Shown: piece by piece, positions 1 to 64,000 of the stretch
Numbering within the stretch: position 1 is the first letter of the stretch
Layout: every line of letters begins with the position of its first letter
Assembly: GCA_965205425.1 (NCBI GenBank)
Contig: CBDBGZ010000009.1
Location: forward strand, 672,001 to 736,000
DNA from: Nitrosopumilus sp.
GTDB taxonomy: Archaea > Thermoproteota > Nitrososphaeria > Nitrososphaerales > Nitrosopumilaceae
DNA: 64,000 nt
Direction of reading: 5' to 3'
Translations under genes and position numbers: made by a program
Notes under the pieces: model-generated
The model's database searches: none
Seen by the model: only the letters and a program-made list of their open reading frames with translations
Told to the model about the DNA's origin: nothing

Positions 1-439
1 CATTAGGAACTAGATCATCCCATTTTTGATCACAAATTATCAGATCGCGAATATTGGTTCCAGATAGAGATTTTCTATTTAGAAAAGGAATTGCAAGAAC
101 TTGGATATTTCTTTTAGAGTACAAATGTTTTGTCAAGTCATCATTTGAAAAAATAATATCAAATTTTGGTACTATAGTATCTATTTTTTCAATCCATCGA
201 ATATGATTATCTACATCGGGAATAAAATAAATTGAAATTTTCTCTTTCATTGAATCACCAATAGAAGCTAAAATCATTTCTTTGCGTTGTTCTGCTGTAA
301 ACGGATTATTTTTTTCCACAGGCTTATTTGAGCTCCCTAATCCTACCCACAATTTATCGACCTTAGATAATGCATATTGTAATGCTTCAAGATGACCCAA
401 GTGAAAAGGTTGGAATCTTCCTATCAACAAACCATTCAT
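1..439 (-). CDS. nadM: Nicotinamide-nucleotide adenylyltransferase (runs off the window start)
   Basis: Manual translation from ATG at 439: MNGLLIGRFQPFHLGHLEA, the GRFQPFHxGH nucleotidyltransferase motif. Confidence 0.9.
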   Translation of the reverse strand, partial: MNGLLIGRFQPFHLGHLEALQYALSKVDKLWVGLGSSNKPVEKNNPFTAEQRKEMILASIGDSMKEKISIYFIPDVDNHIRWIEKIDTIVPKFDIIFSNDDLTKHLYSKRNIQVLAIPFLNRKSLSGTNIRDLIICDQKWDDLVPN

Positions 440-500
440 ACAAACTATAGAAAATTTCTTTTTAAAAAACTATCATAAAGAGCAGTTATCAGAAAAAATT

Positions 501-1523
501 ATGGATTTTCTAAAAATTAATGGAGGTCATGGAGAAGGAGGAGGTCAGATAATCCGTTCTGCAATAGTACTTTCATGTATAACAAAAAAACCAATTCATT
601 TAGAAAATATTAGAAAGAATAGAAAAATTTCAGGATTAAGACCACAACATCTTACTGCAATTACTATTCTTCAAAAAGTTGCAAATGCTAAAGTGGTTGG
701 AGCAGAAATAGGATCAACTGAGTTAAAGTTTATTCCAGGTAATATTGAAAATTTGGATTTAATTGAAGATGTTGGAACTGCAGGGAGTATTCCATTAATT
801 TTACAAGTGTCAATTCCTGTAGTTGCGATATCAAAAAAACAACTTAATTTAAAAATTAAAGGTGGAACAGATGTACTTTGGAGTCCAACGACAGATTATA
901 CTCAACATATACTAAAAAATGCATATTCAAGAATGGGAATTAGTTTTTCATTTGAATTAATCAAACGTGGTTATTATCCCAAAGGTAGTGGAGAAATTAA
1001 ATTAAAAGTTAATCCATCAAATGTAAAATCAATAACATTTTCCAAAAGACAAACAAATAATGTAAAATTAATTTGTTCATTTTCAAAATTAACAGAAGAA
1101 GTAATTGAAAATGAAATAAATAAAATTGTGAAAAAATTGACCAATGAAAATTTTATTGTGGATACAGAAATAAAGTTAGAAAATGCAGTTGATTCAGGTG
1201 CATCCTTGTTAATTTACAGTATTGATGAAAATTCTATAATAGGAATTGATGCTTTGTATGATAAAAAAACACAAGAATTTGATTTAGATCTTGAGAAATT
1301 TATTCAAAGTTATTCAGTTGATGAGAATTTGGCAGATATGCTTGTAGTTCCTGCTAGTTTAGGTTCTGGAAAAACAGTTTTTCAAGTAAAAGAAATTACA
1401 AAACATTTAGAAACTAACTTGTTTGTTACTTCAAAAATCACTGGTTGTAAGTATGGAATTGGGAAGACAAGTTATGGTTTTGATGTAATTATTGAAGGAA
1501 TATCAAACACCAGCATCAAGTAA
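501..1523 (+). CDS. rtcA: RNA 3'-terminal phosphate cyclase
   Basis: GEGGGQIIRSA, GLRPQH, GGTDV, RGYYPKG motifs. Confidence 0.93.
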   Translation: MDFLKINGGHGEGGGQIIRSAIVLSCITKKPIHLENIRKNRKISGLRPQHLTAITILQKVANAKVVGAEIGSTELKFIPGNIENLDLIEDVGTAGSIPLILQVSIPVVAISKKQLNLKIKGGTDVLWSPTTDYTQHILKNAYSRMGISFSFELIKRGYYPKGSGEIKLKVNPSNVKSITFSKRQTNNVKLICSFSKLTEEVIENEINKIVKKLTNENFIVDTEIKLENAVDSGASLLIYSIDENSIIGIDALYDKKTQEFDLDLEKFIQSYSVDENLADMLVVPASLGSGKTVFQVKEITKHLETNLFVTSKITGCKYGIGKTSYGFDVIIEGISNTSIK

Positions 1524-2000
1524 TGATGCAAAAAATAGAATAGCTATTGATAAAACTACAGTAATCTCTCCAAGGATGATTATTTTTTTCCTTAATTTTT
1601 GTATTTCAAGTTCTGGCATTTGATTTGACATAATTCTTTCTTCAACATCTTTACGAATTACTCTAACATGAACAGCATATGTTACAATTAATGCAATTAC
1701 AAGAATGATTTTGATAATTAAAAATGTCCCATAACTAGTTGATACTAGAAGATCAGGTTTACTAAGTAAGACATGTGAAGTATACAAACCTGTAACCATT
1801 AAGATAATCAACGATGGAACAGCAACTTTGTTAAATCGTCTACCTACACGAATCATTATTTGCATTCTTTCTTCAATAGAATTTGTCATGGTTTTCAAAA
1901 GTGGAGAAAATACAATTCCAATGAATAATGAACCGCCAACCCATATTGCAGCTGCAACAAGATGAATCCAAGTGATAATTGCCTGTTCTAGAGCAGCCAT
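1503..2000 (-). CDS. CopD-family membrane protein
   Basis: HLVAAAIWVGG motif, four TM helices, YG..LIIKI. Confidence 0.75.
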   Translation of the reverse strand: MAALEQAIITWIHLVAAAIWVGGSLFIGIVFSPLLKTMTNSIEERMQIMIRVGRRFNKVAVPSLIILMVTGLYTSHVLLSKPDLLVSTSYGTFLIIKIILVIALIVTYAVHVRVIRKDVEERIMSNQMPELEIQKLRKKIIILGEITVVLSIAILFFASLLDAGV

Positions 2001-2057
2001 AGTTTATGATATTTTAAATCAAATATTATGTATTTGGATCTTGCCAACCTTTTTTAG

Positions 2058-2576
2058 TTGTACAAATCTGGAATCATTGAAATGGCACTTCAAAGTAAAT
2101 TGATAGTTTATCTAGCAATAGTTGGAGTTTTAGCATTAATGGGAGGAATTATTTTCTATGCTAGTCTGGATAATGATGAACTTGCTTTAATTGAGGTTGA
2201 ACTAACAAATGTGAAACTATTAGATGTAAACACAGTAGAAAATCAAGCAAAGTTTGAAGTTACATTTTTGGTAACAAATCCAAGTGACAAAACATTAACA
2301 GTTTCACAAATAGATTTTCAACTATATGGTAATGGTGACTTGTTAGGTCCTGGATTATATTCTACAACAGACATAGCATTACCAGGTAGAGCATTGTTTG
2401 TTTCAGGTGCAGAAATTCCATTGAAAAATATATTTGTTCTAAGTAAATCTGAAATAAATTCAGAAGTTTATGAGGATGCAATAAATGAAAGATTAACAAG
2501 TTTTTCTGCTGAAGGAAAAATTATCACTCAAACTTCCTGGAGTGAAACTGAGAAAGATTTCAAGACAGGTTATTAA
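2058..2576 (+). CDS. Membrane-anchored LEA_2-like hypothetical protein
   Basis: N-terminal TM helix followed by FLVTNPS beta-rich domain; true start may be ATG at 2082. Confidence 0.6.
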   Translation: MYKSGIIEMALQSKLIVYLAIVGVLALMGGIIFYASLDNDELALIEVELTNVKLLDVNTVENQAKFEVTFLVTNPSDKTLTVSQIDFQLYGNGDLLGPGLYSTTDIALPGRALFVSGAEIPLKNIFVLSKSEINSEVYEDAINERLTSFSAEGKIITQTSWSETEKDFKTGY

Positions 2577-2584
2577 TTAAAAAG

Positions 2585-2658
2585 TGGGCCTAATGAGATT
2601 CGAACTCATGATCACCGCCATGTCGAGGCGGTATCCTAACCAGCTAGACTACAGGCCC
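2585..2658 (-). tRNA. tRNA-Val(GAC)
   Basis: Cloverleaf GGGCCTG...TAGGCCC A; anticodon arm CCGCC-TCGACAT-GGCGG; T loop TTCGAAT. Confidence 0.93.
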
Positions 2659-2727
2659 ATTGAAAAATAAATCAAATAATTGACATTATTAACGTTTAAC
2701 AAAAGAAAGAATTGAGGTAGAAAAGAG

Positions 2728-3438
2728 ATGACAGAAGATTTTACTGATGAAGAAAAAAGAGGTTTCTACAAGGCAATCTATTCAAGAAGGGATGTAAGAT
2801 CTCACTTTATATCAAAACCAATAGAAGATGAGGTTTTATCAAAAATTCTTAACGCAGCACATCATGCACCATCTGTAGGATTTTCTCAACCATGGAATTT
2901 TATTTTAATTAAAGATCAAGATACTAAAAAGAAAATAAAAGAATCTTTTGAGGAAGAAAAAAATCGTTCATCACAATTAGTGGAGGAACCGAAGAAAACA
3001 AAATATCTTTCATTTAAACTAGAAGGTATTTTAGAATCACCAGTAAATCTTTGTGTAACATATGATCCTACAAAATTTGGACCATTTGTAATTGGTCGTT
3101 CAAGTATTCCTGAAGCAGGTCTTTACAGTGTTTGTTGTGCAATTCAAAATTTATGGCTATCAGCTAGAACAGAAGGGGTTGGATTAGGATGGGTAAGTAT
3201 TCTATCAAATGAAACTTTGAAAGAAACTTTAGATTTACCTGAACATGTAATCCCTGTTGCCTACTTGTGTTTAGGGTACGTTGATGAGTTTGCAGAAAAA
3301 CCAGATCTTGAAACTAAAGGGTGGTTACCAAGACTAGAATTGAAAGATGTGGTATATTTTGAAAAATGGAATGATAAAGAAAACAAAAACTGGGAAAAAA
3401 TTCAAACTATGATTAAAGATAATCTTGATTACGCTTAA
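2728..3438 (+). CDS. bluB: 5,6-dimethylbenzimidazole synthase
   Basis: RRDVRSHF, APSVGFSQPW, CAIQNLWL..R.EG.GLGWVS motifs. Confidence 0.92.
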   Translation: MTEDFTDEEKRGFYKAIYSRRDVRSHFISKPIEDEVLSKILNAAHHAPSVGFSQPWNFILIKDQDTKKKIKESFEEEKNRSSQLVEEPKKTKYLSFKLEGILESPVNLCVTYDPTKFGPFVIGRSSIPEAGLYSVCCAIQNLWLSARTEGVGLGWVSILSNETLKETLDLPEHVIPVAYLCLGYVDEFAEKPDLETKGWLPRLELKDVVYFEKWNDKENKNWEKIQTMIKDNLDYA

Positions 3439-3462
3439 ATAATTAAGAATGTTTTTTTTGCT

Positions 3463-3555
3463 GGGCTTGTAGCGCAGAGTCAATTTGACGCGCAACATGG
3501 ATAGCGCAGTAGCCTCCTAAGTTACAGGTCGAGGGATCGAAGCCCTCCAAGCCCG
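3463..3555 (+). tRNA. tRNA-Arg(CCT) with an 18-nt non-canonical intron at 15/16 (3478-3495)
   Basis: Anticodon arm GTAGC-CTCCTAA-GTTAC; removing 3478-3495 restores the D arm GCGC-AGCATGGATA-GCGC. Confidence 0.9.
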
Positions 3556-3594
3556 TTTAATTTTTTATTCATGGAAATTTAAATACAAAGACAA

Positions 3595-4137
3595 ATGGCT
3601 GAAGTTATGAAAGTTGTTGTAATATCTGGCAGTCCAAGAAAAAATGCAAATACACAAATCATAATGAAATATGTTTATGAATATACTAAATCAAAAAATC
3701 AAGATACAAAAATCATCAATCTATCAGAGGATGACATTGAATGTTATAAGGGATATGATGTAGAATATAATGAAGCTACTAAAACTGCTGCAAAAGAAAT
3801 TATGGATGCGGACGTTTGGATAATAGGAACACCAATCTATAATTCATTTTTTAGTTCTGCGTTAAAAAATTTGTTTGAATATGTAGATTATAAAAAAACT
3901 GCAGGGAAAGTAGCAGGAATGGCAATTTTAGCTGCAGGAGATATTGGTTTTATCAATGTCCAAAATCTAGTTACACAATTATTGTCATATTTCAGAGTAA
4001 CTACAAATCCAAAAGCAGTATTTTTAACTACAAAATCAGTTTCTGAAAATTCTATTACCGATGAAAATGCACAAACTAGATTAAAAGAAATGGTAGATGG
4101 AACTTTAGAACTTGCTTCTAAATTACAGCAAGATTAG
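3595..4137 (+). CDS. NADPH-dependent FMN reductase family protein
   Basis: ISGSPRKNANT and TPIYN...LKN motifs. Confidence 0.85.
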   Translation: MAEVMKVVVISGSPRKNANTQIIMKYVYEYTKSKNQDTKIINLSEDDIECYKGYDVEYNEATKTAAKEIMDADVWIIGTPIYNSFFSSALKNLFEYVDYKKTAGKVAGMAILAAGDIGFINVQNLVTQLLSYFRVTTNPKAVFLTTKSVSENSITDENAQTRLKEMVDGTLELASKLQQD

Positions 4138-4276
4138 TGTGTAGATAAACTATGAAGATTTTTACTGTGTAACTACCCTTAAAATTAGCCTCAATATTGT
4201 CCTGATCAGAATTTAAAATTCTAAATTTGTATTCATAATAACCATCTTCATTTACATCAGTTTGAGCAAAGTGTAT
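4118..4276 (-). pseudogene. Start-less gene remnant beside the IS630
   Basis: Open frame IHFAQTDVNEDGYYEYKFRILN...GSYTVKIFIVYL with no start; an in-frame stop lies upstream even after IS excision. Confidence 0.4.
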
Positions 4277-4279
4277 TTA

Positions 4280-5421
4280 GTTTAGGCATATAAATTTTGA
4301 ATAAACTGTCAAGTATTTTAACCCAAAAGATCTAGATCGTAGAATCAATTCATGAAACCATGTCAAAGAGTACAAGACAATCCAAGGTTTCCTCTGGGAA
4401 TCAATTCATGAAAGGTACAAGCATTAATTTTTTAAGAAAAACATGCAAGAATGAAAAAAATGCAAAAGCAAAGATAAGACTAAAGGCTGCAATACTAAGA
4501 AAACAAAATATTCCGTATTCTGTGATATGTGCAAGTCTGGATGTCATACCATCAACTCTGTCCTACTGGCTAAATCGAATGGATGAAGAGGGAATATCTG
4601 CATCACGCCGCAAGAAATATTCTGGTTCTAGATGTTTTTTAAATGAAAAACAACTAGTATCATTAAGAAATGATCTGATTTCAGGTCCAGAAAAGTTTGG
4701 ATTTAACCAATTCATGTGGAGTACAAGAATGGTAATTACACATGTGAATAAAAAATACAACACCCTATACTCTGCACGTGGAATGCGTGAATTGCTGCAC
4801 AGAATTGGATTCTCATCTAAAAAACCACGTCCCACACATCACAAATCAGCCTCAAAAGAGGAACAAACCCGTTTTAAAAAAACGCAAAAAGGAGTATCAA
4901 AAAATATTCCAAATTGGGACATATCACACTATGTCTGGATGAGTCAACAAACAAGATAGCACCTAACATAAAGCGCGGATGGTATCTTGCAGGCAATAAC
5001 ATTACCACACCAATTAATTACACTCGAGAAAAATTTCAATCATTTGGTGCATTGGGGGATGACGGCGTATTTTTTTGTAGGTTCTATGATAAATCAAACA
5101 CAGACTCATTTCTTGATTTCTTAAAATCCTTGCAGAAACAATTTGGCAAGAAACTGTTATTATTTGCAGACAATGCATCATACCACAAAAGTGTTAGAGT
5201 AAAAGAATTTCTCAAGGTATCAAAAAGAAATGTAATCATAAGATATTTTCCTGCATACACCCCAGAACTCAATCCAATTGAGGTACAGTGGAGAGAAGAG
5301 AAAAATGGTAATGCCAATACATTCTTTGTAAATGGAACTGAGATGAGAAAACACATGCAGAAGAGATTAGATAATGGAGACGTTCGAGTTGTGAAATTAT
5401 TCAAATATTTAATGCCTTAAC
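4280..5421 (+). mobile_element. IS630-family insertion sequence, 1142 bp
   Basis: Imperfect TIRs GTTTAGGCATATAAATTTTGAATAA / GTTAAGGCATTAAATATTTGAATAA; TA on both sides (4278-79, 5422-23). Confidence 0.9.
4360..5420 (+). CDS. IS630 transposase; orfA 4360-4959 and orfB 4914-5420 joined by a -1 frameshift
   Basis: HTH region in orfA; DES, DNASYH, PAYTPELNPIE in orfB; TTTTAAAAAAAC at 4872-4883. Confidence 0.88.
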
Positions 5422-5515
5422 TATAAAACTCTAATTTTGGAATAAAAGATTCATTACAAATCTATATGATCAAACTGCAAAAGTCAAATATTAACAGATT
5501 ATATCAATAGTACTA

Positions 5516-5635
5516 ATGAATTTGAAAAAAGATCCTACAGAACTATGTTCATGTAAATGTCATTTTGGTGGTGCTGTTAGTTGTCCTGGATGTAAAGAGA
5601 ATCATGATGAAATTTGTTGTCATTGTAAAGATTAG
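5516..5635 (+). CDS. 39-aa Cys/His-rich metallothionein-like peptide
   Basis: Manual translation MNLKKDPTELCSCKCHFGGAVSCPGCKENHDEICCHCKD (8 Cys, 3 His). Confidence 0.6.
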   Translation: MNLKKDPTELCSCKCHFGGAVSCPGCKENHDEICCHCKD

Positions 5636-5637
5636 AT

Positions 5638-6114
5638 CTATTTACTCTTAGTTTTTCTTTCTGATGCAAGCATTTTGAGATTAGCTAATTCAGTTTTTAA
5701 TGATTCAATTTGTACAAGAGTTTCAAGATTAGCAATTTCTTGATTTAATCTTTCAATTTCACTATCTTTGAGTTTAACAGTTTCTTTTACATCATTTAGT
5801 TCATTAGATAATTCATTTTGAATTTGTTTGATTTCTGAAAGACTAACTTGTGAACCTGTGGTTGTAGTTTCAATAGTTTGTGTGTTACTCAAGCTTTTTT
5901 TTTCGGCATGTGTTGGTGCGTGATGATGCATATAATCAGTACTTTTTTGAGAAATCCAACATGTGAAAGTCATGAACCATGTAATTGGAACAGCCATAAT
6001 GAAAATAAAGTTCAATAAAGGTGCAAAATCTAAAAACCAAGGCCAAAGACCAGTTAATACTGCTGCAAAAACTCCAGTTACTAATGTGGCTAGATGGTTA
6101 CCAACATATCCCAT
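5638..6114 (-). CDS. Hypothetical protein, two TM helices plus C-terminal coiled coil
   Basis: ORF composition. Confidence 0.7.
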   Translation of the reverse strand: MGYVGNHLATLVTGVFAAVLTGLWPWFLDFAPLLNFIFIMAVPITWFMTFTCWISQKSTDYMHHHAPTHAEKKSLSNTQTIETTTTGSQVSLSEIKQIQNELSNELNDVKETVKLKDSEIERLNQEIANLETLVQIESLKTELANLKMLASERKTKSK

Positions 6115-6196
6115 AATTATTTGAAAATTTCATTATTTATAACAGTAATGCTAAAAATCACAAAATAATATAATTAAAAAGAAAAAAGAGCCGAGT

Positions 6197-6427
6197 TTAT
6201 TCGTCTTCTTCAGTGGTAGTAGTTGCTTTTGGCATGTCTGATTGTAAGATTTGGATTTTTTGCAATAGTTCAGTTCTTAGATCTCTTGCAACTCTTCTTA
6301 CAGTTGGTCTTGGAACGCCAAGTTCATCAACTACTTTGGTGTAAATATCCTGTTTGTCAGTCACACCCTTGTCAAGATAAGAATTAATCGCTTCTTTAAT
6401 TATCGTGCTTTGGTTTGTACGATTCAA
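6197..6427 (-). CDS. Small putative HTH DNA-binding protein
   Basis: VVDELGVPRPTVRRVARDL looks like an HTH. Confidence 0.6.
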   Translation of the reverse strand: MNRTNQSTIIKEAINSYLDKGVTDKQDIYTKVVDELGVPRPTVRRVARDLRTELLQKIQILQSDMPKATTTTEEDE

Positions 6428-6673
6428 CGAATACTGAATTTTATTTGTTCTATATAAGACTATAACTTTTGGAATTTCAAAATGTCATATCTAATAAATT
6501 CAAATTGTGTAAATAATAATAAAATTAAAAATTTTCAAAGTCTACATCAACAAGTTTTCTAACGAAAAACGTACTGATCATTGTGAATTTTTCAATATTG
6601 TTAAACTATCTACAGGAATTTTCCAAGACCTTTTCACAAAAGACTATTAAGATGTATTTGTAGATTCAACCTA

Positions 6674-7150
<477 letters not shown>

Positions 7151-8044
7151 ATGAAATCAATCGTAGTATTTATCATAATTTTATTAGTGCTAGTAATTCC
7201 TTCTGCGATTGCTCAAGAAGTGAGTATAGGGAAAGAAGCTAATCAAAAATCAATTATTTTTACAATAAACGAAACGGGTGAAATTCATGTTATACACATT
7301 GTTGATTCTTCTAATTCTCCAACACAAGTTGAGTTAATTGACGGTGAAATTCAAAATCTAATCATTACTAATGAAAAAAATGAAGAGCAGATGTTTTCAA
7401 TAATTGGTGAAAATCAAGCTGTATTGATTTTTCCATCAGATAATGATTCAATAATAGAATATGATTTAGAAAATGTACTTTTTCTTAAAGATAATTTTTG
7501 GACATTAGATTTTCTGTATTTAGAAACTACAACTTTTATTGTTCCTGAAAAATTAAATGTGGTTTATGTAAATGGCAATGTAGTTCACTTAGGTGACAAA
7601 AAAGGATTCACATGTCATGGTTGTCAAATGATTTTAGAATATGCATTTAATGAACCTACAAATACCATAAATGTAGATTGGGAAAATAAAAAATTTGTTG
7701 TAGAGATGAGAACTTTTGCCAATATAGAAAATTTTGAGTTCAATCAATCTGAAAAAGAAATTAGTTTTAATGTAAATGAGAGCAATCAATTCATTACAGC
7801 TATAATTCCATTAGAATTATTGTGGGGACCATATGCAATATTACTAGATGATGAAAAAACGTATTTCAATGACTCCAAAAATAATGGCACACATGTTTGG
7901 ATTAATATGAAACCTAATAATACAGGGGAAATTAGTATTATTGGAACTACAGTAGTGCCTGAATTTCCAATAATAGCTCCCTTAGCTATTGGATTTTTAA
8001 TGATAATGATGATTCCTTTAATTAAAAAAATTAATCTCCGCTAG
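7151..8044 (+). CDS. Surface protein with PEF/PEFG-CTERM sorting signal
   Basis: Signal peptide; C-terminal VVPEFP + TM helix + basic tail. Confidence 0.8.
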   Translation: MKSIVVFIIILLVLVIPSAIAQEVSIGKEANQKSIIFTINETGEIHVIHIVDSSNSPTQVELIDGEIQNLIITNEKNEEQMFSIIGENQAVLIFPSDNDSIIEYDLENVLFLKDNFWTLDFLYLETTTFIVPEKLNVVYVNGNVVHLGDKKGFTCHGCQMILEYAFNEPTNTINVDWENKKFVVEMRTFANIENFEFNQSEKEISFNVNESNQFITAIIPLELLWGPYAILLDDEKTYFNDSKNNGTHVWINMKPNNTGEISIIGTTVVPEFPIIAPLAIGFLMIMMIPLIKKINLR

Positions 8045-8186
8045 AACCACAAGAGCAGAAACCATATTCATCTATTCTAACATTACAAATGACACATTTT
8101 TCACCATAATCTACTTCCCAGGGTTCCTTACCAAAAAGCTTAAAATGATCATCTATTTCGATTGGAATCTCTCTTTTCTTTTCCAA
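8031..8186 (-). CDS. 51-aa Zn-ribbon-like small protein
   Basis: Manual translation from TTG: MEKKREIPIEIDDHFKLFGKEPWEVDYGEKCVICNVRIDEYGFCSCGSSGD. Confidence 0.65.
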   Translation of the reverse strand: MEKKREIPIEIDDHFKLFGKEPWEVDYGEKCVICNVRIDEYGFCSCGSSGD

Positions 8187-8234
8187 TGATTTGTATAGTC
8201 ATTTCAACTATACATACATTATCTGAGAATAGTC

Positions 8235-8429
8235 ATGAAAATTGAATGTGGATGTCATTGTATAAAGTGCAAAAGCACAAATTTAGAATCAAACAGAATT
8301 GGGCAAGTTGAGAAAGATGGATATTTTGATATGCATCACACATGTAAACAATGCAATACACATTTTGATCATTTAGATGGAGAAATTTTTTCACACTGTG
8401 AGAAATGTAATTTTTTAATTAGTGACTAG
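8235..8429 (+). CDS. 64-aa multi-CxxC metal-binding protein
   Basis: CGCHCIKC, CKQC, CEKC. Confidence 0.7.
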   Translation: MKIECGCHCIKCKSTNLESNRIGQVEKDGYFDMHHTCKQCNTHFDHLDGEIFSHCEKCNFLISD

Positions 8430-8906
8430 TTGTTCTTGAGCAAAATAGTGCGTTCTGTTCTCTTCTGAATTTTTCATTATTTCTTTGCTAGAAGCCATTT
8501 TAGCCAAAGCTTTCGATACATCTAATGGACTAGCAGCCCAACCATATTCTCTAAGCTGTTGAACAGTTTCAGTTACAGTTCTTGGTGAATCAAAGAATCT
8601 ACTTGTTTCTAAAATTCTTAATTTTGATTTAATTTCGTGAGCAGTAATGTATTTGGGTTCAGCAAATTCTGGTTCATATGCTTCTGCATCATCTAAATAT
8701 TCTAATCCAAATTGTTCTGATTGCTCAACTTGAGTTGGTTTTTGGATGCTTTCAGACTCGTAAACTATTTTTGCTTGATTTTCAGGTAAGTGGTTTGATA
8801 GATTATCTATGATTTCACCTAATGTTTGATTATCCACGTAAAAATCTCTAGAGTCAACCTCAATTTCGTTTTCGCCTATTTTGAGTTTAATTCTAGCCAT
8901 TGACAA
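8415..8906 (-). CDS. Hypothetical protein with C-terminal winged-helix-like region
   Basis: FFDSPRTVTETVQQLREYGW...VSKAL pattern. Confidence 0.65.
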   Translation of the reverse strand: MSMARIKLKIGENEIEVDSRDFYVDNQTLGEIIDNLSNHLPENQAKIVYESESIQKPTQVEQSEQFGLEYLDDAEAYEPEFAEPKYITAHEIKSKLRILETSRFFDSPRTVTETVQQLREYGWAASPLDVSKALAKMASSKEIMKNSEENRTHYFAQEQLVTN

Positions 8907-9030
8907 ATAATCATTTAATTTTGATTTATTCTGTTAGCTCTAAGGAGCTTTAAGATTAGATCAAAACTTTTACACAATTTATTGGGATTTTTTTCCCTTC
9001 AGGTTAAATGTAAATTTGTAAAAACTAGTC

Positions 9031-9480
9031 ATGGAACGATCTAAGAAAGTAGGCGTAATTGTTCTGTTTATACTTGGTATGAGTATTTTTGGATATTCAC
9101 AGTATGCTTCTGCATCTCAAATTGGAGTGAGTATTAGTCAAAGTGAATTATTAGATGAAAATGACGTAGGTTCAAACTATAATGTAGAGTTACAATTTGA
9201 TAATCCCTCATTACTATTACTTTCAGCAGGTGAAACAGAATTTTTTGTAATTTCTAATGATGAAATTATTGGAAAAGGTAATTTGGAATCATTTACTTTA
9301 CAACCATTAGATAGTAGTTATGTAAAAGGTACTTTCCATACTGATGTAAATTCAGACGAAGCACAATCAGTAAAAATTTCAGGTGTAACAAAATATGATA
9401 TGTTGATTACATCTATTGATGTTCCATTTGTATACTATCCTACAGAAGAACAAGCAAGAGAATTTATACATCAAAATTAA
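9031..9480 (+). CDS. Membrane-anchored LEA_2-like hypothetical protein
   Basis: N-terminal TM helix, FDNPS motif. Confidence 0.6.
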   Translation: MERSKKVGVIVLFILGMSIFGYSQYASASQIGVSISQSELLDENDVGSNYNVELQFDNPSLLLLSAGETEFFVISNDEIIGKGNLESFTLQPLDSSYVKGTFHTDVNSDEAQSVKISGVTKYDMLITSIDVPFVYYPTEEQAREFIHQN

Positions 9481-9491
9481 TTTCTCATCAA

Positions 9492-10385
9492 ATGCTTACT
9501 GTTTTTGGCTCTACAGCACTAGATACAATTAGAACCCCAAAAAAAACATTAAAAAATGTTTTAGGAGGAGCAGCTACCTTTGCAGCAATTTCAGCTAGTA
9601 ATTTTGTAGATACTGGATTAATTGCAGTTGTTGGGAAAGATTTTCCAAAATCACATCATAATACATTGTCAAAATATCTTGATTTGCAAGGATTAACAAT
9701 CAAAGACGGAAAAACATTTCGTTACGATGGGAAATATAATAATACACTTAGTACAAGATCAACATTAAAAACTGAATTAAATGTTCTTGAAGATTTTAAG
9801 GCAACAGTTCCTGAAGCTTATAAAAAATCCCAGTTTGTATATCTTGCAAATAATGATCCAGAACAAAATACATCATTGATTAAAGAATTTGATAAAGTTA
9901 AATTTTCTATGTGTGATACAATAGATTTTTGGATTTCTACAAAACGTGAGGCAGTAATTAAAATGATCAAAGCAGTTGATGCGGTTGTGATTAATGATGA
10001 AGAGGCTAAACTTCTAACCAAAGAATTCAATCTGATAAAATGTGCAAAGAAAATGATGCAATGGGGTGCAAAATATGTTATAATCAAAAAAGGTGAGCAT
10101 GGTTCCTTGATGTTTTATGATGATGTTATTTTTCCAACTGCAGGATTTTCATTAGAAGATGTTGTAGATCCTACAGGAGCAGGGGATTCTTTTGCAGGAG
10201 CAATGATAGGATATCTAGCAAGTAAAAAATCTACTAAAATTTCAGATATCAAAAAAGCTGTTGTTTATGGAAATGTCTTAGGATCATTTGCAGTTGAGAG
10301 ATATGGATTAGATGGTTTAATAAAAATAAAAAATGGGGACATTGCAAAACGTGTAAAAATATATGAAAAAATGATTCGTTTCTAA
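9492..10385 (+). CDS. PfkB-family carbohydrate/nucleoside kinase
   Basis: GGAATF, KKGEHGS, DPTGAGDSFAGA. Confidence 0.92.
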   Translation: MLTVFGSTALDTIRTPKKTLKNVLGGAATFAAISASNFVDTGLIAVVGKDFPKSHHNTLSKYLDLQGLTIKDGKTFRYDGKYNNTLSTRSTLKTELNVLEDFKATVPEAYKKSQFVYLANNDPEQNTSLIKEFDKVKFSMCDTIDFWISTKREAVIKMIKAVDAVVINDEEAKLLTKEFNLIKCAKKMMQWGAKYVIIKKGEHGSLMFYDDVIFPTAGFSLEDVVDPTGAGDSFAGAMIGYLASKKSTKISDIKKAVVYGNVLGSFAVERYGLDGLIKIKNGDIAKRVKIYEKMIRF

Positions 10386-10424
10386 AAAGACTTAAGTTCA
10401 ATAATTTTCCAAAATAATTTATCA

Positions 10425-10775
10425 TTGTCACAAGAAACATCTGAAAAAGATCGGCTAGATACAATATTCAAACTTCAACAAGGTCTATCAAACATGATGA
10501 AATTAGATAGGTATCCAAAGGACACTGAAGGAAGAGTTTCTGCATTATGTACAGCAATAATGCATGAGGTAGTTGAGCTACAAAGAACAACAAACTGGAA
10601 ATGGTGGAAAACTCCAGTTGAATTTAACGAAGCTGAAGCAAGAGAAGAATTAATCGATATTTGGCATTTTGTTGTACAAGCATCTTTGGAACTAAAACTT
10701 ACGCCTGATGATATTTTAGATGAGTACAAAAAGAAAAATGAAATAAATCGTGAAAGACAAAGAACAGGATATTAA
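10425..10775 (+). CDS. Dimeric (all-alpha) dUTPase family protein
   Basis: E..EL...WKWWK, EELIDIWHF, Y.KKN.IN..RQ..GY. Confidence 0.85.
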   Translation: MSQETSEKDRLDTIFKLQQGLSNMMKLDRYPKDTEGRVSALCTAIMHEVVELQRTTNWKWWKTPVEFNEAEAREELIDIWHFVVQASLELKLTPDDILDEYKKKNEINRERQRTGY

Positions 10776-10779
10776 AAAT

Positions 10780-11247
10780 CTAAATTTGTTCTGAAATTAA
10801 TTTAAAATCAGTTTGATTAATCATATTTACAAGTCTTATATTTTCTTGAAAATATTTTATTTCTGATATTGATACTTTAAGATAAGGATCTGGGCTAGTA
10901 GAATTAATTATTTTACCATTTCGATCAACACCATTTTTGTGTAATTCAAATAATGAATGACCAGATTTATGTCCCCAAACCTCTTTTCCACAAACAATGA
11001 TAGAATTAACTTGTGGGTTTTGATTTACATATTTGATAACAGAATCAATTCCTTTATTTTCAGATAATAGACGTCCTACAATTGATATTTCATTTAGAAA
11101 TTTAGAATTTGCAAAATTTTTCAACAAATCTATGCTTGAAAGAGTACAAATTGCTACTGAAGATTTTGAATTACCAAGGTAAAATTCTTCATTGATGGGT
11201 AAAATAGCCTTACATAATTCGCCAATAGCCTCACCTATTGCATTCAT
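10780..11247 (-). CDS. MtrA-like (corrinoid-binding methyltransferase subunit A-like) protein
   Basis: AICTLSS, ENKGID, CGKEVWGHKSGHSL. Confidence 0.75.
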   Translation of the reverse strand: MNAIGEAIGELCKAILPINEEFYLGNSKSSVAICTLSSIDLLKNFANSKFLNEISIVGRLLSENKGIDSVIKYVNQNPQVNSIIVCGKEVWGHKSGHSLFELHKNGVDRNGKIINSTSPDPYLKVSISEIKYFQENIRLVNMINQTDFKLISEQI

Positions 11248-12329
11248 AGTATTTCATGCATTGTTTTGGCAATGAATTCAATATTTTTTTGAGTTACACC
11301 TGGATGAATCGGTAAAGAGAGTACATGAATAGATGCCCAATCAGTAACAGGAAGTTTTGTTTTTAATTTGTAAAATGGAGTTTTATGAATTGGTGTTGGA
11401 TAGTATGCTGCTGCACCAATTCCTTTCTCATTTAATTTTTTTAATAATTTGTTACGTTTATCTGATGAAATTGTATAAAGATACCAATTTGTATTTTCAT
11501 TTTTTCTTTCATTAGGTAGTTCTACTTTAAGATCAGAAAGTAATTTTGATAATAATTTAGCATTATTTCTTCTAGATTTTAAAAATTTAGGAAGTTTTTT
11601 CATCTGTACAGTCGCAATAGCTGCATTAATTTCTGGTAATCGTAAATTCAAACCAAATATTCTAGTATCATATCCATGTACCATTCCATGATTTCTAATC
11701 ATCAATAGTTTATCGCGAAGATTTTTGTTATTGGTTACAACAAAACCTCCTTCACCTGCAGTCATGACTTTAGCTGGATACATACTATAACATCCCATCT
11801 CAAAGAAAGTTCCAGTATGTTTTCCTTTGTAAGTAGATCCTAATGATTGTGCAGAATCTTCGATTATAGGTATATTGTATTTTTTAGAAATTTCAGATAA
11901 TCTTTCAATAATTGCAACATTTCCATAAAGATGAACTGGGATTATAGCACGAGTTTTTTTAGTAATTTTTTTTTCTAAATCATCAGGATCAATAGTAAAA
12001 TTTTCTTTTAAAACATCAACAAAAACTGGTTTTGCTCCAGTTGAAACAACTGCATTTGCAGTTGCTACAAAAGTAAAAGAAGGAACTAAAACTTCATCTC
12101 CTTTTTTGACATCTAGCGCATAAAGGGCTGCCTGTAAAGCTGCAGTGCCAGAATTTACTGCAATAGCATATTTTGAATTTACAAAAGATGCTACAGATTT
12201 TTCAAAATTTTGAACATATTTCCCTCCTAAATTGGCAGCAGACGTTAATGCACCATTTTTTAGAATAGATGTGACTACAGATATCTCCTCTTTGCCTACA
12301 AGAGGAATGTTAATTGCAATTTTCAACAT
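11244..12329 (-). CDS. DegT/DnrJ/EryC1/StrS aminotransferase
   Basis: NSGTAAL, PVHLYG, EDSAQ, SMYPAK, GEGG. Confidence 0.92.
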   Translation of the reverse strand: MLKIAINIPLVGKEEISVVTSILKNGALTSAANLGGKYVQNFEKSVASFVNSKYAIAVNSGTAALQAALYALDVKKGDEVLVPSFTFVATANAVVSTGAKPVFVDVLKENFTIDPDDLEKKITKKTRAIIPVHLYGNVAIIERLSEISKKYNIPIIEDSAQSLGSTYKGKHTGTFFEMGCYSMYPAKVMTAGEGGFVVTNNKNLRDKLLMIRNHGMVHGYDTRIFGLNLRLPEINAAIATVQMKKLPKFLKSRRNNAKLLSKLLSDLKVELPNERKNENTNWYLYTISSDKRNKLLKKLNEKGIGAAAYYPTPIHKTPFYKLKTKLPVTDWASIHVLSLPIHPGVTQKNIEFIAKTMHEIL

Positions 12330-12393
12330 TATTCCTGTTTATAACTAGTCTATAAATCTCAGCAAAGAAACATGAATTTTTATATTTCAAAAT

Positions 12394-12972
12394 TTGGCAA
12401 ACGGCATCATGAAGCCACGTCATTTAGAAAAATCAGATTCAGGCTACAAAGTCTATCTATACATTTTTTATATTTGCGGTTTCATAATGGCAACATCATT
12501 AGTTTTTGGTGTATATGTTACTATGATAGAATGGTTAGAAAATGGAACTTATGTTATGGGTGAAACAATTCATAATACAACTATTCCATTTGAAAATTTT
12601 GCTAGAGTATCAACTTGGATATTTTTCTCAACAATAATTGGTTGGTATTGTGTTACAAGAATAGGCTGGAGAAGAACTGCCGGTGAGAAAATTATTGGTA
12701 CAAGAATGGCATTACTTCAATTGATGTTGCTAAGTTTTTCAATAATTTCTCTCTATGAAGTGTTATACAATTTTACAGTGTTAAATGCACAAATGACTGC
12801 AGGGATAATAGATGGGATGGTTCCAGACATTGATAAATTATCGATAGCTTATCCAGATCCAGAAAGACCGTGGAATTTAGTTTTTGCAACCAAAGTATTT
12901 CTTGCATCATTTATCATTAGTACTCACGCATTTTATCTCAGTATAAAACCTAGAAAAAGTCTGGATGAATAA
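12394..12972 (+). CDS. Hypothetical membrane protein (about 4 TM)
   Basis: Hydrophobic segments; start may be at 12409. Confidence 0.7.
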   Translation: MANGIMKPRHLEKSDSGYKVYLYIFYICGFIMATSLVFGVYVTMIEWLENGTYVMGETIHNTTIPFENFARVSTWIFFSTIIGWYCVTRIGWRRTAGEKIIGTRMALLQLMLLSFSIISLYEVLYNFTVLNAQMTAGIIDGMVPDIDKLSIAYPDPERPWNLVFATKVFLASFIISTHAFYLSIKPRKSLDE

Positions 12973-13017
12973 TAGATTTTAAAAAAACTATTTCTACTTT
13001 GTTTGATTTATAGTAAC

Positions 13018-13206
13018 ATGGGGTTATTTGGTTCTAACAAAAATGAATTAAAATGTAAAAAATGTGGAACCGTACTATCTGATTCTGACAGATTAAAAAA
13101 ACACCAAGAAAAAGCACACAATAAGAAAAAAGAAAAATGTAGAGCTTGTGGGGCAGAATTTGATTATTCTGAAGATCTAAGAAAACATAAAAAGAATTGT
13201 AAATAG
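13018..13206 (+). CDS. C2H2-type zinc finger protein
   Basis: CKKC..LKKHQEKAH and CRAC..LRKHKKNC. Confidence 0.8.
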   Translation: MGLFGSNKNELKCKKCGTVLSDSDRLKKHQEKAHNKKKEKCRACGAEFDYSEDLRKHKKNCK

Positions 13207-13209
13207 AGT

Positions 13210-13434
13210 TTATTCTGATAATCCAGATTCATATTTTGGTTGTCTTTTCAAAGCTTTTTCAATTGCTTCTAAATTTTTGATCTCGTTTTTCGAATTTAGT
13301 GATAAAGTTTGGATCATTTCTGAGCCTAATTGAACTGATTGTTCAGGTAATGTTTCAAGAAATTTTTCAAGCGCTTTCTTGTAATTGGCAATTAATTCTA
13401 ATCCTTCTTCAAGAGTCATGAATAATCTATACAT
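13210..13434 (-). CDS. Small helical hypothetical protein
   Basis: ORF; likely start MTLEEG. Confidence 0.65.
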   Translation of the reverse strand: MYRLFMTLEEGLELIANYKKALEKFLETLPEQSVQLGSEMIQTLSLNSKNEIKNLEAIEKALKRQPKYESGLSE

Positions 13435-13512
13435 ATTGACTATTCAAACCTTCTAAATTCAAAAGAAATTTTTGAATAACTTTATACGTTTATTCTCAAA
13501 AGTTGTTTTGAT

Positions 13513-14559
13513 TTGGACATTACAGAAAAAGTAGATTTGATTATGAAATCACCAACTGAGGAAGTTGTAACACAAGAAGAATTAATAGAATTATTCAAAA
13601 CAAATTCATCACCAAATCACTATATTGGTTTGGAAATTTCTGGATTCTTGCATCTTGGTAGTCTAATTAGTACTGGTTTTAAAATTAATGATTTTGTAAA
13701 GGCAGGAGTAAAGTGTAAAATTTTTCTTGCAGATTGGCATACTCTGATTAATGATAAATTGGGCGGGAATTGGGAAACAATTGCTAAAGTTTCAAAATAC
13801 TATCAAGATGCGTTCAAGTTAGTTTGTCCTGATGCAGAAATTGTCTTAGGCTCAAAACTATACGAAGAAAAAACAGAATATTGGTCTGAACTTGTTAAAT
13901 TTACAAAACATATGTCAATTGCTAGAACAATGAGAACTTTAACAATTATGGGAAGATCAGAAGATGATAAAAAAATTGATGTTGCTAAATTACTTTATCC
14001 TGCAATGCAAGCAGTAGATATTCATTCTTTAGATGTTGATATTGCACATGCTGGAATAGATCAAAGAAAAATACACATGCTTGTAAGAGAAATATTTCCA
14101 AAAATGAAATGGAAAGTTCCTGTTGCTGTTCATCACAAGTTGTTACCAGGACTTTCAAAACCTGCAGATACAAATGATAATAAAATATTAGGAAAAATGA
14201 GTAAATCAGATCCTAATTCAGGCATATTTATTCATAATACTGATGATGAAATTAAGAAAAAAATCAGCAAAGCATGGTGTGAGGAAGCAAATATTCAAAA
14301 TAATCCTCTATTAGAAATTTCAAAAACTGTAATCTTTCATGAGTTTAATGAAATGAAAGTAGAAAGACCAGAAAAATTTGGTGGCAATATGTCATATACA
14401 AATTATAATCAATTAGAAACAGATTTTGTTGAAAAAAAATTACATCCTGGAGATTTGAAACAAACAGTTGGAAATTATTTAGTAAAAATAGTATCTCCAA
14501 TTAGAGAAAAATTAAACCTCAATGAAGAATTGAGTGAAGCAATTAAGAAAAGTTTCTAA
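13513..14559 (+). CDS. tyrS: Tyrosine--tRNA ligase
   Basis: YIGLEISGFLHLG, YPAMQAVD, GIDQRKIH, KMSKS. Confidence 0.95.
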   Translation: MDITEKVDLIMKSPTEEVVTQEELIELFKTNSSPNHYIGLEISGFLHLGSLISTGFKINDFVKAGVKCKIFLADWHTLINDKLGGNWETIAKVSKYYQDAFKLVCPDAEIVLGSKLYEEKTEYWSELVKFTKHMSIARTMRTLTIMGRSEDDKKIDVAKLLYPAMQAVDIHSLDVDIAHAGIDQRKIHMLVREIFPKMKWKVPVAVHHKLLPGLSKPADTNDNKILGKMSKSDPNSGIFIHNTDDEIKKKISKAWCEEANIQNNPLLEISKTVIFHEFNEMKVERPEKFGGNMSYTNYNQLETDFVEKKLHPGDLKQTVGNYLVKIVSPIREKLNLNEELSEAIKKSF

Positions 14560-15350
14560 ACTTTAAGATTTGGATTTGTTTGTTCTTCTAAATTATATTT
14601 TGATTTGTATCCTCTTGGATTGATCATCAAATCTTTGTAAGTATACGTAGATGAATTTCCAACAATTACAGTACTAACCATACCTAATTCATCTGAATGG
14701 TTTGGTAAATTTTCTAAATCAGTTATTACAATAGTTTCAGATTCTCTAAATGCGCCTTTAATGATAGCAACAGGTGTAGTTGGTTTTCTGTATTTTAAAA
14801 GAACTTTTCTTGTATCTTGTAATTGATGAATTCTTTTTTGACTGGCAGGATTGTAAATAACAAGTACAAAATCACCTTGTGCAGCTGCTTCAACTCTTTT
14901 TGAAATAACTTCCCATGGAACTAGTAAATCACTCATACTAACTACTGCAAAATCACTCATTAGTGGTGAACCAATTATTGATGCACATGAATTAAGAGCA
15001 GACACGCCAGGAACAATTTCAACTTGTAAATCATCAGTAGGATTCCATCCAGATTCAGCAAGTGTTTCATAAATTAGCCCAGCCATTCCATAAATTCCAG
15101 GATCACCACTTGAGACAAGTGAAACAATTTTTCCAGATTTAGCAAGATCAATGCATTGATGAGCTCTTTCAACTTCTTGAGTCATAGCATAACGATGAAC
15201 AGTTTTACCTGCAATTAGATCTTGAACCAAATTTACATAAGTTTCATAACCGACAATCGTATCACTTTCACCAATCACTTCTTTTGCTCGAAATGTCATA
15301 TGATCATGATGGCCAGGTCCGATACCAACAATGTAGAGTTTACCAGTCAA
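14556..15350 (-). CDS. cobJ: Precorrin-3B C17-methyltransferase
   Basis: VGIGPG, VSSGDPGIYGMA, SMSDLLVPW, YNP, NPRGY. Confidence 0.92.
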   Translation of the reverse strand: MTGKLYIVGIGPGHHDHMTFRAKEVIGESDTIVGYETYVNLVQDLIAGKTVHRYAMTQEVERAHQCIDLAKSGKIVSLVSSGDPGIYGMAGLIYETLAESGWNPTDDLQVEIVPGVSALNSCASIIGSPLMSDFAVVSMSDLLVPWEVISKRVEAAAQGDFVLVIYNPASQKRIHQLQDTRKVLLKYRKPTTPVAIIKGAFRESETIVITDLENLPNHSDELGMVSTVIVGNSSTYTYKDLMINPRGYKSKYNLEEQTNPNLKV

Positions 15351-15397
15351 TTTTAAAAGAAATTTTTTTTTAAGTAATTTATCCGTTTAGTGAGGTC

Positions 15398-16861
15398 TTA
15401 TTGGAATGGATCTATGAATGGAGAATTCACTATGTGATCACTGTTTGTAGGTCGTGCAATACTTACTGATAACATATCATCTGCTCGAAATGAATCAATA
15501 TCAGATTTTGTTTCAAGAATTTTTGCAGTTCCAGCATCATTCCATTCAACTAGATAAATTCTCCACATTGGACTATAATTTTGATCACCAAGTGCAGCTG
15601 CAGCAATTCCTGGTTGAAATCCTAATGGACCAGAACCAAGAATGCCATTTTTGAATTGGAATAAATCAACTGCTCCCGAATTAGCAATGAGATTAGCAGA
15701 ACTTGGAGATGATACAACTCCCATTGATTCAGCAGGACCTGTAGGTGTTGCATCTGTAACGATATAGTAAATTGTTCTTCCATCAGGACCCCAACCTCTA
15801 TGAGCTACAAATGTTACAGTCATTTCTTCCTCATTGATTTCAGTTATTTGGCCACCACTGTATGACATTTCATCTGTAATTTCTTTATCAGGGCGAACTA
15901 TCATTTGTCCATCTGGCCAACTAATTTGAGGAGCATTTAGTATTACTCCTGTTTCATTAAATTCAATTCTGCCACCTTCTTCAGCTGCAATTACATCTGC
16001 TGCAGATGTAAACTCAATTTCTTTTTGTCCAACTTTCCATGTAACTTCAATTACAGAACTTAGTGCACTATATTCTGATTCTTGTGAAGGAGTATTGGAA
16101 ATAACTTCATTTTGAAATCCATAAATTCCATCGCCCTTGATTCCATTTTTAAAAATAAATAATTTTTGTAAAGTGTTTTCTGGAACATTTGCAAGTAATG
16201 GAGCAACTTCTACTCTCCATCCTTGTTTGTCAGAAATTATTTTTGCATAATCTTCATCACTACTATCAGTAATAATGTATAGAACTTGATTGTCTTCATA
16301 GATTCCTTTATGCATTGGAATTATAGCTGGAACATTTGTTTTTGATAATAATGATAATGGTTCCTCTTTTTCTAATTCAATTTTTTGCATAATTATTTCT
16401 GTTGGTTGCCCTCTGATCCATCCATCAACACTTACAGTTGTAGTGAATTCTTTTGAATTTGGAGAATGTAAAGCAAGAGCAGCTCCTGTAAATTCAAACG
16501 ATCCTGATTTTTCTTGTAAATCAATCAAGGATAAACCATAGATAGTTTTTCCATCTACACTCCATGTAGGTTGACCTTTTGATTCCTGAGAACTAATTTC
16601 ATGCAAAACTACAATCTGTACAGGCTCACTTGAAGTAAATGTCATAGAACCATCATAAATTGTGCCTTCATTAGGAGATAAAATAAGTGATAATTGATGA
16701 TTTTCATGTCCTTGACCTGGATCTTGAGAAGATGTTATAGTCTGAGTAAAATGAATTTTTTTTCTAGAACCTGCATCTACAAGTTGATCAGATGTAGAGG
16801 ATACAAAAATAATTCCAACTGTAAAAATAACAATTATTAGTAAAGCTGGAAGTTTTTTCAA
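15398..16861 (-). CDS. Secreted protein with two repeated domains
   Basis: Signal peptide; duplicated YI.TD.S/T...FKNGI.G.G..GFQ...YS motifs. Confidence 0.75.
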   Translation of the reverse strand: MKKLPALLIIVIFTVGIIFVSSTSDQLVDAGSRKKIHFTQTITSSQDPGQGHENHQLSLILSPNEGTIYDGSMTFTSSEPVQIVVLHEISSQESKGQPTWSVDGKTIYGLSLIDLQEKSGSFEFTGAALALHSPNSKEFTTTVSVDGWIRGQPTEIIMQKIELEKEEPLSLLSKTNVPAIIPMHKGIYEDNQVLYIITDSSDEDYAKIISDKQGWRVEVAPLLANVPENTLQKLFIFKNGIKGDGIYGFQNEVISNTPSQESEYSALSSVIEVTWKVGQKEIEFTSAADVIAAEEGGRIEFNETGVILNAPQISWPDGQMIVRPDKEITDEMSYSGGQITEINEEEMTVTFVAHRGWGPDGRTIYYIVTDATPTGPAESMGVVSSPSSANLIANSGAVDLFQFKNGILGSGPLGFQPGIAAAALGDQNYSPMWRIYLVEWNDAGTAKILETKSDIDSFRADDMLSVSIARPTNSDHIVNSPFIDPFQ

Positions 16862-16898
16862 TAAATATTTGTGATTGTGTTCCCTTAAATTATTTGTC

Positions 16899-18302
16899 TT
16901 AATTGATTTTATCTAGGGCAAATTCATTATGTAATGCTTTTACAGCTGCATTAGTATCAGAATTTTTCACAACAAATGCAAGATTAAGTTCAGAAGAACC
17001 TTGAGTAATCATTGATACATTTACTTTGTTTTTCTCAATAGCACCAAAAACTTTTGAGGCAACTCCAACAGTTCCTCGCATTCCTGATCCAATTAATGCA
17101 ATTATAGCAACATTCGTAGTAACGTCTAATTTTTTAATTATTTTTCCCAATAGTTCTAATTCTAATGCACTAACAGCTTTGTCAAGATCAGTGTTCTTTA
17201 CTACAATAGTGATACTTGATTCAGAAGGATTTTGAGAAATCATCATTACATTAATTCCAGCTTTTGCTAGTGTAGCAAATATTTTTGCTGCAGTGCCTGG
17301 AGTTCCAACCATACTGCCTCCTTGGACATCAATTAATCCATTATTTTTAACATTACTTACACATTTTACAGTATTTTTTACTGCTGAAGAAGTTGATGCT
17401 GAAACTAGAGTTCCCTCATTTTTGATATTGAAAGAACTTCTAATTTTTATTGGAATTTTTTTTGTAATTAGAGGCTCAAATGTTCGTGGATGTATTTGCT
17501 TTGCACCAAATAGAGCCATTTCAATTGCTTCAATGTATGATACTTCTTTGAGTAATTTTGCATTTTTTACAATTTTTGGATCTGCAGTCATTAATCCATC
17601 TACATCACTCATTAACCAAATTTCATCTGCTTTTATGCAAGAACCTACAATTGTTGCAGAATAATCTGAACCTCCTCTACCAAAAGTAGTTACATGTCCA
17701 TGTTGATCAGCACCTACAAATCCTCCTACAACTGGAATTGTTTTCTTTGAAAATAGAGCATCTACAGTCTTTGACACTCTTAATCTAGTTGTATCGATGA
17801 GAGGTTTTGATTCACCAAAATTAGAATCAGTCACAATTCCTACTTCTTTTCCAGTTAAAGTAATTGATTTTTTTCCAGAATCATTGATTGCGGCTGAAAC
17901 TAATTTAATTGATAGTCGTTCTCCAAATGAAAATAGGTAATCCATAGTTCTAGGTGTAACTTCACCTAACAATACCATTCCATCAATAAGTGCAACAAGT
18001 TCATCAAAGTCTTGATCAAATTTTGATAATAGTTTTTTCCTTATCTCTGATTTTTTAATTGTCTGTTTGGCTAATTGTTTATGTCTATTGGTAATTTTTG
18101 ATGCAAGTTGTTCTGCTTTAGATTTATTTTCTTTTTTCATTGATTCAGAAATTTCTATTAGATCATCTGTAGTTCCGCTGGTTGCAGAACAAACTACAAC
18201 AATATGGTTTTTCTTTGATAATTCATTAAGATGTTTAGCTACTGCTTGAATGTCTTTTGCGGCAGAAATTGATGTTCCACCATATTTTATTACGAGTCTC
18301 AA
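16899..18302 (-). CDS. lysC: Aspartate kinase
   Basis: KYGGTS, GRGGSDYSA, DVDGLMTADP, two ACT domains. Confidence 0.95.
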   Translation of the reverse strand: MRLVIKYGGTSISAAKDIQAVAKHLNELSKKNHIVVVCSATSGTTDDLIEISESMKKENKSKAEQLASKITNRHKQLAKQTIKKSEIRKKLLSKFDQDFDELVALIDGMVLLGEVTPRTMDYLFSFGERLSIKLVSAAINDSGKKSITLTGKEVGIVTDSNFGESKPLIDTTRLRVSKTVDALFSKKTIPVVGGFVGADQHGHVTTFGRGGSDYSATIVGSCIKADEIWLMSDVDGLMTADPKIVKNAKLLKEVSYIEAIEMALFGAKQIHPRTFEPLITKKIPIKIRSSFNIKNEGTLVSASTSSAVKNTVKCVSNVKNNGLIDVQGGSMVGTPGTAAKIFATLAKAGINVMMISQNPSESSITIVVKNTDLDKAVSALELELLGKIIKKLDVTTNVAIIALIGSGMRGTVGVASKVFGAIEKNKVNVSMITQGSSELNLAFVVKNSDTNAAVKALHNEFALDKIN

Positions 18303-18337
18303 TTCAAAATACCTGAACTAGTTAATCTTTAAATGCT

Positions 18338-19084
18338 TTAACTTTCTACGCGTGGAGCCAAGTAAAAGTGAATTCTACCAATATTTGCTACTTTAAATTC
18401 AATTCTAAGAGGTTTTGCGCTTGAAAATTCACATGTAATTGAGCCTGCATTGGAACCGACTGCTTTTACTACAGGATTTAGATATTCTAGGCTGTAAGTA
18501 CCAACACTGTCTTCTTTTGAAGAAACCTCTTCAATCTCTTTATCGTCTTTATCTAAATCAATTACAACTTCGCCTGAATCACCTTTTCCTGAGAAATGTC
18601 CTTTTGAATCAGATGTATTGATTGTAAGATAATCAGACACTACTTGTACATCCCCAAGAATTTTATCAAATTTAGAAGAAGTTAAAATAATTTTTGAATC
18701 ATATGGGATTTTTGGTAATGGGGTATCAGTAGCAGAACTTTCAATTAAACGCATTTTATATTTTTTATTTTTACCAACTGTTACAAGTAACATATTTTGT
18801 TCAGAGATACTAATTTCTATGCTATCTTTTTTATCAGCTCTTTTGATAAGTTTTGAAAATTCATCAATCCTTACTCCAAATTTAATATCACTATCACATT
18901 CGTATTTTTCAAATGCAGAGTTTGGCCAAGAGATATCAATTAAAGCAACATGTGATGGATCCATTCCTCTGAAAGTAATTCCTTCTGCTGTAGCTACAAA
19001 AGTTGCTTCTTCAACAAGTGTAGATATTGCAGAAATGATAGCTTTGAGATCATCCGATCCACTAGTTTTTGCTCCAAAAGTCAA
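18338..19084 (-). CDS. pcn: PCNA sliding clamp
   Basis: MDPSHVALID, YSLEYL, FYLAPR. Confidence 0.96.
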   Translation of the reverse strand: MTFGAKTSGSDDLKAIISAISTLVEEATFVATAEGITFRGMDPSHVALIDISWPNSAFEKYECDSDIKFGVRIDEFSKLIKRADKKDSIEISISEQNMLLVTVGKNKKYKMRLIESSATDTPLPKIPYDSKIILTSSKFDKILGDVQVVSDYLTINTSDSKGHFSGKGDSGEVVIDLDKDDKEIEEVSSKEDSVGTYSLEYLNPVVKAVGSNAGSITCEFSSAKPLRIEFKVANIGRIHFYLAPRVES

Positions 19085-19118
19085 ATCAATTTTCTTCTCT
19101 TTATGTACAAGTTAAACG

Positions 19119-19436
19119 TTATGTGTAATCACGCCAGGTGTATTTACATTTCTGACATCGGTAAAATCTAGTTGTAGGTTCATCAGCACTTCGGGTTTGG
19201 AACATCCAACCAACTGCCTCATCATGACCACATTTTTCACAGTCAATTTTTACTGTTGGATTTGTGTCTTCTCCTTCATCTCCCTCAAAAGCTAATAAGG
19301 AAAAATCTGGTTCTTCTTCAGCAGGAATTTTTTTTGTAGGTTTTGATTTTCCACCTTCAGCATATCCACATTTAGAACATTGAAGGCCTGAGCCATTATT
19401 TTTTAATTTGACCTCACATTTGGGGCAAAACTTCAA
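19119..19436 (-). CDS. tfs: Transcription factor S
   Basis: MKFCPKC, QTRSADEP.TRFYRC. Confidence 0.93.
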   Translation of the reverse strand: MKFCPKCEVKLKNNGSGLQCSKCGYAEGGKSKPTKKIPAEEEPDFSLLAFEGDEGEDTNPTVKIDCEKCGHDEAVGWMFQTRSADEPTTRFYRCQKCKYTWRDYT

Positions 19437-19438
19437 AT

Positions 19439-19717
19439 CTAATTTACCTTAATTTTAGAATGGAATAGTTGATTGAACTCTTGAGACATTTTGATTGCTG
19501 TATCTGTTGCTTTTTTAATTTCACCAAGTGGTTTTGAACGTGAATTTACTCTCATCCAACATTCATTGGTAAGAGGATGTTTTACAATGACACCTGCAAA
19601 ATCAGTACTTGATGCTTTTAGTAGCTCATGCTGAATAATGTATAAAATTCCGATATCAGTTTCGGTGATTGAAAGGCTGATTTCTTTAGGTTCAGAACTG
19701 ATCACTTGTGCGTTCAT
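19439..19717 (-). CDS. rpoL: RNA polymerase subunit L (Rpo11)
   Basis: FAGVIVKHPL motif; position upstream of tfs and pcn. Confidence 0.8.
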   Translation of the reverse strand: MNAQVISSEPKEISLSITETDIGILYIIQHELLKASSTDFAGVIVKHPLTNECWMRVNSRSKPLGEIKKATDTAIKMSQEFNQLFHSKIKVN

Positions 19718-19768
19718 GTATTCAGAAAAAGCACTTATTGCGGATATAAATCATTATGAACGGGAATA

Positions 19769-20305
19769 ATGGGAGAAAGTAAGATTTCAGCGATCGAATT
19801 AGTAAAATCAAAGGATGAGTACTCATCTGATGAAAATATTGAGATAAATGTTCAATTTTCAGTCGAAGGTGACCTTAGAAATGCTTTCAATGAGGCTAAT
19901 TGGACCAAAGCCTACAACAACAATGATGTTTCATTCAAATTGAAATTTGGTATTAAATTAACGACTGGTGGATTAAGAAAGAAGGAATTGGGAAGAACTA
20001 TGGATACTTATCGAAAGGCATCAATATTTTGGACAAGAAATCCAAAACTGGTCAATCCAATGAAAGACAGACGAATCTGGGTTCAGGTGGCCAAAAACTT
20101 TGAGCCATTTATCAGACTATCAGAAGAAGAAGTAAGACAAGAATTATTTGATTTTAATGAAAAATTTGTCTTCAAAGCATCAGATTTGGGAAAAGGAACT
20201 CATAAGATAAGTGCTGAAACTTTTGCTTCTTGGCAGAAACATGATTTTACAGAAACTGGAAGTATCAAAAATAGCTCAAGTGATTTAGAGATCACCATCA
20301 ATTAG
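19769..20305 (+). CDS. Conserved hypothetical protein; its 3' end is the island target site
   Basis: 178-aa ORF. Confidence 0.75.
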   Translation: MGESKISAIELVKSKDEYSSDENIEINVQFSVEGDLRNAFNEANWTKAYNNNDVSFKLKFGIKLTTGGLRKKELGRTMDTYRKASIFWTRNPKLVNPMKDRRIWVQVAKNFEPFIRLSEEEVRQELFDFNEKFVFKASDLGKGTHKISAETFASWQKHDFTETGSIKNSSSDLEITIN

Positions 20306-20373
20306 GGTTAGGCTCAAGATTTACTAAAAATAACGACTAGGGATTTTTAACAGTAATTGAATTATCTGTCTTG

Positions 20374-20541
20374 ATGGCAGTTAGAATAAGTTTTGAAAAT
20401 TCAGAACAAGCTTTGCAGGAATATCTTGACTCTTGTTATGCTGTGTCACATAGTACTGCAACTGTTAACGGTTACAAGAATGCAATAACAGGAAAGACAA
20501 AAGGATTTAGAATATTTCTCAAGGAAAGATACGATTGTGAT
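20374..20541 (+). pseudogene. N-terminal fragment of a putative tyrosine integrase, truncated by IS
   Basis: QEYLDSCYAVSHSTATVNGYKNAI...FRIFL resembles the integrase core-binding domain; cut by the TIR at 20542. Confidence 0.55.
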
Positions 20542-21424
20542 GGCCTTGTAGAAACCATAATAAAATAACAAAATCTAATTTTCTAATCCTGTAAGCATTG
20601 TATGCAATTAACCTGTACAACATCTCATTGTCCTGAGTTGTAACATTTCTTGATGTGACATCTCCTGACATTATCTGTTTGATCACAAAAAAGATTGTTT
20701 CAGATTTGTTTCTCTGATGGTACAATTGTACAGGAAAGTTCCTCTTCATCTCCTTTCTATGAATTCCACTGGTTCTGTAAATTGGAACTGTTCCATATCG
20801 AGTTGGAATTATTGCAGCTGTGTTGATCTGTTCTGCACCAACATGGTTATTCTCATCATCAAAACCCATGTCACCTAACACAATATCAACTGGAACAATA
20901 TTGTTGGTTTTGTACAACAATGGCAGAAAATCAGGATTATCATGTTGCATGTTGTGGTGTGTCATGACACAGCAAACAAGCTGTGTATTCATGTCAGCAC
21001 AAACAACAACTTTTAGGAAATTCCTGCGTAACTGTACTCTTTTTGTATAATAGTATGATGCTGTACTGTAACTGAATCCGCTACCATCAATTCCAGCTAG
21101 AACCAGTCTGACTTTTTTGTACAAAATGAATTCCTGCAACATTTTATGTAACAGATTTCCTTCCAGTCTTGCAGCTGCCTTTTGTAGTGTGGTGTAATGT
21201 GGAATGGTAGACAAACCAAGATATTCCTGAATTCCTACACATTCTTCTAAAAATTCTGTAAATCTTCTATAACTCTTTGATTCGTACTGTCGTATTGCCA
21301 AGAGTATGAGATGTGTCCAAACAGAATAGATATGATTTGATTTTGGATGTAAGAACCTGGGAATTCTGCATCTGGTGATTATATTGAGTAGTGTTTTGCA
21401 CATTTTGACGTATGATGAGACCAT
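20519..21424 (-). CDS. IS5-family DDE transposase
   Basis: PHYTTLQK, IDGSGF, GDMGFD, YHQRNKSETIF; frame runs through the TIR. Confidence 0.88.
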   Translation of the reverse strand: MVSSYVKMCKTLLNIITRCRIPRFLHPKSNHIYSVWTHLILLAIRQYESKSYRRFTEFLEECVGIQEYLGLSTIPHYTTLQKAAARLEGNLLHKMLQEFILYKKVRLVLAGIDGSGFSYSTASYYYTKRVQLRRNFLKVVVCADMNTQLVCCVMTHHNMQHDNPDFLPLLYKTNNIVPVDIVLGDMGFDDENNHVGAEQINTAAIIPTRYGTVPIYRTSGIHRKEMKRNFPVQLYHQRNKSETIFFVIKQIMSGDVTSRNVTTQDNEMLYRLIAYNAYRIRKLDFVILLWFLQGHHNRIFP

Positions 21425-21512
21425 ACTGTAATCTGCAAATACAATCCTAATGGATCTAAATTAGCTAGAATGTATCACAATTGGGTTAAAATCAGATGGT
21501 TTCTACAAGGCC
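20542..21512 (-). mobile_element. IS5-family insertion sequence, 971 bp
   Basis: Perfect 17-bp TIR GGCCTTGTAGAAACCAT; no target duplication visible. Confidence 0.88.
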
Positions 21513-21664
21513 GTTCAAACCCAAAGATTTCAGTGATAATTAGTAGAATTATTGAGAAAAGAAAAAATGCACAAGTTCTAAGTTAATTTAAAGATCTCAG
21601 AATTGACACCCCCAATGTTTTTGGGGTTTCTGCTTGCAATGGATTTTTCATTTTCATCAAAAGA

Positions 21665-22657
21665 TCAAACTTTTAATTTTTGTGTTTTATTTTCAATATC
21701 TTTAGAAATATCACTCATAATTTTTGAAAATTTCTTTAGATCAATAATCAATTTTCCACGTAATGTCACATCTTCACCTTCAATAGCAGCGCCTGTAACA
21801 ATCATTAACTTTCCGGGTAAAATTACTGGATGTCCTACCCTAGCAATCACCATTGAACGCATAGTAGGATATACTTCTTTTATGTGAAATTTTTCATCAG
21901 GTTCAACAGAAATCAAATCCATTAATTGTCGTCGTCGAGTGTCTTTTTCAAAAGATAAGAAACTCTCAGACATTATTCTCAAAAAGCTTACTACATCTTT
22001 TTCACCTTTGCCAATTTTTTCAGCTGCAGAAATGATTCGTTTTCTATTTTTTGATGGAATTTGTTCTACAATTGTTTCAGTACTAACTTCAAGATGGAAA
22101 GGGAATTCAATATCTCTAACAGTAAATTGATCAAATACTTTTTTCCACAGGTTCGCATAATCTAATGCAATCTCAATATCAGTCTCAATTCTTTCTTTTC
22201 CAAAGTGTTTGGAGGTTTTATTTATTCTAGATGAAACTAAGGCGTTTTTTAGATCCTCAGAAACTTTGACTCGGACTTTTATGAATACAGTACCAGATTT
22301 AACATCACGAATTAATTTCCCAAAATCAATTTTTGCTTTGTCCTTTTCGACGGTTATGATTCCCAAATTTACAAGATTTTCATTTTGAGGAATTCCATGC
22401 CCATATATCTCAATTATGTTCTCAAATTCAAGAGGTTTCTTCGTAATGCTTTTGATTTTGTTTAAGATGTCTCCGCTTCGTGAACTTTCATCCCCTAAAG
22501 AGAGCATAAAAGCAAATTCAAATTCTGATGCTCTATGATAAAATGTAGCTCCTTTGTGTATTATTATTTGAGATTTAATCAGATGTTGTATTCCACTATT
22601 TGCAACACTACCCAAAGTATTGAATAATGAACTCAGGAGAATAGGATCAATAGACAA
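21665..22657 (-). CDS. Hypothetical protein, 330 aa (island cargo)
   Basis: Long ORF 3 bp downstream of the 264-aa gene; no recognised motif. Confidence 0.75.
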   Translation of the reverse strand: MSIDPILLSSLFNTLGSVANSGIQHLIKSQIIIHKGATFYHRASEFEFAFMLSLGDESSRSGDILNKIKSITKKPLEFENIIEIYGHGIPQNENLVNLGIITVEKDKAKIDFGKLIRDVKSGTVFIKVRVKVSEDLKNALVSSRINKTSKHFGKERIETDIEIALDYANLWKKVFDQFTVRDIEFPFHLEVSTETIVEQIPSKNRKRIISAAEKIGKGEKDVVSFLRIMSESFLSFEKDTRRRQLMDLISVEPDEKFHIKEVYPTMRSMVIARVGHPVILPGKLMIVTGAAIEGEDVTLRGKLIIDLKKFSKIMSDISKDIENKTQKLKV

Positions 22658-22660
22658 ACT

Positions 22661-23455
22661 CTAAGAAACTTTTGGTTCAAGAAGAATCGTAGATTGCCCC
22701 TTCAAATCAGAAGCAATAGGAACTTCTAGACTTTCTTTTTGTTCAATTTGAATTGGGACATCAATTAATTTTGTTTCATATTTATTTCTCATAGCATCGT
22801 AATATTCAAATCCCATTGAGATCATTCCATAACCTTTTCCTTTTACAATAATTTTTGGAGTAACACTTTGAATAGAATTAACAAAGAGGGGGGTTTCATC
22901 ATCAATATTTTCAACAGTTTGTTTTAATGTGATTTTCATTTCTTTAGCATTAACAACTTCAATAAAGGGTGCAAAATTTAGTATTCTACCCTTCCCTTTA
23001 CTTACTAAATTAAAACTCAATTGAGGGAGCATTGGGTTATCCTTTGTAACAACAATACCACTATTGTTCAAATTTTCTACTGCAATAATTGGTCTTATCA
23101 AATTAGTCTTTAGTGAAATTGTTTCTAATGTTTCATTATTTTTCACAAAGTCGATTTCAAAATTTAATTCGCGCTCTTGTTCTGGAACCAATTCATAAAA
23201 ACAACCAAATCCAATAAAGCCATCAATTAACAACATGTCTTTATCAACTACAGCTTTTCCTATTTTGATACTTTCCTGCGTTAAGACTTTTTCTTCAACG
23301 TTTAGAATTCGGTGTAAATTGATATCAGCTTCTGCTTTGATTAAAATTTGATCAAAATCAAAGTTTTTGTCCCATTTTACCCAAGATAGTATTTCTTCTT
23401 TGGGAAGAGCCCATTCAGAAATGTGTTTTTCAAGAATTTGTAATTTTGGGGCCAT
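22661..23455 (-). CDS. Hypothetical beta-rich protein, 264 aa (island cargo)
   Basis: Long ORF with AGGAG-like RBS; no recognised motif. Confidence 0.75.
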   Translation of the reverse strand: MAPKLQILEKHISEWALPKEEILSWVKWDKNFDFDQILIKAEADINLHRILNVEEKVLTQESIKIGKAVVDKDMLLIDGFIGFGCFYELVPEQERELNFEIDFVKNNETLETISLKTNLIRPIIAVENLNNSGIVVTKDNPMLPQLSFNLVSKGKGRILNFAPFIEVVNAKEMKITLKQTVENIDDETPLFVNSIQSVTPKIIVKGKGYGMISMGFEYYDAMRNKYETKLIDVPIQIEQKESLEVPIASDLKGQSTILLEPKVS

Positions 23456-23503
23456 ATCATATTCTCCTAAGTAGGTCTAAATGAAGATTATCGTGTATTC
23501 TAT

Positions 23504-24555
23504 AAAATTGTTCTTTCCAGAAATTATTTCGTGTCACTTTCATGAGTAATTCCTCCATAGAATGCTTGGGTCTATGAGTATTTCGTTTGTTATCATCTTG
23601 GAGTGATACGCATCAGATGGTGTCTCCATGTTATCCAAGTCTAGTGCGCCATGAACTCTAATGTGATTGTACCAATGCATAAACTGCTCCACTGACTCAA
23701 AGTATTCTATTTTACACTCAAAGATATCCCAGAACTTTTCTAGCTTACCATTTGTTTGTGGATGTCTCACTCTTGTACGAGAGTGCTTTACGTGATGTCT
23801 CATTAGTTGCTGCTCAAAGTCTACTGGCTTGTTATGATCAAGAGTATTGACATTTGATGTGAACTGTTTTCCATTATCAGATAGTACGGATGCTGGTCTA
23901 CCGTGATTCTTTATTGCATCAGATAGTACTGCAGAAGAATTCACAGATGTTGCCTCATCATACACTCCGAAACCCGTGATAAATCGTGAGGCATCATCTT
24001 CAAATGCAATTAGTTGTTTTCCTGCCCAGCGTGAATCATGTATTGTGTGCCAGTCAGTATGCCACAGTGAATTTGAATATTCACGTTCATACCTGATCCA
24101 CTTTCTTCTCATCTTTTTCCGTGGTTGCTCAACTGATAATCCTTCATCTAGCATAATCTTGTGGATGCGATTGTGGTTTATCTTGGTATTGTACAATTTT
24201 GATATGATTTTCTCAAGGTATAGTGCGTTTGTATGAAATTTTTCTTGAACTTGTTTGACTAGCTCTATCTCGTGTACAGTGACTGGCTTTTTTGGACGCC
24301 CTGGTCTTTTGAGTGTGGGAATCTTTTTGGTTTTTTTGTACTGAGAGTAGACTTGTTGTACTCTTCTAGGCGTTATCTTGAGGATTACTGAAATATCTAA
24401 ATTCTTGACTTTTTCATTTTTAGATTGTATAATCCACCTGATCTTATTCTCATCTAACTTTACCATAGGTATGCCACGATACCCACGCATACGATAGTAT
24501 GGGAATGATGCTCTCCTAGTTAAGGGGTGAAATAATTTCCGGAAAAGATAATACA
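23504..24555 (-). mobile_element. IS481-family insertion sequence (ends approximate)
   Basis: Inverted repeat core TTTCC(A/G)GAAATTATTTC at both ends; the right end reads TGT on the minus strand. Confidence 0.75.
23540..24466 (-). CDS. IS481-family (rve) transposase
   Basis: RYERE..NSLWHTD, DDASR, SDNGKQF, PQTNGKLE, YN..R.H. Confidence 0.9.
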   Translation of the reverse strand: MVKLDENKIRWIIQSKNEKVKNLDISVILKITPRRVQQVYSQYKKTKKIPTLKRPGRPKKPVTVHEIELVKQVQEKFHTNALYLEKIISKLYNTKINHNRIHKIMLDEGLSVEQPRKKMRRKWIRYEREYSNSLWHTDWHTIHDSRWAGKQLIAFEDDASRFITGFGVYDEATSVNSSAVLSDAIKNHGRPASVLSDNGKQFTSNVNTLDHNKPVDFEQQLMRHHVKHSRTRVRHPQTNGKLEKFWDIFECKIEYFESVEQFMHWYNHIRVHGALDLDNMETPSDAYHSKMITNEILIDPSILWRNYS

Positions 24556-24596
24556 AGTCATCATGAAAGTATTAAAAAGACTAGATCTCGTAAGAT

Positions 24597-25298
24597 GTGA
24601 TAGTAATGCTTGAGGGAAAGAAGTATTCGTCAATTAATGCGGCACAACTTCTAGGTCGCCCACTTAATGATATTGAATTAAAAGCTGATCCAGGACCACT
24701 TTTCGTAGAAGGTTCTTTAGATATTCCATTACCATGCCCAAAAGTATCAATCATTGGTTCCAGAAAAGCATCTACACAAGGAATTGCAAATGCTCAAAAA
24801 ATTGCAAAAGTGCTCATCGATAATCAAGTAATTATTGTTAGTGGACTTGCTGAAGGAATTGATACTGCAGCACATGTAACAGCATTAAACATGAATGGGA
24901 AAACTATTGCTGTAATTGGTACACCGTTAGACAAAGCATATCCAAAAATAAATTATGAACTTCAACAAGAATTAATGAAAAGTCATCTAGTAGTTTCACA
25001 ATTCCCTACAGGTTATCCAATTACTGGGAAAAATTTTGTAATACGAAATAGTACAATGGCACTTATTTCTGATGCTTCAGTAATTGTAGAAGCTGGAAAA
25101 ACAAGTGGTTCAAAACATCAAGGGTGGGAAACTCTCAGAATGGGAAGACCATTATTCATATGGGAATCTGTTGTGAACGACAAAGAATTAGATTGGCCTA
25201 CAGAAATGATTGAACATGGAGCAGTAGAACTATCTGATCCATCAGATATACTTGAAGTACTACCAACACGTTTTGAAGTAATTGATGTATTTCAATAA
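24597..25298 (+). CDS. DprA/Smf Rossmann-fold protein
   Basis: IIGSRKAS, VSGLAEGIDTAAH, F..RN, VEAG..SG. Confidence 0.9.
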   Translation: MIVMLEGKKYSSINAAQLLGRPLNDIELKADPGPLFVEGSLDIPLPCPKVSIIGSRKASTQGIANAQKIAKVLIDNQVIIVSGLAEGIDTAAHVTALNMNGKTIAVIGTPLDKAYPKINYELQQELMKSHLVVSQFPTGYPITGKNFVIRNSTMALISDASVIVEAGKTSGSKHQGWETLRMGRPLFIWESVVNDKELDWPTEMIEHGAVELSDPSDILEVLPTRFEVIDVFQ

Positions 25299-25953
25299 TG
25301 AAAATTAATAATATTGATTTTGGATCTCTTCTTACATATTCCCTCGTGGAAATACAAAGGAAGAGGCTCGTTCAAGAACATTTAAAGCAAAATTGAAGAG
25401 TGATGGATATTTAGAAAAAGAAAACATTCTGATGACAGAATACATAGCAAAAGGAATTAAGAATAATTTAGAAAAACTTCCTTTTGCTCATTTCTTTAAA
25501 GCAAATTCTATCCTTATTCCAACTCCAAGTAGTTCTCTTACTAAAGCAAATACACTTTGGGTTCCACAACGTTTAGCAACTGCTTTAGTGAATAATGGTC
25601 TAGGAAAGAAAGTCAGTTCATGTCTTGAACGTACAAGTCCTTTACGAAAATCCCATACAAGCTCAAATGTAAACAGACCAAAAGCTCAAGAACATTATGA
25701 TACGATGGCAGTTCAAAAAGAACTTTCTGAACCTGATGAAATTTTACTAATAGATGATTTCATAACCAGAGGATCTACATTCATTGGAGCTGCAAATAGA
25801 CTGAGAGATGCATTCCCAAATGCCAATATTCGAGCATTTGCTGGAATAAAGACAATAAGCAGACCAGAGAATTTTAAGAGAATTTATGATCCATGTATAG
25901 GAAAAATTGAATTTGATGGTGTAGATTCATTCAACGATTGTATTGAAGAATAA
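25298..25953 (+). pseudogene. Phosphoribosyltransferase (ComF-like), 1-nt frameshift near 25341
   Basis: TAATG coupling to dprA; MKINNIDFGSLLTYS/PRGNTKEE is restored by one extra C; PRPP motif LLIDDFITRGST. Confidence 0.75.
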
Positions 25954-25978
25954 AATTTCATATTATTTAGTCATGAAA

Positions 25979-26254
25979 TTAGAGATCTAAATTACAATTC
26001 ATACAATACCATTGCCCATCAGCAGTCTTATCTCTCATCTTTTTTGGATGTTTACAATTTGGAACTAATTCTTTTTTGATTATATCCAAAACTCGGATAT
26101 TGTCTTTATGACAGTCTGAAAGTGTCTTTGCAAGTTTGCCTATACTATCATCTCCAATATTCCAGGATTTTGATGGGTCACTCATGGCAGTATGCATTCT
26201 TGTTTCATAATCAATTAGAAAATCAAGTAATTGTAAGGATTTTTTGACTGTCAT
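25979..26254 (-). CDS. Hypothetical protein with C-terminal CxH...CxxC
   Basis: CKHPKK...WYCMNC. Confidence 0.65.
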   Translation of the reverse strand: MTVKKSLQLLDFLIDYETRMHTAMSDPSKSWNIGDDSIGKLAKTLSDCHKDNIRVLDIIKKELVPNCKHPKKMRDKTADGQWYCMNCNLDL

Positions 26255-26421
26255 ATACTCAATATCAGATTATGATAAAAAATGAAATATTAAAAAAGAA
26301 TTAACTGTAAAATCAGTGTTGTACAGTTACATTTTGAAGCTAAACATGCCTGAAAAAGCGGTTATTATAAAAAAATATTCCAGTCAATTAGGGATATAAG
26401 GAACTTTTTTGGTGAATTAAT

Positions 26422-26574
26422 ATGACAAAATATGATGGTCTGCTAGGACAACCACTTCTTGAAATAGAAGATCCTGATAAAGAAGGCGGCGTAACTTTCA
26501 TTATGAAAGATAATAGATTTTTGTTCATTAAAGTAGTTGATGGAAAAATTGAGACGGTGTCAATTCCAGAATAG
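26422..26574 (+). CDS. 50-aa small protein
   Basis: Manual translation MTKYDGLLGQPLLEIEDPDKEGGVTFIMKDNRFLFIKVVDGKIETVSIPE; GGTGA RBS. Confidence 0.7.
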   Translation: MTKYDGLLGQPLLEIEDPDKEGGVTFIMKDNRFLFIKVVDGKIETVSIPE

Positions 26575-26584
26575 GTGAAAATGA

Positions 26585-26731
26585 ATGATAGATGTTGAAG
26601 AATTCAAAATGAAAGAAATTGTAAAAATTGAAGAGTCTGATTCAAATGACGAATTGACAGTAACTTTTACAGATAGTAAAACTATGAAAATCAAAATAGT
26701 TGATGGTAAACTAGTTTCAGAATCTGTTTAA
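26585..26731 (+). CDS. 48-aa small protein, paralog of the previous gene
   Basis: MIDVEEFKMKEIVKIEESDSNDELTVTFTDSKTMKIKIVDGKLVSESV; AGGTGA RBS. Confidence 0.65.
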   Translation: MIDVEEFKMKEIVKIEESDSNDELTVTFTDSKTMKIKIVDGKLVSESV

Positions 26732-26732
26732 A

Positions 26733-27227
26733 CTAATTTCTAACATGTTTTTCATAAAATCCGATAGCTAATTCTTGTACTTTAGATTGAATTGAACCAG
26801 GTCTTTCATCTCGAATTTTTTTAATTGCATTATCTGCTGAAAATTTTTTGTATTTGATAAAATAACATGCAAGGATTGTTCCAGCTCGTCCCATTCCTGC
26901 TGCACAATGAACCATTACTGCTTGTTCATTTTTAATTTGTTCATGTATGAAATCAACTGCAGAATCTATTCTGTCCATATCAGGAGCTGTCAAATCAGGA
27001 GTTGGTACATGAAGATATCCAATGTGTTCTACCCAATCATCAGGCAATGCTTGTTCAGTCATGGTAACAATTGATTTTACTCCTTGACTCATGAGCCAAT
27101 CAAATTCATCAGAGCTAGTTGGAATTCCCGAGCCTGCTAATTTTTCTTCAATTAGCCATGAAAAGTTAGTCGGTTTTTTAGTGATTTTTCCATGAACCTT
27201 TCTCCAGATATTTCCAGGTTTACTCAT
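26733..27227 (-). CDS. Dual-specificity protein phosphatase
   Basis: VHCAAGMGRAG (CX5R). Confidence 0.92.
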   Translation of the reverse strand: MSKPGNIWRKVHGKITKKPTNFSWLIEEKLAGSGIPTSSDEFDWLMSQGVKSIVTMTEQALPDDWVEHIGYLHVPTPDLTAPDMDRIDSAVDFIHEQIKNEQAVMVHCAAGMGRAGTILACYFIKYKKFSADNAIKKIRDERPGSIQSKVQELAIGFYEKHVRN

Positions 27228-27267
27228 GTTAGAACTAGGATAATTCTATATTTTTAGTATTGCTAAA

Positions 27268-27930
27268 TTAGATTTTTGATGCTACTGCACGAACAGGTGA
27301 TCCTGTTGCATCTTTTAATTTTAAAGGAAGAATTGTAAAAGAAAATTCTTTTGATTGGATTTTGTTCATGTTTGCTAAATTTTCAACTATCAAAATATTA
27401 TTTTTTGATAAAATATGGTGAACATTAAATGATTCATCTTTTCCAAGATCAATGCTAGGTGAATCAATTCCAACTAGATTGATTTTTTTTGATACAAGGT
27501 ATTTTGCAGATGATGTATCTAATCCAGGATTTTCAGTGAAATAATTCTGTTTTTTTAGATTTTTTTGCCATCCTGTATAGAAAAAAATTGATGAATGGTT
27601 TGGGATTTTTCCATTCTTTTTTTCAAATGTTGTAATATCCGTTTTAGTAATAGATGTATTATTTGATTTTTTGAGTTTAATGAGAATACCTTTTCCGATT
27701 AGTCTATCAAGTGGAATCTGATTAATTTTTAGACCATTTTTAACAAAATGGTATGGTGCGTCAAGATGTGTACCAGTATGTGAGCTCAAGAATAATAATT
27801 CAAGGTTATATCCATTTGTTTTGATATCTGACCATCGAATGAATTGTGGTGTGGGAGAACCAGGAAAACTTGGAATAGATTCAGATATTGTAAGTGACAG
27901 ATCTATTGGTTTCACATCAACAGATTGCAT
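27268..27930 (-). CDS. Cyclase / kynurenine formamidase family protein
   Basis: HTGTHLDAPYH, GIDSPSID, GSPVRA. Confidence 0.9.
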   Translation of the reverse strand: MQSVDVKPIDLSLTISESIPSFPGSPTPQFIRWSDIKTNGYNLELLFLSSHTGTHLDAPYHFVKNGLKINQIPLDRLIGKGILIKLKKSNNTSITKTDITTFEKKNGKIPNHSSIFFYTGWQKNLKKQNYFTENPGLDTSSAKYLVSKKINLVGIDSPSIDLGKDESFNVHHILSKNNILIVENLANMNKIQSKEFSFTILPLKLKDATGSPVRAVASKI

Positions 27931-27975
27931 TGGTGATTAATCAGTTTTAAAGAATGAAAGGTTAAATACTGTCTG

Positions 27976-28248
27976 ATGAAAAAACCCCTTGTGCCTATAG
28001 CATATGTTCTATTGAATTCTGATTTAGGATCAGATGAATCAATTATCAATGAAGTAAAGCAAATTCTTGCTGAAGAAGACATCAAATTTGAGGTTCAAGG
28101 TGTATACGGAGTGTACGATATTGTCTTGAAATTATCCTCTAATGATGGCGAAAAATTACGTGCAATAATTACTAACAAAGTTAGAAAAATCAGTAAAGTT
28201 CAATCAACTCTAACCATGATGGTAATTGAAGAACAAGAAAATCTATAG
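27976..28248 (+). CDS. Lrp/AsnC ligand-binding domain protein
   Basis: VYGVYDIV...VRKI..V.STLT. Confidence 0.85.
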   Translation: MKKPLVPIAYVLLNSDLGSDESIINEVKQILAEEDIKFEVQGVYGVYDIVLKLSSNDGEKLRAIITNKVRKISKVQSTLTMMVIEEQENL

Positions 28249-29394
28249 TTTCTTTATTGCCTCAACTACTTCAAGCATCTGAGATTCAGTATTAAAAAAG
28301 TGAGGAGATGCTCGTACAATTTTTTGATCCATAATTTCTCTTACAGCTAAAATGATATTTTGTTTTTCAAGTTTATCTACAATTTTTTGTGAATCAAATC
28401 CTTTGATATTGAATGAAACAATACTAGTTCTAACATTTTGATCATCAGGACCATACAAAATAATATTTGGCATCTTTGCCAACTCTTCTCTAAACATATT
28501 AGAAAGATATCGGTTTTTTTCACGAATATTATTTATTCCAAAATTCAACATATAATCTGCAGATGATGCTAGTCCTACTATTCCCACATAATTTCTAAAA
28601 CCAGTTTGAAATTTATCTGGTAATTCTTTGAATGCAAGTTTTGAATCATCATAAAAAATTGCAGATTCACCACCAATTGTTTTTGGTTCTAATAGTTCAC
28701 TAGATTTCCTATTACAATAGAATAATCCTGTACCCATTGGACCACAAAGCCATTTAGATCCATTAAATGACATAAAATCACACTTTATTTTTGAGACATC
28801 AACATCTCCAATACATCCTATAGTTTGTGCACTATCAATAAAGAATGGGACTTTGTCATCAAGTATTTTTCCTATTTCTTCTACAGGTAAAATTGATCCT
28901 GTATTATACAAAGCATGACTAAGCGCAACTAATTTTGTATTTTCATTTACAAATGATTCTAAATCATCTAATTGAAAGAATCCGTCATTATCAATAGGTA
29001 GATTTTGTATTGAAATTTTTTCTTTTAATTTTAGCCAAGGATAAAAATTAGAGTGATGTTCATGCGTCATTCCACGAATAATTATGTTAGAATTGTTATC
29101 AAAAGTTAATCCATTTGCTACAAAATTAATCCCGTCAGTTGTACTTTGTGTAAGAATTATTTCATCAGGTTGGCAAGAAATTATTTTTGCTATAGTTTTT
29201 CGTATATTTTGTAGTTTTTCAGTAACAAATGGTTCAGATTTTTTTGAATCAGGTCCAATTGAATTGTATGTAATAAGAAATTCTTTCATTGCTTCAATAC
29301 TTTGATTAGGCATTAAAGAAACAGATGCATTGTTTAGATAGATTTTATCTGATGATGGAAAATCATTTGAGATATCTTTTGATACTAAATTCAT
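28243..29394 (-). CDS. Class V PLP aminotransferase (cysteine desulfurase-like)
   Basis: YLNNAS, EHHSN, DSAQ, KWLCGPMGTG, RASPHFFN. Confidence 0.88.
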   Translation of the reverse strand: MNLVSKDISNDFPSSDKIYLNNASVSLMPNQSIEAMKEFLITYNSIGPDSKKSEPFVTEKLQNIRKTIAKIISCQPDEIILTQSTTDGINFVANGLTFDNNSNIIIRGMTHEHHSNFYPWLKLKEKISIQNLPIDNDGFFQLDDLESFVNENTKLVALSHALYNTGSILPVEEIGKILDDKVPFFIDSAQTIGCIGDVDVSKIKCDFMSFNGSKWLCGPMGTGLFYCNRKSSELLEPKTIGGESAIFYDDSKLAFKELPDKFQTGFRNYVGIVGLASSADYMLNFGINNIREKNRYLSNMFREELAKMPNIILYGPDDQNVRTSIVSFNIKGFDSQKIVDKLEKQNIILAVREIMDQKIVRASPHFFNTESQMLEVVEAIKKL

Positions 29395-29420
29395 TATTAT
29401 ATCTGTAAAATCTTAAACTT

Positions 29421-30014
29421 GTGTTGGATAAAAATCCTAAGCAAATCATAGATAGTGATTTAACACAGATTCAAATCAAATTTGAACAAAAGAATCCAAA
29501 TATTGTATTGTGTTTAAAACCATTTGATAAAATGGATTTTCTAAATAGATTAATCAATTCAACTGAGAATCCAATAATTTTCATTGATATGGATTTACTT
29601 TATACAGGATATGTTCAATCTGGAATGATTCAGAAAAAGGAGAATGTGACTATTTTTTGCCCAAATAAAACAAATTGGAAAAAAAATTTATCAGAAATCA
29701 TTTCCAAAATATCAAATGATAGATTTTTGGTAATTATTGATTCATTTAATGGAGCATACAATTTATTTGATGATTTAGAATCTGTGTTATTCATTAATTC
29801 ATGTGTGATGTTACTTGCTTCAATTGGAAATCATGTTAAATCATCAGTTGTAATAACAGGGATGGCTAGAAAAAAGGAAAATGATGGTTGGGTACTATCA
29901 CCAGGAGGAAAACACATCATTAAATCTGAAAAAACTGGTGTATATTTTCTGAAAAAAACTAGAAATGGTTTGGTTGTGGATACTTTGAATGAAATGGATG
30001 GATTTTCAATTTGA
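29421..30014 (+). CDS. Hypothetical protein, degenerate RecA-like fold
   Basis: IFIDMD and VIIDS strands; no Walker A. Confidence 0.55.
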   Translation: MLDKNPKQIIDSDLTQIQIKFEQKNPNIVLCLKPFDKMDFLNRLINSTENPIIFIDMDLLYTGYVQSGMIQKKENVTIFCPNKTNWKKNLSEIISKISNDRFLVIIDSFNGAYNLFDDLESVLFINSCVMLLASIGNHVKSSVVITGMARKKENDGWVLSPGGKHIIKSEKTGVYFLKKTRNGLVVDTLNEMDGFSI

Positions 30015-30056
30015 AATAATAAGATCGGCAATATTTGATTTTTTGCGATCAGAATT

Positions 30057-30090
30057 CAAACGGCGTTATAAAATAGCAAACGGCGTTATA
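30057..30090 (+). promoter_or_regulatory. 14-bp direct repeat CAAACGGCGTTATA x2 upstream of ferredoxin
   Basis: Copies at 30057-30070 and 30077-30090. Confidence 0.5.
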
Positions 30091-30144
30091 CAACGAAATT
30101 TTTAGGCAAATTATATTAATACCAAATCAAGAAATAATTTTGTT

Positions 30145-30444
30145 ATGCCAGTAGGAATTATTCCAGACATCAGCGAACAAATGTGTATCGGATGCGCACT
30201 ATGTGTAGAAATCTGTACCACACTTGGACCAGATGTCCTTAGAGTAAAACCAGTTGAAGGCTGGAAGAGAGGTAAAGCATTTGTCTTCTACCCAGAAAGA
30301 TGTATTTCTGATGGTGCATGCATCGGTGTATGCCCAACAAAAGCAATCTTTTGGATGCGACCAATGGACTTTACTGTTGGACAACCAGTTCCACTCTACA
30401 AAAACTCAGTCTTCGTCAAAGGTTGGACTGAATTAATCGATTAG
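30145..30444 (+). CDS. 4Fe-4S ferredoxin
   Basis: CIGCALCVEIC and CISDGACIGVCP. Confidence 0.92.
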   Translation: MPVGIIPDISEQMCIGCALCVEICTTLGPDVLRVKPVEGWKRGKAFVFYPERCISDGACIGVCPTKAIFWMRPMDFTVGQPVPLYKNSVFVKGWTELID

Positions 30445-30599
30445 ATTAGTTCATCAATTTTTAATTTCTTTTTATTATTTTAAATTTTAACAGTACCAGG
30501 TGCTTCATCATTGCAAGTAATTATCAAATCAAAGAATTACTATAGGCATAATATACTCAAGAAGAGTTGATATTCCTATAAACTAAACATAGAACAAAA

Positions 30600-32351
30600 A
30601 TGTCAATTTCAATTAATCTAGGTAAAAAGCTCATTTTTTTGGTACTAATAGTATCTGTTGTTACTCTTTCAATTACAGCATTTCTTAGTTTCAATTATGC
30701 TGATCAAATCCTGAAAGAAAAAGCAGGAGATCAATTATTAGGAGAATCTAGAGTTAGAGGAGATACACTAAGATTACTTTTTGAATCACGAATTGAACAA
30801 AATAATATTCTTGCTAGTGATCCTATGATTCAATTATTAATTTCAGAAATGAATCAAATACCTGAAAATGAGCTAAAAGAACTTAAAGAAAGCAATCGAA
30901 GAGATTTTTTAATTCAAGTTCAAGCATTCCAAGAATTAATTGGGTTTTCCATAGAATTTGAAGATACAAAAATAATTGGTAATAATGGAAAAGTATTCTT
31001 TTCTCTAAGCGGTATTACAGATGAAGATTTTATTGATGATGAATTTTTTCAAAAAGGATTAAAAAAATCATTTATAGAATTTGAATCAGCTGATGCTGGC
31101 AAAAAGATGATTGTAGTATCTCCAGTATTTGCAGATGATAGTAAAAAAGGAGATGATGCAATTGGAGTGATTATTTCAAGAATGAGAACGTCATCAATTG
31201 ATAATGTTCTGATTAATCGAAGTGGATTAGGGGAATCAGGTGAAGTTTACATTGTAAATAATCAATTATTGATGTTGTCTGAATCCAGATTTTTAGAGAA
31301 TGTCGTATTCCAGCAAAAAGTTGATACTTTGGCAGTTCAAAAATGTTTCAATAGTGGAGAAAAATTTTTAGGATTTTATGAAGATTACAGAAATGTTCCA
31401 ATTTATGGATCATCTTATTGTGCAGATGATTTAGACATAGTATTACTTGTAGAAATTGATCAGGCAGAAGTAGAAAAACCGATTGAAGATTTACAAGATA
31501 GAATTCTCATAACTGGAATAGTAATTACATTAGGAATGGGAATTACAGCTTTTCTGATATCAAAATCACTTTCAAGACCACTTCTCAAATTAAAAAATGC
31601 TGCAAACAAAATTGCAAGTGGAGACTTCGAAGTAAGAACTAACATCACAACAGGTGATGAAATTGGCGAATTGTCACATGCATTTGATTCTATGGCACAA
31701 AAATTAGAAGAATCATTAATTGAGATTAAAGAGAAAGAAGACGTCATTAAACAACAAGAAGACATATTGTTGAAATTTTCTCAGCATGAACAAAATGATT
31801 GTGTGGGTGTTATTGACATGACAGACTCTACCAGAATTTCATCTAAATTATCTGATGACGATGTGAGTAAAATGTATGAAATTTTTCTTAATTTCATGGC
31901 AAAAATTGTTCGTAAACATAACGGAGAAGTGGTGAAAAATATTGGAGATGCGCTAATGTTTAGATTTGCAAATGTTGATTCTAAAGATATTGTTGCAGTG
32001 AAAAATATTCTAGAATGTTGTTTGAGTATGATTGACTCTCATGATGAACTCAAAAAAGAACTTAATGCGGAAAATATTGATGAGTTAGATTACAAAATTA
32101 GTGCAACGTATGGTTCTGTAAAAGTAGCAAAGAGCACTACATCAAAGATTTCAGATATTTTTGGACCTACAGTCAATAGATGTTTTAAAATAAATTCACT
32201 GTGTCCAAAAAATAGTATTGTAGTTGGCATTAACTTGTATGAAATTTTGAAAGAATTTGATGAATACGAATTTACACAATTTTGCTCTATTGAAATGAAG
32301 AAAAAATATGGCTACAGTATTTTTGAAGTAAAAAGAAGAAAACAGTATTAG
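30600..32351 (+). CDS. Membrane sensor with Cache, HAMP and class III nucleotide cyclase domains
   Basis: Two TM helices, DEIGELSHAFDSM HAMP, IDMTDST, KNIGDALM, DIFGPTVN. Confidence 0.85.
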   Translation: MSISINLGKKLIFLVLIVSVVTLSITAFLSFNYADQILKEKAGDQLLGESRVRGDTLRLLFESRIEQNNILASDPMIQLLISEMNQIPENELKELKESNRRDFLIQVQAFQELIGFSIEFEDTKIIGNNGKVFFSLSGITDEDFIDDEFFQKGLKKSFIEFESADAGKKMIVVSPVFADDSKKGDDAIGVIISRMRTSSIDNVLINRSGLGESGEVYIVNNQLLMLSESRFLENVVFQQKVDTLAVQKCFNSGEKFLGFYEDYRNVPIYGSSYCADDLDIVLLVEIDQAEVEKPIEDLQDRILITGIVITLGMGITAFLISKSLSRPLLKLKNAANKIASGDFEVRTNITTGDEIGELSHAFDSMAQKLEESLIEIKEKEDVIKQQEDILLKFSQHEQNDCVGVIDMTDSTRISSKLSDDDVSKMYEIFLNFMAKIVRKHNGEVVKNIGDALMFRFANVDSKDIVAVKNILECCLSMIDSHDELKKELNAENIDELDYKISATYGSVKVAKSTTSKISDIFGPTVNRCFKINSLCPKNSIVVGINLYEILKEFDEYEFTQFCSIEMKKKYGYSIFEVKRRKQY

Positions 32352-32404
32352 AAAAGATTATCAAAAATATTTTTTAATCTAAAAACAAGTATTTGAGGCT
32401 AGAT

Positions 32405-32749
32405 TTAGCTATTATTTGCTATTTTTTGTGCATCAAGTGCCGCATGAATAAAATCGATTATTTTCAAATAATCGGCTCTTGGTTCGGTACTAAGCATAAA
32501 TAATTCATTTGAATTAATTGGAATGCTGATCATGGTAACTAGTTCATATTCTGTGATTGATGATTTTTCAGACCCAATTTTGTATGCCAAATTAGTGTAT
32601 AGATCTCTTTTTTGTAAAGCATAATGAATTGACATGTTAACCTCATCGCCAACTAATATTTTCTCAACATTTTCTTTATGTCCACCTGCAATCATCTCAC
32701 CTTTACTATTTGCAACACCTGCAAATCTGACTTGCGAATCTAAATCAAG
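32405..32749 (-). pseudogene. Roadblock-like (DUF6659-type) protein, N-terminus removed by IS
   Basis: LDSQVRFAGVAN.KG; the predicted ATG at 32767 lies inside the IS TIR. Confidence 0.6.
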
Positions 32750-32751
32750 TA

Positions 32752-33917
32752 CTTGAGACTTGGGCATAATGATTTATAAAAATAATTTACAAAAATAATT
32801 TCCAATATTTCTCTAACAGCAAAGCATTCTCTTTACAGTTCTTGGATTCTCTGCTCCAATTATACAGTTGTAGTAAACTATCAACTGATACACAAGAACA
32901 CAAACCAACACAAATGATTTTACGTTGTCAAATCCTTTCACATGTACAGTTCTAATGTTGAACGTATCTTTGAATATTTCAAATAAAGGTTCAATTGAAA
33001 CTTTTCTTTGTGAGTACAACTCTTGACCTTGTACATAATTATAAAAATCTGCAAGTTTGATTCGCTCTGGCGGTGTTGATGGATATATTTTGATAGGACA
33101 AATCAATCTCAAATGTCTCCCATCACTAAACTGATATAATGATTTATCATCATATGGCACATCACATAGAACATTTTCAACTAGTCCTGCAAGTGGTTCA
33201 ACTAGTGTTTCAAACATTTTACCATCAGAAACATTTGTAGTTGAGACATCAGCAGATAGTGGGACAACCAGTTTGCCAGTACTACAACTCATATGCAGTT
33301 TGTACCCAAATATCCAACCCTTTGATTTTGAAAAACCCCATTTTGTATCAGTATCAATTCCTGGAATTGGTAAACGATTATTCTTCATGTCAGATTTGTG
33401 CCATACTGGACCTTTTGCTTTTAGTAATGATGAATCAACTGATGCAGATATGTCATCGACTAGTTTCTCTGATACAAACAGACTTCCCATATTACTGATT
33501 ATATCACTAATTGGCAGAACTTGGAATCGTCTGTCAATGGTTCTTCTGTTTGGAATTTGAGTTAATCTGCAAACCTTGAGCAGTTTGTCATTGGAAGGTT
33601 TGATTGAAAGGAAATAATGAAATGTGTTGTTGCTTGGTATTCTCATTGATGACTTTATGATGAACAATTGCACCATCTGGATGGTTGGATACACGTATGG
33701 TCTATGCCCGATCTGAATACTTCCTCATACAAAGACAACATTCCCACCAAATGTAACACGCCAATAAGAAATGATTCCGATAGAATCTTGCCTAGGGATT
33801 TTCATTTGTTTGGACATCATTCCAATAAACAAAACATGATAAGATCCTTAGCTTTTTTGATGGAAGAAATTTGAGAATTGACTCAAAAATTAGAATTAAT
33901 TATGCCCATGTCTCAAG
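32752..33917 (-). mobile_element. DDE_Tnp_1-type IS (IS5/IS982-like)
   Basis: TIR CTTGAGAC(T/A)TGGGCATAAT at both ends, flanked by TA. Confidence 0.8.
32813..33820 (-). pseudogene. Transposase with a degenerate 5' part
   Basis: VDSSLL, GWIFGYKLH, R..IEPLF in ORF 32813-33694; upstream part has frameshifts and an in-frame TGA. Confidence 0.8.
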
Positions 33918-33971
33918 TATCTCAAATTCTTGTGAAGATTAATATCTTCAGAACATTTACAAAAACTGTTA

Positions 33972-35336
33972 ATGATTAGAGAAAAATTTCTCATTGTCGG
34001 AAGTGGAGGACGTGAAAGCGCTTTTGCAATGCGACTCATGCAGGATACTGAAGTTTATGCAGTCATGGCCCACAAAAATCCACTCATTGTAGATTGTGTG
34101 ATACAGTCTGGTGGAAAATATTTGGTGAGCAATGCTGATGATCCAGAAACAGTTTTAGAATTTGCAAAAGAGAACAACATAGACTATACTTTTGTGAGTG
34201 CTGACCAGCCTTTGGCCAATGGTGTAATTGACATACTACTGGAAAATAATTTTAAAGCAATTGGTGGAACAAAGGATGCAACACGCATAGAATGGGACAA
34301 AGTATACTCCATCCAAATAATGCAAAAAGTCTGCCCTGAATTTACTCCATTTTACAAAACAGTATCAAAGGTTGAAGAATTACAAGATGCAATAAAATCA
34401 TTTGAATCCAAAGGATTAGAAATAGTGGTAAAACCGCAGGGACTTACTGGCGGCAAAGGCGTAAAGGTAATGCCTGAGCATCTCTTGACATATCAGGATT
34501 GTGAAAAATATGCTTCTTCACTTTTTAAGAAAAATCCAGACGAAAAAGTATTGCTCGTAGAGAAACTAAAAGGAATAGAGTTTACAATCATGGGAATTAC
34601 TGACGGGCAACATCTCGTGGTATCTCCTGCAAGCTATGACTATCCATTCAGATATGAGGGAGATTGTGGTGCTGGAACTGGTGGCATGGGCTGCTTTACC
34701 AATTCAGAAAAGAAACTGCCATTTATGAGTCAAAAGGACTTGGATGACTGCACATACATCATGCAAAAAATAATTGATGAGATGAAATCTGAAAACCTAT
34801 TTTTCAATGGTGTACTTAATGGAGGATTTTTCAAAACCAAACAGGGCATAAGGTTCATGGAGTTTAACGGACGTTTTGGAGATCCAGAAGGGTTAAACAT
34901 ACTCAGTATTCTTGAGGGGTCATTTTCAGAATTACTGATACATATTTGGAACAAGACATTATCAGAAAATGTAGTTTCATTTGTCAAAAAGGCAAGCGTC
35001 GTAAAATATCTAGTGGCAAAAGAATACCCTGAGCAAAGTGGCAATGCAACATCTTTTAGTATAGATGAAGGTGCAATGATTGAGAAAGGAATAAAGATAT
35101 TCTTTGCATCATGTATCAAAACTGGAACACACCAATATGAAACTCTAAAAAAATCCAGAGTTTGTGCATTTAGTACGATTTCAGATAATATAGAAACTGC
35201 ATCATCAATCATAAACAAGGCAATTGATTCACATGTCACATATGTACAAGAAAACAAGCTAGAATATAGATCAGATATAGGTTCTCAAAAGAGCTTGGAG
35301 AAACTAAAATCAATATCAAGGCAGATGGTCAACTAA
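33972..35336 (+). CDS. purD: Phosphoribosylamine--glycine ligase (GAR synthetase-like, ATP-grasp)
   Basis: VGSGGRE, GLTGGKGV, TGGMG, EFNGRFGDPE, YRSDIG. Confidence 0.85.
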   Translation: MIREKFLIVGSGGRESAFAMRLMQDTEVYAVMAHKNPLIVDCVIQSGGKYLVSNADDPETVLEFAKENNIDYTFVSADQPLANGVIDILLENNFKAIGGTKDATRIEWDKVYSIQIMQKVCPEFTPFYKTVSKVEELQDAIKSFESKGLEIVVKPQGLTGGKGVKVMPEHLLTYQDCEKYASSLFKKNPDEKVLLVEKLKGIEFTIMGITDGQHLVVSPASYDYPFRYEGDCGAGTGGMGCFTNSEKKLPFMSQKDLDDCTYIMQKIIDEMKSENLFFNGVLNGGFFKTKQGIRFMEFNGRFGDPEGLNILSILEGSFSELLIHIWNKTLSENVVSFVKKASVVKYLVAKEYPEQSGNATSFSIDEGAMIEKGIKIFFASCIKTGTHQYETLKKSRVCAFSTISDNIETASSIINKAIDSHVTYVQENKLEYRSDIGSQKSLEKLKSISRQMVN

Positions 35337-35556
35337 GAATTTTAATTAGTTCAATTAACCTACTTTGATCAAAACTAGACATATTTTCGAGGAGTGATGA
35401 ATTTGGAGATTCAGTTTAGATTGAACAGTGTAGAATTTTTTTACACTGTTAATTGGCTGAGACCCTTTCGATAATTTTCATACAAATACATATTATAAAA
35501 GTTATACAGTGTTTTAAGATTTTTTAATACTTATATTCTAAAACACTGGATATACT

Positions 35557-36417
35557 ATGATGGCTTCAATCATCAACCGCAAGAAGGGAAAAAGTACTTA
35601 CTATTATCTAATCCACAACACAGGAAAAATTCAACATGAAAAATATCTAGGCAAAATAAAACCAAAAAATGTTGAAAAAATCAAGAGAGAGTTCTTGTTA
35701 TCATTATGGTGTGAGGATTGGGAAATAAATCTAAGGAAGATCAAGAAAGGATATTCTGCACAGGCTAAAACATCAATTAAAGACCATCTAAAAGAATTTT
35801 CTTTGTTATTTACACATGATTCCCAAAAAATTGAAGGCTCAACACTGACAAAAAAAGAAACTTTCAACTTACTCCGATTTTCATTAACTCCAAGTAACAA
35901 ACCAGAACATGACATGATGGAGGCAAAAAAACATCACAAAGTGTATCTGCAAATGCTAGAATCAATGCCCAAACTAACTGAAAAGACAATATTGTCATGG
36001 CACAACGAAATGTTTGATAAAACAAAACCAGAGTTTGCAGGAAAATATAGAAAAGATGCCGTATTTGTAACAAACAGCGAATCAACATTTCCTCATTGGA
36101 AATTTATACCCCGATTTATCAAACATTTTCTAAAAGAATACAGGGAATTAAAAAATACCAAACCAGTTCAATTAGCTGGCATTATTCATTTTAGATTTGT
36201 AAGTATACATCCATTTGGAGATGGAAATGGCAGAGTTTCAAGAATGATCATGAATTACATATTAATAGATAATGACTTTCCGCCACTTAACATAAAATAT
36301 TCTGATAGAGAGGGATACTACAAATCATTAGAAAAAGGACAAGTAGAGGAAAACGAGATTCACTTTCTAAAATGGTTCATGAAATATTATATAAAATCAA
36401 ACAAAAAATACATGTAA
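35557..36417 (+). CDS. Fic family protein
   Basis: HPFGDGNGRVSR motif; SQKIEGS inhibitory-helix-like motif. Confidence 0.92.
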   Translation: MMASIINRKKGKSTYYYLIHNTGKIQHEKYLGKIKPKNVEKIKREFLLSLWCEDWEINLRKIKKGYSAQAKTSIKDHLKEFSLLFTHDSQKIEGSTLTKKETFNLLRFSLTPSNKPEHDMMEAKKHHKVYLQMLESMPKLTEKTILSWHNEMFDKTKPEFAGKYRKDAVFVTNSESTFPHWKFIPRFIKHFLKEYRELKNTKPVQLAGIIHFRFVSIHPFGDGNGRVSRMIMNYILIDNDFPPLNIKYSDREGYYKSLEKGQVEENEIHFLKWFMKYYIKSNKKYM

Positions 36418-36576
36418 ATTGTCTAATTCTGATCAATGTAATTGTCAATTGAAGACACAATGGTATTTAATTGCCTTAAACAATGATCATTTGATTTTGA
36501 CTGCAATCACCAAATAAACTATTTTACTAAAATTGCATTTGTTACTCTTTTTCGAGAAATCCTGAATTTAGATTTT

Positions 36577-36885
36577 AAAGAATACAGTAAGCGATTTTCA
36601 GGATTCGCAAGTTTCTATTCATCAGGCTCAAAAAACCTGTTTTCCATGCATCATCAGTAAAATTATCTTGTATATGTACAAGATCGAAAAGTTTTGTATT
36701 GCAAGCTGGACATATAGGAGCTGTTTTTGTTGATTTTTTGAGCTTTAGTTTGCTATATGAGAGAGTACCAAACCAAACAAAAGAATGCTGACGTTTCTTC
36801 TCTGAAAATAATAGATGATTATGTAGTTGATGGTATTCGCGTACTAATCTCTTTTTTTAATCCATCACCAAATGAAATAATAATT
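36577..36885 (-). pseudogene. Remnant resembling the C-terminus of an archaeal rolling-circle Rep protein
   Basis: Manual translation YHQLHNH...HSFVWFGTLSYSKLKL...CPACNTKL. Confidence 0.45.
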
Positions 36886-36943
36886 TAAGACACGACTACG
36901 CCTTTTATTCAAAACAGTCAAACTTGAAACTAGATGTATAGTA

Positions 36944-37762
36944 TAGCGACGATCAAAAGTTCGCAAACATCTTTGCAGGATTTCTAAAGATATAATTTGC
37001 AACATCAAGCTTGAACTTTGTTACTCTAAAATATTTTGACACTATACCATTCATCATCGCAAACATTGCATAATATTCTGATACCAACAACTCATACTTG
37101 CTTATCTTCCAACACTGTTCTATCATGTTCAAGTACGGTGATCCTTTTGGCAACCATATTAGTTTGACATCTCTATTGTTTGCAAGATATTCTTTTACTT
37201 TTTTTGATTTATGAACTGATGCTCGGTCTAGCATGATTGCAATCTTGCCGTATTTCCAGTGCAACTCCTTTGGATACTCCACAAATGTTACAGCATTGAA
37301 TTTATCATAAACTCTAAACAGTTGACTGTTATTTTCCGTAATTGTTCCATATACTGCCAAGCTTTCATGATTCCCCGTATATGGAAGAAATATTCTCTTT
37401 GCAACTTTTGACCAATATTTTTTTCCTGTCTTTGCATCCCTTAGAAAAAATGCCTCATCAGCCATTGCAATGATAAATCCATTCTTTTTTAGGCGTGAAA
37501 TTCTCTTTCTGATGCGTTGCTGCCAGCTTCGCACAGCAGATACACTTGCATGGTTGATGTGATATTTTTGTGCAGTTTTTGCAGATATCATACTGATGCA
37601 TTATCTTTCTGATGTGAGTAATGTGAAATTTCACTCTAATGGAATAAGATATTGCTTGCTGTAGCATCACAGGAGTAAACAAAGTTAGCATTGCCTTTGA
37701 CATTATGCAATCCATTTTCTTCTTTGAAATTCTCCTTGGTCTTCCACACCTTGGGTGGTCGT
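36944..37762 (-). mobile_element. Truncated IS630-family element with a frameshifted transposase
   Basis: ORFs 36953-37591 (DEA, DRASVH, PKGSPYLNMIE) and 37458-37715; end TA|TAGCGACGATCAAAAGTTCG; cut by ISH3 at 37763. Confidence 0.82.
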
Positions 37763-39082
37763 CAGTAGATGGGAAAGTAACTCAATTTAGATCAAAAACT
37801 ATCAATTATTCAATCAATCTATTCAGATAGAAAAAGCTTGATGGAAGTATGTCACTCCATCAAATATGCATTGTACTTCATTTGATACCATGACACACCA
37901 AGGCGTGATACTATCTAAAGCATTTGAGATTATCACTAAAATAATGTACAATATCTTATTGTTTCCATGCTCTAGTAAAAATAACTCACGGTTCCACAAT
38001 GCAGATGCACATAATTCTATCATGTCATTGTGTTTGGGAAATTCATATTCTGAATCTGGATTAAAGAGACTGGCAATGGAATCAGATAATGCTTCTCCAA
38101 CTGGTTTCATGGTTGAGAAAAATCATATCAAAAATATCACAAAAAACAATGCAAATTCAATTACATCGTTCACTAGATAGTACCATATCAAAATTACAAG
38201 AATTGGGAGTATTGGAGCAACCAGTTACTGTGGCAATTGACAAACATCTAATCCCAAGATATGACAAATTGCCAAATCATTCTTTAATAAAATCAAAATC
38301 TAAAAACAGTACTACTCATTTTGAGAGTTACTGCACCATGCAGTGCGTTGAAAAAAGAATCAGGGCTCAATTAGGTTGTTATCCTTTGTATGACAACATA
38401 TCAAATGCCGGTTTTGTGCGTAAATTACTCTCTGATGGCATCAATAATGGAATCAAGATTAAACTATTGCTAGTGGATAGGGAGTTTTTCACAGCTGGAA
38501 CAATTTCAGAAATAAAACAAAAGAATTTAAAATTTCTAATGCCTGCAAAAAAGAATTCTCGAATCAAAGATGCCATTTTACAATACGTTAATGGAGATAG
38601 AAAATCAATCTCGCCATACACAATAAAATCATCATCAGGACATGTAGAATCATTTAATCTAGTTATTCTACCAAACAAAAATGCAAGAAAAAAATCAAAT
38701 ATTATTGATCAGTATGTTGTGTTTGCAACAAACGTTTCACCAAAAGAAATATCATATAACATACAAAACATTCCAACTGATTACAAGAAACGTTGGGGGA
38801 TTGAAACAGGCTATGCATGTGTGGGAAGGTTCAGACCAAAAACCACCAGTTCAAACCAATCCATAAGATTGTTGTATTTTTACTATTCATTGATTTTGTA
38901 CAATGCATGGATAATTGCTAATTTGATTATCTCAGAAGAAACCAATGTAAAAAATTACAAACCAATAATATCAATTGAAATTCTCAAATATTTCTTTGTA
39001 AAGATAATTATTCATTACTTTAGAAATAACAAAAATAATTATTTCCTAGAATGTGTAATTTGATGTACTTTCCCATCTACTG
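37763..39082 (+). mobile_element. ISH3-family insertion sequence, 1320 bp
   Basis: Perfect 17-bp TIR CAGTAGATGGGAAAGTA; no target duplication. Confidence 0.85.
37866..39063 (+). pseudogene. ISH3 transposase with a 1-nt frameshift near 38105
   Basis: AIDKHLIPRY, VDREFF, YKKRWGIETGY; removing one T joins SPTG/SWLRK. Confidence 0.8.
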
Positions 39083-39183
39083 GATATTGTCACAAAATTT
39101 AGTTACGTACAAAAACTCAATGGTGTAATGATTTTTTGAAATTATGCCTAAGTGTTAACCCCTCTAAAATTTTCAGAAAATAG

Positions 39184-39233
39184 AAAAAAAGGCTAGTTCA
39201 GTGGAGAACTAACTCGATCGTCAACCACATTGT
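39184..39233 (-). ncRNA. Antisense trailer of the adjacent tRNA, ending in a hairpin and T7
   Basis: Complementary to the tRNA 3' end, anticodon arm and D arm; hairpin GTTAGTTC-TCCACT-GAACTAGC, then TTTTTTT. Confidence 0.6.
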
Positions 39234-39260
39234 ATTGATAGTTTTTCTAATTAAACATTG

Positions 39261-39332
39261 TGGAGACGTCGGGATTTGAACCCGAGACCTTTCAATTGAC
39301 GATCGAAAGTTATACCACTAAACTACGTCCCC
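39261..39332 (-). tRNA. Atypical tRNA: Ala-type acceptor (G3:U70, A73) with anticodon GTC (Asp)
   Basis: GGGGACG TA GTTT AGTGGTA TAAC T TTCGA TCGTCAA TTGAA AGGTC TCGGG TTCAAAT CCCGA CGTCTCC A. Confidence 0.85.
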
Positions 39333-39376
39333 ACAAAAATAATTGAACCATATCAGTTTTAGTTGTTTTGAAAAAT

Positions 39377-39708
39377 CTATTTTTCTTTTATCTTGGTTTT
39401 TTTAATCAAATGATAGGATTTTGAACTTTTTCCAGTACTGGCAAATCGAGGCAAATTTTTTGGAGTCAATTTATCAAGTTCGACAAGAATTTTTGTTTGC
39501 AGTTGTCTCAAGTCTTTATCAGAAAGTTTGAGCCAATCTGAAAATGCGTTATTTTCATTTTTTTAAAATCCTCATCAGAGATTTCAGGATCACCTAAAAA
39601 TTCTTGCAAATCAAAATCCTCATCAAGTTTATGAAATTTATGATTTACAACATGTTTTAGTTTTTGAATAATTGTAAACATTGCAAGATCTTTTACGTCA
39701 ATTTCCAT
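39377..39708 (-). pseudogene. ~110-aa hypothetical gene upstream of the atypical tRNA, split at an A7 run
   Basis: ORF 39508-39708 continues in the -1 frame as ENNAFSDWLKLSDKDLRQLQ...KIKEK* to 39377. Confidence 0.55.
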
Positions 39709-39968
39709 ATTTTGTATATCATAATTTAAAATAAAAACCCAAAAAACAAGTGATTTTTCTTAAGATTTGTATCGTAAACCCATGGTTTCAGAGTAAAATT
39801 AGCATGTTAAAGATTGATTTATGCGTAAAAAGAAATTCAAAAATTACTTTGCTGTAGAGATTTTTGTTATTCCTATAATGAGCACTATCTATACCTTGGA
39901 GGCATAATTCTTTGCAATTTTTCAAAACAAATAGCAATATTTTTTCATCAGTAGTTAGAAATGATTTC

Positions 39969-40112
39969 ATGAACATCACAAATGACGAGTTACTCCAGGC
40001 CTACAAAAAAGAAAAGTACGGTAAGAAAAAGGAAAGACTGCATGCAATGTGTATAATTAAGATCAACAAATCTACAATTGCTGAAACTGCCAACCAAATG
40101 TTTTGTACATAA
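39969..40112 (+). pseudogene. IS630-type transposase N-terminal remnant
   Basis: ELLQAYKKEK..KKKERLHAM, similar to orfA at 4360. Confidence 0.6.
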
Positions 40113-40232
40113 CCATATGTGCCAAAATCAGCTAGGAAATTAGATGGTACTTGCATTCGTATCAAGAAAGTAAGAAATGCAAACAAACACACTACCCTTC
40201 CTGAAAAAAAATATTTGATGTTTGTAGGATTG

Positions 40233-40535
40233 GATGTTCCCAAGAGAATTCTCAAGTAGTATGATGGCAACATTACAAGTGATTCGTATCCTGCATGGAA
40301 CCATGTTGGAACAACTCACCAGAAATGTCACATCCATTATCTCAGAGAGGTTAATGATACCATTAATCACAAGAATCCCGGACCAGAATTTGCACCATTT
40401 GCCAAGAATCTCAAGAAAATAATTTATGACTCTCATGGTGTGGCAAAAATAAAATCAGAATCAGAAAGAATCCATGCAAAAAAGAATCTTTACACTGTTC
40501 AATCTCCGGAGCTTTTCAACAGGGTGTTAAATTAG
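40233..40535 (+). pseudogene. IS66-type transposase remnant
   Basis: Manual translation YDGNITSDSYPAWNHVGTTHQKCHIHYLRE. Confidence 0.65.
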
Positions 40536-40761
40536 AGACTTTTTGTGTTAAGTTAGGTGCTTAATTCAAATCAAGTGATTTAGAATTAGCAGAGATGTGT
40601 TTAGAAACAAATTGTGCCGGTATGATGTGATAAGTGAGATTGTTTGCGGGATTGTCAATTTCAAGATAAAATGGAAAGAAGAATTTGTTGTAATTCCATA
40701 AAATTAGAAATTAAATGATAGAAAAGTTAGATTTTTGCTTGTAATTGCGCAACTCAATCCA

Positions 40762-41820
40762 TTATTTGAAAAAGAAATTCCTTACTCTTTGAAATCTCGA
40801 GTCATTTATGCCGCCTAGTGTTGGGGTTGGTTTTTCAACTAGGATTCCCTGTGGCCTATACAACAAAATTGCAAGTAAAATTATTCCCAGCAACAAAAAG
40901 TCAAGCCAGACTATATCAAATGGAACAAATCCTTCAAAAGAGTCCTTAAAAAATATGATAAGCTTTCGCAGGGTAACAAAAATCAAGGTTCCAACTAGCA
41001 CACCCTTGTTATTTGCAAGTCCCCCAATGAGAATCATTAGAAACGGCCAAAATGTCCAGCTTGCTCTATCATAAGCAAATGCAATGGTCCCGCCGACATA
41101 AAATGCATACAATGCCCCGCCGATTGCTGCAAGTGCAGCTGAAATCATAATTATTTTGATTCTGGCATTTGTCGTATTTTTCCCCAAGGATTCCGCTGCT
41201 GTTTCATTGTCCCTGATTGCTTTGAGCATTCGCCCCAATGGTGAACGGAGCATCTTCTCACTATATGCATAAACTGCCATTGCAATGCACACCAGACCAA
41301 CTGTAGCTACTGAAAATCGAATCTCATCAGGCAGAAATGATAATGGATCTGGTACTTGAACTCCAAGTGTTCCACCAACTAGTGGGGCATAGTTATTTCC
41401 AATAATTCTTATGCTTTCACCAAATGCCAGTAATGTAATTGCAAGATAGTCTCCACGTAGTCTAATTGCTGGATATGATGTGAGTATTCCAATACCTCCA
41501 CCTATTACTGCTGCTATTGCCAGTGTCAGAAAGAAGATGGCAAAGCCTATCCCCACATTATCCACAAGCCACAAGTTAATTTCAGAGACAATTTGCAGAT
41601 TATCCAAAATATAGTCCCCCTTAATTTGTGCCATCTCTGCAAATATTCTACCAGGAATTGATGCTGCAACAAATGCACCGGCACCAACTGCCAAAACCTT
41701 GCCAAAGTTTGGAATTCCAGCATATCCAAACTCCATATTCAAGCTAAGATTGACAATTGCATAGACTGCAAATATTGCAAGCAAATCTACAAGGAATATT
41801 ATTTCAGTGTTTAGAGCCAT
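40762..41820 (-). CDS. livM: Branched-chain amino acid ABC permease
   Basis: LRGDYLAITLLAFGE, GRMLKAIRDNE.AA.SLG. Confidence 0.9.
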   Translation of the reverse strand: MALNTEIIFLVDLLAIFAVYAIVNLSLNMEFGYAGIPNFGKVLAVGAGAFVAASIPGRIFAEMAQIKGDYILDNLQIVSEINLWLVDNVGIGFAIFFLTLAIAAVIGGGIGILTSYPAIRLRGDYLAITLLAFGESIRIIGNNYAPLVGGTLGVQVPDPLSFLPDEIRFSVATVGLVCIAMAVYAYSEKMLRSPLGRMLKAIRDNETAAESLGKNTTNARIKIIMISAALAAIGGALYAFYVGGTIAFAYDRASWTFWPFLMILIGGLANNKGVLVGTLIFVTLRKLIIFFKDSFEGFVPFDIVWLDFLLLGIILLAILLYRPQGILVEKPTPTLGGINDSRFQRVRNFFFK

Positions 41821-42730
41821 CTCTCCTCAACTTTGACCAGTTTATTCCTGCCAAGCCTTTTGGCGCCAAAAATAATGTCACTACAATGAAAATTAGTGGG
41901 ATTAGCGGACGATATGCAATAAGCCATGCTCCAAATTCTCCAGCCAAAAACCTCGTTCCCAAAATTTCTGTCAGCCCCACCAGAATTCCCCCCGTAATTG
42001 CACCATAAATGCTAAGAAAGCCACCCGTAATACTTGCTGCAAATACACTTGGAATTAGCTGTGGCCCAAGATTCGGGTCTCCCTGAAACCACATTGACAT
42101 TAGTGCTCCTGCAATTCCTGCAAAGCCCCCTCCAAGCAGCCAAGAAACTCCATAGATTAGTTTCACATTAATCCCAACTGTCTCTGCCAGATCAGAATTT
42201 TCAGTAGATGCCCTCATTGCAATGCCAAACTTTGTTTTACGCAGTATAATGTGCAGCGATACTGCAAGGACTGCAACTGCAATTGGCGCTACAAACACAA
42301 TTAATGGCAGTTCCATAAACTCTGCATCATAACTGCGCAGTGAGAATTCCCTTGATGTAATCTGGTATGTTTGGACTATATAGTCTGCAATGATGTTTAG
42401 TAGCGCAATTACTACTAGGTCAAAGGCCAAAGTTGCAATCATTTGAATTGCCTGAGATGCGCCCTTTCGAATCAGGGGTTTTATGATAAACGTGTACAGT
42501 AACACTGCAAGAACTCCAGAAATTACAAATGAGATAGGAACTGCAACATAGGGGGTCATCCCCCAGACATGGGTCACAATCAATGCAACATATACCCCAA
42601 TGGTTGCAAATGATGCATGGGCAAAGTTAGGTACTCTGGTTGTGATGTATGTCAGTGTCAATCCAATACAAAGCAGAGCCAAAAGACTGGCAAAAATTAT
42701 CGCATCAGAAAAAATTGGATCGTATGCCAA
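41804..42730 (-). CDS. livH: Branched-chain amino acid ABC permease
   Basis: GLTL...VPNFAH, TKFGIAMRA..EN..LA..VGIN. Confidence 0.9.
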   Translation of the reverse strand: MAYDPIFSDAIIFASLLALLCIGLTLTYITTRVPNFAHASFATIGVYVALIVTHVWGMTPYVAVPISFVISGVLAVLLYTFIIKPLIRKGASQAIQMIATLAFDLVVIALLNIIADYIVQTYQITSREFSLRSYDAEFMELPLIVFVAPIAVAVLAVSLHIILRKTKFGIAMRASTENSDLAETVGINVKLIYGVSWLLGGGFAGIAGALMSMWFQGDPNLGPQLIPSVFAASITGGFLSIYGAITGGILVGLTEILGTRFLAGEFGAWLIAYRPLIPLIFIVVTLFLAPKGLAGINWSKLRRDGSKH

Positions 42731-42786
42731 GCCATCAACCTACATACAAAACCCTTAATTTCTTTATGCTTTTAAAATGAATCATA

Positions 42787-43542
42787 ATGGTGATTCTGGA
42801 TATTTCAAATATCACAAAGAGTTTTGGGGGCCATACTGCACTTGATGGAGTTGACATAAAATTAAAAGAGGGAAAACTATACGAGATGATTGGCCCAAAT
42901 GGTAGTGGGAAAACCACTCTGATTAATGTAATCTCAGGGATGCTAAAACCTGATGATGGTAAAATTGTCTTTGGGGGCAATGATATTACAAAAAAGGGAC
43001 TCTGCGATACATTTGAGACAGGTCTGGTTAGAACCTGGCAGATTCCCCAGCCTTTTGCAATGCTGACAACTTTGGAGAATTTTGTACTATCAGGCGTAAA
43101 TAACTCCGGAGAGTCATATCTTTTGGCCCCATTAAAATCCAGATGGAAAAATGATGAGCAAAAAATTACAGATGATGCACAAAAAATCATGGAGATGCTA
43201 AATCTGACTAGTCAAAAAGATACGCTTGGCCAGAATCTTAGCGGGGGCCAGCAAAAACTCTTGGAGCTAGGCCGCGCCATGATGTCAGGGGCCAAGATGA
43301 TACTGATGGATGAACCAATTGCAGGTGTGAATCCCACACTGGCCCATGGCATATTTGAGAGAATCTCATCCATATGCAAAAGACAAAAAATTACATTTTT
43401 GATTGTAGAGCATAGGCTCGATATAGCATTGCAGTATGCAGACCATGTTTTTGCAATGAATCAGGGAAAAATTATTACTCAAGGCAGTTCTGAGCAGATA
43501 GTAAAACATCCCAAAGTTCTCAAATCATATCTGGGGGAATAA
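42787..43542 (+). CDS. livG: ABC ATP-binding protein
   Basis: GPNGSGKT, RTWQ, LSGGQQK, DEPIAGVNP, YLGE. Confidence 0.9.
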   Translation: MVILDISNITKSFGGHTALDGVDIKLKEGKLYEMIGPNGSGKTTLINVISGMLKPDDGKIVFGGNDITKKGLCDTFETGLVRTWQIPQPFAMLTTLENFVLSGVNNSGESYLLAPLKSRWKNDEQKITDDAQKIMEMLNLTSQKDTLGQNLSGGQQKLLELGRAMMSGAKMILMDEPIAGVNPTLAHGIFERISSICKRQKITFLIVEHRLDIALQYADHVFAMNQGKIITQGSSEQIVKHPKVLKSYLGE

Positions 43543-44274
43543 ATGTCTCACAAACAATCTGATTTAGTAATTGATGTTAGTGATTTGAATTCAGGATATG
43601 TAAACAGTCATATTCTTTTTGGGGTTGATTTTGAGGCAAAGACAAAAGAGATTACAGTAATTATCGGTCCAAACGGTTCAGGAAAAAGTACGTTGCTCAA
43701 AAGCATTTTTGGTTTGTGTGATGTGTATTCTGGTCAAATCAGATACAACAATGAAGAGATTACAAAGATGGCACCGCATCAAATAGCAAGGAAGAAAATT
43801 GCATACCTGCCTCAGACCAATAACGTCTTTGCAAATCTTAGCATAAAAGAAAATCTTTTCATGGCAAGCTATACACTGGATTCAAAGGTACAGCCAGAGA
43901 GATTCTCTGAAATTTTTGAAACATTTCCTATTTTAAAAAAATATGAAAAATCAAAGGCAAGTACTCTTAGCGGAGGTCAACGCCAAATGCTTGCAATGGC
44001 CATGGCACTAGTCTGTCTGCCAAAAGTTATGCTATTTGATGAGCCCACTGCCAGTCTTTCTCCAAAACTGGCAGATGAGGTATTATCAAAAATAAAACAG
44101 ATCAGAGATGACTTTGGAATTACAGTAATCATGGTTGAACAAAATGTCAAAAGGGCGCTAAAGATGAGTGACTATGTCTATCTTTTGGCAAACGGCAAGG
44201 GTGTGTTCAAAGGAAGTTCAGAGGAGATACTGTCTCATCGGCAACTAGGCAAGCTGTATCTGGGGATCAGTTAA
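43543..44274 (+). CDS. livF: ABC ATP-binding protein
   Basis: GPNGSGKS, LSGGQRQMLA, DEPTASLSP, VEQN. Confidence 0.9.
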   Translation: MSHKQSDLVIDVSDLNSGYVNSHILFGVDFEAKTKEITVIIGPNGSGKSTLLKSIFGLCDVYSGQIRYNNEEITKMAPHQIARKKIAYLPQTNNVFANLSIKENLFMASYTLDSKVQPERFSEIFETFPILKKYEKSKASTLSGGQRQMLAMAMALVCLPKVMLFDEPTASLSPKLADEVLSKIKQIRDDFGITVIMVEQNVKRALKMSDYVYLLANGKGVFKGSSEEILSHRQLGKLYLGIS

Positions 44275-45532
44275 AAATAATCGAATCATCAAGGGTTGTG
44301 TATTTTCCAAGTTCAGTCCAATCTCCATCCCTTATTCCCCATACTTTGTAATCTGCTTGGGCCAGATCCCCTGCATCATTTAGTTTTGTGGATCCGATTG
44401 CCCCCATGTAATTCTCAGCAATTCCAGGTATTGCAGCCTTTATTGCACTGACATCAGTACTCTGAGTTTCAAGCATTGCCAGACCAATTAGCCATACTGC
44501 ATCATATGAGGAATGCACAAAGGTGTTGGGATCAGTGCCCAGAGTCTCACTTAGATGAGTTTGTACCTTTTTGTATGTAGGGTTATCAGCAGGTGCAAAC
44601 TGGACTGTTGTAAATGATACATCAGTTGAGAATTCCAGTCCTATTGGATCAGATACCAGATTGCGTTCCTTTGTAATGGCACCAGGTCCAAACCATCTTA
44701 CCTCGCCTAGTATCTCATGTCCTGATGCTGACTGCATAAACTGCAAGACCTCTGCAAATCCCAAAAACAAGACCCCTACCTTCTCAGATCCATACTCATC
44801 TGTATATTTTTGCACTTTTTGAGCCAAGAGTGAAGTTGATGCAGAAAATTCCGGAGATTCGGGATTATACCTAATATTATCATCTACTATGCCCCCTCTT
44901 TGCATGAATGAATCAGATGCTGATTCTCCAAGTCCGTCACCCCACGTATCTCCCCTCCATACTGGAATCATTACTTTGATTCCCTGGTCATGCATTAGCT
45001 TGGCAATTGCAGGTCCCTGATTAGAGTCATCAGGAATCAGACGAAATACGCTGTCATTTGGGATGGCAAGTGCAGGAGCTGACGAGCAGCAGCTGACTAG
45101 CAACATGTTATTAGAATCAGAATACCCCTTCATGTTTCTGATGTTGGAGCTGGTTTCAGGTCCCACTATAACTCCGATTCCTTTGGCATGCAGTGCAGTT
45201 AGTTTCTCCAATGCAACTACGGGGTTGGTTGCAGAGTCTTCTGAAACCATTTTGAGATGCCATGGCGCATCAATGCCTTGCAGATACTTGTTAAACTCTG
45301 ATACTCCAAACTTTGAGCCCTCATGGTTTTCTGCCCCATGAGTTGCCAAGTCTCCAGTCAATGGAAGAATCAATCCAATGGTTACCTCTCCGGACAATCC
45401 TGTTGCATTAACTGGCACTTGTACAGGATTTTCTGCATCCATACTTTCCGAACCTGCAGATAACACCACATAAGCAACACTGATAATAATTGAAATAGCT
45501 ACGACTGTAATTCCTATTTTTTTATAATCCAC
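44267..45532 (-). CDS. livK: Branched-chain amino acid ABC substrate-binding protein
   Basis: N-terminal anchor, IGLILPLTG, VFRLIPDD, YDAV, G.TKLN..GD. Confidence 0.85.
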   Translation of the reverse strand: MDYKKIGITVVAISIIISVAYVVLSAGSESMDAENPVQVPVNATGLSGEVTIGLILPLTGDLATHGAENHEGSKFGVSEFNKYLQGIDAPWHLKMVSEDSATNPVVALEKLTALHAKGIGVIVGPETSSNIRNMKGYSDSNNMLLVSCCSSAPALAIPNDSVFRLIPDDSNQGPAIAKLMHDQGIKVMIPVWRGDTWGDGLGESASDSFMQRGGIVDDNIRYNPESPEFSASTSLLAQKVQKYTDEYGSEKVGVLFLGFAEVLQFMQSASGHEILGEVRWFGPGAITKERNLVSDPIGLEFSTDVSFTTVQFAPADNPTYKKVQTHLSETLGTDPNTFVHSSYDAVWLIGLAMLETQSTDVSAIKAAIPGIAENYMGAIGSTKLNDAGDLAQADYKVWGIRDGDWTELGKYTTLDDSIIFN

Positions 45533-45604
45533 GTAAATTTTGTAAAACTTGTGATAATTAAACCTTTGAATTATGAGAGAACGGGATTTGAGACCAAAAC
45601 AAGA

Positions 45605-47884
45605 TCATTGAGACTTGTCATGGACGTAATACTGTGCATCTGAGGACAAAATCTCCAAGGCTTGCATCTCTGAGAGTTTTATGTATTGTTTTGTCTCATT
45701 GTCAATCCTCTCACCAATGACATAATCAATTGTGAGTGGATCCTCTGGTGTGCTCTGTATTGCACTACTGTCAAAAACGCCAGTAGCCCGGGCGACTTCG
45801 TGCTCCATTATATCATTCCATGCCGAATGCATTCTAGTCATGGATGTGGTGGACTTGTCCTGATGTCTTTCAAATTCATCAGGCGTTATTTTGCTCCAGG
45901 TCATAGAATCATTGTGCTCCCACAAGTTGCCAAATTGATCTGCATATGTGGAATACCGCCTGTCTATTTGTGTCAATTCCAATGTAATGCTAGCATCCTG
46001 GCTTGACCTCTTTGAGAATAGCTCATGTGTGACAGGCTCTAATAGGGATTCACCTGTAAACTCGACACCGTCGTTGATGTATGTGACAGTGCTGCGTCTG
46101 TCAAAGTCAGTTGCCGAGATTGCAAGGACATTTGACTTTAATGGTGCAGATATGCTAAAGTCTATTCCAATGATATAGCACAACTCATTAAGCGAATCAC
46201 TGGCACACTTTACCTTGGATATGCTAGAGTCTGTATCCTCCTCATTTACCAGAGATTCTTTTTGCTCATGGACTATTCCTGTAATGGTATAGTCATCTGG
46301 AATTGTATAGTCTCTGTCTAATTGTATGATAATGTCAGTCTCTGCCTCTGATGCCTTGCCGATTTCAGGCACTCCCAAAGACAGGGTCACATCGCGTAGT
46401 ATCTTATCTGTGTACACCTTGATATCGACATGGTTGGTATCACCAATTATTGATTCAGTGAGTACAAATTCGGTGTGGAAGTTGTCTGTTATATCCAGGG
46501 TATAGTCATTAAATGTGAATCCATTCTCCACTAGCTGTGCAGATGATACCTCCCATGACTTTCCAAAGGTAGGTTTCTTTTTCCAGTCATTGCTAGAGCC
46601 TCCACTAGCAGGCTCCTCAGGGTCCATCGGTGGCTCTGGAGGAATAGTAATTGTAAGATCACCTTCCAAGTTGGTAGTACTTAACGTAGACCCTACGGCA
46701 CCAGCATGAAGTCTTAATACAGGTGGATCATATGGTTCATTATTACTATTATCATCTCCCGTGAAAGAAACATTTATTCTATTCCACAGAGTTCTGTCTA
46801 CGAGGGTTATGGTAATTGTATTACCATCAACAACAAAAGTAGATGCAAATGGCGGGGTCTCATTTGTTCCTATTAGACGCAACTCGAACGGGATTGTGGT
46901 TCCTAGAAAATCAATTATCTGGAAGTTGGAGAGATTTACACTGTCAGGGACAATATCATCATTAAAAGTAACTATCAGTTCCCCGCTAAGATCTTCACCA
47001 TCATCATCAACAATATGATTGTATAATACACTAGTAGCAGATAACTGCAAACCATCTACGCCTATACTTGCTTGATTAGAGCGTGCAGATGTAACACCTG
47101 AATTGGTGGCAGTTGCAGTAAATGTGTGAGTAACAAAATTAGGTGATGTCCCTATTGGCACAGATATCTCCCAAAAGCCATTACTGTCTACGGGGGTATC
47201 ACCAACAGACGTGCCACGGTCAAACAGCTCAATGGAATGGCCTGTTAGTCCATTACCAATAACAGTCAGAATACGATCTATTCGGTCTAAATCAATATCA
47301 GAATCTATGATAGGTGGAGGTACAACACCTGGCTGTAAAATAGTCAATGGAATACCAGCAAACCCAATAATTTCAAGGCATTCTCCTCCCCGCTCAGCAG
47401 TAGCACATACGGCGTGGGGGATGTTGGGGGTTATATTGGTGGGACCATTACTTCTTAAAACGGGTATACTGATATGTGGATCGCTGATAGCCGTATCTAT
47501 TCTATCAGATATAGCAGATGTGGGGGATACGGTAATCGTATTACCACTAATATCATGAGACGATGACTGTAGATTTAGCGCGCGTTGGATGTCCCCATTA
47601 ACAAACCCACTAGGGAAAAAGAATAAGGATGGTTCGAAACTGTCAGGGTCAATTCCCTCATTAAAAACTATTGTCAAGTCCTTTGAGCCAGTATCATAAA
47701 ATACGTTGAGAATAGCCAAATCAATATCTGGCCTCTCCCCATATACATCATGACTGGGAATGGCAAGTGTAAGTACAGAAAAGAGTAAAACTGATGATAG
47801 TAACAGAATTTGAGGCTTCACTTTTAATCCAAAACTATTCAAGCATATAAATGATTTTGTAAAAAGACAGACATGACCAACCAT
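45605..47884 (-). CDS. Large secreted/surface protein with Ig-like domains
   Basis: Signal-like segment, VDSNGFWEI...HTFTATAT Ig repeat, Pro/Gly linker, KPTFG C-terminal domain; start uncertain. Confidence 0.75.
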   Translation of the reverse strand: MVGHVCLFTKSFICLNSFGLKVKPQILLLSSVLLFSVLTLAIPSHDVYGERPDIDLAILNVFYDTGSKDLTIVFNEGIDPDSFEPSLFFFPSGFVNGDIQRALNLQSSSHDISGNTITVSPTSAISDRIDTAISDPHISIPVLRSNGPTNITPNIPHAVCATAERGGECLEIIGFAGIPLTILQPGVVPPPIIDSDIDLDRIDRILTVIGNGLTGHSIELFDRGTSVGDTPVDSNGFWEISVPIGTSPNFVTHTFTATATNSGVTSARSNQASIGVDGLQLSATSVLYNHIVDDDGEDLSGELIVTFNDDIVPDSVNLSNFQIIDFLGTTIPFELRLIGTNETPPFASTFVVDGNTITITLVDRTLWNRINVSFTGDDNSNNEPYDPPVLRLHAGAVGSTLSTTNLEGDLTITIPPEPPMDPEEPASGGSSNDWKKKPTFGKSWEVSSAQLVENGFTFNDYTLDITDNFHTEFVLTESIIGDTNHVDIKVYTDKILRDVTLSLGVPEIGKASEAETDIIIQLDRDYTIPDDYTITGIVHEQKESLVNEEDTDSSISKVKCASDSLNELCYIIGIDFSISAPLKSNVLAISATDFDRRSTVTYINDGVEFTGESLLEPVTHELFSKRSSQDASITLELTQIDRRYSTYADQFGNLWEHNDSMTWSKITPDEFERHQDKSTTSMTRMHSAWNDIMEHEVARATGVFDSSAIQSTPEDPLTIDYVIGERIDNETKQYIKLSEMQALEILSSDAQYYVHDKSQ

Positions 47885-48086
47885 AACTAATCAACCCTCA
47901 AACTGTTAAAAAGAGCGTCGCAGTAGTCTATTGGACAAATCCGTTTTCCTTTCCATCTTTTGTGTCGAAAACAGAACCCTACTTTTCGTCACACTATTTG
48001 CCAGTTTGATCGGATCAATCTCAGGCACAACTTAGGCATGAACAATTTAGAAATATTTCTTGTTATTTGTTCCAACTAAGGGGGTA

Positions 48087-49241
48087 TTACCTAATTTTAG
48101 AAAAACCAAATTTTGATGCCCAACTCTGTTTTTGTTTTTTGGCTGGTTTTAGTGAAAGATTGTCTAGCATTGCATATGTTATAGTGAATCCATGCCCTAC
48201 CATAGTAGCATCTTTATTGTAATTTTCTTTATTAGATACAAATTCATCAGCCAAGTCTTTAATTTTTTTAGTTTTGAGATCAAACAATCTAATCTTTTTA
48301 CCATTTTCTAATTTGATGATTGCATCACCGCTCAAACCTTGAATAGAAAAATTCTCAAAAAATCGTATTGTTCCACTTTCTTTTAATATAATTTCAGAAT
48401 CATAAGTTAACTTTCCTCCATAAAATAAAATTTCCCTGGCAGATATAGTAACATCATCTTCAACATTCAAAACAATGATAGAATCTGCTTCAAGTAAAAC
48501 AGTATTTGCAAGATTTTCTGCAATAATTTTTCCATTTGGAGCTGATATGTGAGTTCTATGTTCTTGAATTTGGAAAACTCCTACACGTATAGGATCTTCA
48601 ACTTTAAATTTTCTTCCGTAAATATTTCCAACCACTACATTTCCATTATCAACAATAATTTTTGCACCATTATCAATTTTATATTTATTTTCTAATGGAT
48701 TAATGAATTTAAAATCTCCTCTAGTAAGATGAATATTTGTTTGGAATTCTTGTGTCCATGATGGACTAGTAATACTTCCTTGCATAATTATTGGACCATC
48801 ATAAGAAAATGTTCCTGCCATAAAATTTCCCTTTATTGATAAAGCACCATTAGCTTTTCGTTCTAATTCAATTTCTCCAAGAGTTTTTGAACCAAACAAC
48901 CTAGATGCAGTAGTGTTTGAATTATTCAAAGCAAAAGCCCAATCTTCAGCAGTTTTCATTTCTTTGAATAGTTCTTGACCCAAAATCTGATTTTTTCTTC
49001 TTACGTCAGCCTCAGAATCACCAGAATGTACTTTAGAATTTTTTAGTTTTTCATAATCTGTTTCTGGATATTTTTTACCTATTTTGAGATCATCATATGC
49101 TTGTTTAATTTTAATAAATTGTTCATTTTCACCTCCACGATCTGAGTGATATTGAAGAGCTAATCGTCTAAATGCATCACGAATTTCTTTTTCTGTTGAA
49201 CCCTCAATAATTCCCAAGATATCATAATTACTTTCTACCAA
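48087..49241 (-). CDS. DnaJ-domain protein
   Basis: YDILG...AFRRLALQYHSD (HSD instead of HPD). Confidence 0.82.
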   Translation of the reverse strand: MVESNYDILGIIEGSTEKEIRDAFRRLALQYHSDRGGENEQFIKIKQAYDDLKIGKKYPETDYEKLKNSKVHSGDSEADVRRKNQILGQELFKEMKTAEDWAFALNNSNTTASRLFGSKTLGEIELERKANGALSIKGNFMAGTFSYDGPIIMQGSITSPSWTQEFQTNIHLTRGDFKFINPLENKYKIDNGAKIIVDNGNVVVGNIYGRKFKVEDPIRVGVFQIQEHRTHISAPNGKIIAENLANTVLLEADSIIVLNVEDDVTISAREILFYGGKLTYDSEIILKESGTIRFFENFSIQGLSGDAIIKLENGKKIRLFDLKTKKIKDLADEFVSNKENYNKDATMVGHGFTITYAMLDNLSLKPAKKQKQSWASKFGFSKIR

Positions 49242-49326
49242 AATCTACACCAAAGTTATTTTTTTAAATTCCTATACTTGTAGGTTATCAATTATAGAAT
49301 ATTAGGAATGTGGAAAATAAGAAATT

Positions 49327-49986
49327 TTAGTTGGTTTTTTTCGATTTTAGAAGAGCTAGAACTGCAATAACAATTCCAATTATTCCAACTACAATACCAA
49401 TGTAACCTACATTGTTTGATTGATTATTTTCCAGAATAGTTATTGATTCTTTTAAATCACCAACATCTTCAATTAATGCAGTATGCCCATCAATCATTTG
49501 TTGTATTGTAATATCTGCAGGTTCAGGAAATTCAATATAAGCACGTTCATCAACTTTGGGTGGATGCATTGATAAGCTAATTGGAGTTTCTACTATTGTT
49601 CCTAGAATATTTGCTTGATAAAATCCTGAAACTGTTGGATTTACAAATGCATAATATTTTCCCGGAATATTATGATCTGGTGATAAAGGAAGTGTAATGC
49701 TTTCATCTTTGTAAATTAATTTCATTTTTATGGTTTTTCTTAAATCTGAAATTCCATTTTGAAATTCTTGAGATTCAGCACATTTTATTGGTTCGGCAAT
49801 ATCTGGACATGGAATTAGAGGACTAACATAGAATTCAATGGCATTTGTTTCTCCAGACACAACAGGTTCATTCATCCAACCAATCTCAACACGATATTCA
49901 CCTACAGCATCAACTGTATGACCATAAGCAATGCCAGATAGGCCAGGTATGATTAACAAAAATATCATAAATAATTTTAATTGCAT
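49327..49986 (-). CDS. Secreted protein with C-terminal membrane anchor
   Basis: Signal peptide ending AYG-H; IGWMNEP; C-terminal TM helix. Confidence 0.75.
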   Translation of the reverse strand: MQLKLFMIFLLIIPGLSGIAYGHTVDAVGEYRVEIGWMNEPVVSGETNAIEFYVSPLIPCPDIAEPIKCAESQEFQNGISDLRKTIKMKLIYKDESITLPLSPDHNIPGKYYAFVNPTVSGFYQANILGTIVETPISLSMHPPKVDERAYIEFPEPADITIQQMIDGHTALIEDVGDLKESITILENNQSNNVGYIGIVVGIIGIVIAVLALLKSKKTN

Positions 49987-50056
49987 ACTAAAAAAACTAA
50001 ATCTGATTTTAAAAACGTTCTACTAATTTTCATAAAATGGTTGATATTTGTACCAG

Positions 50057-51502
50057 TTAAGCATCAGCATACATTGAAACTTCCCATGCTGTAGGAGTTT
50101 GTGCAAATGCAGTATATTCTTTATATTTCAATTCAGAATATGCTTCAAGGAAATCTTTTGTGAAAACTTCTTCTAAGAAGATTGAATCACTTTTCAATGA
50201 ATCAAGTGCACCTTTCAATGAAACTGGTAGTGATCCAATGTTGTATTCTCGTTTCTTTTCTTGAGAAAGTTTGTATACATTTTCTTCAACAGGATCACCA
50301 GGATCAATTTTGTTTTTGATTCCATCTAATCCTGCAAGTAATAATGAGGCCTCTAAAAGATAGATATTTGCAGTAGGATCAGGTACACGATATTCAATTC
50401 TTTTACTTTTTTCTTGATTTCGATTATACATTGGAACTCTAATTGCAGTAGAACGATTTGCCAAACCCCAACAAACATTGACAGGAGCTTCAAATCCAGG
50501 AACTAAACGTTTGTAGGAATTAGTTGTGGGGTTTGATATTGCACATAATGCTGAAGCATGACTTAGAATTCCTCCAACATAATATCTACCAGTTTGACTC
50601 ATTTGTGCTACGCTATCATCTTGATCATACATGGCATTGGAATTTTCATTCCATAAACTCTGATGAGTATGCATAGCTGATGCATTATCACCAAAAATTG
50701 GTTTTGGCATAAAAGTTGCTACTTTATTTTTTCTTTTAGCTTTAACCTTTACTAAATTTTTTACTGCAATCACATTATCTGCCATGCTAATCATTTCATC
50801 ATAAACTAAATTGATTTCACATTGACCAGAAGTTGCTACTTCATGATGTTCAGCTTCAATTTTTATTCCAAAATAATTATACAAGTCATCACAGACGTCT
50901 TTTCGAAATCCTTCTAAGGTATCTTTTGGTTGTGATGGATAATATCCTTCTTTGATATCTATGGCAGTACTAACATTTCCTTTTGCCCAAGGAGATTCTT
51001 TAGATTCTATTGAATATCCAGAGCCACCTCCAGAATGAGTTGCAGCATAAGGTGACGGATATACATTGATGGCATCAAATACAAAAAATTCTATTTCAGG
51101 TCCCCAGTTAGTATGAGTAAAACCAAATGTACCAAGTTTCTCTGATGCTTTAAACGCAATACCTCTTGAATCTCGATTATAACGTGATTCTTTGTTTGTG
51201 CTACCATCATATAGATCACAAAATATTCTTGCATTTTTTCTATTTCCAGGATCATAATCATTTGGAAGAATTTTAAATGAATTAGGATCTGGCATTAAGA
51301 TCATGTCTGAATTATTTACAGATTTGAATCCAACAATAGAACTTGCATCTAGTTTTTCAAGACCATTTACAAAGCTATTTTTATCAATTGCATAACTTGG
51401 CATTCCAACATTATGGAGTTCACCAAAAATATCTACAAACCAAAAATCAATGAAGGAAATTTTTTCATCTTTAATAGCTTGTAATACTTGATCTGCATCC
51501 AA
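50057..51502 (-). CDS. glnA: Glutamine synthetase type I
   Basis: HHEVA, ATFMPKP, NSYKRLVPGFEAP, RIEYRVPD. Confidence 0.96.
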   Translation of the reverse strand: MDADQVLQAIKDEKISFIDFWFVDIFGELHNVGMPSYAIDKNSFVNGLEKLDASSIVGFKSVNNSDMILMPDPNSFKILPNDYDPGNRKNARIFCDLYDGSTNKESRYNRDSRGIAFKASEKLGTFGFTHTNWGPEIEFFVFDAINVYPSPYAATHSGGGSGYSIESKESPWAKGNVSTAIDIKEGYYPSQPKDTLEGFRKDVCDDLYNYFGIKIEAEHHEVATSGQCEINLVYDEMISMADNVIAVKNLVKVKAKRKNKVATFMPKPIFGDNASAMHTHQSLWNENSNAMYDQDDSVAQMSQTGRYYVGGILSHASALCAISNPTTNSYKRLVPGFEAPVNVCWGLANRSTAIRVPMYNRNQEKSKRIEYRVPDPTANIYLLEASLLLAGLDGIKNKIDPGDPVEENVYKLSQEKKREYNIGSLPVSLKGALDSLKSDSIFLEEVFTKDFLEAYSELKYKEYTAFAQTPTAWEVSMYADA

Positions 51503-51592
51503 TTTTGATATTTTTTAGAAATTATTTTACTAATGTGGTCTTGTAAGTTAGAATTGGCAAGTTAGTCAGGTAAATTGTAAAATTTATTGGAA

Positions 51593-52939
51593 TTAACTCA
51601 TCTTTGATGCTTTAATATCATCAAGTTCATCTTCAAAGAAGAATTTTTCTCCAAATGCAGGTTTTAGATCATCTAACCAGATTGCATTTTCATCATATTT
51701 TGCAAAGAATGGTTGATCAACCCATTTAGGATTTCTTCCTTGTAAAAATCGTAAAATGAGTATTTTTTGATCATTTAGTTTTGATGTTCCTACAACTTGC
51801 ACTTTTCCTGGAGTGGCAGACATACTTGGACCACGAACAGTTCTAGCTAGTCCACTAACAGAAGAATATGCTTTGCTAAAAATCTCATATGCTTTAACCA
51901 ATGGAACTCCAAAATAGTGTTGAGCCCCTGTATCCCTTACTACGAACATGTAGTATGGTATACAACCTAGCTGAACTTGTTTAGTCCACATTTTTGCCCA
52001 CATATCAGCATCATCGTTAATGTGTGATAAAAGAGGAGATTGAGTCCTAATTTCTGCACCAGTTTTTCTTACTGCTTTGATTGCAGATTTTACAGCTTCT
52101 GTAGATAATTCATTGAGATGGTTAAAGTGACCCATAAAAGCAAGATGTAATCCACTATCAGTTATTCTTCTAAACACATCTAACATTTCTTCAGAATCTG
52201 AATCAGTTAAAAATTTGTAAGGCCAATATGAAAGAGCTTTTGTTCCAATTCTAATTGTTTTTAGATTTTGAGGTTTTGATTCAATTATAGTATCAATATA
52301 TTTGGAAAATATTTTTGCTTTCATTATCATTGGATCACCACCAGTAAATAGCACATCACTAATTTCAGGATGTTCAGTAACATATTGTACTAATTGTTCA
52401 CCTTCTTGCATGGCAAACTTCATTTCATCCATTCCAACAAATTGTGGCCATCTAAAACAAAAACTGCAATAAGCATGACAAGTTTGACTTTGACTAGGGA
52501 AAAAAAGACAAGTTTCTTTGTATTTGTGTTGCATTCCATAAAGTTTGGTCCCATCTTTTAACATTGGAACATTGAGCTCCATTTGTCCTGCAGGATGTGG
52601 ATTTAATTGTAAACGAATTTCATTTGCTATGTTTGCTATTTCTTTTTTATCAGAATTATTTTTTAATGCGGTTTCCATTTTTTTGTAATGTTCAGATTTT
52701 AGCATTCCTTTTTGAGGAAAAGTTAAAACATACATTGGATCGTTTGGAATATTATTCCAGTCAATTAGCTGTTCAACAACATAATTATTTGCTTTAAACG
52801 GTAAGACATTTCCCACAACTTCCATTTCAAATTGTTTTTCTTCTCCAAGATTTTGGATTTGTGGAAGAGTACGAAAATTTGATAATGTGTAAGATTTCAG
52901 TGATGGTGAATCATCCCATACTGATTCCTGATAGGTCAT
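51593..52939 (-). CDS. KamA-family radical SAM protein (lysine 2,3-aminomutase-like)
   Basis: HKY, CHAYCSFCFR, TGGDP, PYYMF. Confidence 0.88.
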   Translation of the reverse strand: MTYQESVWDDSPSLKSYTLSNFRTLPQIQNLGEEKQFEMEVVGNVLPFKANNYVVEQLIDWNNIPNDPMYVLTFPQKGMLKSEHYKKMETALKNNSDKKEIANIANEIRLQLNPHPAGQMELNVPMLKDGTKLYGMQHKYKETCLFFPSQSQTCHAYCSFCFRWPQFVGMDEMKFAMQEGEQLVQYVTEHPEISDVLFTGGDPMIMKAKIFSKYIDTIIESKPQNLKTIRIGTKALSYWPYKFLTDSDSEEMLDVFRRITDSGLHLAFMGHFNHLNELSTEAVKSAIKAVRKTGAEIRTQSPLLSHINDDADMWAKMWTKQVQLGCIPYYMFVVRDTGAQHYFGVPLVKAYEIFSKAYSSVSGLARTVRGPSMSATPGKVQVVGTSKLNDQKILILRFLQGRNPKWVDQPFFAKYDENAIWLDDLKPAFGEKFFFEDELDDIKASKMS

Positions 52940-53069
52940 GTTGTAAATAGTGTGTTTACCCTTGTTAAAGGTTACAAGCTTTTTAGGCATAAATTTTTTA
53001 GGATTTAATTAAAAATTGGCTTAACCTTTGTATTCTAGGACATGAATTTGATTAGAATGGTGATTATGT

Positions 53070-54809
53070 ATGGCTGAAGAAGACTTGTCACAAATTTCTG
53101 TTGGCGAATTTGAAACAGTTTCACAACTTATAGCATCATCTGAATCACTTCAAATTGCATTTTCCTTAATGATTATAGGAATAATTGGAATAGCTATTGG
53201 GTATAGGAAATTTTCATCTTGGGTTGGTTCTCAAAAATTCTATTATCAAAGACCACATTTTTCACGATTTGTACGTAGAGCAGTTCTACCATTTTTTGCA
53301 ATTGCATTAATTACAGCAATTAATGTACACATACAAACTGGGGTCTTGTTTGGAGAAAATTTATCAATAATTGAAGGTGAAGATGTATCACCTGCAGAAA
53401 CATTTGCAAAAATTCTCAATACATTCAATATTTTAGTAATAGGATACACAATTTCTCATCTAATTCCAATTGCCCTCACAAAACGTGAAAAATCTACTTT
53501 AGAAAAAGAAGATTTTGGTGCATGGTTTGAAATGAGAGGATTTGTTGATGATGAAGACCTATTTCATAAAGTGTACAAATGGGTTCCGCCAAATGTTACT
53601 CCAGAAGATATTGAAGAAGCAGAATTCAATGAAATGTTGAAAACGAAAGAAGGTATGTTAGAATTAGAACAATTCAGAACTACAAAGGGAAATCCAATCG
53701 GAGGATATGAGAAATTAATTGATAATCCTTTTGAAAAATGGAAAAAATCTGAACGTTCAAAATATGAAAAATATTATCAAAATTGTGTAACTGGTAACAA
53801 TCAATCTGGAAGAAAATTAAGACCTGGTGCAAAACCTGATGAAATATTTCCAATTGATGTTTGGAGAGAAGAAAAAAGAACGAATGGATATGAGCCACTA
53901 ATTCCTAGTTCACGCCCTCCAGGATTTGCTAAAAGAAAAAGAGAAGGCATTCCAAAGTCTGCAAAACAAATTCTTCCAGTTGGAATTTTTATTGCGACAA
54001 TTTTAGGAATTGTATCTTGGTGGGGAGTAGATTTGATTGTACTTGCTACAGCTACAGGAGGATTAGCAATTGGTTTAGGTTTAGCATTACAAGAAACTAT
54101 GCAGAATTATTTTGCATATATTCTCATTAGAAAAGATAAGATATTTGTTGAAGGCGAACGCATTAAACTTGATACAGGATACAACGGTTACGTACATAAA
54201 ATTACGCCTAGAGTAACCTATCTCAGAGATGCATTAAACGAATCTATTGCAATAATTCCAACAAGACAACTAGTTAATGCACAGGTGATTAATTACACAC
54301 AGGGAATAAAGATGGTACCTGCAATTGTAGATGTAGGTGTTTCTTATCTAAATGATCCTAAACAAGTTTCAGCTATTCTTGTAAAAGTAGGAAAACGGGC
54401 AATGAATGAAGTTATTGATAACAAAGGTAGACACCTCATTAGACAAATACGATGTCCATACTTGAAACATAACCAACCAAGTTGTGGTTGTGATAAAGAT
54501 ATTCATGTTGATATCAATCAACCAGTTGTAAGGTTTAACCAATTCAATGATTCTGCATTAGATTTTTCATTATGGGTTTATGTAAGAGATTATGGTGCGC
54601 AATTCAAAACTAAAACTGATATGAGAATTATCATGTATGAAGAATTCAAGAGATATGATATTAGAATTCCATGGCCAATTAGAACAGTATACCAAGGAGA
54701 TGAAAAACATGAACAAGAAGAGATTGATAAGCTCAAGGATCAGAGAAATGGGGTTATTGATGAATATGGTACAGGGGACATTGGTCGTGGTAGTGGCGAA
54801 GATGAGTGA
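53070..54809 (+). CDS. MscS-family mechanosensitive channel
   Basis: GLGLALQET, VGVSY, FNDSALDF, IRIPWP. Confidence 0.85.
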   Translation: MAEEDLSQISVGEFETVSQLIASSESLQIAFSLMIIGIIGIAIGYRKFSSWVGSQKFYYQRPHFSRFVRRAVLPFFAIALITAINVHIQTGVLFGENLSIIEGEDVSPAETFAKILNTFNILVIGYTISHLIPIALTKREKSTLEKEDFGAWFEMRGFVDDEDLFHKVYKWVPPNVTPEDIEEAEFNEMLKTKEGMLELEQFRTTKGNPIGGYEKLIDNPFEKWKKSERSKYEKYYQNCVTGNNQSGRKLRPGAKPDEIFPIDVWREEKRTNGYEPLIPSSRPPGFAKRKREGIPKSAKQILPVGIFIATILGIVSWWGVDLIVLATATGGLAIGLGLALQETMQNYFAYILIRKDKIFVEGERIKLDTGYNGYVHKITPRVTYLRDALNESIAIIPTRQLVNAQVINYTQGIKMVPAIVDVGVSYLNDPKQVSAILVKVGKRAMNEVIDNKGRHLIRQIRCPYLKHNQPSCGCDKDIHVDINQPVVRFNQFNDSALDFSLWVYVRDYGAQFKTKTDMRIIMYEEFKRYDIRIPWPIRTVYQGDEKHEQEEIDKLKDQRNGVIDEYGTGDIGRGSGEDE

Positions 54810-55726
54810 TCTTCTCAAAACTTAAGAATCCCGTTAATTCACATTTCTTGTTGAGTAAGTTATCAGTAATTGCTGGAAAATCATCTGAAGAAATATCAAG
54901 AAAACTATCTAGAAAAATAAAAGCAAATCTAGTAAAGACACAAATCAGGATTTTTGCTGATGGTGAAAGTAAGATAACTCTTAGTGGAAAAATATCTAAA
55001 AGAAAATCTGTTGTTGTACAATCAATTTACCCTCCAGTTAATACAAATCTAATTCAAGCATTATCACTTATTTCAAAAGCTAAAGAAACATCCTCAGAAG
55101 TGATTGCTGTAATTCCATATATGGGATATGCAAGACAAGACAGAGAATTTTTACCTGGGGAAATTGTAACTATGAAAGTTCTTGGAAAGTTGTTTAAAGG
55201 AGCTGGTGCATCAAAAATTATTGCTGTTGATATTCACAGTATGATTGGATTCAAACATTTTTCTATCAAAACAAAGAATGTGTCTGCAGTTCCAGAATTG
55301 GTACGATATGTCAAGAAATTGAGCCTGAAAAATCCATTAGTAATCTCTCCAGATCAGGGGGGAAAGGAGAGAGCAAAAGAATTTGCAAAAGAATTAAGTT
55401 CAGAGTATATTGCATTAGAGAAAAAGAGAGACAGGAAGACAGGAAAAGTTCAAATTAAAACAAAGAATCTAGATGAAGTTGCAAAGAGAGATTTAATTTT
55501 AGTTGATGATATGATTAGTACTGGAGGAAGTATTGTTAAAGCTACTCAGTTTCTTAAAAAACAAAAATGTAAAAAAGTGTATGTAGCATGTACACATGCG
55601 TTATTGATGAATGATGCAGAAAAAAGAATTAAAAAAGCAGGAGTTAGCAAAATTATTAGTACAAATACAATTCCAGGTAAAACATCGATTGTAGATATAT
55701 CCAATACAATTGCAAAGGCAATTTAA
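54806..55726 (+). CDS. prs: Ribose-phosphate pyrophosphokinase
   Basis: FADGE, PYMGYARQD, DDMISTGGS; true start probably near 54849. Confidence 0.93.
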   Translation: MIFSKLKNPVNSHFLLSKLSVIAGKSSEEISRKLSRKIKANLVKTQIRIFADGESKITLSGKISKRKSVVVQSIYPPVNTNLIQALSLISKAKETSSEVIAVIPYMGYARQDREFLPGEIVTMKVLGKLFKGAGASKIIAVDIHSMIGFKHFSIKTKNVSAVPELVRYVKKLSLKNPLVISPDQGGKERAKEFAKELSSEYIALEKKRDRKTGKVQIKTKNLDEVAKRDLILVDDMISTGGSIVKATQFLKKQKCKKVYVACTHALLMNDAEKRIKKAGVSKIISTNTIPGKTSIVDISNTIAKAI

Positions 55727-55728
55727 TA

Positions 55729-56676
55729 ATGCCAGAAAGCTTTTTTGTTTTATCTAAAGATTATCTGGAACTTGCAACTGATGAAATTACTGCAATTGCA
55801 AAAATGTATGACAGATTTTCTAAAATTAAAGTAATTTCTAATCTTGTTATTGTACAATCAAAAACAAATTGGAATGAAATTGCAAAGAGAGCAACATTTG
55901 TGAAAACGTCTGGACAAATATTACGAAAAATGTCTGGATTATTTTTGGATGAAGAAAATATAGGTGTTTTAAAAAATGCTAAAACATTTGTTTGTAGAAT
56001 TGTTAATTTATCATCAAATCAATTTAACATACCTGAATTAGAAAGCTCAATGGGAGATATGATATCAAAATTTTCTCACGCGAAAGTAAACTTAGATAAT
56101 CCAGATATTACAGTATATTTGATTTTTACAAATAATGAAAACTTTTTTGGGTTTTCAAAACGAGTAAAAGGTCAAACTAGACCAAAAAAGATCAAAAAAC
56201 ACCCTCATGAATTAGATTGGAAGCTAACAAGATTAATGATTAATCTGATAGGAATGAAAAAAGGAGAAACTGTTTGTGATCCATTTTGTGGAACAGGTAC
56301 TACACTTCTTGAAGCAGAGTCAATGGGAATCCATGCAATTGGCTTAGATTTTGATGAAAAAATGTGTAAAATTACTAAAGAAAATCTCAAGGTGAACAAA
56401 TATCATTCAGAAGTAATCAAATCAGAATTTCAGGGATTATCAAAATTATCTGATAAATTTGATGGAATTGTAACTGATTTACCATATGGGACTGCTTCAA
56501 AAACATCAGAAAAGCCACAGGAAATTCTAAAGAAATTTTTTGGTAGTCTTCCTAAGAAAAAAAGAGTAGCAATAATGTACAAAAAAGAATTAGATTTTAA
56601 TTTAAAATTAAGTGGACTGAAAAAATATCATATCTATAGGCATAAAAGCTTGACAAGAACAATCCTGATTAAATGA
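55729..56676 (+). CDS. Trm11-like tRNA methyltransferase
   Basis: [19 protein letters not shown]. Confidence 0.8.
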
Positions 56677-57572
56677 AACTAGTATTTTTAGGAACATCGG
56701 CAGCTCAACCTACAGAAAATAGAGGATTATCATGTATTTGTTTAGAAAGAGATGGTGAGATCTTGATGTTTGATGCTGGTGAAGCTGCTCAAATATCATT
56801 TATGAAATCTGGTTTGGGTTGGAATAAAAAAATGAAATTATTTGTTACACATATGCATGGTGATCATTGTATAGGAATTTTAGGATTATTACAAACAATG
56901 TCAATGCAAAATAGAACTGAAACATTAGAAATTTTTGGACCAAGTGGAATTGAAGAATTTATTGGTGCTAATATTAAGATATTAAATTTTGGATTATCAT
57001 TTCCAGTTTTAATTACAACAATCAAAGAAGGAAAAGTATTTGAAGATGAAAAATTTTCTATGTATGTTTGTAAAGCAAATCATTCTGTAACAGCATTTTC
57101 ATATTTATTTGAAGAAAAAGATAAACCAGGAAGATTTAATCTAGAAAAAGCAAAAGAATTAGGAATACCTGAAGGAAAATTATGGAGTGATTTACAAAAA
57201 GGTTGTAAAATAACGATTAATGAAAAAATGATAAAACCTGAACAAGTATTAGGTGAAAAACGTCCAGGAAAAAAGATTGGAATTTCTGGTGATACAATGC
57301 CTACACCAGAGTTAGAAAAATTTTTTGAAAATTGTGATTATCTTGTATTTGATTCTACATTTTTAGATGAAGAAAAATTAAGAGCACAAGAAACATGTCA
57401 TTCTACTGCAAAACAAGCTGCAACAATAGGTAAAAATGCTAAAGTTAAAAATTTAATTTTAACACATTTTTCAGCAAGATACAAAGATGAGGTTGATCAT
57501 TTGAAAGAAGCACAAGAAATTCACAGTTCGGTGATTACAGCTAGAGATCTTTTAGAAATAGAAATTAAATAA
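56673..57572 (+). CDS. rnz: Ribonuclease Z
   Basis: [23 protein letters not shown]. Confidence 0.95.
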
Positions 57573-57573
57573 A

Positions 57574-58299
57574 ATGTTTGAATTAATTGAAGAACAAATT
57601 AAGAAATTTGGGAAAATAGTTTTTGTGACAGGAGCTGGCATTTCACAAGAAAGTGGAATACCTACCTTCAGAGGAAAAAATGGATTATGGAGAAACTATG
57701 ATGCTATGAAATTAGCCACTATTGATGCATTTTATGATAATCCAAAATTAGTTTGGGAATGGTATAATGAAAGACGAATGAATATTTTCCAGGCAAAACC
57801 AAATCCAGGCCATACAGCAATTGCGGAACTTGAAAAATATGCTGAAGTTGTGGTTTTAACTCAAAATATTGATGGATTACATCAAAAATCAGGCAGTTCA
57901 AAGGTGTTAGAACTACATGGAAGCATTATGAAGATTAAATGTACAGTTTGTGATTATAAAGAAGAAATTTTAACAGAAATTTCTAATTTCCCACCTATTT
58001 GTAAATGTGGAAATATGCTCAGACCTGATGTTGTATGGTTTGGAGAATCATTACCTCAAGATGTATGGCAAAATGCTATGAATTTGGCAAGCAAATGTGA
58101 TTTGATGATTATTGCAGGTACATCACTTGTAGTATCTCCAGCAAACACATTACCAATCTATGCAAAACAAAACAATGCCACATTAATAGAAATCAATCCA
58201 GAAAATACAGAAATGTCAGGAGAAATGAATTTGGTAATTAGAAATACAAGTGCAAAATCGCTACCAAAATTAGTTTCATTATTTAAAAATAAATTATGA
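57574..58299 (+). CDS. cobB: Sir2-family NAD-dependent deacylase
   Basis: GAGISQESGIPTFR, TQNIDGLH, RPDVVWFGE. Confidence 0.93.
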   Translation: MFELIEEQIKKFGKIVFVTGAGISQESGIPTFRGKNGLWRNYDAMKLATIDAFYDNPKLVWEWYNERRMNIFQAKPNPGHTAIAELEKYAEVVVLTQNIDGLHQKSGSSKVLELHGSIMKIKCTVCDYKEEILTEISNFPPICKCGNMLRPDVVWFGESLPQDVWQNAMNLASKCDLMIIAGTSLVVSPANTLPIYAKQNNATLIEINPENTEMSGEMNLVIRNTSAKSLPKLVSLFKNKL

Positions 58300-59031
58300 T
58301 TGTGAAAAAATTCCGTTAATTTTTGTATCTGAAGAATCTCCTGGATTATAAACTGATGATGTTACTGTTCCATAGTCTTCATGATCAACTACCATATCTA
58401 CATAATATGGAATTCCAATTGCATCATTTACATTTGTATCAAACATTGATGTGAAAAATGTTCCAGAGAAAATTTCTTTATCTGCAGTTCTGATTACTAC
58501 ATTAACACTTTTTGTTTTACCACTTGTATCAACATATTGAAGAAGAATATTATCATCAGATTGTTGTTTGGTTGACAAGGATAAAGTTTCAGGAGGTATT
58601 GGAATAGTATTTTGAGTAGAGACATTATTTGTTGATTCTTTAGTAGTTGTTGATGAACTAATTGATTTTGAATTTGAACCACCTGTAAAGATATTTTGGA
58701 TTGATTCTATTGGATTAAAATTTGAAATTTCTTCTTGAATTGTCTTTTGAGAAGATTCTTTTACTTCAGAAATTTCATTTGTTACTTTATCTCCAGCTTC
58801 GCTAATTTCTTCAGATATTGACTCAGTTGTCTTATCCACAATTTTATTAATTGATGAATCAATTCTTTGTTCTACAGAATCTGAAGCTTTAGAGCCAAAG
58901 CTTGATACGTCTTCTTTTAAAGAATCAAAAACCGTGGCAGATGTTGATGGAAATAAAGTGTCAATTTCGTTTGAAAATACCATACCTCCTAAAATTACAA
59001 TACCAGCAATTATGCCTAGTTTTATGAACAT
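58294..59031 (-). CDS. Membrane-anchored hypothetical protein
   Basis: N-terminal TM helix, Ser/Thr-rich linker. Confidence 0.7.
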   Translation of the reverse strand: MFIKLGIIAGIVILGGMVFSNEIDTLFPSTSATVFDSLKEDVSSFGSKASDSVEQRIDSSINKIVDKTTESISEEISEAGDKVTNEISEVKESSQKTIQEEISNFNPIESIQNIFTGGSNSKSISSSTTTKESTNNVSTQNTIPIPPETLSLSTKQQSDDNILLQYVDTSGKTKSVNVVIRTADKEIFSGTFFTSMFDTNVNDAIGIPYYVDMVVDHEDYGTVTSSVYNPGDSSDTKINGIFSQS

Positions 59032-59115
59032 CGATGTTAATCCAAAAAAATAGATTTTAGATTCAAACTAAAAAAAATAGTCAAAAATGAGTTAATTTTG
59101 TTAGCTAATTTTCCA

Positions 59116-59523
59116 CTAATTTACAAAAGCTAGCCAATCAATAATCCTATCAATATTGGATGAAGTTAGAGTAACCTTGATTGGTCCTAATGGAGATTCT
59201 TCAGATTCATCACAAATAGCAATTTTTTCTACAAATGCTGCTTGTTTATTTAAAAAAAACCAAGTTTGGTTATCTTCTAAATTATTTTCCAAATTTCGCG
59301 TATAGCTTTTTTGAGATTGTGTAGAAGTAATTGTTTCATAAATTTTTTCTAACGATCTTAATTCTTTTGATTGCGCCTTGATTGAAAAATTCTCATTTGT
59401 AATATCAGAGAACGGAAATATGTTTAAAATAGATTGTTTTACTTTTTCTGGATCTTCGGATAGATTTACTGGACATACCATTTCAATTTTGCAATTAATA
59501 GTTGGAATTTTCATTCTGCCCAA
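59116..59523 (-). CDS. UPF0201/DUF54 protein
   Basis: SEDPEKV...LNKQAA...SPLGPI...WL. Confidence 0.85.
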   Translation of the reverse strand: MGRMKIPTINCKIEMVCPVNLSEDPEKVKQSILNIFPFSDITNENFSIKAQSKELRSLEKIYETITSTQSQKSYTRNLENNLEDNQTWFFLNKQAAFVEKIAICDESEESPLGPIKVTLTSSNIDRIIDWLAFVN

Positions 59524-60062
59524 CTTTGAATGATTTTAAAAGTTTGTTCAATTAATTCTTCTTTAGTTAAACCAATATTTGAAATTGCATAATCGGATAG
59601 AGCAATTGAATTACTTATACCAACACCCATTTCACGATTATCTCTTTCTTCAAAGTGTTCTTTTGTTTGAGGATCATCAGATCTTCCTCTTTTTTGTAAA
59701 AAATCAAATCTAGTATCAGTTGATGCATGAACTGCCAATAATTTTACAGTACCAAATTTTTTCAATACTTGAATTTCATCATTTGATCTTACTCCATCCA
59801 TTAAAATTACATTTGATGTAGAAGATTCAATTTGTGGTTTAACCAATTCTGCAATTGCACCAGGCCCATTTTTTTCTCTAAGTTCAAGCATTAATTTTCC
59901 AAGATTTTCTCTAGATGATTCTAAATTTCTCTTTTTAGCTTCTTCCCTAACTGCATTACCCATATTGATTATTTCGTATCCTTTAGATTTCAAGCCATCA
60001 GCAATTGTAGATTTACCTGCACCAGGCATTCCTGTTAGACATACAATTAGTTTAGTCAACAT
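59511..60062 (-). CDS. P-loop kinase (UPF0200 / dephospho-CoA kinase-like)
   Basis: GMPGAGKS, DGVRS, RGRSDD. Confidence 0.85.
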   Translation of the reverse strand: MLTKLIVCLTGMPGAGKSTIADGLKSKGYEIINMGNAVREEAKKRNLESSRENLGKLMLELREKNGPGAIAELVKPQIESSTSNVILMDGVRSNDEIQVLKKFGTVKLLAVHASTDTRFDFLQKRGRSDDPQTKEHFEERDNREMGVGISNSIALSDYAISNIGLTKEELIEQTFKIIQSWAE

Positions 60063-60131
60063 ATATCAGAAAAAAGGCTCGTCTATGAAGTTACCGGAAA
60101 TAATTATAAACACAATTCAAAAAATCTTATA

Positions 60132-60663
60132 ATGCGAGTTTTTGTAGCAATTGAAATCACAAATAAAGCAGTAATTAATTCAATTAAAAAATTTCAAGAT
60201 GAATTAGAAATTGATGCAAGACCAGTTGAGCCACAAAATTTTCATTTCACATTACAATTTTTAGGGGAAATTTCATTAAAAATCACTAAAGCTCTACAAA
60301 CAATAGAATTCTCAAATTTTGATATAGTTTTGAAAGGAATAGGGGTTTTTCCTAAACCTAGTTTTCCTAGAGTAGTTTGGATAGGTTCAGATGAAATAGG
60401 AGGAGATTTACTAATTCAACTATCTAAAAAGGTCGTAAAAGTACTTGAACCATTAGGATTCTTTCAAGATAAACCATTCAAACCTCATATCACAGTATTT
60501 AGAATTAAAAAGAAGATTGGAGATGTATCAAAGGAATTGGAAAATAAAAAAAATGATAAATTTTGGAATACAAAATGTATCTAACATTAAATTGAAAAAA
60601 AATGAACTTACTTCAAGTGGACCAATTTATTCAGATTTAGTGGAGGTTATGGCAAAAAATTGA
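60132..60663 (+). CDS. thpR: RNA 2',3'-cyclic phosphodiesterase, apparent frameshift in A8 at 60546-60553
   Basis: HFTL and HITV 2H motifs; C-terminal GPIY is in the +1 frame. Confidence 0.85.
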
Positions 60664-61991
60664 AGCAAATAATTTCGAAAATTTCTAAAACTGTAATACC
60701 TTCAAAAATAACTGAAAAATCAAAAGAAAAAATTGCAGAAATAGCTTTTAGTTTAGTTGAAAAAGAAATTAAGAAGTATCCAGAAGTAGTTGGATTAGAA
60801 TTTGGTGGATCATTTGCAAAAGATACTTGGTTAACTAAAGATGCAGATATTGATATTTTTATTAAATTCAAAAAAAATGTATTAGAAGAAAAATTTGAAA
60901 AAATTTCTAAAAAAATAGGATTTGATTCATTAAAAAAATATTCTCCATATGTTAGATATTCTCAACACCCATATGTTGAGGCTAAAATTAAAAATACCAA
61001 AATCAATGTTGTACCATGTTATGATGTAAAGATTGGAGAATGGAAAAGTGCTGCAGATAGATCTCCGTTTCATACTAAATTCATGAAAAAATCATTAACA
61101 CCAAAAATGAAAAATGAAGTACGAGTTCTAAAGATATTTCTAAAATCAAATGGAATTTATGGTGCAGAAATAGCAAAACAAGGATTTAGTGGATATATTT
61201 CAGAAGTTTTGATTCTAGAGTTTGGAAGTTTTGAAAACCTTATAAAATCAATTTCAAAAATTAAAGAAAATCAAATTATTGGAAAAACAAGTAAAAAGTT
61301 TGATACATCAATTGTGGTGATTGATCCAATTGACGGTAATAGGAATTTAGCTGCTGCTGTTTCTGATGAAAATATTGGAAAATTCATTATTATTTCAAGA
61401 GCGTTTAAGGGAAAACCAAGTATTGGATTCTTTAAGATTAAAAAATCAAGAATATCAAATAAATTTTGGAATAATTTGTTGGTTGTTAAATTTAATTTCA
61501 AAGCTAGAAGTCCAGATATCATATGGGGACAAATTAAAAGAGCAACTTCAACAATATCTACACAGTTAGAATTAGGAGGATTTACTGTATTAAGAAGTAA
61601 ATCTCACACAGACCAACAAAATGAAGCCTACCTTTTGTTCTTTTTAGAGTCTACAAAAATTAATGAGATCTATTCTAAAAAAGGACCAGAATTTTTCAGA
61701 GAAGATAGTACCCATAGTTTCATTGCCAAGAATCTCAAAAATGCTGAATTAGTATGGGTTGGAAATGATAGAAAAATAATTTCATTAGAAAAAAGAAATC
61801 ATGTAGACGCAGTAAGTTTTATGAAAGAATTCTTAAAGAAAAATCTTCAAGTAGGCATACCAAAAGGTCTCCAGACGGATTTTAAACAAGGTTTTAAGGT
61901 ATCCATAGGAAACAAAAATCTAAGCAAATTAATTAAAGAGGAAGCAGCTGAATTGATTTCAGTAGATGGCACACTCCTTCATTTCAATTAA
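60660..61991 (+). CDS. cca: CCA tRNA nucleotidyltransferase (archaeal class I)
   Basis: GSFAKDTWL..DADID, HPYV, SAADRSPFH, GFSGY. Confidence 0.95.
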   Translation: MKQIISKISKTVIPSKITEKSKEKIAEIAFSLVEKEIKKYPEVVGLEFGGSFAKDTWLTKDADIDIFIKFKKNVLEEKFEKISKKIGFDSLKKYSPYVRYSQHPYVEAKIKNTKINVVPCYDVKIGEWKSAADRSPFHTKFMKKSLTPKMKNEVRVLKIFLKSNGIYGAEIAKQGFSGYISEVLILEFGSFENLIKSISKIKENQIIGKTSKKFDTSIVVIDPIDGNRNLAAAVSDENIGKFIIISRAFKGKPSIGFFKIKKSRISNKFWNNLLVVKFNFKARSPDIIWGQIKRATSTISTQLELGGFTVLRSKSHTDQQNEAYLLFFLESTKINEIYSKKGPEFFREDSTHSFIAKNLKNAELVWVGNDRKIISLEKRNHVDAVSFMKEFLKKNLQVGIPKGLQTDFKQGFKVSIGNKNLSKLIKEEAAELISVDGTLLHFN

Positions 61992-62727
61992 GAAATTTTT
62001 AGAAGAGCCATACTCAAACATTTTAGGATATCCAAATGCAACTAAGCGTCAAATAAAATCAAGAATCAATGAATTAGAAAAATTAAAAATTAAATCAATT
62101 TCTTTAACAGGTCCTACTACACTAGGAAATTTGGCAATTTTAGGAAAAGGATACGTTGGAGTTGTAGTAATTGCAAAAAAAGGAAACAAAGAGATAGCTC
62201 TTAAAATTAGAAGAACAGATTCTCCAAGAAAAGATATGAAAAATGAAGCAGTATTATTAAAATTGGTTAATTCAGTTAAAGTTGGTCCAAAAATGATCGA
62301 TGTTAGTAAAAATTTTTTGGTTATGGAATATCTTGAAGGAGAAAAATTTAGTGATTGGATTGAATTGTTAAAAGGAATTGGAAGTGTAAAGAAATTAAAA
62401 TTTACAATGAAAAGTGTATTAGAAGATTGTTATAGATTGGATCAAATAGGATTGGATCATGGTGAATTAAGTAATATTTCAAAGCATGTTATTGTAGGTA
62501 AAACAAAATCTTCACTAATAGATTTTGAGAGTTCTAGTACAAATAGAAGACCATCTAATGTTACATCAATTACTCAAGCATTTTTTATTGGATCGGGAAT
62601 TTCTAAAAAGGCTCAGAAAATTTATAAAAATTCATCCAAAGAAAAAATTATTGGGGCACTAAAATCATACAAACAAGAAAAATCAAGAGAAAATTTTGAA
62701 AAATTACTTAAAATTCTAAAATTATAA
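61966..62727 (+). CDS. RIO/Bud32-like Ser/Thr kinase
   Basis: GKGYVGVV, ALKIRR, HGELS, IDFE. Confidence 0.82.
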   Translation: MAHSFISIKKFLEEPYSNILGYPNATKRQIKSRINELEKLKIKSISLTGPTTLGNLAILGKGYVGVVVIAKKGNKEIALKIRRTDSPRKDMKNEAVLLKLVNSVKVGPKMIDVSKNFLVMEYLEGEKFSDWIELLKGIGSVKKLKFTMKSVLEDCYRLDQIGLDHGELSNISKHVIVGKTKSSLIDFESSSTNRRPSNVTSITQAFFIGSGISKKAQKIYKNSSKEKIIGALKSYKQEKSRENFEKLLKILKL

Positions 62728-62805
62728 TGGGATCGGCAGATTTGGAACGTATTTAGTGGTTATTTTGATACCAAATAGGCACAAAAATAATTAATTTTAT
62801 TTTTT

Positions 62806-62970
62806 CTTCTTAGCTGGTTTCTTCTTAGCTGGTTTCTTCTTAGCTGGTTTCTTCTTAGCTGGTTTCTTCTTAGCTGGTTTCTTCTTAGCTGGTTTCTTCT
62901 TAGCTGGTTTCTTCTTAGCTGGTTTCTTCTTAGCTGGTTTCTTCTTAGCTGGTTTCTTCTTAGCTGGTTT
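62806..62970. repeat. 11 perfect tandem copies of CTTCTTAGCTGGTTT (PAKKK on the minus strand)
   Basis: Directly visible 15-bp period. Confidence 0.95.
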
Positions 62971-63302
62971 TTTATTAAGTTTCTTTTTTGTTCTTTTTAA
63001 TTTTTTCTTAAACCCTAAAATTAGTTTTTTAGTTTTTGTGTTTTTTTTGTAAATTTGTAATTGCTTTTGCTGTTTGTTTAGAAATTCTATCTCCTGTAAA
63101 TTTGTCAATTACACCGATTGCTCCAAAGGTTTGAAGAACTATTTCTAATACTTGATAACAAATCTGAATATCTGGAGGGATAAAACCGCCAGTAATTTTT
63201 TCTTCTTTACTTATTTTTTTAATTAATTGTATTTCCACATTATTGGTAATTCTAGATTCTTGAGATAATTCTTTTACAAATTCAAAAGTTGCAAGTATGT
63301 TA

Positions 63303-63434
63303 TAGCGAAAAGACAAAGTTCGTGAACTAAATAATTTCAAAAAACTAGGAATCAGTTGATCTTGCCTATAGGTAAATACGAATAAACAAATTGAAACACC
63401 TAAAAAATAACTCACGAACTTATGCTTCTCGCTA
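63303..63434. mobile_element. IS630-related MITE, copy 1 (132 bp)
   Basis: TAGCGA...TCGCTA ends, TA duplication. Confidence 0.82.
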
Positions 63435-63566
63435 TAGATGCAGTTACAGGAAACGCATGTTTTTTTAATAAAATTTCAACAAACTCTACTTCCTTTTTTG
63501 AACTATATCCAAAATCAACTGCAAAAGAATATGGGAAATAAAATTTATCAGGTATATTTATGGACA

Positions 63567-63815
63567 TTAAATTTCACAAGTTTCTTGTGCCAATTCATCC
63601 GCTATAGGAGATAATCTATTGAATACTCCTTCATCTGCGCAAATAAATCCTTCTTGATCTCTAGAAAATATTTTACCTGCAACGATTTCATATATTGCTG
63701 TAAGATATGAGATGGATTGTTCAGATCTAGTAGATCTATGACCAATCATTCTTGCTTTTTTCCATAATTCTTCTTCTCTCATTAATACAGACGAGCCTGC
63801 TCTAACTGCATCCAT
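63567..63815 (-). CDS. Hypothetical protein, 82 aa
   Basis: ORF with TAATG overlap to the next gene. Confidence 0.55.
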   Translation of the reverse strand: MDAVRAGSSVLMREEELWKKARMIGHRSTRSEQSISYLTAIYEIVAGKIFSRDQEGFICADEGVFNRLSPIADELAQETCEI

Positions 63816-63818
63816 GTA

Positions 63819-63949
63819 TAGCGAAAAGATAAAGTTCGTGAACTAAAAATCATCAAAAAACTAGAGATTAGATGATTTTACCTAAGGTAAATACGAATAA
63901 ACAATCTGAAACACCTTGAAAATAGTTCATGAACATATGCTTCTCGCTA
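63819..63949. mobile_element. IS630-related MITE, copy 2 (131 bp)
   Basis: Same ends and internal core AGGTAAATACGAATAAACAA as copy 1. Confidence 0.82.
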
Positions 63950-64000
63950 TATTATCTTGATTTATGCATAAATCTTGATAAATACAAATACTGGTATTAA

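What the first reader, a model, noticed from the sequence alone, without database searches (positions are those of the whole stretch)
39184..39332. Self-locking tRNA: 3' trailer antisense to the tRNA's processing site, anticodon arm and D arm
Seen on the minus-strand transcript: (a) trailer ACAAUGUGG (39233-39225) pairs 8/9 with C71-C72-A73 plus the first trailer bases (39263-39255); (b) the next 11 nt, UUGACGAUCGA (39224-39214), pair perfectly with the anticodon stem and loop (39306-39296), including the unusual GUC; (c) CCACUGAACUA (39204-39194) pairs with the D arm UAGUUUAGUGG (39325-39315). Two of the differences give G:U pairs on this strand but mismatches on the other, which supports pairing in cis. 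The same trailer can instead fold as hairpin GUUAGUUC/GAACUAGC before U7. Inference: a two-state pre-tRNA in which the trailer blocks cloverleaf folding and RNase Z cleavage. This would be an RNA-only toxin/antitoxin or switch holding a mistranslating tRNA inactive until triggered, for example by stress or virus infection. I know of no described system like it. The trailer's match to GUC argues against the anticodon being a sequencing error.
Basis: partly seen in the sequence, partly recalled or inferred. Interest (0 to 1): 0.9.

Follow-up and report, generated by a model that had tools for sequence, protein, structure and literature searches.

The report
Miscoding tRNA paired with anti-tRNA gene
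Behind this odd tRNA gene of an ammonia-oxidising archaeon lies a tiny gene-like module whose RNA is the exact antisense of the tRNA's own front half, and dozens of related tRNA genes carry their own matching module, which points to a previously undescribed way of keeping a potentially miscoding tRNA in check.

Summary
The 149-nt stretch folds as a long hairpin (-52.3 kcal/mol, 0 of 200 shuffles as good) in which the "trailer" pairs with the D and anticodon arms. Only point (a), pairing at the processing site, looks like chance. The gene is one of a superfamily in this archaeal family (Nitrosopumilus and three other genera). These are tRNA-Ala-derived genes (G3:U70, A73) with non-alanine anticodons (GAA, AAG, GUC and others). 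In 36 of 40 of them, a flanking module of about 45 nt pairs over 13-17 nt with that gene's own anticodon arm. The module then has a hairpin antisense to the D arm, followed by a T-run. It lies either downstream on the same strand (11, as here) or upstream on the opposite strand (26). No module was found at 16 canonical tRNA-Ala genes. G:U outnumbers A:C 59 to 9, so the pairing is kept at RNA level. A TATA-like box sits 22-28 nt before each block. My reading is a dedicated antisense small RNA, "anti-tRNA", that acts in trans, and also in cis by read-through here. It would hold an alanine-accepting, miscoding tRNA inactive on mobile or defence-island DNA. Function and expression are untested. 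The scan earlier noted tRNA-tail antisense blocks in other phyla, read there as hairpin cassettes or RtT-like repeats, not this family.

The parts
39261..39332 (-). tRNA-Ala-derived gene with anticodon GTC (Asp). It runs 72 nt to discriminator A73. G3:U70 is at 39330:39264. The anticodon is at 39300-39298, and position 33 is C instead of U.
   Evidence: ARAGORN; Rfam RF00005 at 65 bits; sequence read; family comparison.
39291..39307 (-). Anticodon arm (17 nt), the target of the antisense block.
39247..39255 (-). TATA-like box, invariant among the four paralogues. Its centre lies 24 nt before the antisense block. I infer that it is the promoter of the module.
   Evidence: Invariant columns. In the family, 42 of 47 TATA-like hits upstream of 35 modules lie 22-28 nt before the block. 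This matches the geometry at the 49 canonical tRNA genes.
39213..39227 (-). Antisense block: a 15-nt run that pairs with tRNA positions about 27-41 (5' strand of the anticodon stem, the loop, and the start of the 3' strand).
   Evidence: covariation.
39192..39213 (-). Module hairpin (8-bp stem, 6-nt loop). It derives from an inverted copy of the D arm.
   Evidence: alignment.
39191..39204 (-). 3' arm of the hairpin plus GCC. It is antisense to the D-arm 5' side (39325-39315) and to acceptor positions 2-4, and competes with the hairpin's own 5' arm.
39184..39190 (-). Run of seven T: end of the module RNA and of any read-through tRNA transcript.
   Evidence: A run of five or more T follows the block in 32 of 37 modules, 32-47 nt from the block start.
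39083..39183 (-). 100-nt stretch after the T-run, shared with paralogue C (about 84% identity over 225 nt including the module). Role unknown.
37763..39082 (+). 1,320-bp insertion sequence (DDE_Tnp_1 transposase ORF 38089-39063) that cuts the shared stretch. It is not part of the module.
   Evidence: loose ends at 39082/39083.

Best explanation
The window holds a two-gene RNA unit. Gene 1 is a well-formed tRNA derived from tRNA-Ala. It keeps the alanine identity marks G3:U70 and A73 but reads an Asp anticodon. Gene 2 begins 33 nt downstream on the same strand. It is a module of about 45 nt with its own TATA-like box and T-run.

The module RNA has three parts: a single-stranded 5' block antisense to the tRNA's anticodon stem-loop, a hairpin whose 3' arm is antisense to the D arm and acceptor positions 2-4, and a U-tail.

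Proposed mechanism. The free 5' block docks on the anticodon loop. Pairing then spreads into the stem and, after the hairpin opens, into the D arm. This unfolds the 5' half of the tRNA and keeps it out of maturation and decoding.

Shown: the complementarity, the covariation, the strand asymmetry, the two arrangements, and the promoter-like and terminator-like signals.

Inferred: that the module is transcribed; that the tRNA is charged with alanine and would misread Asp codons as Ala; and that the pair works like a toxin/antidote or a regulated-mistranslation module carried by mobile or defence-island DNA. I put about 0.75 on functional RNA-RNA pairing and about 0.3-0.35 on the toxin/antidote reading.
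For: Fold:
- The locked structure is -52.3 kcal/mol, z = -6.28.
- The same architecture is the minimum-energy fold in all four paralogues.
- As two separate RNAs, the duplex gains 14.2 kcal/mol and engages 33 of 72 tRNA nt.

Covariation:
- On the model-fitted alignment of 11 members, 88.4% of cells pair, against 33-47% when partners are slid.
- 21 of 35 pairs show changes on both sides. For the anticodon-arm/block helix it is 12 of 13.

Family rule:
- 36 of 40 Ala-like genes with a non-Ala anticodon have a run of 13 nt or more between arm and module in the module's transcribed orientation.
- 0 of 40 reach that in the control orientation (maximum 11).
- 0 of 16 canonical tRNA-Ala genes and none of the 45 true other tRNAs reach 13.

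Strand asymmetry:
- Over the full 17-nt arm of 41 unique pairs: Watson-Crick 575, G:U 59, A:C 9. Tandem members give 24:0 and divergent members 35:9.
- The 7 distinct members on the model alignment give 25:5.

Two arrangements with one constant. The module is downstream on the same strand in 11 and upstream on the opposite strand in 26. The two forms are collinear in alignment. A DNA hairpin cannot explain the second form.

Specificity. Cognate runs are 10-17 nt; non-cognate runs within one genome are mostly 4-9 nt.

Transcription signals. TATA-like boxes lie 22-28 nt before the block (42 of 47 hits), as before canonical tRNA genes. A T-run follows 32-47 nt after the block start in 32 of 37.

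The cloverleaf is also kept. Rfam scores are 52-65 bits for intact members, with compensated acceptor and anticodon stems.

Context. Insertion sequences, DNA methylases, restriction-like and BREX-like genes, and conjugation ATPases surround the loci.

Papers, abstracts read. tRNA-Ala anticodon variants misincorporate alanine and often slow growth in yeast (PMC10543346). Natural dual-identity tRNAs exist in Streptomyces (PMC10404621).
Against: - No expression data. No RNA run holds the locus.
- The two-dimensional barrier from cloverleaf to locked fold is 16-26 kcal/mol. A tRNA that has already folded and been modified may therefore resist invasion.
- This copy and paralogue C have C33 instead of the near-universal U33, so they may decode poorly.
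- Unmatched modules exist. L066 and L067 each carry an extra downstream module that does not fit their own tRNA, and L064 has an upstream module of another type. Modules therefore recombine or move on their own.
- Three of 40 genes have only degenerate modules.
- G3:U70 may be inherited rather than selected, and the module's 3' end also constrains positions 2-4.
- Counts include related copies, so they are not independent events.
Confidence: 0.5

Rival explanations
1. Strictly cis 'self-locking' precursor. The module is only a 3' trailer. It blocks cloverleaf folding and 3' processing of its own transcript until a trigger removes it.
For: - The 149-nt fold is the locked hairpin.
- The minimum-energy fold flips as soon as the block is transcribed, at 114 nt or more.
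- Only three T lie between the tRNA and the module here, so read-through is likely.
Against: - 26 of 37 members have the module upstream on the opposite strand, where it cannot be in cis.
- A promoter-like box sits 22-28 nt before the block in tandem members too.
- Pairing at the processing site is not conserved.
- Some tandem members have five T directly after the tRNA.
Confidence: 0.15
2. The module RNA has a positive or different role. It could be a folding or processing guide for the tRNA, a tag that directs its decay, or a partner in a duplex that is itself the product, for example a decoy for a nuclease or sensor.
For: The same pairing, covariation and transcription signals support this as support the main model. 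Nothing yet shows in which direction the effect goes.
Against: The duplex destroys the D and anticodon arms, which is hard to reconcile with help in maturation. I saw no C/D boxes by eye in the module sequences, and Rfam matched only tRNA in these loci. I also saw no bulge-helix-bulge motif by eye in the folds.
Confidence: 0.15
3. DNA-level origin only. The half-tRNA copies are scars of site-specific recombination or of a small mobile hairpin cassette at tRNA genes, kept alike by gene conversion. The RNA pairing would be incidental.
For: - The module is an inverted or direct copy of the tRNA's 5' half, ending near position 41, which is a usual crossover region.
- The module is present in L067 and absent at the same site in this genome's copy H.
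- Unmatched modules exist.
- Loci sit in mobile DNA.
- Earlier notes of this scan read similar tails in other phyla as cassettes.
Against: - G:U outnumbers A:C 59 to 9, which DNA-level homogenisation does not predict.
- Copies lie 32-66 nt from the gene and do not bound an element.
- No tyrosine-integrase family appeared among the roughly 190 neighbouring ORFs scanned.
- A T-run and a TATA-like box always lie on the module's own sense strand.
Confidence: 0.1
4. An ordinary tRNA gene with a terminator hairpin. The complementarity is chance.
For: A hairpin plus T-run is found. The genome is AT-rich.
Against: 0 of 200 shuffles fold as well. 36 of 40 relatives have their own matching block, against 0 of 16 canonical tRNA-Ala genes.
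Confidence: 0.01

Closest known systems
Type I toxin-antitoxin systems such as hok/sok (recalled, no call)
   Same: A short antisense RNA with a free 5' seed and a terminal hairpin pairs with a specific target RNA encoded next to it. There are many orthogonal paralogues per genome. The loci sit in mobile and defence-island DNA, and 'orphan' antisense copies occur.
   Different: The target here is a tRNA, not an mRNA for a small toxic protein, and there is no ORF. Toxicity and differential stability are untested. The tandem same-strand layout also allows a cis lock.
Natural dual-identity tRNAs: tRNA-ProX of Streptomyces and Kitasatospora (PMC10404621, abstract read)
   Same: Genomically encoded tRNAs whose body specifies one amino acid and whose anticodon reads another. 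They form a family with several anticodons, and expression is harmful or conditionally useful.
   Different: Those are bacterial, proline-type, and paired with a special ProRS isoform. No antisense partner is reported in the abstract. The genes here are archaeal, alanine-type, and paired with an RNA.
tRNA-Ala anticodon variants in yeast and humans (PMC10543346, abstract read; PMC12084884, search listing only)
   Same: Because AlaRS reads G3:U70 and not the anticodon, anticodon-swapped tRNA-Ala misincorporates alanine. In yeast, 36 of 60 variants slowed growth.
   Different: Those are engineered or sporadic variants. Here a conserved gene family has a dedicated partner.
RtT repeats and other tRNA-tail elements
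   Same: Structured sequence directly behind tRNA genes that echoes part of the tRNA.
   Different: Rfam found nothing but tRNA here. The module copies the 5' half in antisense, has its own promoter-like box, and in most members lies upstream on the other strand.
3' external transcribed spacer of a tRNA operon acting as a small-RNA sponge in E. coli, and ColE1 RNA I/RNA II (both recalled, no call)
   Same: A tRNA-linked spacer RNA, or a cloverleaf-like antisense RNA, that acts by base pairing.
   Different: Those pair with other small RNAs or with a replication primer, not with the tRNA itself.

Membership tests
tRNA (Rfam RF00005) | Cloverleaf that fits the covariance model above the gathering score | tested here: met
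   65 bits against a threshold of 29. Intact relatives score 52-65 bits.
tRNA-Ala identity | G3:U70 pair and discriminator A73 | tested here: met
   39330:39264 is G:T and 39261 is A. G:U is present in all four paralogues. Canonical tRNA-Ala genes of the family share the same leader and acceptor ends.
tRNA-Ala identity | Alanine anticodon (NGC) | tested here: not met
   The anticodon is GTC. Across the family: GAA 19, AAG 8, GTC 6, CAG 3, GAG 2, ATC 1, GAT 1 of 40.
tRNA-Ala identity | Charged with alanine by AlaRS | not testable with these tools
   Needs an aminoacylation assay.
Type I toxin-antitoxin | The toxin is a small protein translated from the target mRNA | tested here: not met
   The target is the tRNA itself. 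No ORF lies in 39184-39332.
Type I toxin-antitoxin | An adjacent antisense RNA pairs specifically with the target RNA | tested here: met
   By sequence only: (covariation, G:U excess, cognate versus non-cognate runs).
Type I toxin-antitoxin | Toxicity of the target, rescue by the antisense, and an unstable antidote | not testable with these tools
   Needs expression and stability experiments.
RtT / tRNA-linked repeats (RF00391) | Match to the Rfam model | tested here: not met
   Only tRNA was matched in the window and in 11 related loci.
att-site remnant of an element integrated in a tRNA gene | A direct repeat of part of the tRNA bounding an element that encodes an integrase | tested here: not met
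   The copy is inverted here and lies 33 nt from the gene. No tyrosine-integrase family was found in the neighbours scanned.
Archaeal tRNA intron / bulge-helix-bulge substrate | Two 3-nt bulges separated by a 4-bp helix at the anticodon-pairing region | tested here: inconclusive
   By eye, the folds show 2-nt or 3x2 and 2x4 internal loops around a 4-bp helix. No dedicated model was run.
Hairpin plus T-run terminator | GC-containing stem followed by five or more T | tested here: met
   From recall, archaeal termination needs only the T-run.

The most novel reading that the evidence does not exclude
An RNA-only toxin/antidote pair. A stable, alanine-charged tRNA reads Asp, Phe or Leu codons and acts as the toxin. 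A short-lived 45-nt 'anti-tRNA' that unfolds it acts as the antidote. Archaeal mobile elements and defence islands would use such pairs for addiction or abortive infection, with orphan anti-tRNAs giving immunity against rival elements.
Probability: 0.3. Interest if true: 0.95.

Novelty: categorically new. Interest (0 to 1): 0.85.

Why it matters
If the reading holds, it adds a new class of target for antisense RNA: a tRNA. It would also be the first natural control device for a deliberately miscoding tRNA. That makes regulated mistranslation in archaea directly testable. The matched, orthogonal tRNA/anti-tRNA pairs would also be ready-made parts for switchable recoding. Even if the toxin idea is wrong, a conserved gene pair with 13-17-nt covarying complementarity in at least 16 genomes of four genera needs an explanation.

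Tried and rejected
- RNA evidence: no RNA holder was listed for the locus. Laying four DNA contig runs gave only cross-mapping of paralogues and the insertion-sequence boundary at 39082/39083. It said nothing about inversion or expression.
- BLAST of the 162 nt in 151 genomes of the family found only T-arm matches outside this genome. A covariance model and a pattern search were needed.
- An exact pattern for the module hairpin found 0 viral contigs, 2 metagenome contigs of which one is unrelated, and 2 places in one Nitrosopumilus MAG.
- Model R1 in 151 genomes of the class found no tandem member outside the family. Hits in other families were canonical tRNA-Ala genes. R1 cannot see the divergent layout, so absence elsewhere is not shown.
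- A conserved protein partner was sought in about 190 neighbouring ORFs. None was found. The small ORFs upstream of paralogues C and D have no Pfam match.
- Bulge-helix-bulge, C/D-box guide, Y-RNA-like, invertible-switch and attachment-site readings were considered and set aside, as explained under the rivals.
- Paper searches and passages of PMC6563490 and PMC8450103 gave no description of such pairs. Supplements were not read, and subscription journals are not covered.
I took the coordinates from the ruler instead.

Full report
THE OBSERVATION

On the minus strand, 39332-39261 is a tRNA gene (ARAGORN Asp/GTC; Rfam tRNA 65 bits).
- an 11-nt perfect inverted match to the anticodon stem-loop (pair I5), which becomes a 15-nt run with G:U allowed;
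- an 11-of-11 match to the D-arm side, 39204-39194 with 39325-39315, seen in the fold;
- a competing 8-bp hairpin, 39213-39192, followed by C and seven T.

The 149 nt fold into one long hairpin at -52.3 kcal/mol (z = -6.28; 0 of 200 shuffles as good). The cloverleaf alone is -24.1 and the trailer alone -11.9. The pairing at the 3' processing site, point (a), exists here. However, none of 11 tandem relatives exceeds shuffles, so I treat it as chance.

PARALOGUES IN THE SAME GENOME

The window is part of a 2.2-Mb, 33% GC archaeal assembly with intron-bearing tRNAs. It belongs to the same genus as a record titled Nitrosopumilus sp..

A DNA search found three more copies. A covariance model built from the four found a fifth, decayed copy.

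The copies differ in the anticodon arm and even in the anticodon (three GTC, one GAA). Yet each downstream block is antisense to its own arm, and each precursor folds to the same locked architecture. Among 59 tRNA predictions of the genome, only these four reach 13-16-nt runs. The others have 11 or fewer.

COVARIATION AND STRAND

Model R1 found clear members in another genus: G065 with anticodon GAG, and G145 with ATC. It also found a metagenome contig.

On the alignment of 11 members:
- 88.4% of cells pair, against 33-47% when partners are slid;
- 21 of 35 pairs changed on both sides;
- the anticodon-arm/block helix shows this in 12 of 13 pairs.

That alignment is fitted to the structure, so I repeated the count without a model. 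Over the whole 17-nt arm of 41 unique pairs there are 575 Watson-Crick pairs, 59 G:U, 9 A:C and 54 other. The 7 distinct members on the model alignment give 25 G:U against 5 A:C. DNA-level copying predicts equal numbers of G:U and A:C. The excess says that RNA of the tRNA-sense strand pairs with RNA of the module's sense strand.

The cloverleaf is kept as well. Intact members score 52-65 bits, and the acceptor and anticodon stems show compensated changes. Two exclusive structures are therefore both maintained.

WHAT THE tRNA IS

All members begin GGGC (GGGG in this copy) and end GUCCA. They have G3:U70 and A73, the alanine identity marks. They also share the leader and 3' flank of the canonical tRNA-Ala genes of this family.

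Their anticodons are not alanine. Of 40, as called by ARAGORN: GAA 19, AAG 8, GTC 6, CAG 3, GAG 2, ATC 1, GAT 1. The genome also has normal tRNA-Asp, tRNA-Phe and tRNA-Ala genes.

Because AlaRS ignores the anticodon, such tRNAs should carry alanine to foreign codons. In yeast, 52 of 57 tRNA-Ala anticodon variants mistranslated and 36 of 60 slowed growth (PMC10543346, abstract). This copy and paralogue C have C33 in place of U33, and the block tracks that change. They may therefore be weak decoders.

THE 'TRAILER' IS A MODULE FOUND IN TWO LAYOUTS

Other Ala-like genes with foreign anticodons had no downstream block. Instead they had an upstream direct copy of their own anticodon arm. Read on the opposite strand, that upstream piece has the same layout as the trailer here and aligns collinearly with it: antisense block, hairpin, the same closing motif, then a T-run.

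I fetched 32 further loci from 16 genomes. The results were:
- 36 of 40 Ala-like, non-Ala genes have a run of 13 nt or more in the module's own orientation, 1 has 11-12, and 3 have 10 or fewer with visibly degenerate modules.
- 0 of 40 reach 13 in the control orientation.
- 0 of 16 canonical tRNA-Ala genes reach 11.
- Of 48 other tRNAs, the only two with 13 or more, and one with 11, were family members that my filter had missed.
- The layouts are 11 downstream on the same strand and 26 upstream on the opposite strand.
- One pair of rows (L105, L109) is identical. Relatives are not independent.

Members with a verified module come from 16 genomes of four genera (g1, g14, g16, g18).

SIGNS OF INDEPENDENT TRANSCRIPTION

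- A run of five or more T follows the block in 32 of 37 modules, 32-47 nt from the block start and mostly 37-42 nt.
- TATA-like octamers upstream of 35 modules fall 22-28 nt before the block in 42 of 47 hits. At the 49 canonical tRNA genes of this genome, the same octamer peaks 24-30 nt before the mature 5' end.
- In the window the box is 39255-39247. It is invariant among the four paralogues and keeps a fixed 23-24-nt spacing to the block, while its distance to the tRNA varies.

The module thus looks like a gene of about 45 nt whose RNA starts at the antisense block. As two separate RNAs, the tRNA and module of the window gain 14.2 kcal/mol by pairing and engage 33 of 72 tRNA nt. Here only three T separate the tRNA from the module, so read-through would also give the cis-locked precursor. 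Other tandem members have five T at that place.

CONTEXT

The loci lie among insertion sequences of many families, TnpB, DNA methylases, Mrr-like, GmrSD-like and BREX-like genes, ParB, Fic, and conjugation ATPases. No single protein partner recurs. One genome has 8 pairs and another 5. Within a genome, cognate runs (10-17 nt) exceed non-cognate ones (mostly 4-9 nt).

Modules can be exchanged or lost:
- L066 and L067 carry an extra downstream module that fits another type.
- L064 has an upstream module of another type.
- Copy H of this genome lacks the downstream module that L067 has at the same site.

INTERPRETATION

The best-supported reading is a dedicated antisense small RNA that sequesters or unfolds its own tRNA. 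It acts in trans in most members, and in trans plus cis in tandem ones such as this. The inference that the pair controls a harmful alanine-miscoding tRNA, in the manner of a toxin/antidote module of mobile DNA, fits several features: the identity marks, the island context, the orthogonal paralogues and the orphan modules. It rests on no experiment.

Points against:
- There are no expression data.
- The computed barrier from cloverleaf to locked fold is 16-26 kcal/mol.
- This copy has C33.
- Unmatched modules exist.

COMPARISON AND NOVELTY

Rfam has no family for the module. Six full-text searches and passages of two papers gave no description. Supplements and subscription journals were not seen.

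Earlier notes of this scan describe antisense blocks in tRNA tails of Patescibacteria and vent archaea, read as cassettes or RtT-like repeats. They also describe a serine-type tRNA with a Phe anticodon in this same genome. One such serine-type gene lies about 430 nt from paralogue C and has no module.

The unit works like a type I toxin-antitoxin pair but fails that family's defining feature of a protein toxin. It resembles the Streptomyces dual-identity tRNAs but has an RNA partner. I therefore class it as a new kind, with the function still to be shown.

They enter only the tallies.

Noticed in passing
window 3463-3555 (+): A third tRNA, found by Rfam at 50 bits but missed by ARAGORN. It is 93 nt long, so it probably carries an intron.
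   Followed up: no
L003 1972-2061 (= G000 C9:254931-255020), about 430 nt from paralogue C: A 90-nt tRNA with a long extra arm and anticodon GAA. It sits beside an Ala-type miscoding tRNA and has no antisense module.
   Followed up: partly
L066 about 3090-3230 (minus strand; G219): A family tRNA gene is interrupted after position 43 by a 36-nt insert followed by a repeat of positions 8-43. This could be an insertion with a long duplication or an intron-like piece.
   Followed up: no
window 37763-39082 and 36953-37591: A 1,320-bp insertion sequence with copies at 97-99% identity in at least two other regions of the genome. Next to it is an IS630-like DDE_3 transposase ORF. Insertion-sequence fragments also fill 39887-40245.
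   Followed up: partly
window 40000-48000: A block of 38-42% GC in a roughly 30% GC window. It holds a branched-chain amino-acid ABC transporter (permeases, ATPase, binding protein) and may have been acquired from elsewhere.
   Followed up: no
L003 1229-1390 (-) and L004 1739-1948 (+): Small ORFs (53 and 69 aa) sharing an MPKWK start lie divergently upstream of paralogues C and D. They have no Pfam match.
   Followed up: partly
window 39083-39183: A 100-nt stretch after the T-run is conserved with paralogue C and cut by the insertion sequence. Its role is unknown.
   Followed up: no
L058 (G145 C1:7319-7491) with ORF 1668-3170: A 5'-truncated copy of the G065-type pair abuts a TnpB-like (OrfB_IS605 / Cas12f-like) gene.
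   Followed up: no
window 35557-36417 (+): A Fic/DOC-family gene lies 3 kb from the pair. A Fic fragment also lies near a pair in G423 (L141).
   Followed up: no

Follow-up and report, generated by a model that had tools for sequence, protein, structure and literature searches.

The window analysed here, a 64,000-nucleotide stretch of a Nitrosopumilus sp. genome (2.2 Mb in 9 contigs), carries on its minus strand a tRNA gene in which the identity elements of tRNA-Ala are combined with an aspartate anticodon. A complement of part of this tRNA, a hairpin and a T-run follow on the same strand from 36 nt downstream of it, and together with a TATA-like box they delimit a predicted small antisense RNA gene. 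The features of the locus are:

39261..39332, minus strand: tRNA with the alanine identity set (G3:U70, A73, G2:C71, G4:C69) and the aspartate anticodon GUC; predicted toxin
39298..39300, minus strand: anticodon GUC, reading GAC/GAU
39345..39385 (position approximate), minus strand: weak promoter-like region of the tRNA, score 3.6
39248..39255, minus strand: TATA-like box of the predicted antisense RNA gene
39184..39228, minus strand: predicted antisense small RNA of about 45 nt, predicted antitoxin; 5' end placed by TATA spacing
39214..39224, minus strand: unpaired 5' seed, perfect 11-nt complement of tRNA positions 28-38 (anticodon loop and 5' stem)
39192..39213, minus strand: 8-bp hairpin of the small RNA
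39194-39204, minus strand: hairpin loop and 3' strand complementing tRNA positions 8-18 (D arm), with one G:U
39184..39190, minus strand: T7 run, terminator-like
39083..39338, no strand assigned: extent of the cassette common to paralogues, from paralogue alignment

A complete tRNA with mixed identity

ARAGORN annotates the gene as tRNA-Asp(GUC) (39260-39332, minus strand), the label that a scanner had been expected to give, and the Rfam model RF00005 matches 39261-39332 with 65 bits (E 7.5e-12), ranking 10 among the 60 tRNA matches in the genome. Together with inspection of the sequence, these matches bear out the complete tRNA with G3:U70, A73 and GUC of the preliminary description. The acceptor stem contains the pairs G1-C72, G2-C71, G3.U70 (39330/39264) and G4-C69 and is followed by A73, the anticodon loop reads U32 C33 G34 U35 C36 A37 A38, and the molecule has a 7/5 branch and a 5-nt variable loop. 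All stems had been described as intact, which is correct apart from U13.U22 in the D stem and one wobble pair, G30.U40; the fold has a z-score of -3.3, with none of 200 shuffles equally stable. C33 had been considered a special sign but is found as well in a housekeeping tRNA-Val(GAC) (window 2585-2658, minus strand) and in 5 of the 38 archaeal family members described below. Contigs from four public runs (three studies), one of which (X5) covers only 39264 upward and one of which may derive from the assembly's own source run, show no differing letter in the tRNA. Since all four show GUC and no other letter, the anticodon is not a miscalled GGC, and a sequencing error is ruled out.

Among the 43 housekeeping tRNAs of the genome, G3:U70 occurs in three, which are exactly the three tRNA-Ala genes. 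The tRNA at 39261..39332 also carries A73, G2:C71 and G4:C69, the bacterial alanine set in the available part of a review of identity elements (PMC9976931); the minor alanine element G20 is absent. The marks of aspartate identity in bacteria, G73 and C38, are replaced by A73 and A38, whereas the housekeeping tRNA-Asp at C9:482367 carries both. The genome encodes an intact AlaRS (897-aa open frame), and homologues of the tRNA keep G3:U70 and A73. These features support, at the level of sequence, a tRNA of alanine identity with an aspartate anticodon. Recognition of G3:U70 in archaea is known from structural work. In the table of identity elements, as far as the review is available, the archaeal Ala and Asp rows are blank (PMC9976931), and alanylation by the host AlaRS would follow from extending the bacterial and eukaryotic identity rules. 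The alanine identity with an aspartate anticodon given in the preliminary description is thus supported; that description had, however, considered the gene in isolation and overlooked the predicted antisense RNA next to it.

GAC and GAU together account for 6.0% of codons in the long ORFs of the genome. On the tRNA gene content, in which a normal tRNA-Asp coexists with the GUC gene, reassignment of aspartate codons to alanine is rejected. The genome holds seven extra tRNAs with G3:U70 and A73 (three GUC, two GAA, two AAG) at scattered positions. Elsewhere in its tRNA set, a tRNA-Arg(CCU) with a D-loop insert, probably an intron, lies at window 3463-3555 (plus strand) and is missed by ARAGORN; several housekeeping tRNAs are duplicated across contigs, the IS load is heavy, and the listed contamination of the whole genome is 5.2%.

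A predicted antisense RNA directed against the anticodon loop

The predicted duplex of the small RNA with the tRNA has an energy of -39.8 kcal/mol, which leaves a net co-fold energy of -14.2 after the own folds of both strands; the corresponding predicted net binding is 0.0 for the housekeeping tRNA-Asp and -8.0 for tRNA-Ala(GGC). The sole exact complement of the seed in the genome is the adjacent tRNA, and a genome-wide search gave no exact match to an mRNA. With a matrix trained on 43 housekeeping promoters (mean score 5.6), the promoter of the small RNA scores 6.2 and that of the tRNA 3.6. In sequence the small RNA resembles tRNA positions 8-38 copied in inverted orientation and since diverged, which would also be its origin. 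The cassette at 39083..39338 is shared with paralogues in the same genome (G000), with 84% identity over 225 bp at C9:254460-254682 and 76% over 173 bp at C2:54826-54993. An archaeal C/D or H/ACA guide RNA was considered and rejected: on inspection the small RNAs have neither C/D boxes nor an H/ACA hairpin-ACA, the locus gives no Rfam match to a small RNA, and the module is also bacterial. The adjacent antisense RNA shifts the reading of the locus from an odd mistranslator to a putative masked toxin with its own antidote.

The module recurs in related archaea

Pattern searches gave matches in 7 of 201 genomes of the family and in 16 of 140 genomes of the genus, with two false matches in the latter search (one non-tRNA, one housekeeping Ala). 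A complementary pattern with G35 matched in 8 of the 140 genus genomes; all of the tRNAs recovered are short-loop members, and their anticodons are GAA, GUC or GAG, never of the Ser, Thr or Pro type. Overall the spread within the genus is patchy (about 17 of 140 genomes), and among 155 genomes of other families of the order four pattern matches were obtained, none of them a tRNA by inspection. Because the patterns demand a fixed T loop, all family counts are lower bounds. The resulting archaeal set comprises 38 distinct genes from 19 genomes and the record L242; two false matches, two duplicate sequences and one A3:U70 variant were left out. That variant type is seen at L004 (G014:C1:1813558), where a member that has lost the alanine mark lies beside an integrase and has a convergent partner.

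At a mean identity of 62%, 36 of the 38 members retain all seven acceptor pairs. Positions 4-7 vary (18 variants in 38), and many members have a mismatch at 27:43. The anticodons, collected with a pattern that excludes G35, are AAG (11), GAA (10), GUC (8), CAG (4), UCU/CUC (2) and three singletons. The combination of G3:U70 and GUC, for which a search of relatives had been suggested, is thus found in 8 of 38 members. Freely drifting anticodons among homologues had been named as an observation that would speak against a mistranslator; the anticodons do vary, yet they are confined to few types, with the Ser, Thr and Pro types missing from the 140 genomes searched with the G35 pattern. In G000 C4:165846-166125 a complete AAG module is followed by a complete GAA module in tandem arrangement; both have a divergent partner of their own, and the AAG tRNA has a C4:A69 mismatch.

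A perfect complement of 10-18 nt to the tRNA's own arm lies within 140 nt in 32 of the 38 archaeal G3:U70 tRNAs with non-Ala anticodons (mean 13.4), compared to none of 30 housekeeping tRNAs. When arms and flanks were exchanged between loci, complements of at least 10 nt appeared in 7 of 262 cross pairs with the same anticodon and 8 of 1136 with another. Of the six archaeal members below 10 nt, three have a match where it is expected that is shorter or includes wobbles, the 17-nt match of L172 falls just outside the search window, and L036 and L183 have none. Leaving out L036, L183 and L172, for which no partner was found within 140 nt, gives a set of 35 modules, in which the cognate pair ranks first in 33 cases by co-fold and in 32 by duplex energy; the mean co-fold energy is -18.3 kcal/mol for cognate pairs and -1.9 for the others. 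A strict TATA motif (TTTAW) occurs at the expected spacing in 28 of the 35 modules versus 13% of shuffles, and the small-RNA promoter scores above the tRNA promoter in 28 of 34. Each of the tRNA positions 28-40 is Watson-Crick paired with the partner in 30-35 of the 35 modules, using 2-4 pair types, with the match itself defining the register of pairing. An out-of-sample test was made on nine members that were found later: six reach 10 nt and eight show the architecture, L427 being the one without it.

The partner may be divergent and upstream, tandem and downstream, convergent (L004, L201) or tandem and upstream (the CPR loci L247, L262 and L266), and all four arrangements yield the antisense strand. 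The modules consist of two linked non-coding RNA genes with cognate complementarity, the genes being predicted from promoter-like and terminator-like signals.

Modules in bacteria, viral contigs and allo-tRNAs

A scan of GTDB genomes for G3:U70 with GUC gave at least 113 loci from 9 of 64 parts, which extrapolates to about 900, false matches such as tRNA-Tyr included. Most loci are from Acidobacteria, others from CPR, Actinomycetota, Chloroflexota and Bacteroidota. Filters on structure and flanks were passed by 56 of the 113, one of them archaeal, and 50 of these 56 have a perfect complement to their own arm. In tandem cases a sigma-70-like promoter (9 or more of 12 positions) immediately precedes the complement in 45 of 47, versus 0 of 47 in the opposite orientation. 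Specificity is weaker here because the arms are alike: no more than 27 of 56 loci have the cognate match as their best one, and complements of 10 nt occur in 341 of 3052 cross pairs. A normal tRNA-Asp is also present in four of five Acidobacteria-type genomes, whose G73 Asp tRNAs have a partner in none of six cases. In the family of one such bacterial genome, 25 of 121 genomes match a broader pattern, a tally that contains five rows that are false or Ala and includes the unpublished genome G510; the anticodons are GUC, GCG and AUC. Acidobacterial copies repeatedly adjoin core genes (gltX/glnS, mqnC, pdxS).

On viral contigs, 4 of 11 plausible tRNAs have a partner and 7 have none; a first viral scan had returned mostly ordinary tRNA-Ala with a 4-nt variable loop, and the module was not found in plasmid and phage collections. 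We also assembled fifteen long-arm tRNAs of the 8/4 type, one from L221 and 14 from 9 of 151 genomes. Nine of these allo-tRNAs have an own-arm complement of at least 10 nt, and by inspection all fifteen are accompanied by a promoter, a complement with G:U pairs and a terminator. L221 (2800-4200) holds a G3:U70 GUC module, an 8/4 allo-tRNA(GCG) module and two partner-like copies that match GUC and AUC arms and that no tRNA adjoins.

Mismatches within the complementary region are more often G:U than A:C, with counts of 22 and 11 in archaea (33 of 35 distinct arms), 20 and 6 in bacteria (43 of 48) and 12 and 4 in allo-tRNAs (12 of 15); the nominal p values are 0.04, 0.005 and 0.04, and as members are related, counts and p values overstate independence. 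The excess of G:U favours selection on RNA pairing. An intact tRNA is mostly accompanied by a partner, the exceptions being L183, L036 and L427 in archaea and L205, L226, L237 and L225 in bacteria. Conversely, a small RNA is kept beside a broken tRNA in G007 (L002), where the 5' half of the tRNA is missing, and at G000 C4:46600, where the tRNA has a 9-nt insertion. That the small RNA persists where the tRNA is broken or gone (G007, G000 C4:46600, L221) is an order of decay that fits an antidote.

A possible toxin-antitoxin pair of two RNAs

The observed sequence features, linkage and covariation, and the two transcripts predicted from them, are best accommodated by a two-RNA toxin-antitoxin pair composed of a mistranslating tRNA as toxin and an antisense RNA as antitoxin, to which we assign a probability of roughly 0.6. 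Toxicity and rescue we infer as follows. The host AlaRS would charge the tRNA with alanine via G3:U70 and A73, and the resulting Ala-tRNA(GUC) would compete with tRNA-Asp and place alanine at GAC and GAU codons throughout the proteome. The small RNA, complementary to the tRNA as described and with a separate, stronger predicted promoter, is predicted to use its unpaired 5' seed to nucleate on the anticodon loop and then to zip into the D arm, unfolding the tRNA. If the cassette were lost or its transcription stopped, the small RNA would be gone sooner than the stable tRNA, which would then poison the cell, with addiction or abortive infection as the outcome. According to the available part of a yeast study, engineered tRNA-Ala with GAA or CAG anticodons slows growth, and only 25 of 60 non-Ala anticodons reduced it (10.1101/2022.11.23.517754). 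C33 and U13.U22 may make the present tRNA a poorer decoder. No enrichment of defence genes is seen near the modules (PADLOC matches for 6 of 49 chosen neighbours, a count that stands with no background set), and a link to defence islands is not convincing.

The first alternative is a useful, regulated mistranslation, in which the small RNA would be a host switch that releases the tRNA in response to stress, so that proteins are deliberately diversified or damaged, with no addiction involved. The core-gene neighbourhoods of the Acidobacterial copies fit a kept host function as well as addiction, the tRNA promoters are weak, and mistranslation by tRNA-ProX is reported, in the accessible portion of PMC10404621, to raise antibiotic tolerance in E. 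coli. We nonetheless regard such a switch as unlikely in view of the patchy spread (about 17 of 140 genus genomes), the seven scattered copies with three anticodons in one genome, the fact that it is the tRNA that decays first, and the lack of any regulator gene common to the module neighbourhoods.

Somewhat less probable still is a tRNA mimic that, charged or not, never reads codons and acts as a nuclease decoy, sponge or alanine donor, its complex with the small RNA being the working unit. C33, U13.U22 and the 27:43 mismatches of many members would suit such a molecule, as would the inactivity in translation of several allo-tRNA(UAU) species (PMC5389517, available part). It would leave unexplained, however, why the anticodons are limited to a few sense types for which replacement by alanine is drastic; a dedicated mask over the anticodon is best explained by an anticodon that does harm, and nowhere else in the genome is there an exact target for the seed.

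We consider it improbable that the complement serves mainly as a leader or trailer in cis, folding back within one precursor to block tRNA maturation or working as a T-box-like attenuator. A read-through transcript of the locus does fold into a non-cloverleaf structure (-52 kcal/mol, z -5.5), and cis folding may contribute in tandem cases, but promoter-like and terminator-like signals of its own accompany every complement, and since a complement in divergent or convergent orientation cannot lie on one transcript with the tRNA, cis folding cannot be the general mechanism.

Integrases often use tRNA genes, and attachment-type 3' copies of tRNA are visible among the bacterial loci examined for normal tRNA-Asp. 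A neutral relic, either a decaying tRNA pseudogene that has undergone inverted duplication by chance or what is left of an integrase attachment site, would agree with the surrounding IS debris and with a small RNA that resembles an inverted copy of tRNA 8-38, but is very improbable and already largely refuted by acceptors intact in 36 of 38 members at 62% mean identity, by covariation, fixed spacing, promoters and terminators in both archaea and bacteria, and by the fact that attachment copies are direct and reach the tRNA 3' end, neither of which applies to these complements.

Relation to known systems

Allo-tRNAs of the 8/4 and 9/3 types (PMC5389517, reviewed in PMC7609411) are, in the available portions of these sources, tRNAs of Ser or Ala identity with a non-cognate anticodon that are extra to the normal set, GUC and GCG being among their commonest anticodons. 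They place Ser at Leu codons and are lethal to E. coli, those with G3:U70 insert Ala, and they have been found near toxin-antitoxin genes (PMC5389517, in part). The tRNA at 39261..39332 shares with them the disagreement of identity and anticodon and the status of an extra gene, but differs in its canonical 7/5 shape and short arm, having neither an 8/4 or 9/3 branch nor a long variable arm. The available parts of the text and supplement of Mukai et al. 2017 (PMC5389517) contain no antisense partner that we could find, whereas the 15 of the 8/4 type collected here show one. The tRNA-ProX/ProRSx pairs of Streptomyces and Kitasatospora are likewise natural mistranslating tRNAs of canonical shape that are toxic in E. 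coli, yet they have Pro identity and a dedicated synthetase gene, while no synthetase recurs beside the archaeal modules; the word 'antisense' is absent from the available part of that paper (PMC10404621). Variants of tRNA-Ala in which a G3:U70 body with a foreign anticodon inserts Ala are, as partially available (10.1101/2022.11.23.517754; PMC12084884), single variants with no partner RNA rather than a conserved mobile cassette.

CreTA resembles the module in that toxin and antitoxin are both small RNAs, translation is the target and the outcome is addiction; in CreTA, however, CreT acts by sequestering a tRNA of the host, and CreA is a transcriptional repressor that works via CRISPR-Cas (PMC8501985, available part), whereas here the toxin would itself be a tRNA that the antitoxin is predicted to bind directly, with no protein involved. 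Membership in CreTA was rejected, as the locus has neither a CRISPR-repeat-like antitoxin nor cas genes: no CRISPR RNA families were found in the window, and no cas domains among 148 scanned neighbours. We rate the tRNA-antisense pairing as falling outside the known kinds. If shown to be a toxin-antitoxin system, it would belong with the RNA-RNA class ('type VIII', including SdsR-RyeA), with a mechanism that is new on both sides. A search of full-text literature, with subscription papers and bioRxiv supplements largely outside its scope, returned no antisense partner of a miscoding tRNA.

Extended beyond this locus, the toxin-antitoxin reading predicts a protein-free class across archaea, bacteria and some viruses, in which a tRNA charged by an anticodon-blind synthetase (Ala or Ser identity) garbles the proteome unless held silent by an antisense RNA that arose through inverted duplication of the tRNA's 5' half, a class that would give allo-tRNAs their missing function; we hold this to be only a little better than an even chance. 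The toxin would then itself be a tRNA and the antidote a mask of its anticodon, all within about 250 bp and free of protein. It is also a candidate explanation for the retention of lethal allo-tRNAs in genomes, a question posed in the available part of PMC5389517, and suggests that suppressor and mistranslating tRNAs could be switched on and off in a programmable way. Because annotators list the tRNAs of these modules as ordinary tRNA-Asp, -Phe, -Leu or -Arg, carrier genomes have incorrect tRNA counts.

Neighbouring genes and other unusual tRNAs

The tRNA had been called island-borne. IS pieces do flank it, but they are weak support for an island, as each has about 15-36 BLAST matches in the genome. 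No dedicated protein partner recurs beside the modules, the large neighbour clusters being transposases. A family of 55-69-aa ORFs, AbrB/MazE-like by eye and with no Pfam or PADLOC match, lies beside four modules (L003:1664-1828, L041:1640-1846, L183:1227-1412 and G000 C9 upstream of 254430). A Fic-domain gene (Pfam Fic; PADLOC PDC-S04/SoFic matches) is located at window 35557-36417, 2.8 kb from the tRNA. The region at window 40700-48000 has a GC content of 40-42%, compared to about 31% elsewhere, and contains ORFs that resemble branched-chain amino acid ABC transporter genes, as well as one of 759 aa with no Pfam match.

The genome also has extra long-arm G73 tRNAs of the Ser type with GAA or CCU anticodons (G000 C8:120793-120882, C9:254932-255019, C9:901281-901367 and C9:356125-356209). 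The three with GAA have no clear antisense partner within 500 nt or genome-wide; upstream of the CCU gene lies a hairpin whose loop complements the tRNA's own variable arm (10 nt). At L380 (G073:C1:1677240-1677325), a Ser-type tRNA(GAA) is accompanied by a divergent element that complements the anticodon loop (10 nt), followed by a T-run, and by inspection also the variable arm (11 nt). A further long-arm, tRNA-like gene with A73 at G000 C9:1042184-1042266 has an unpaired anticodon stem and is probably decayed.
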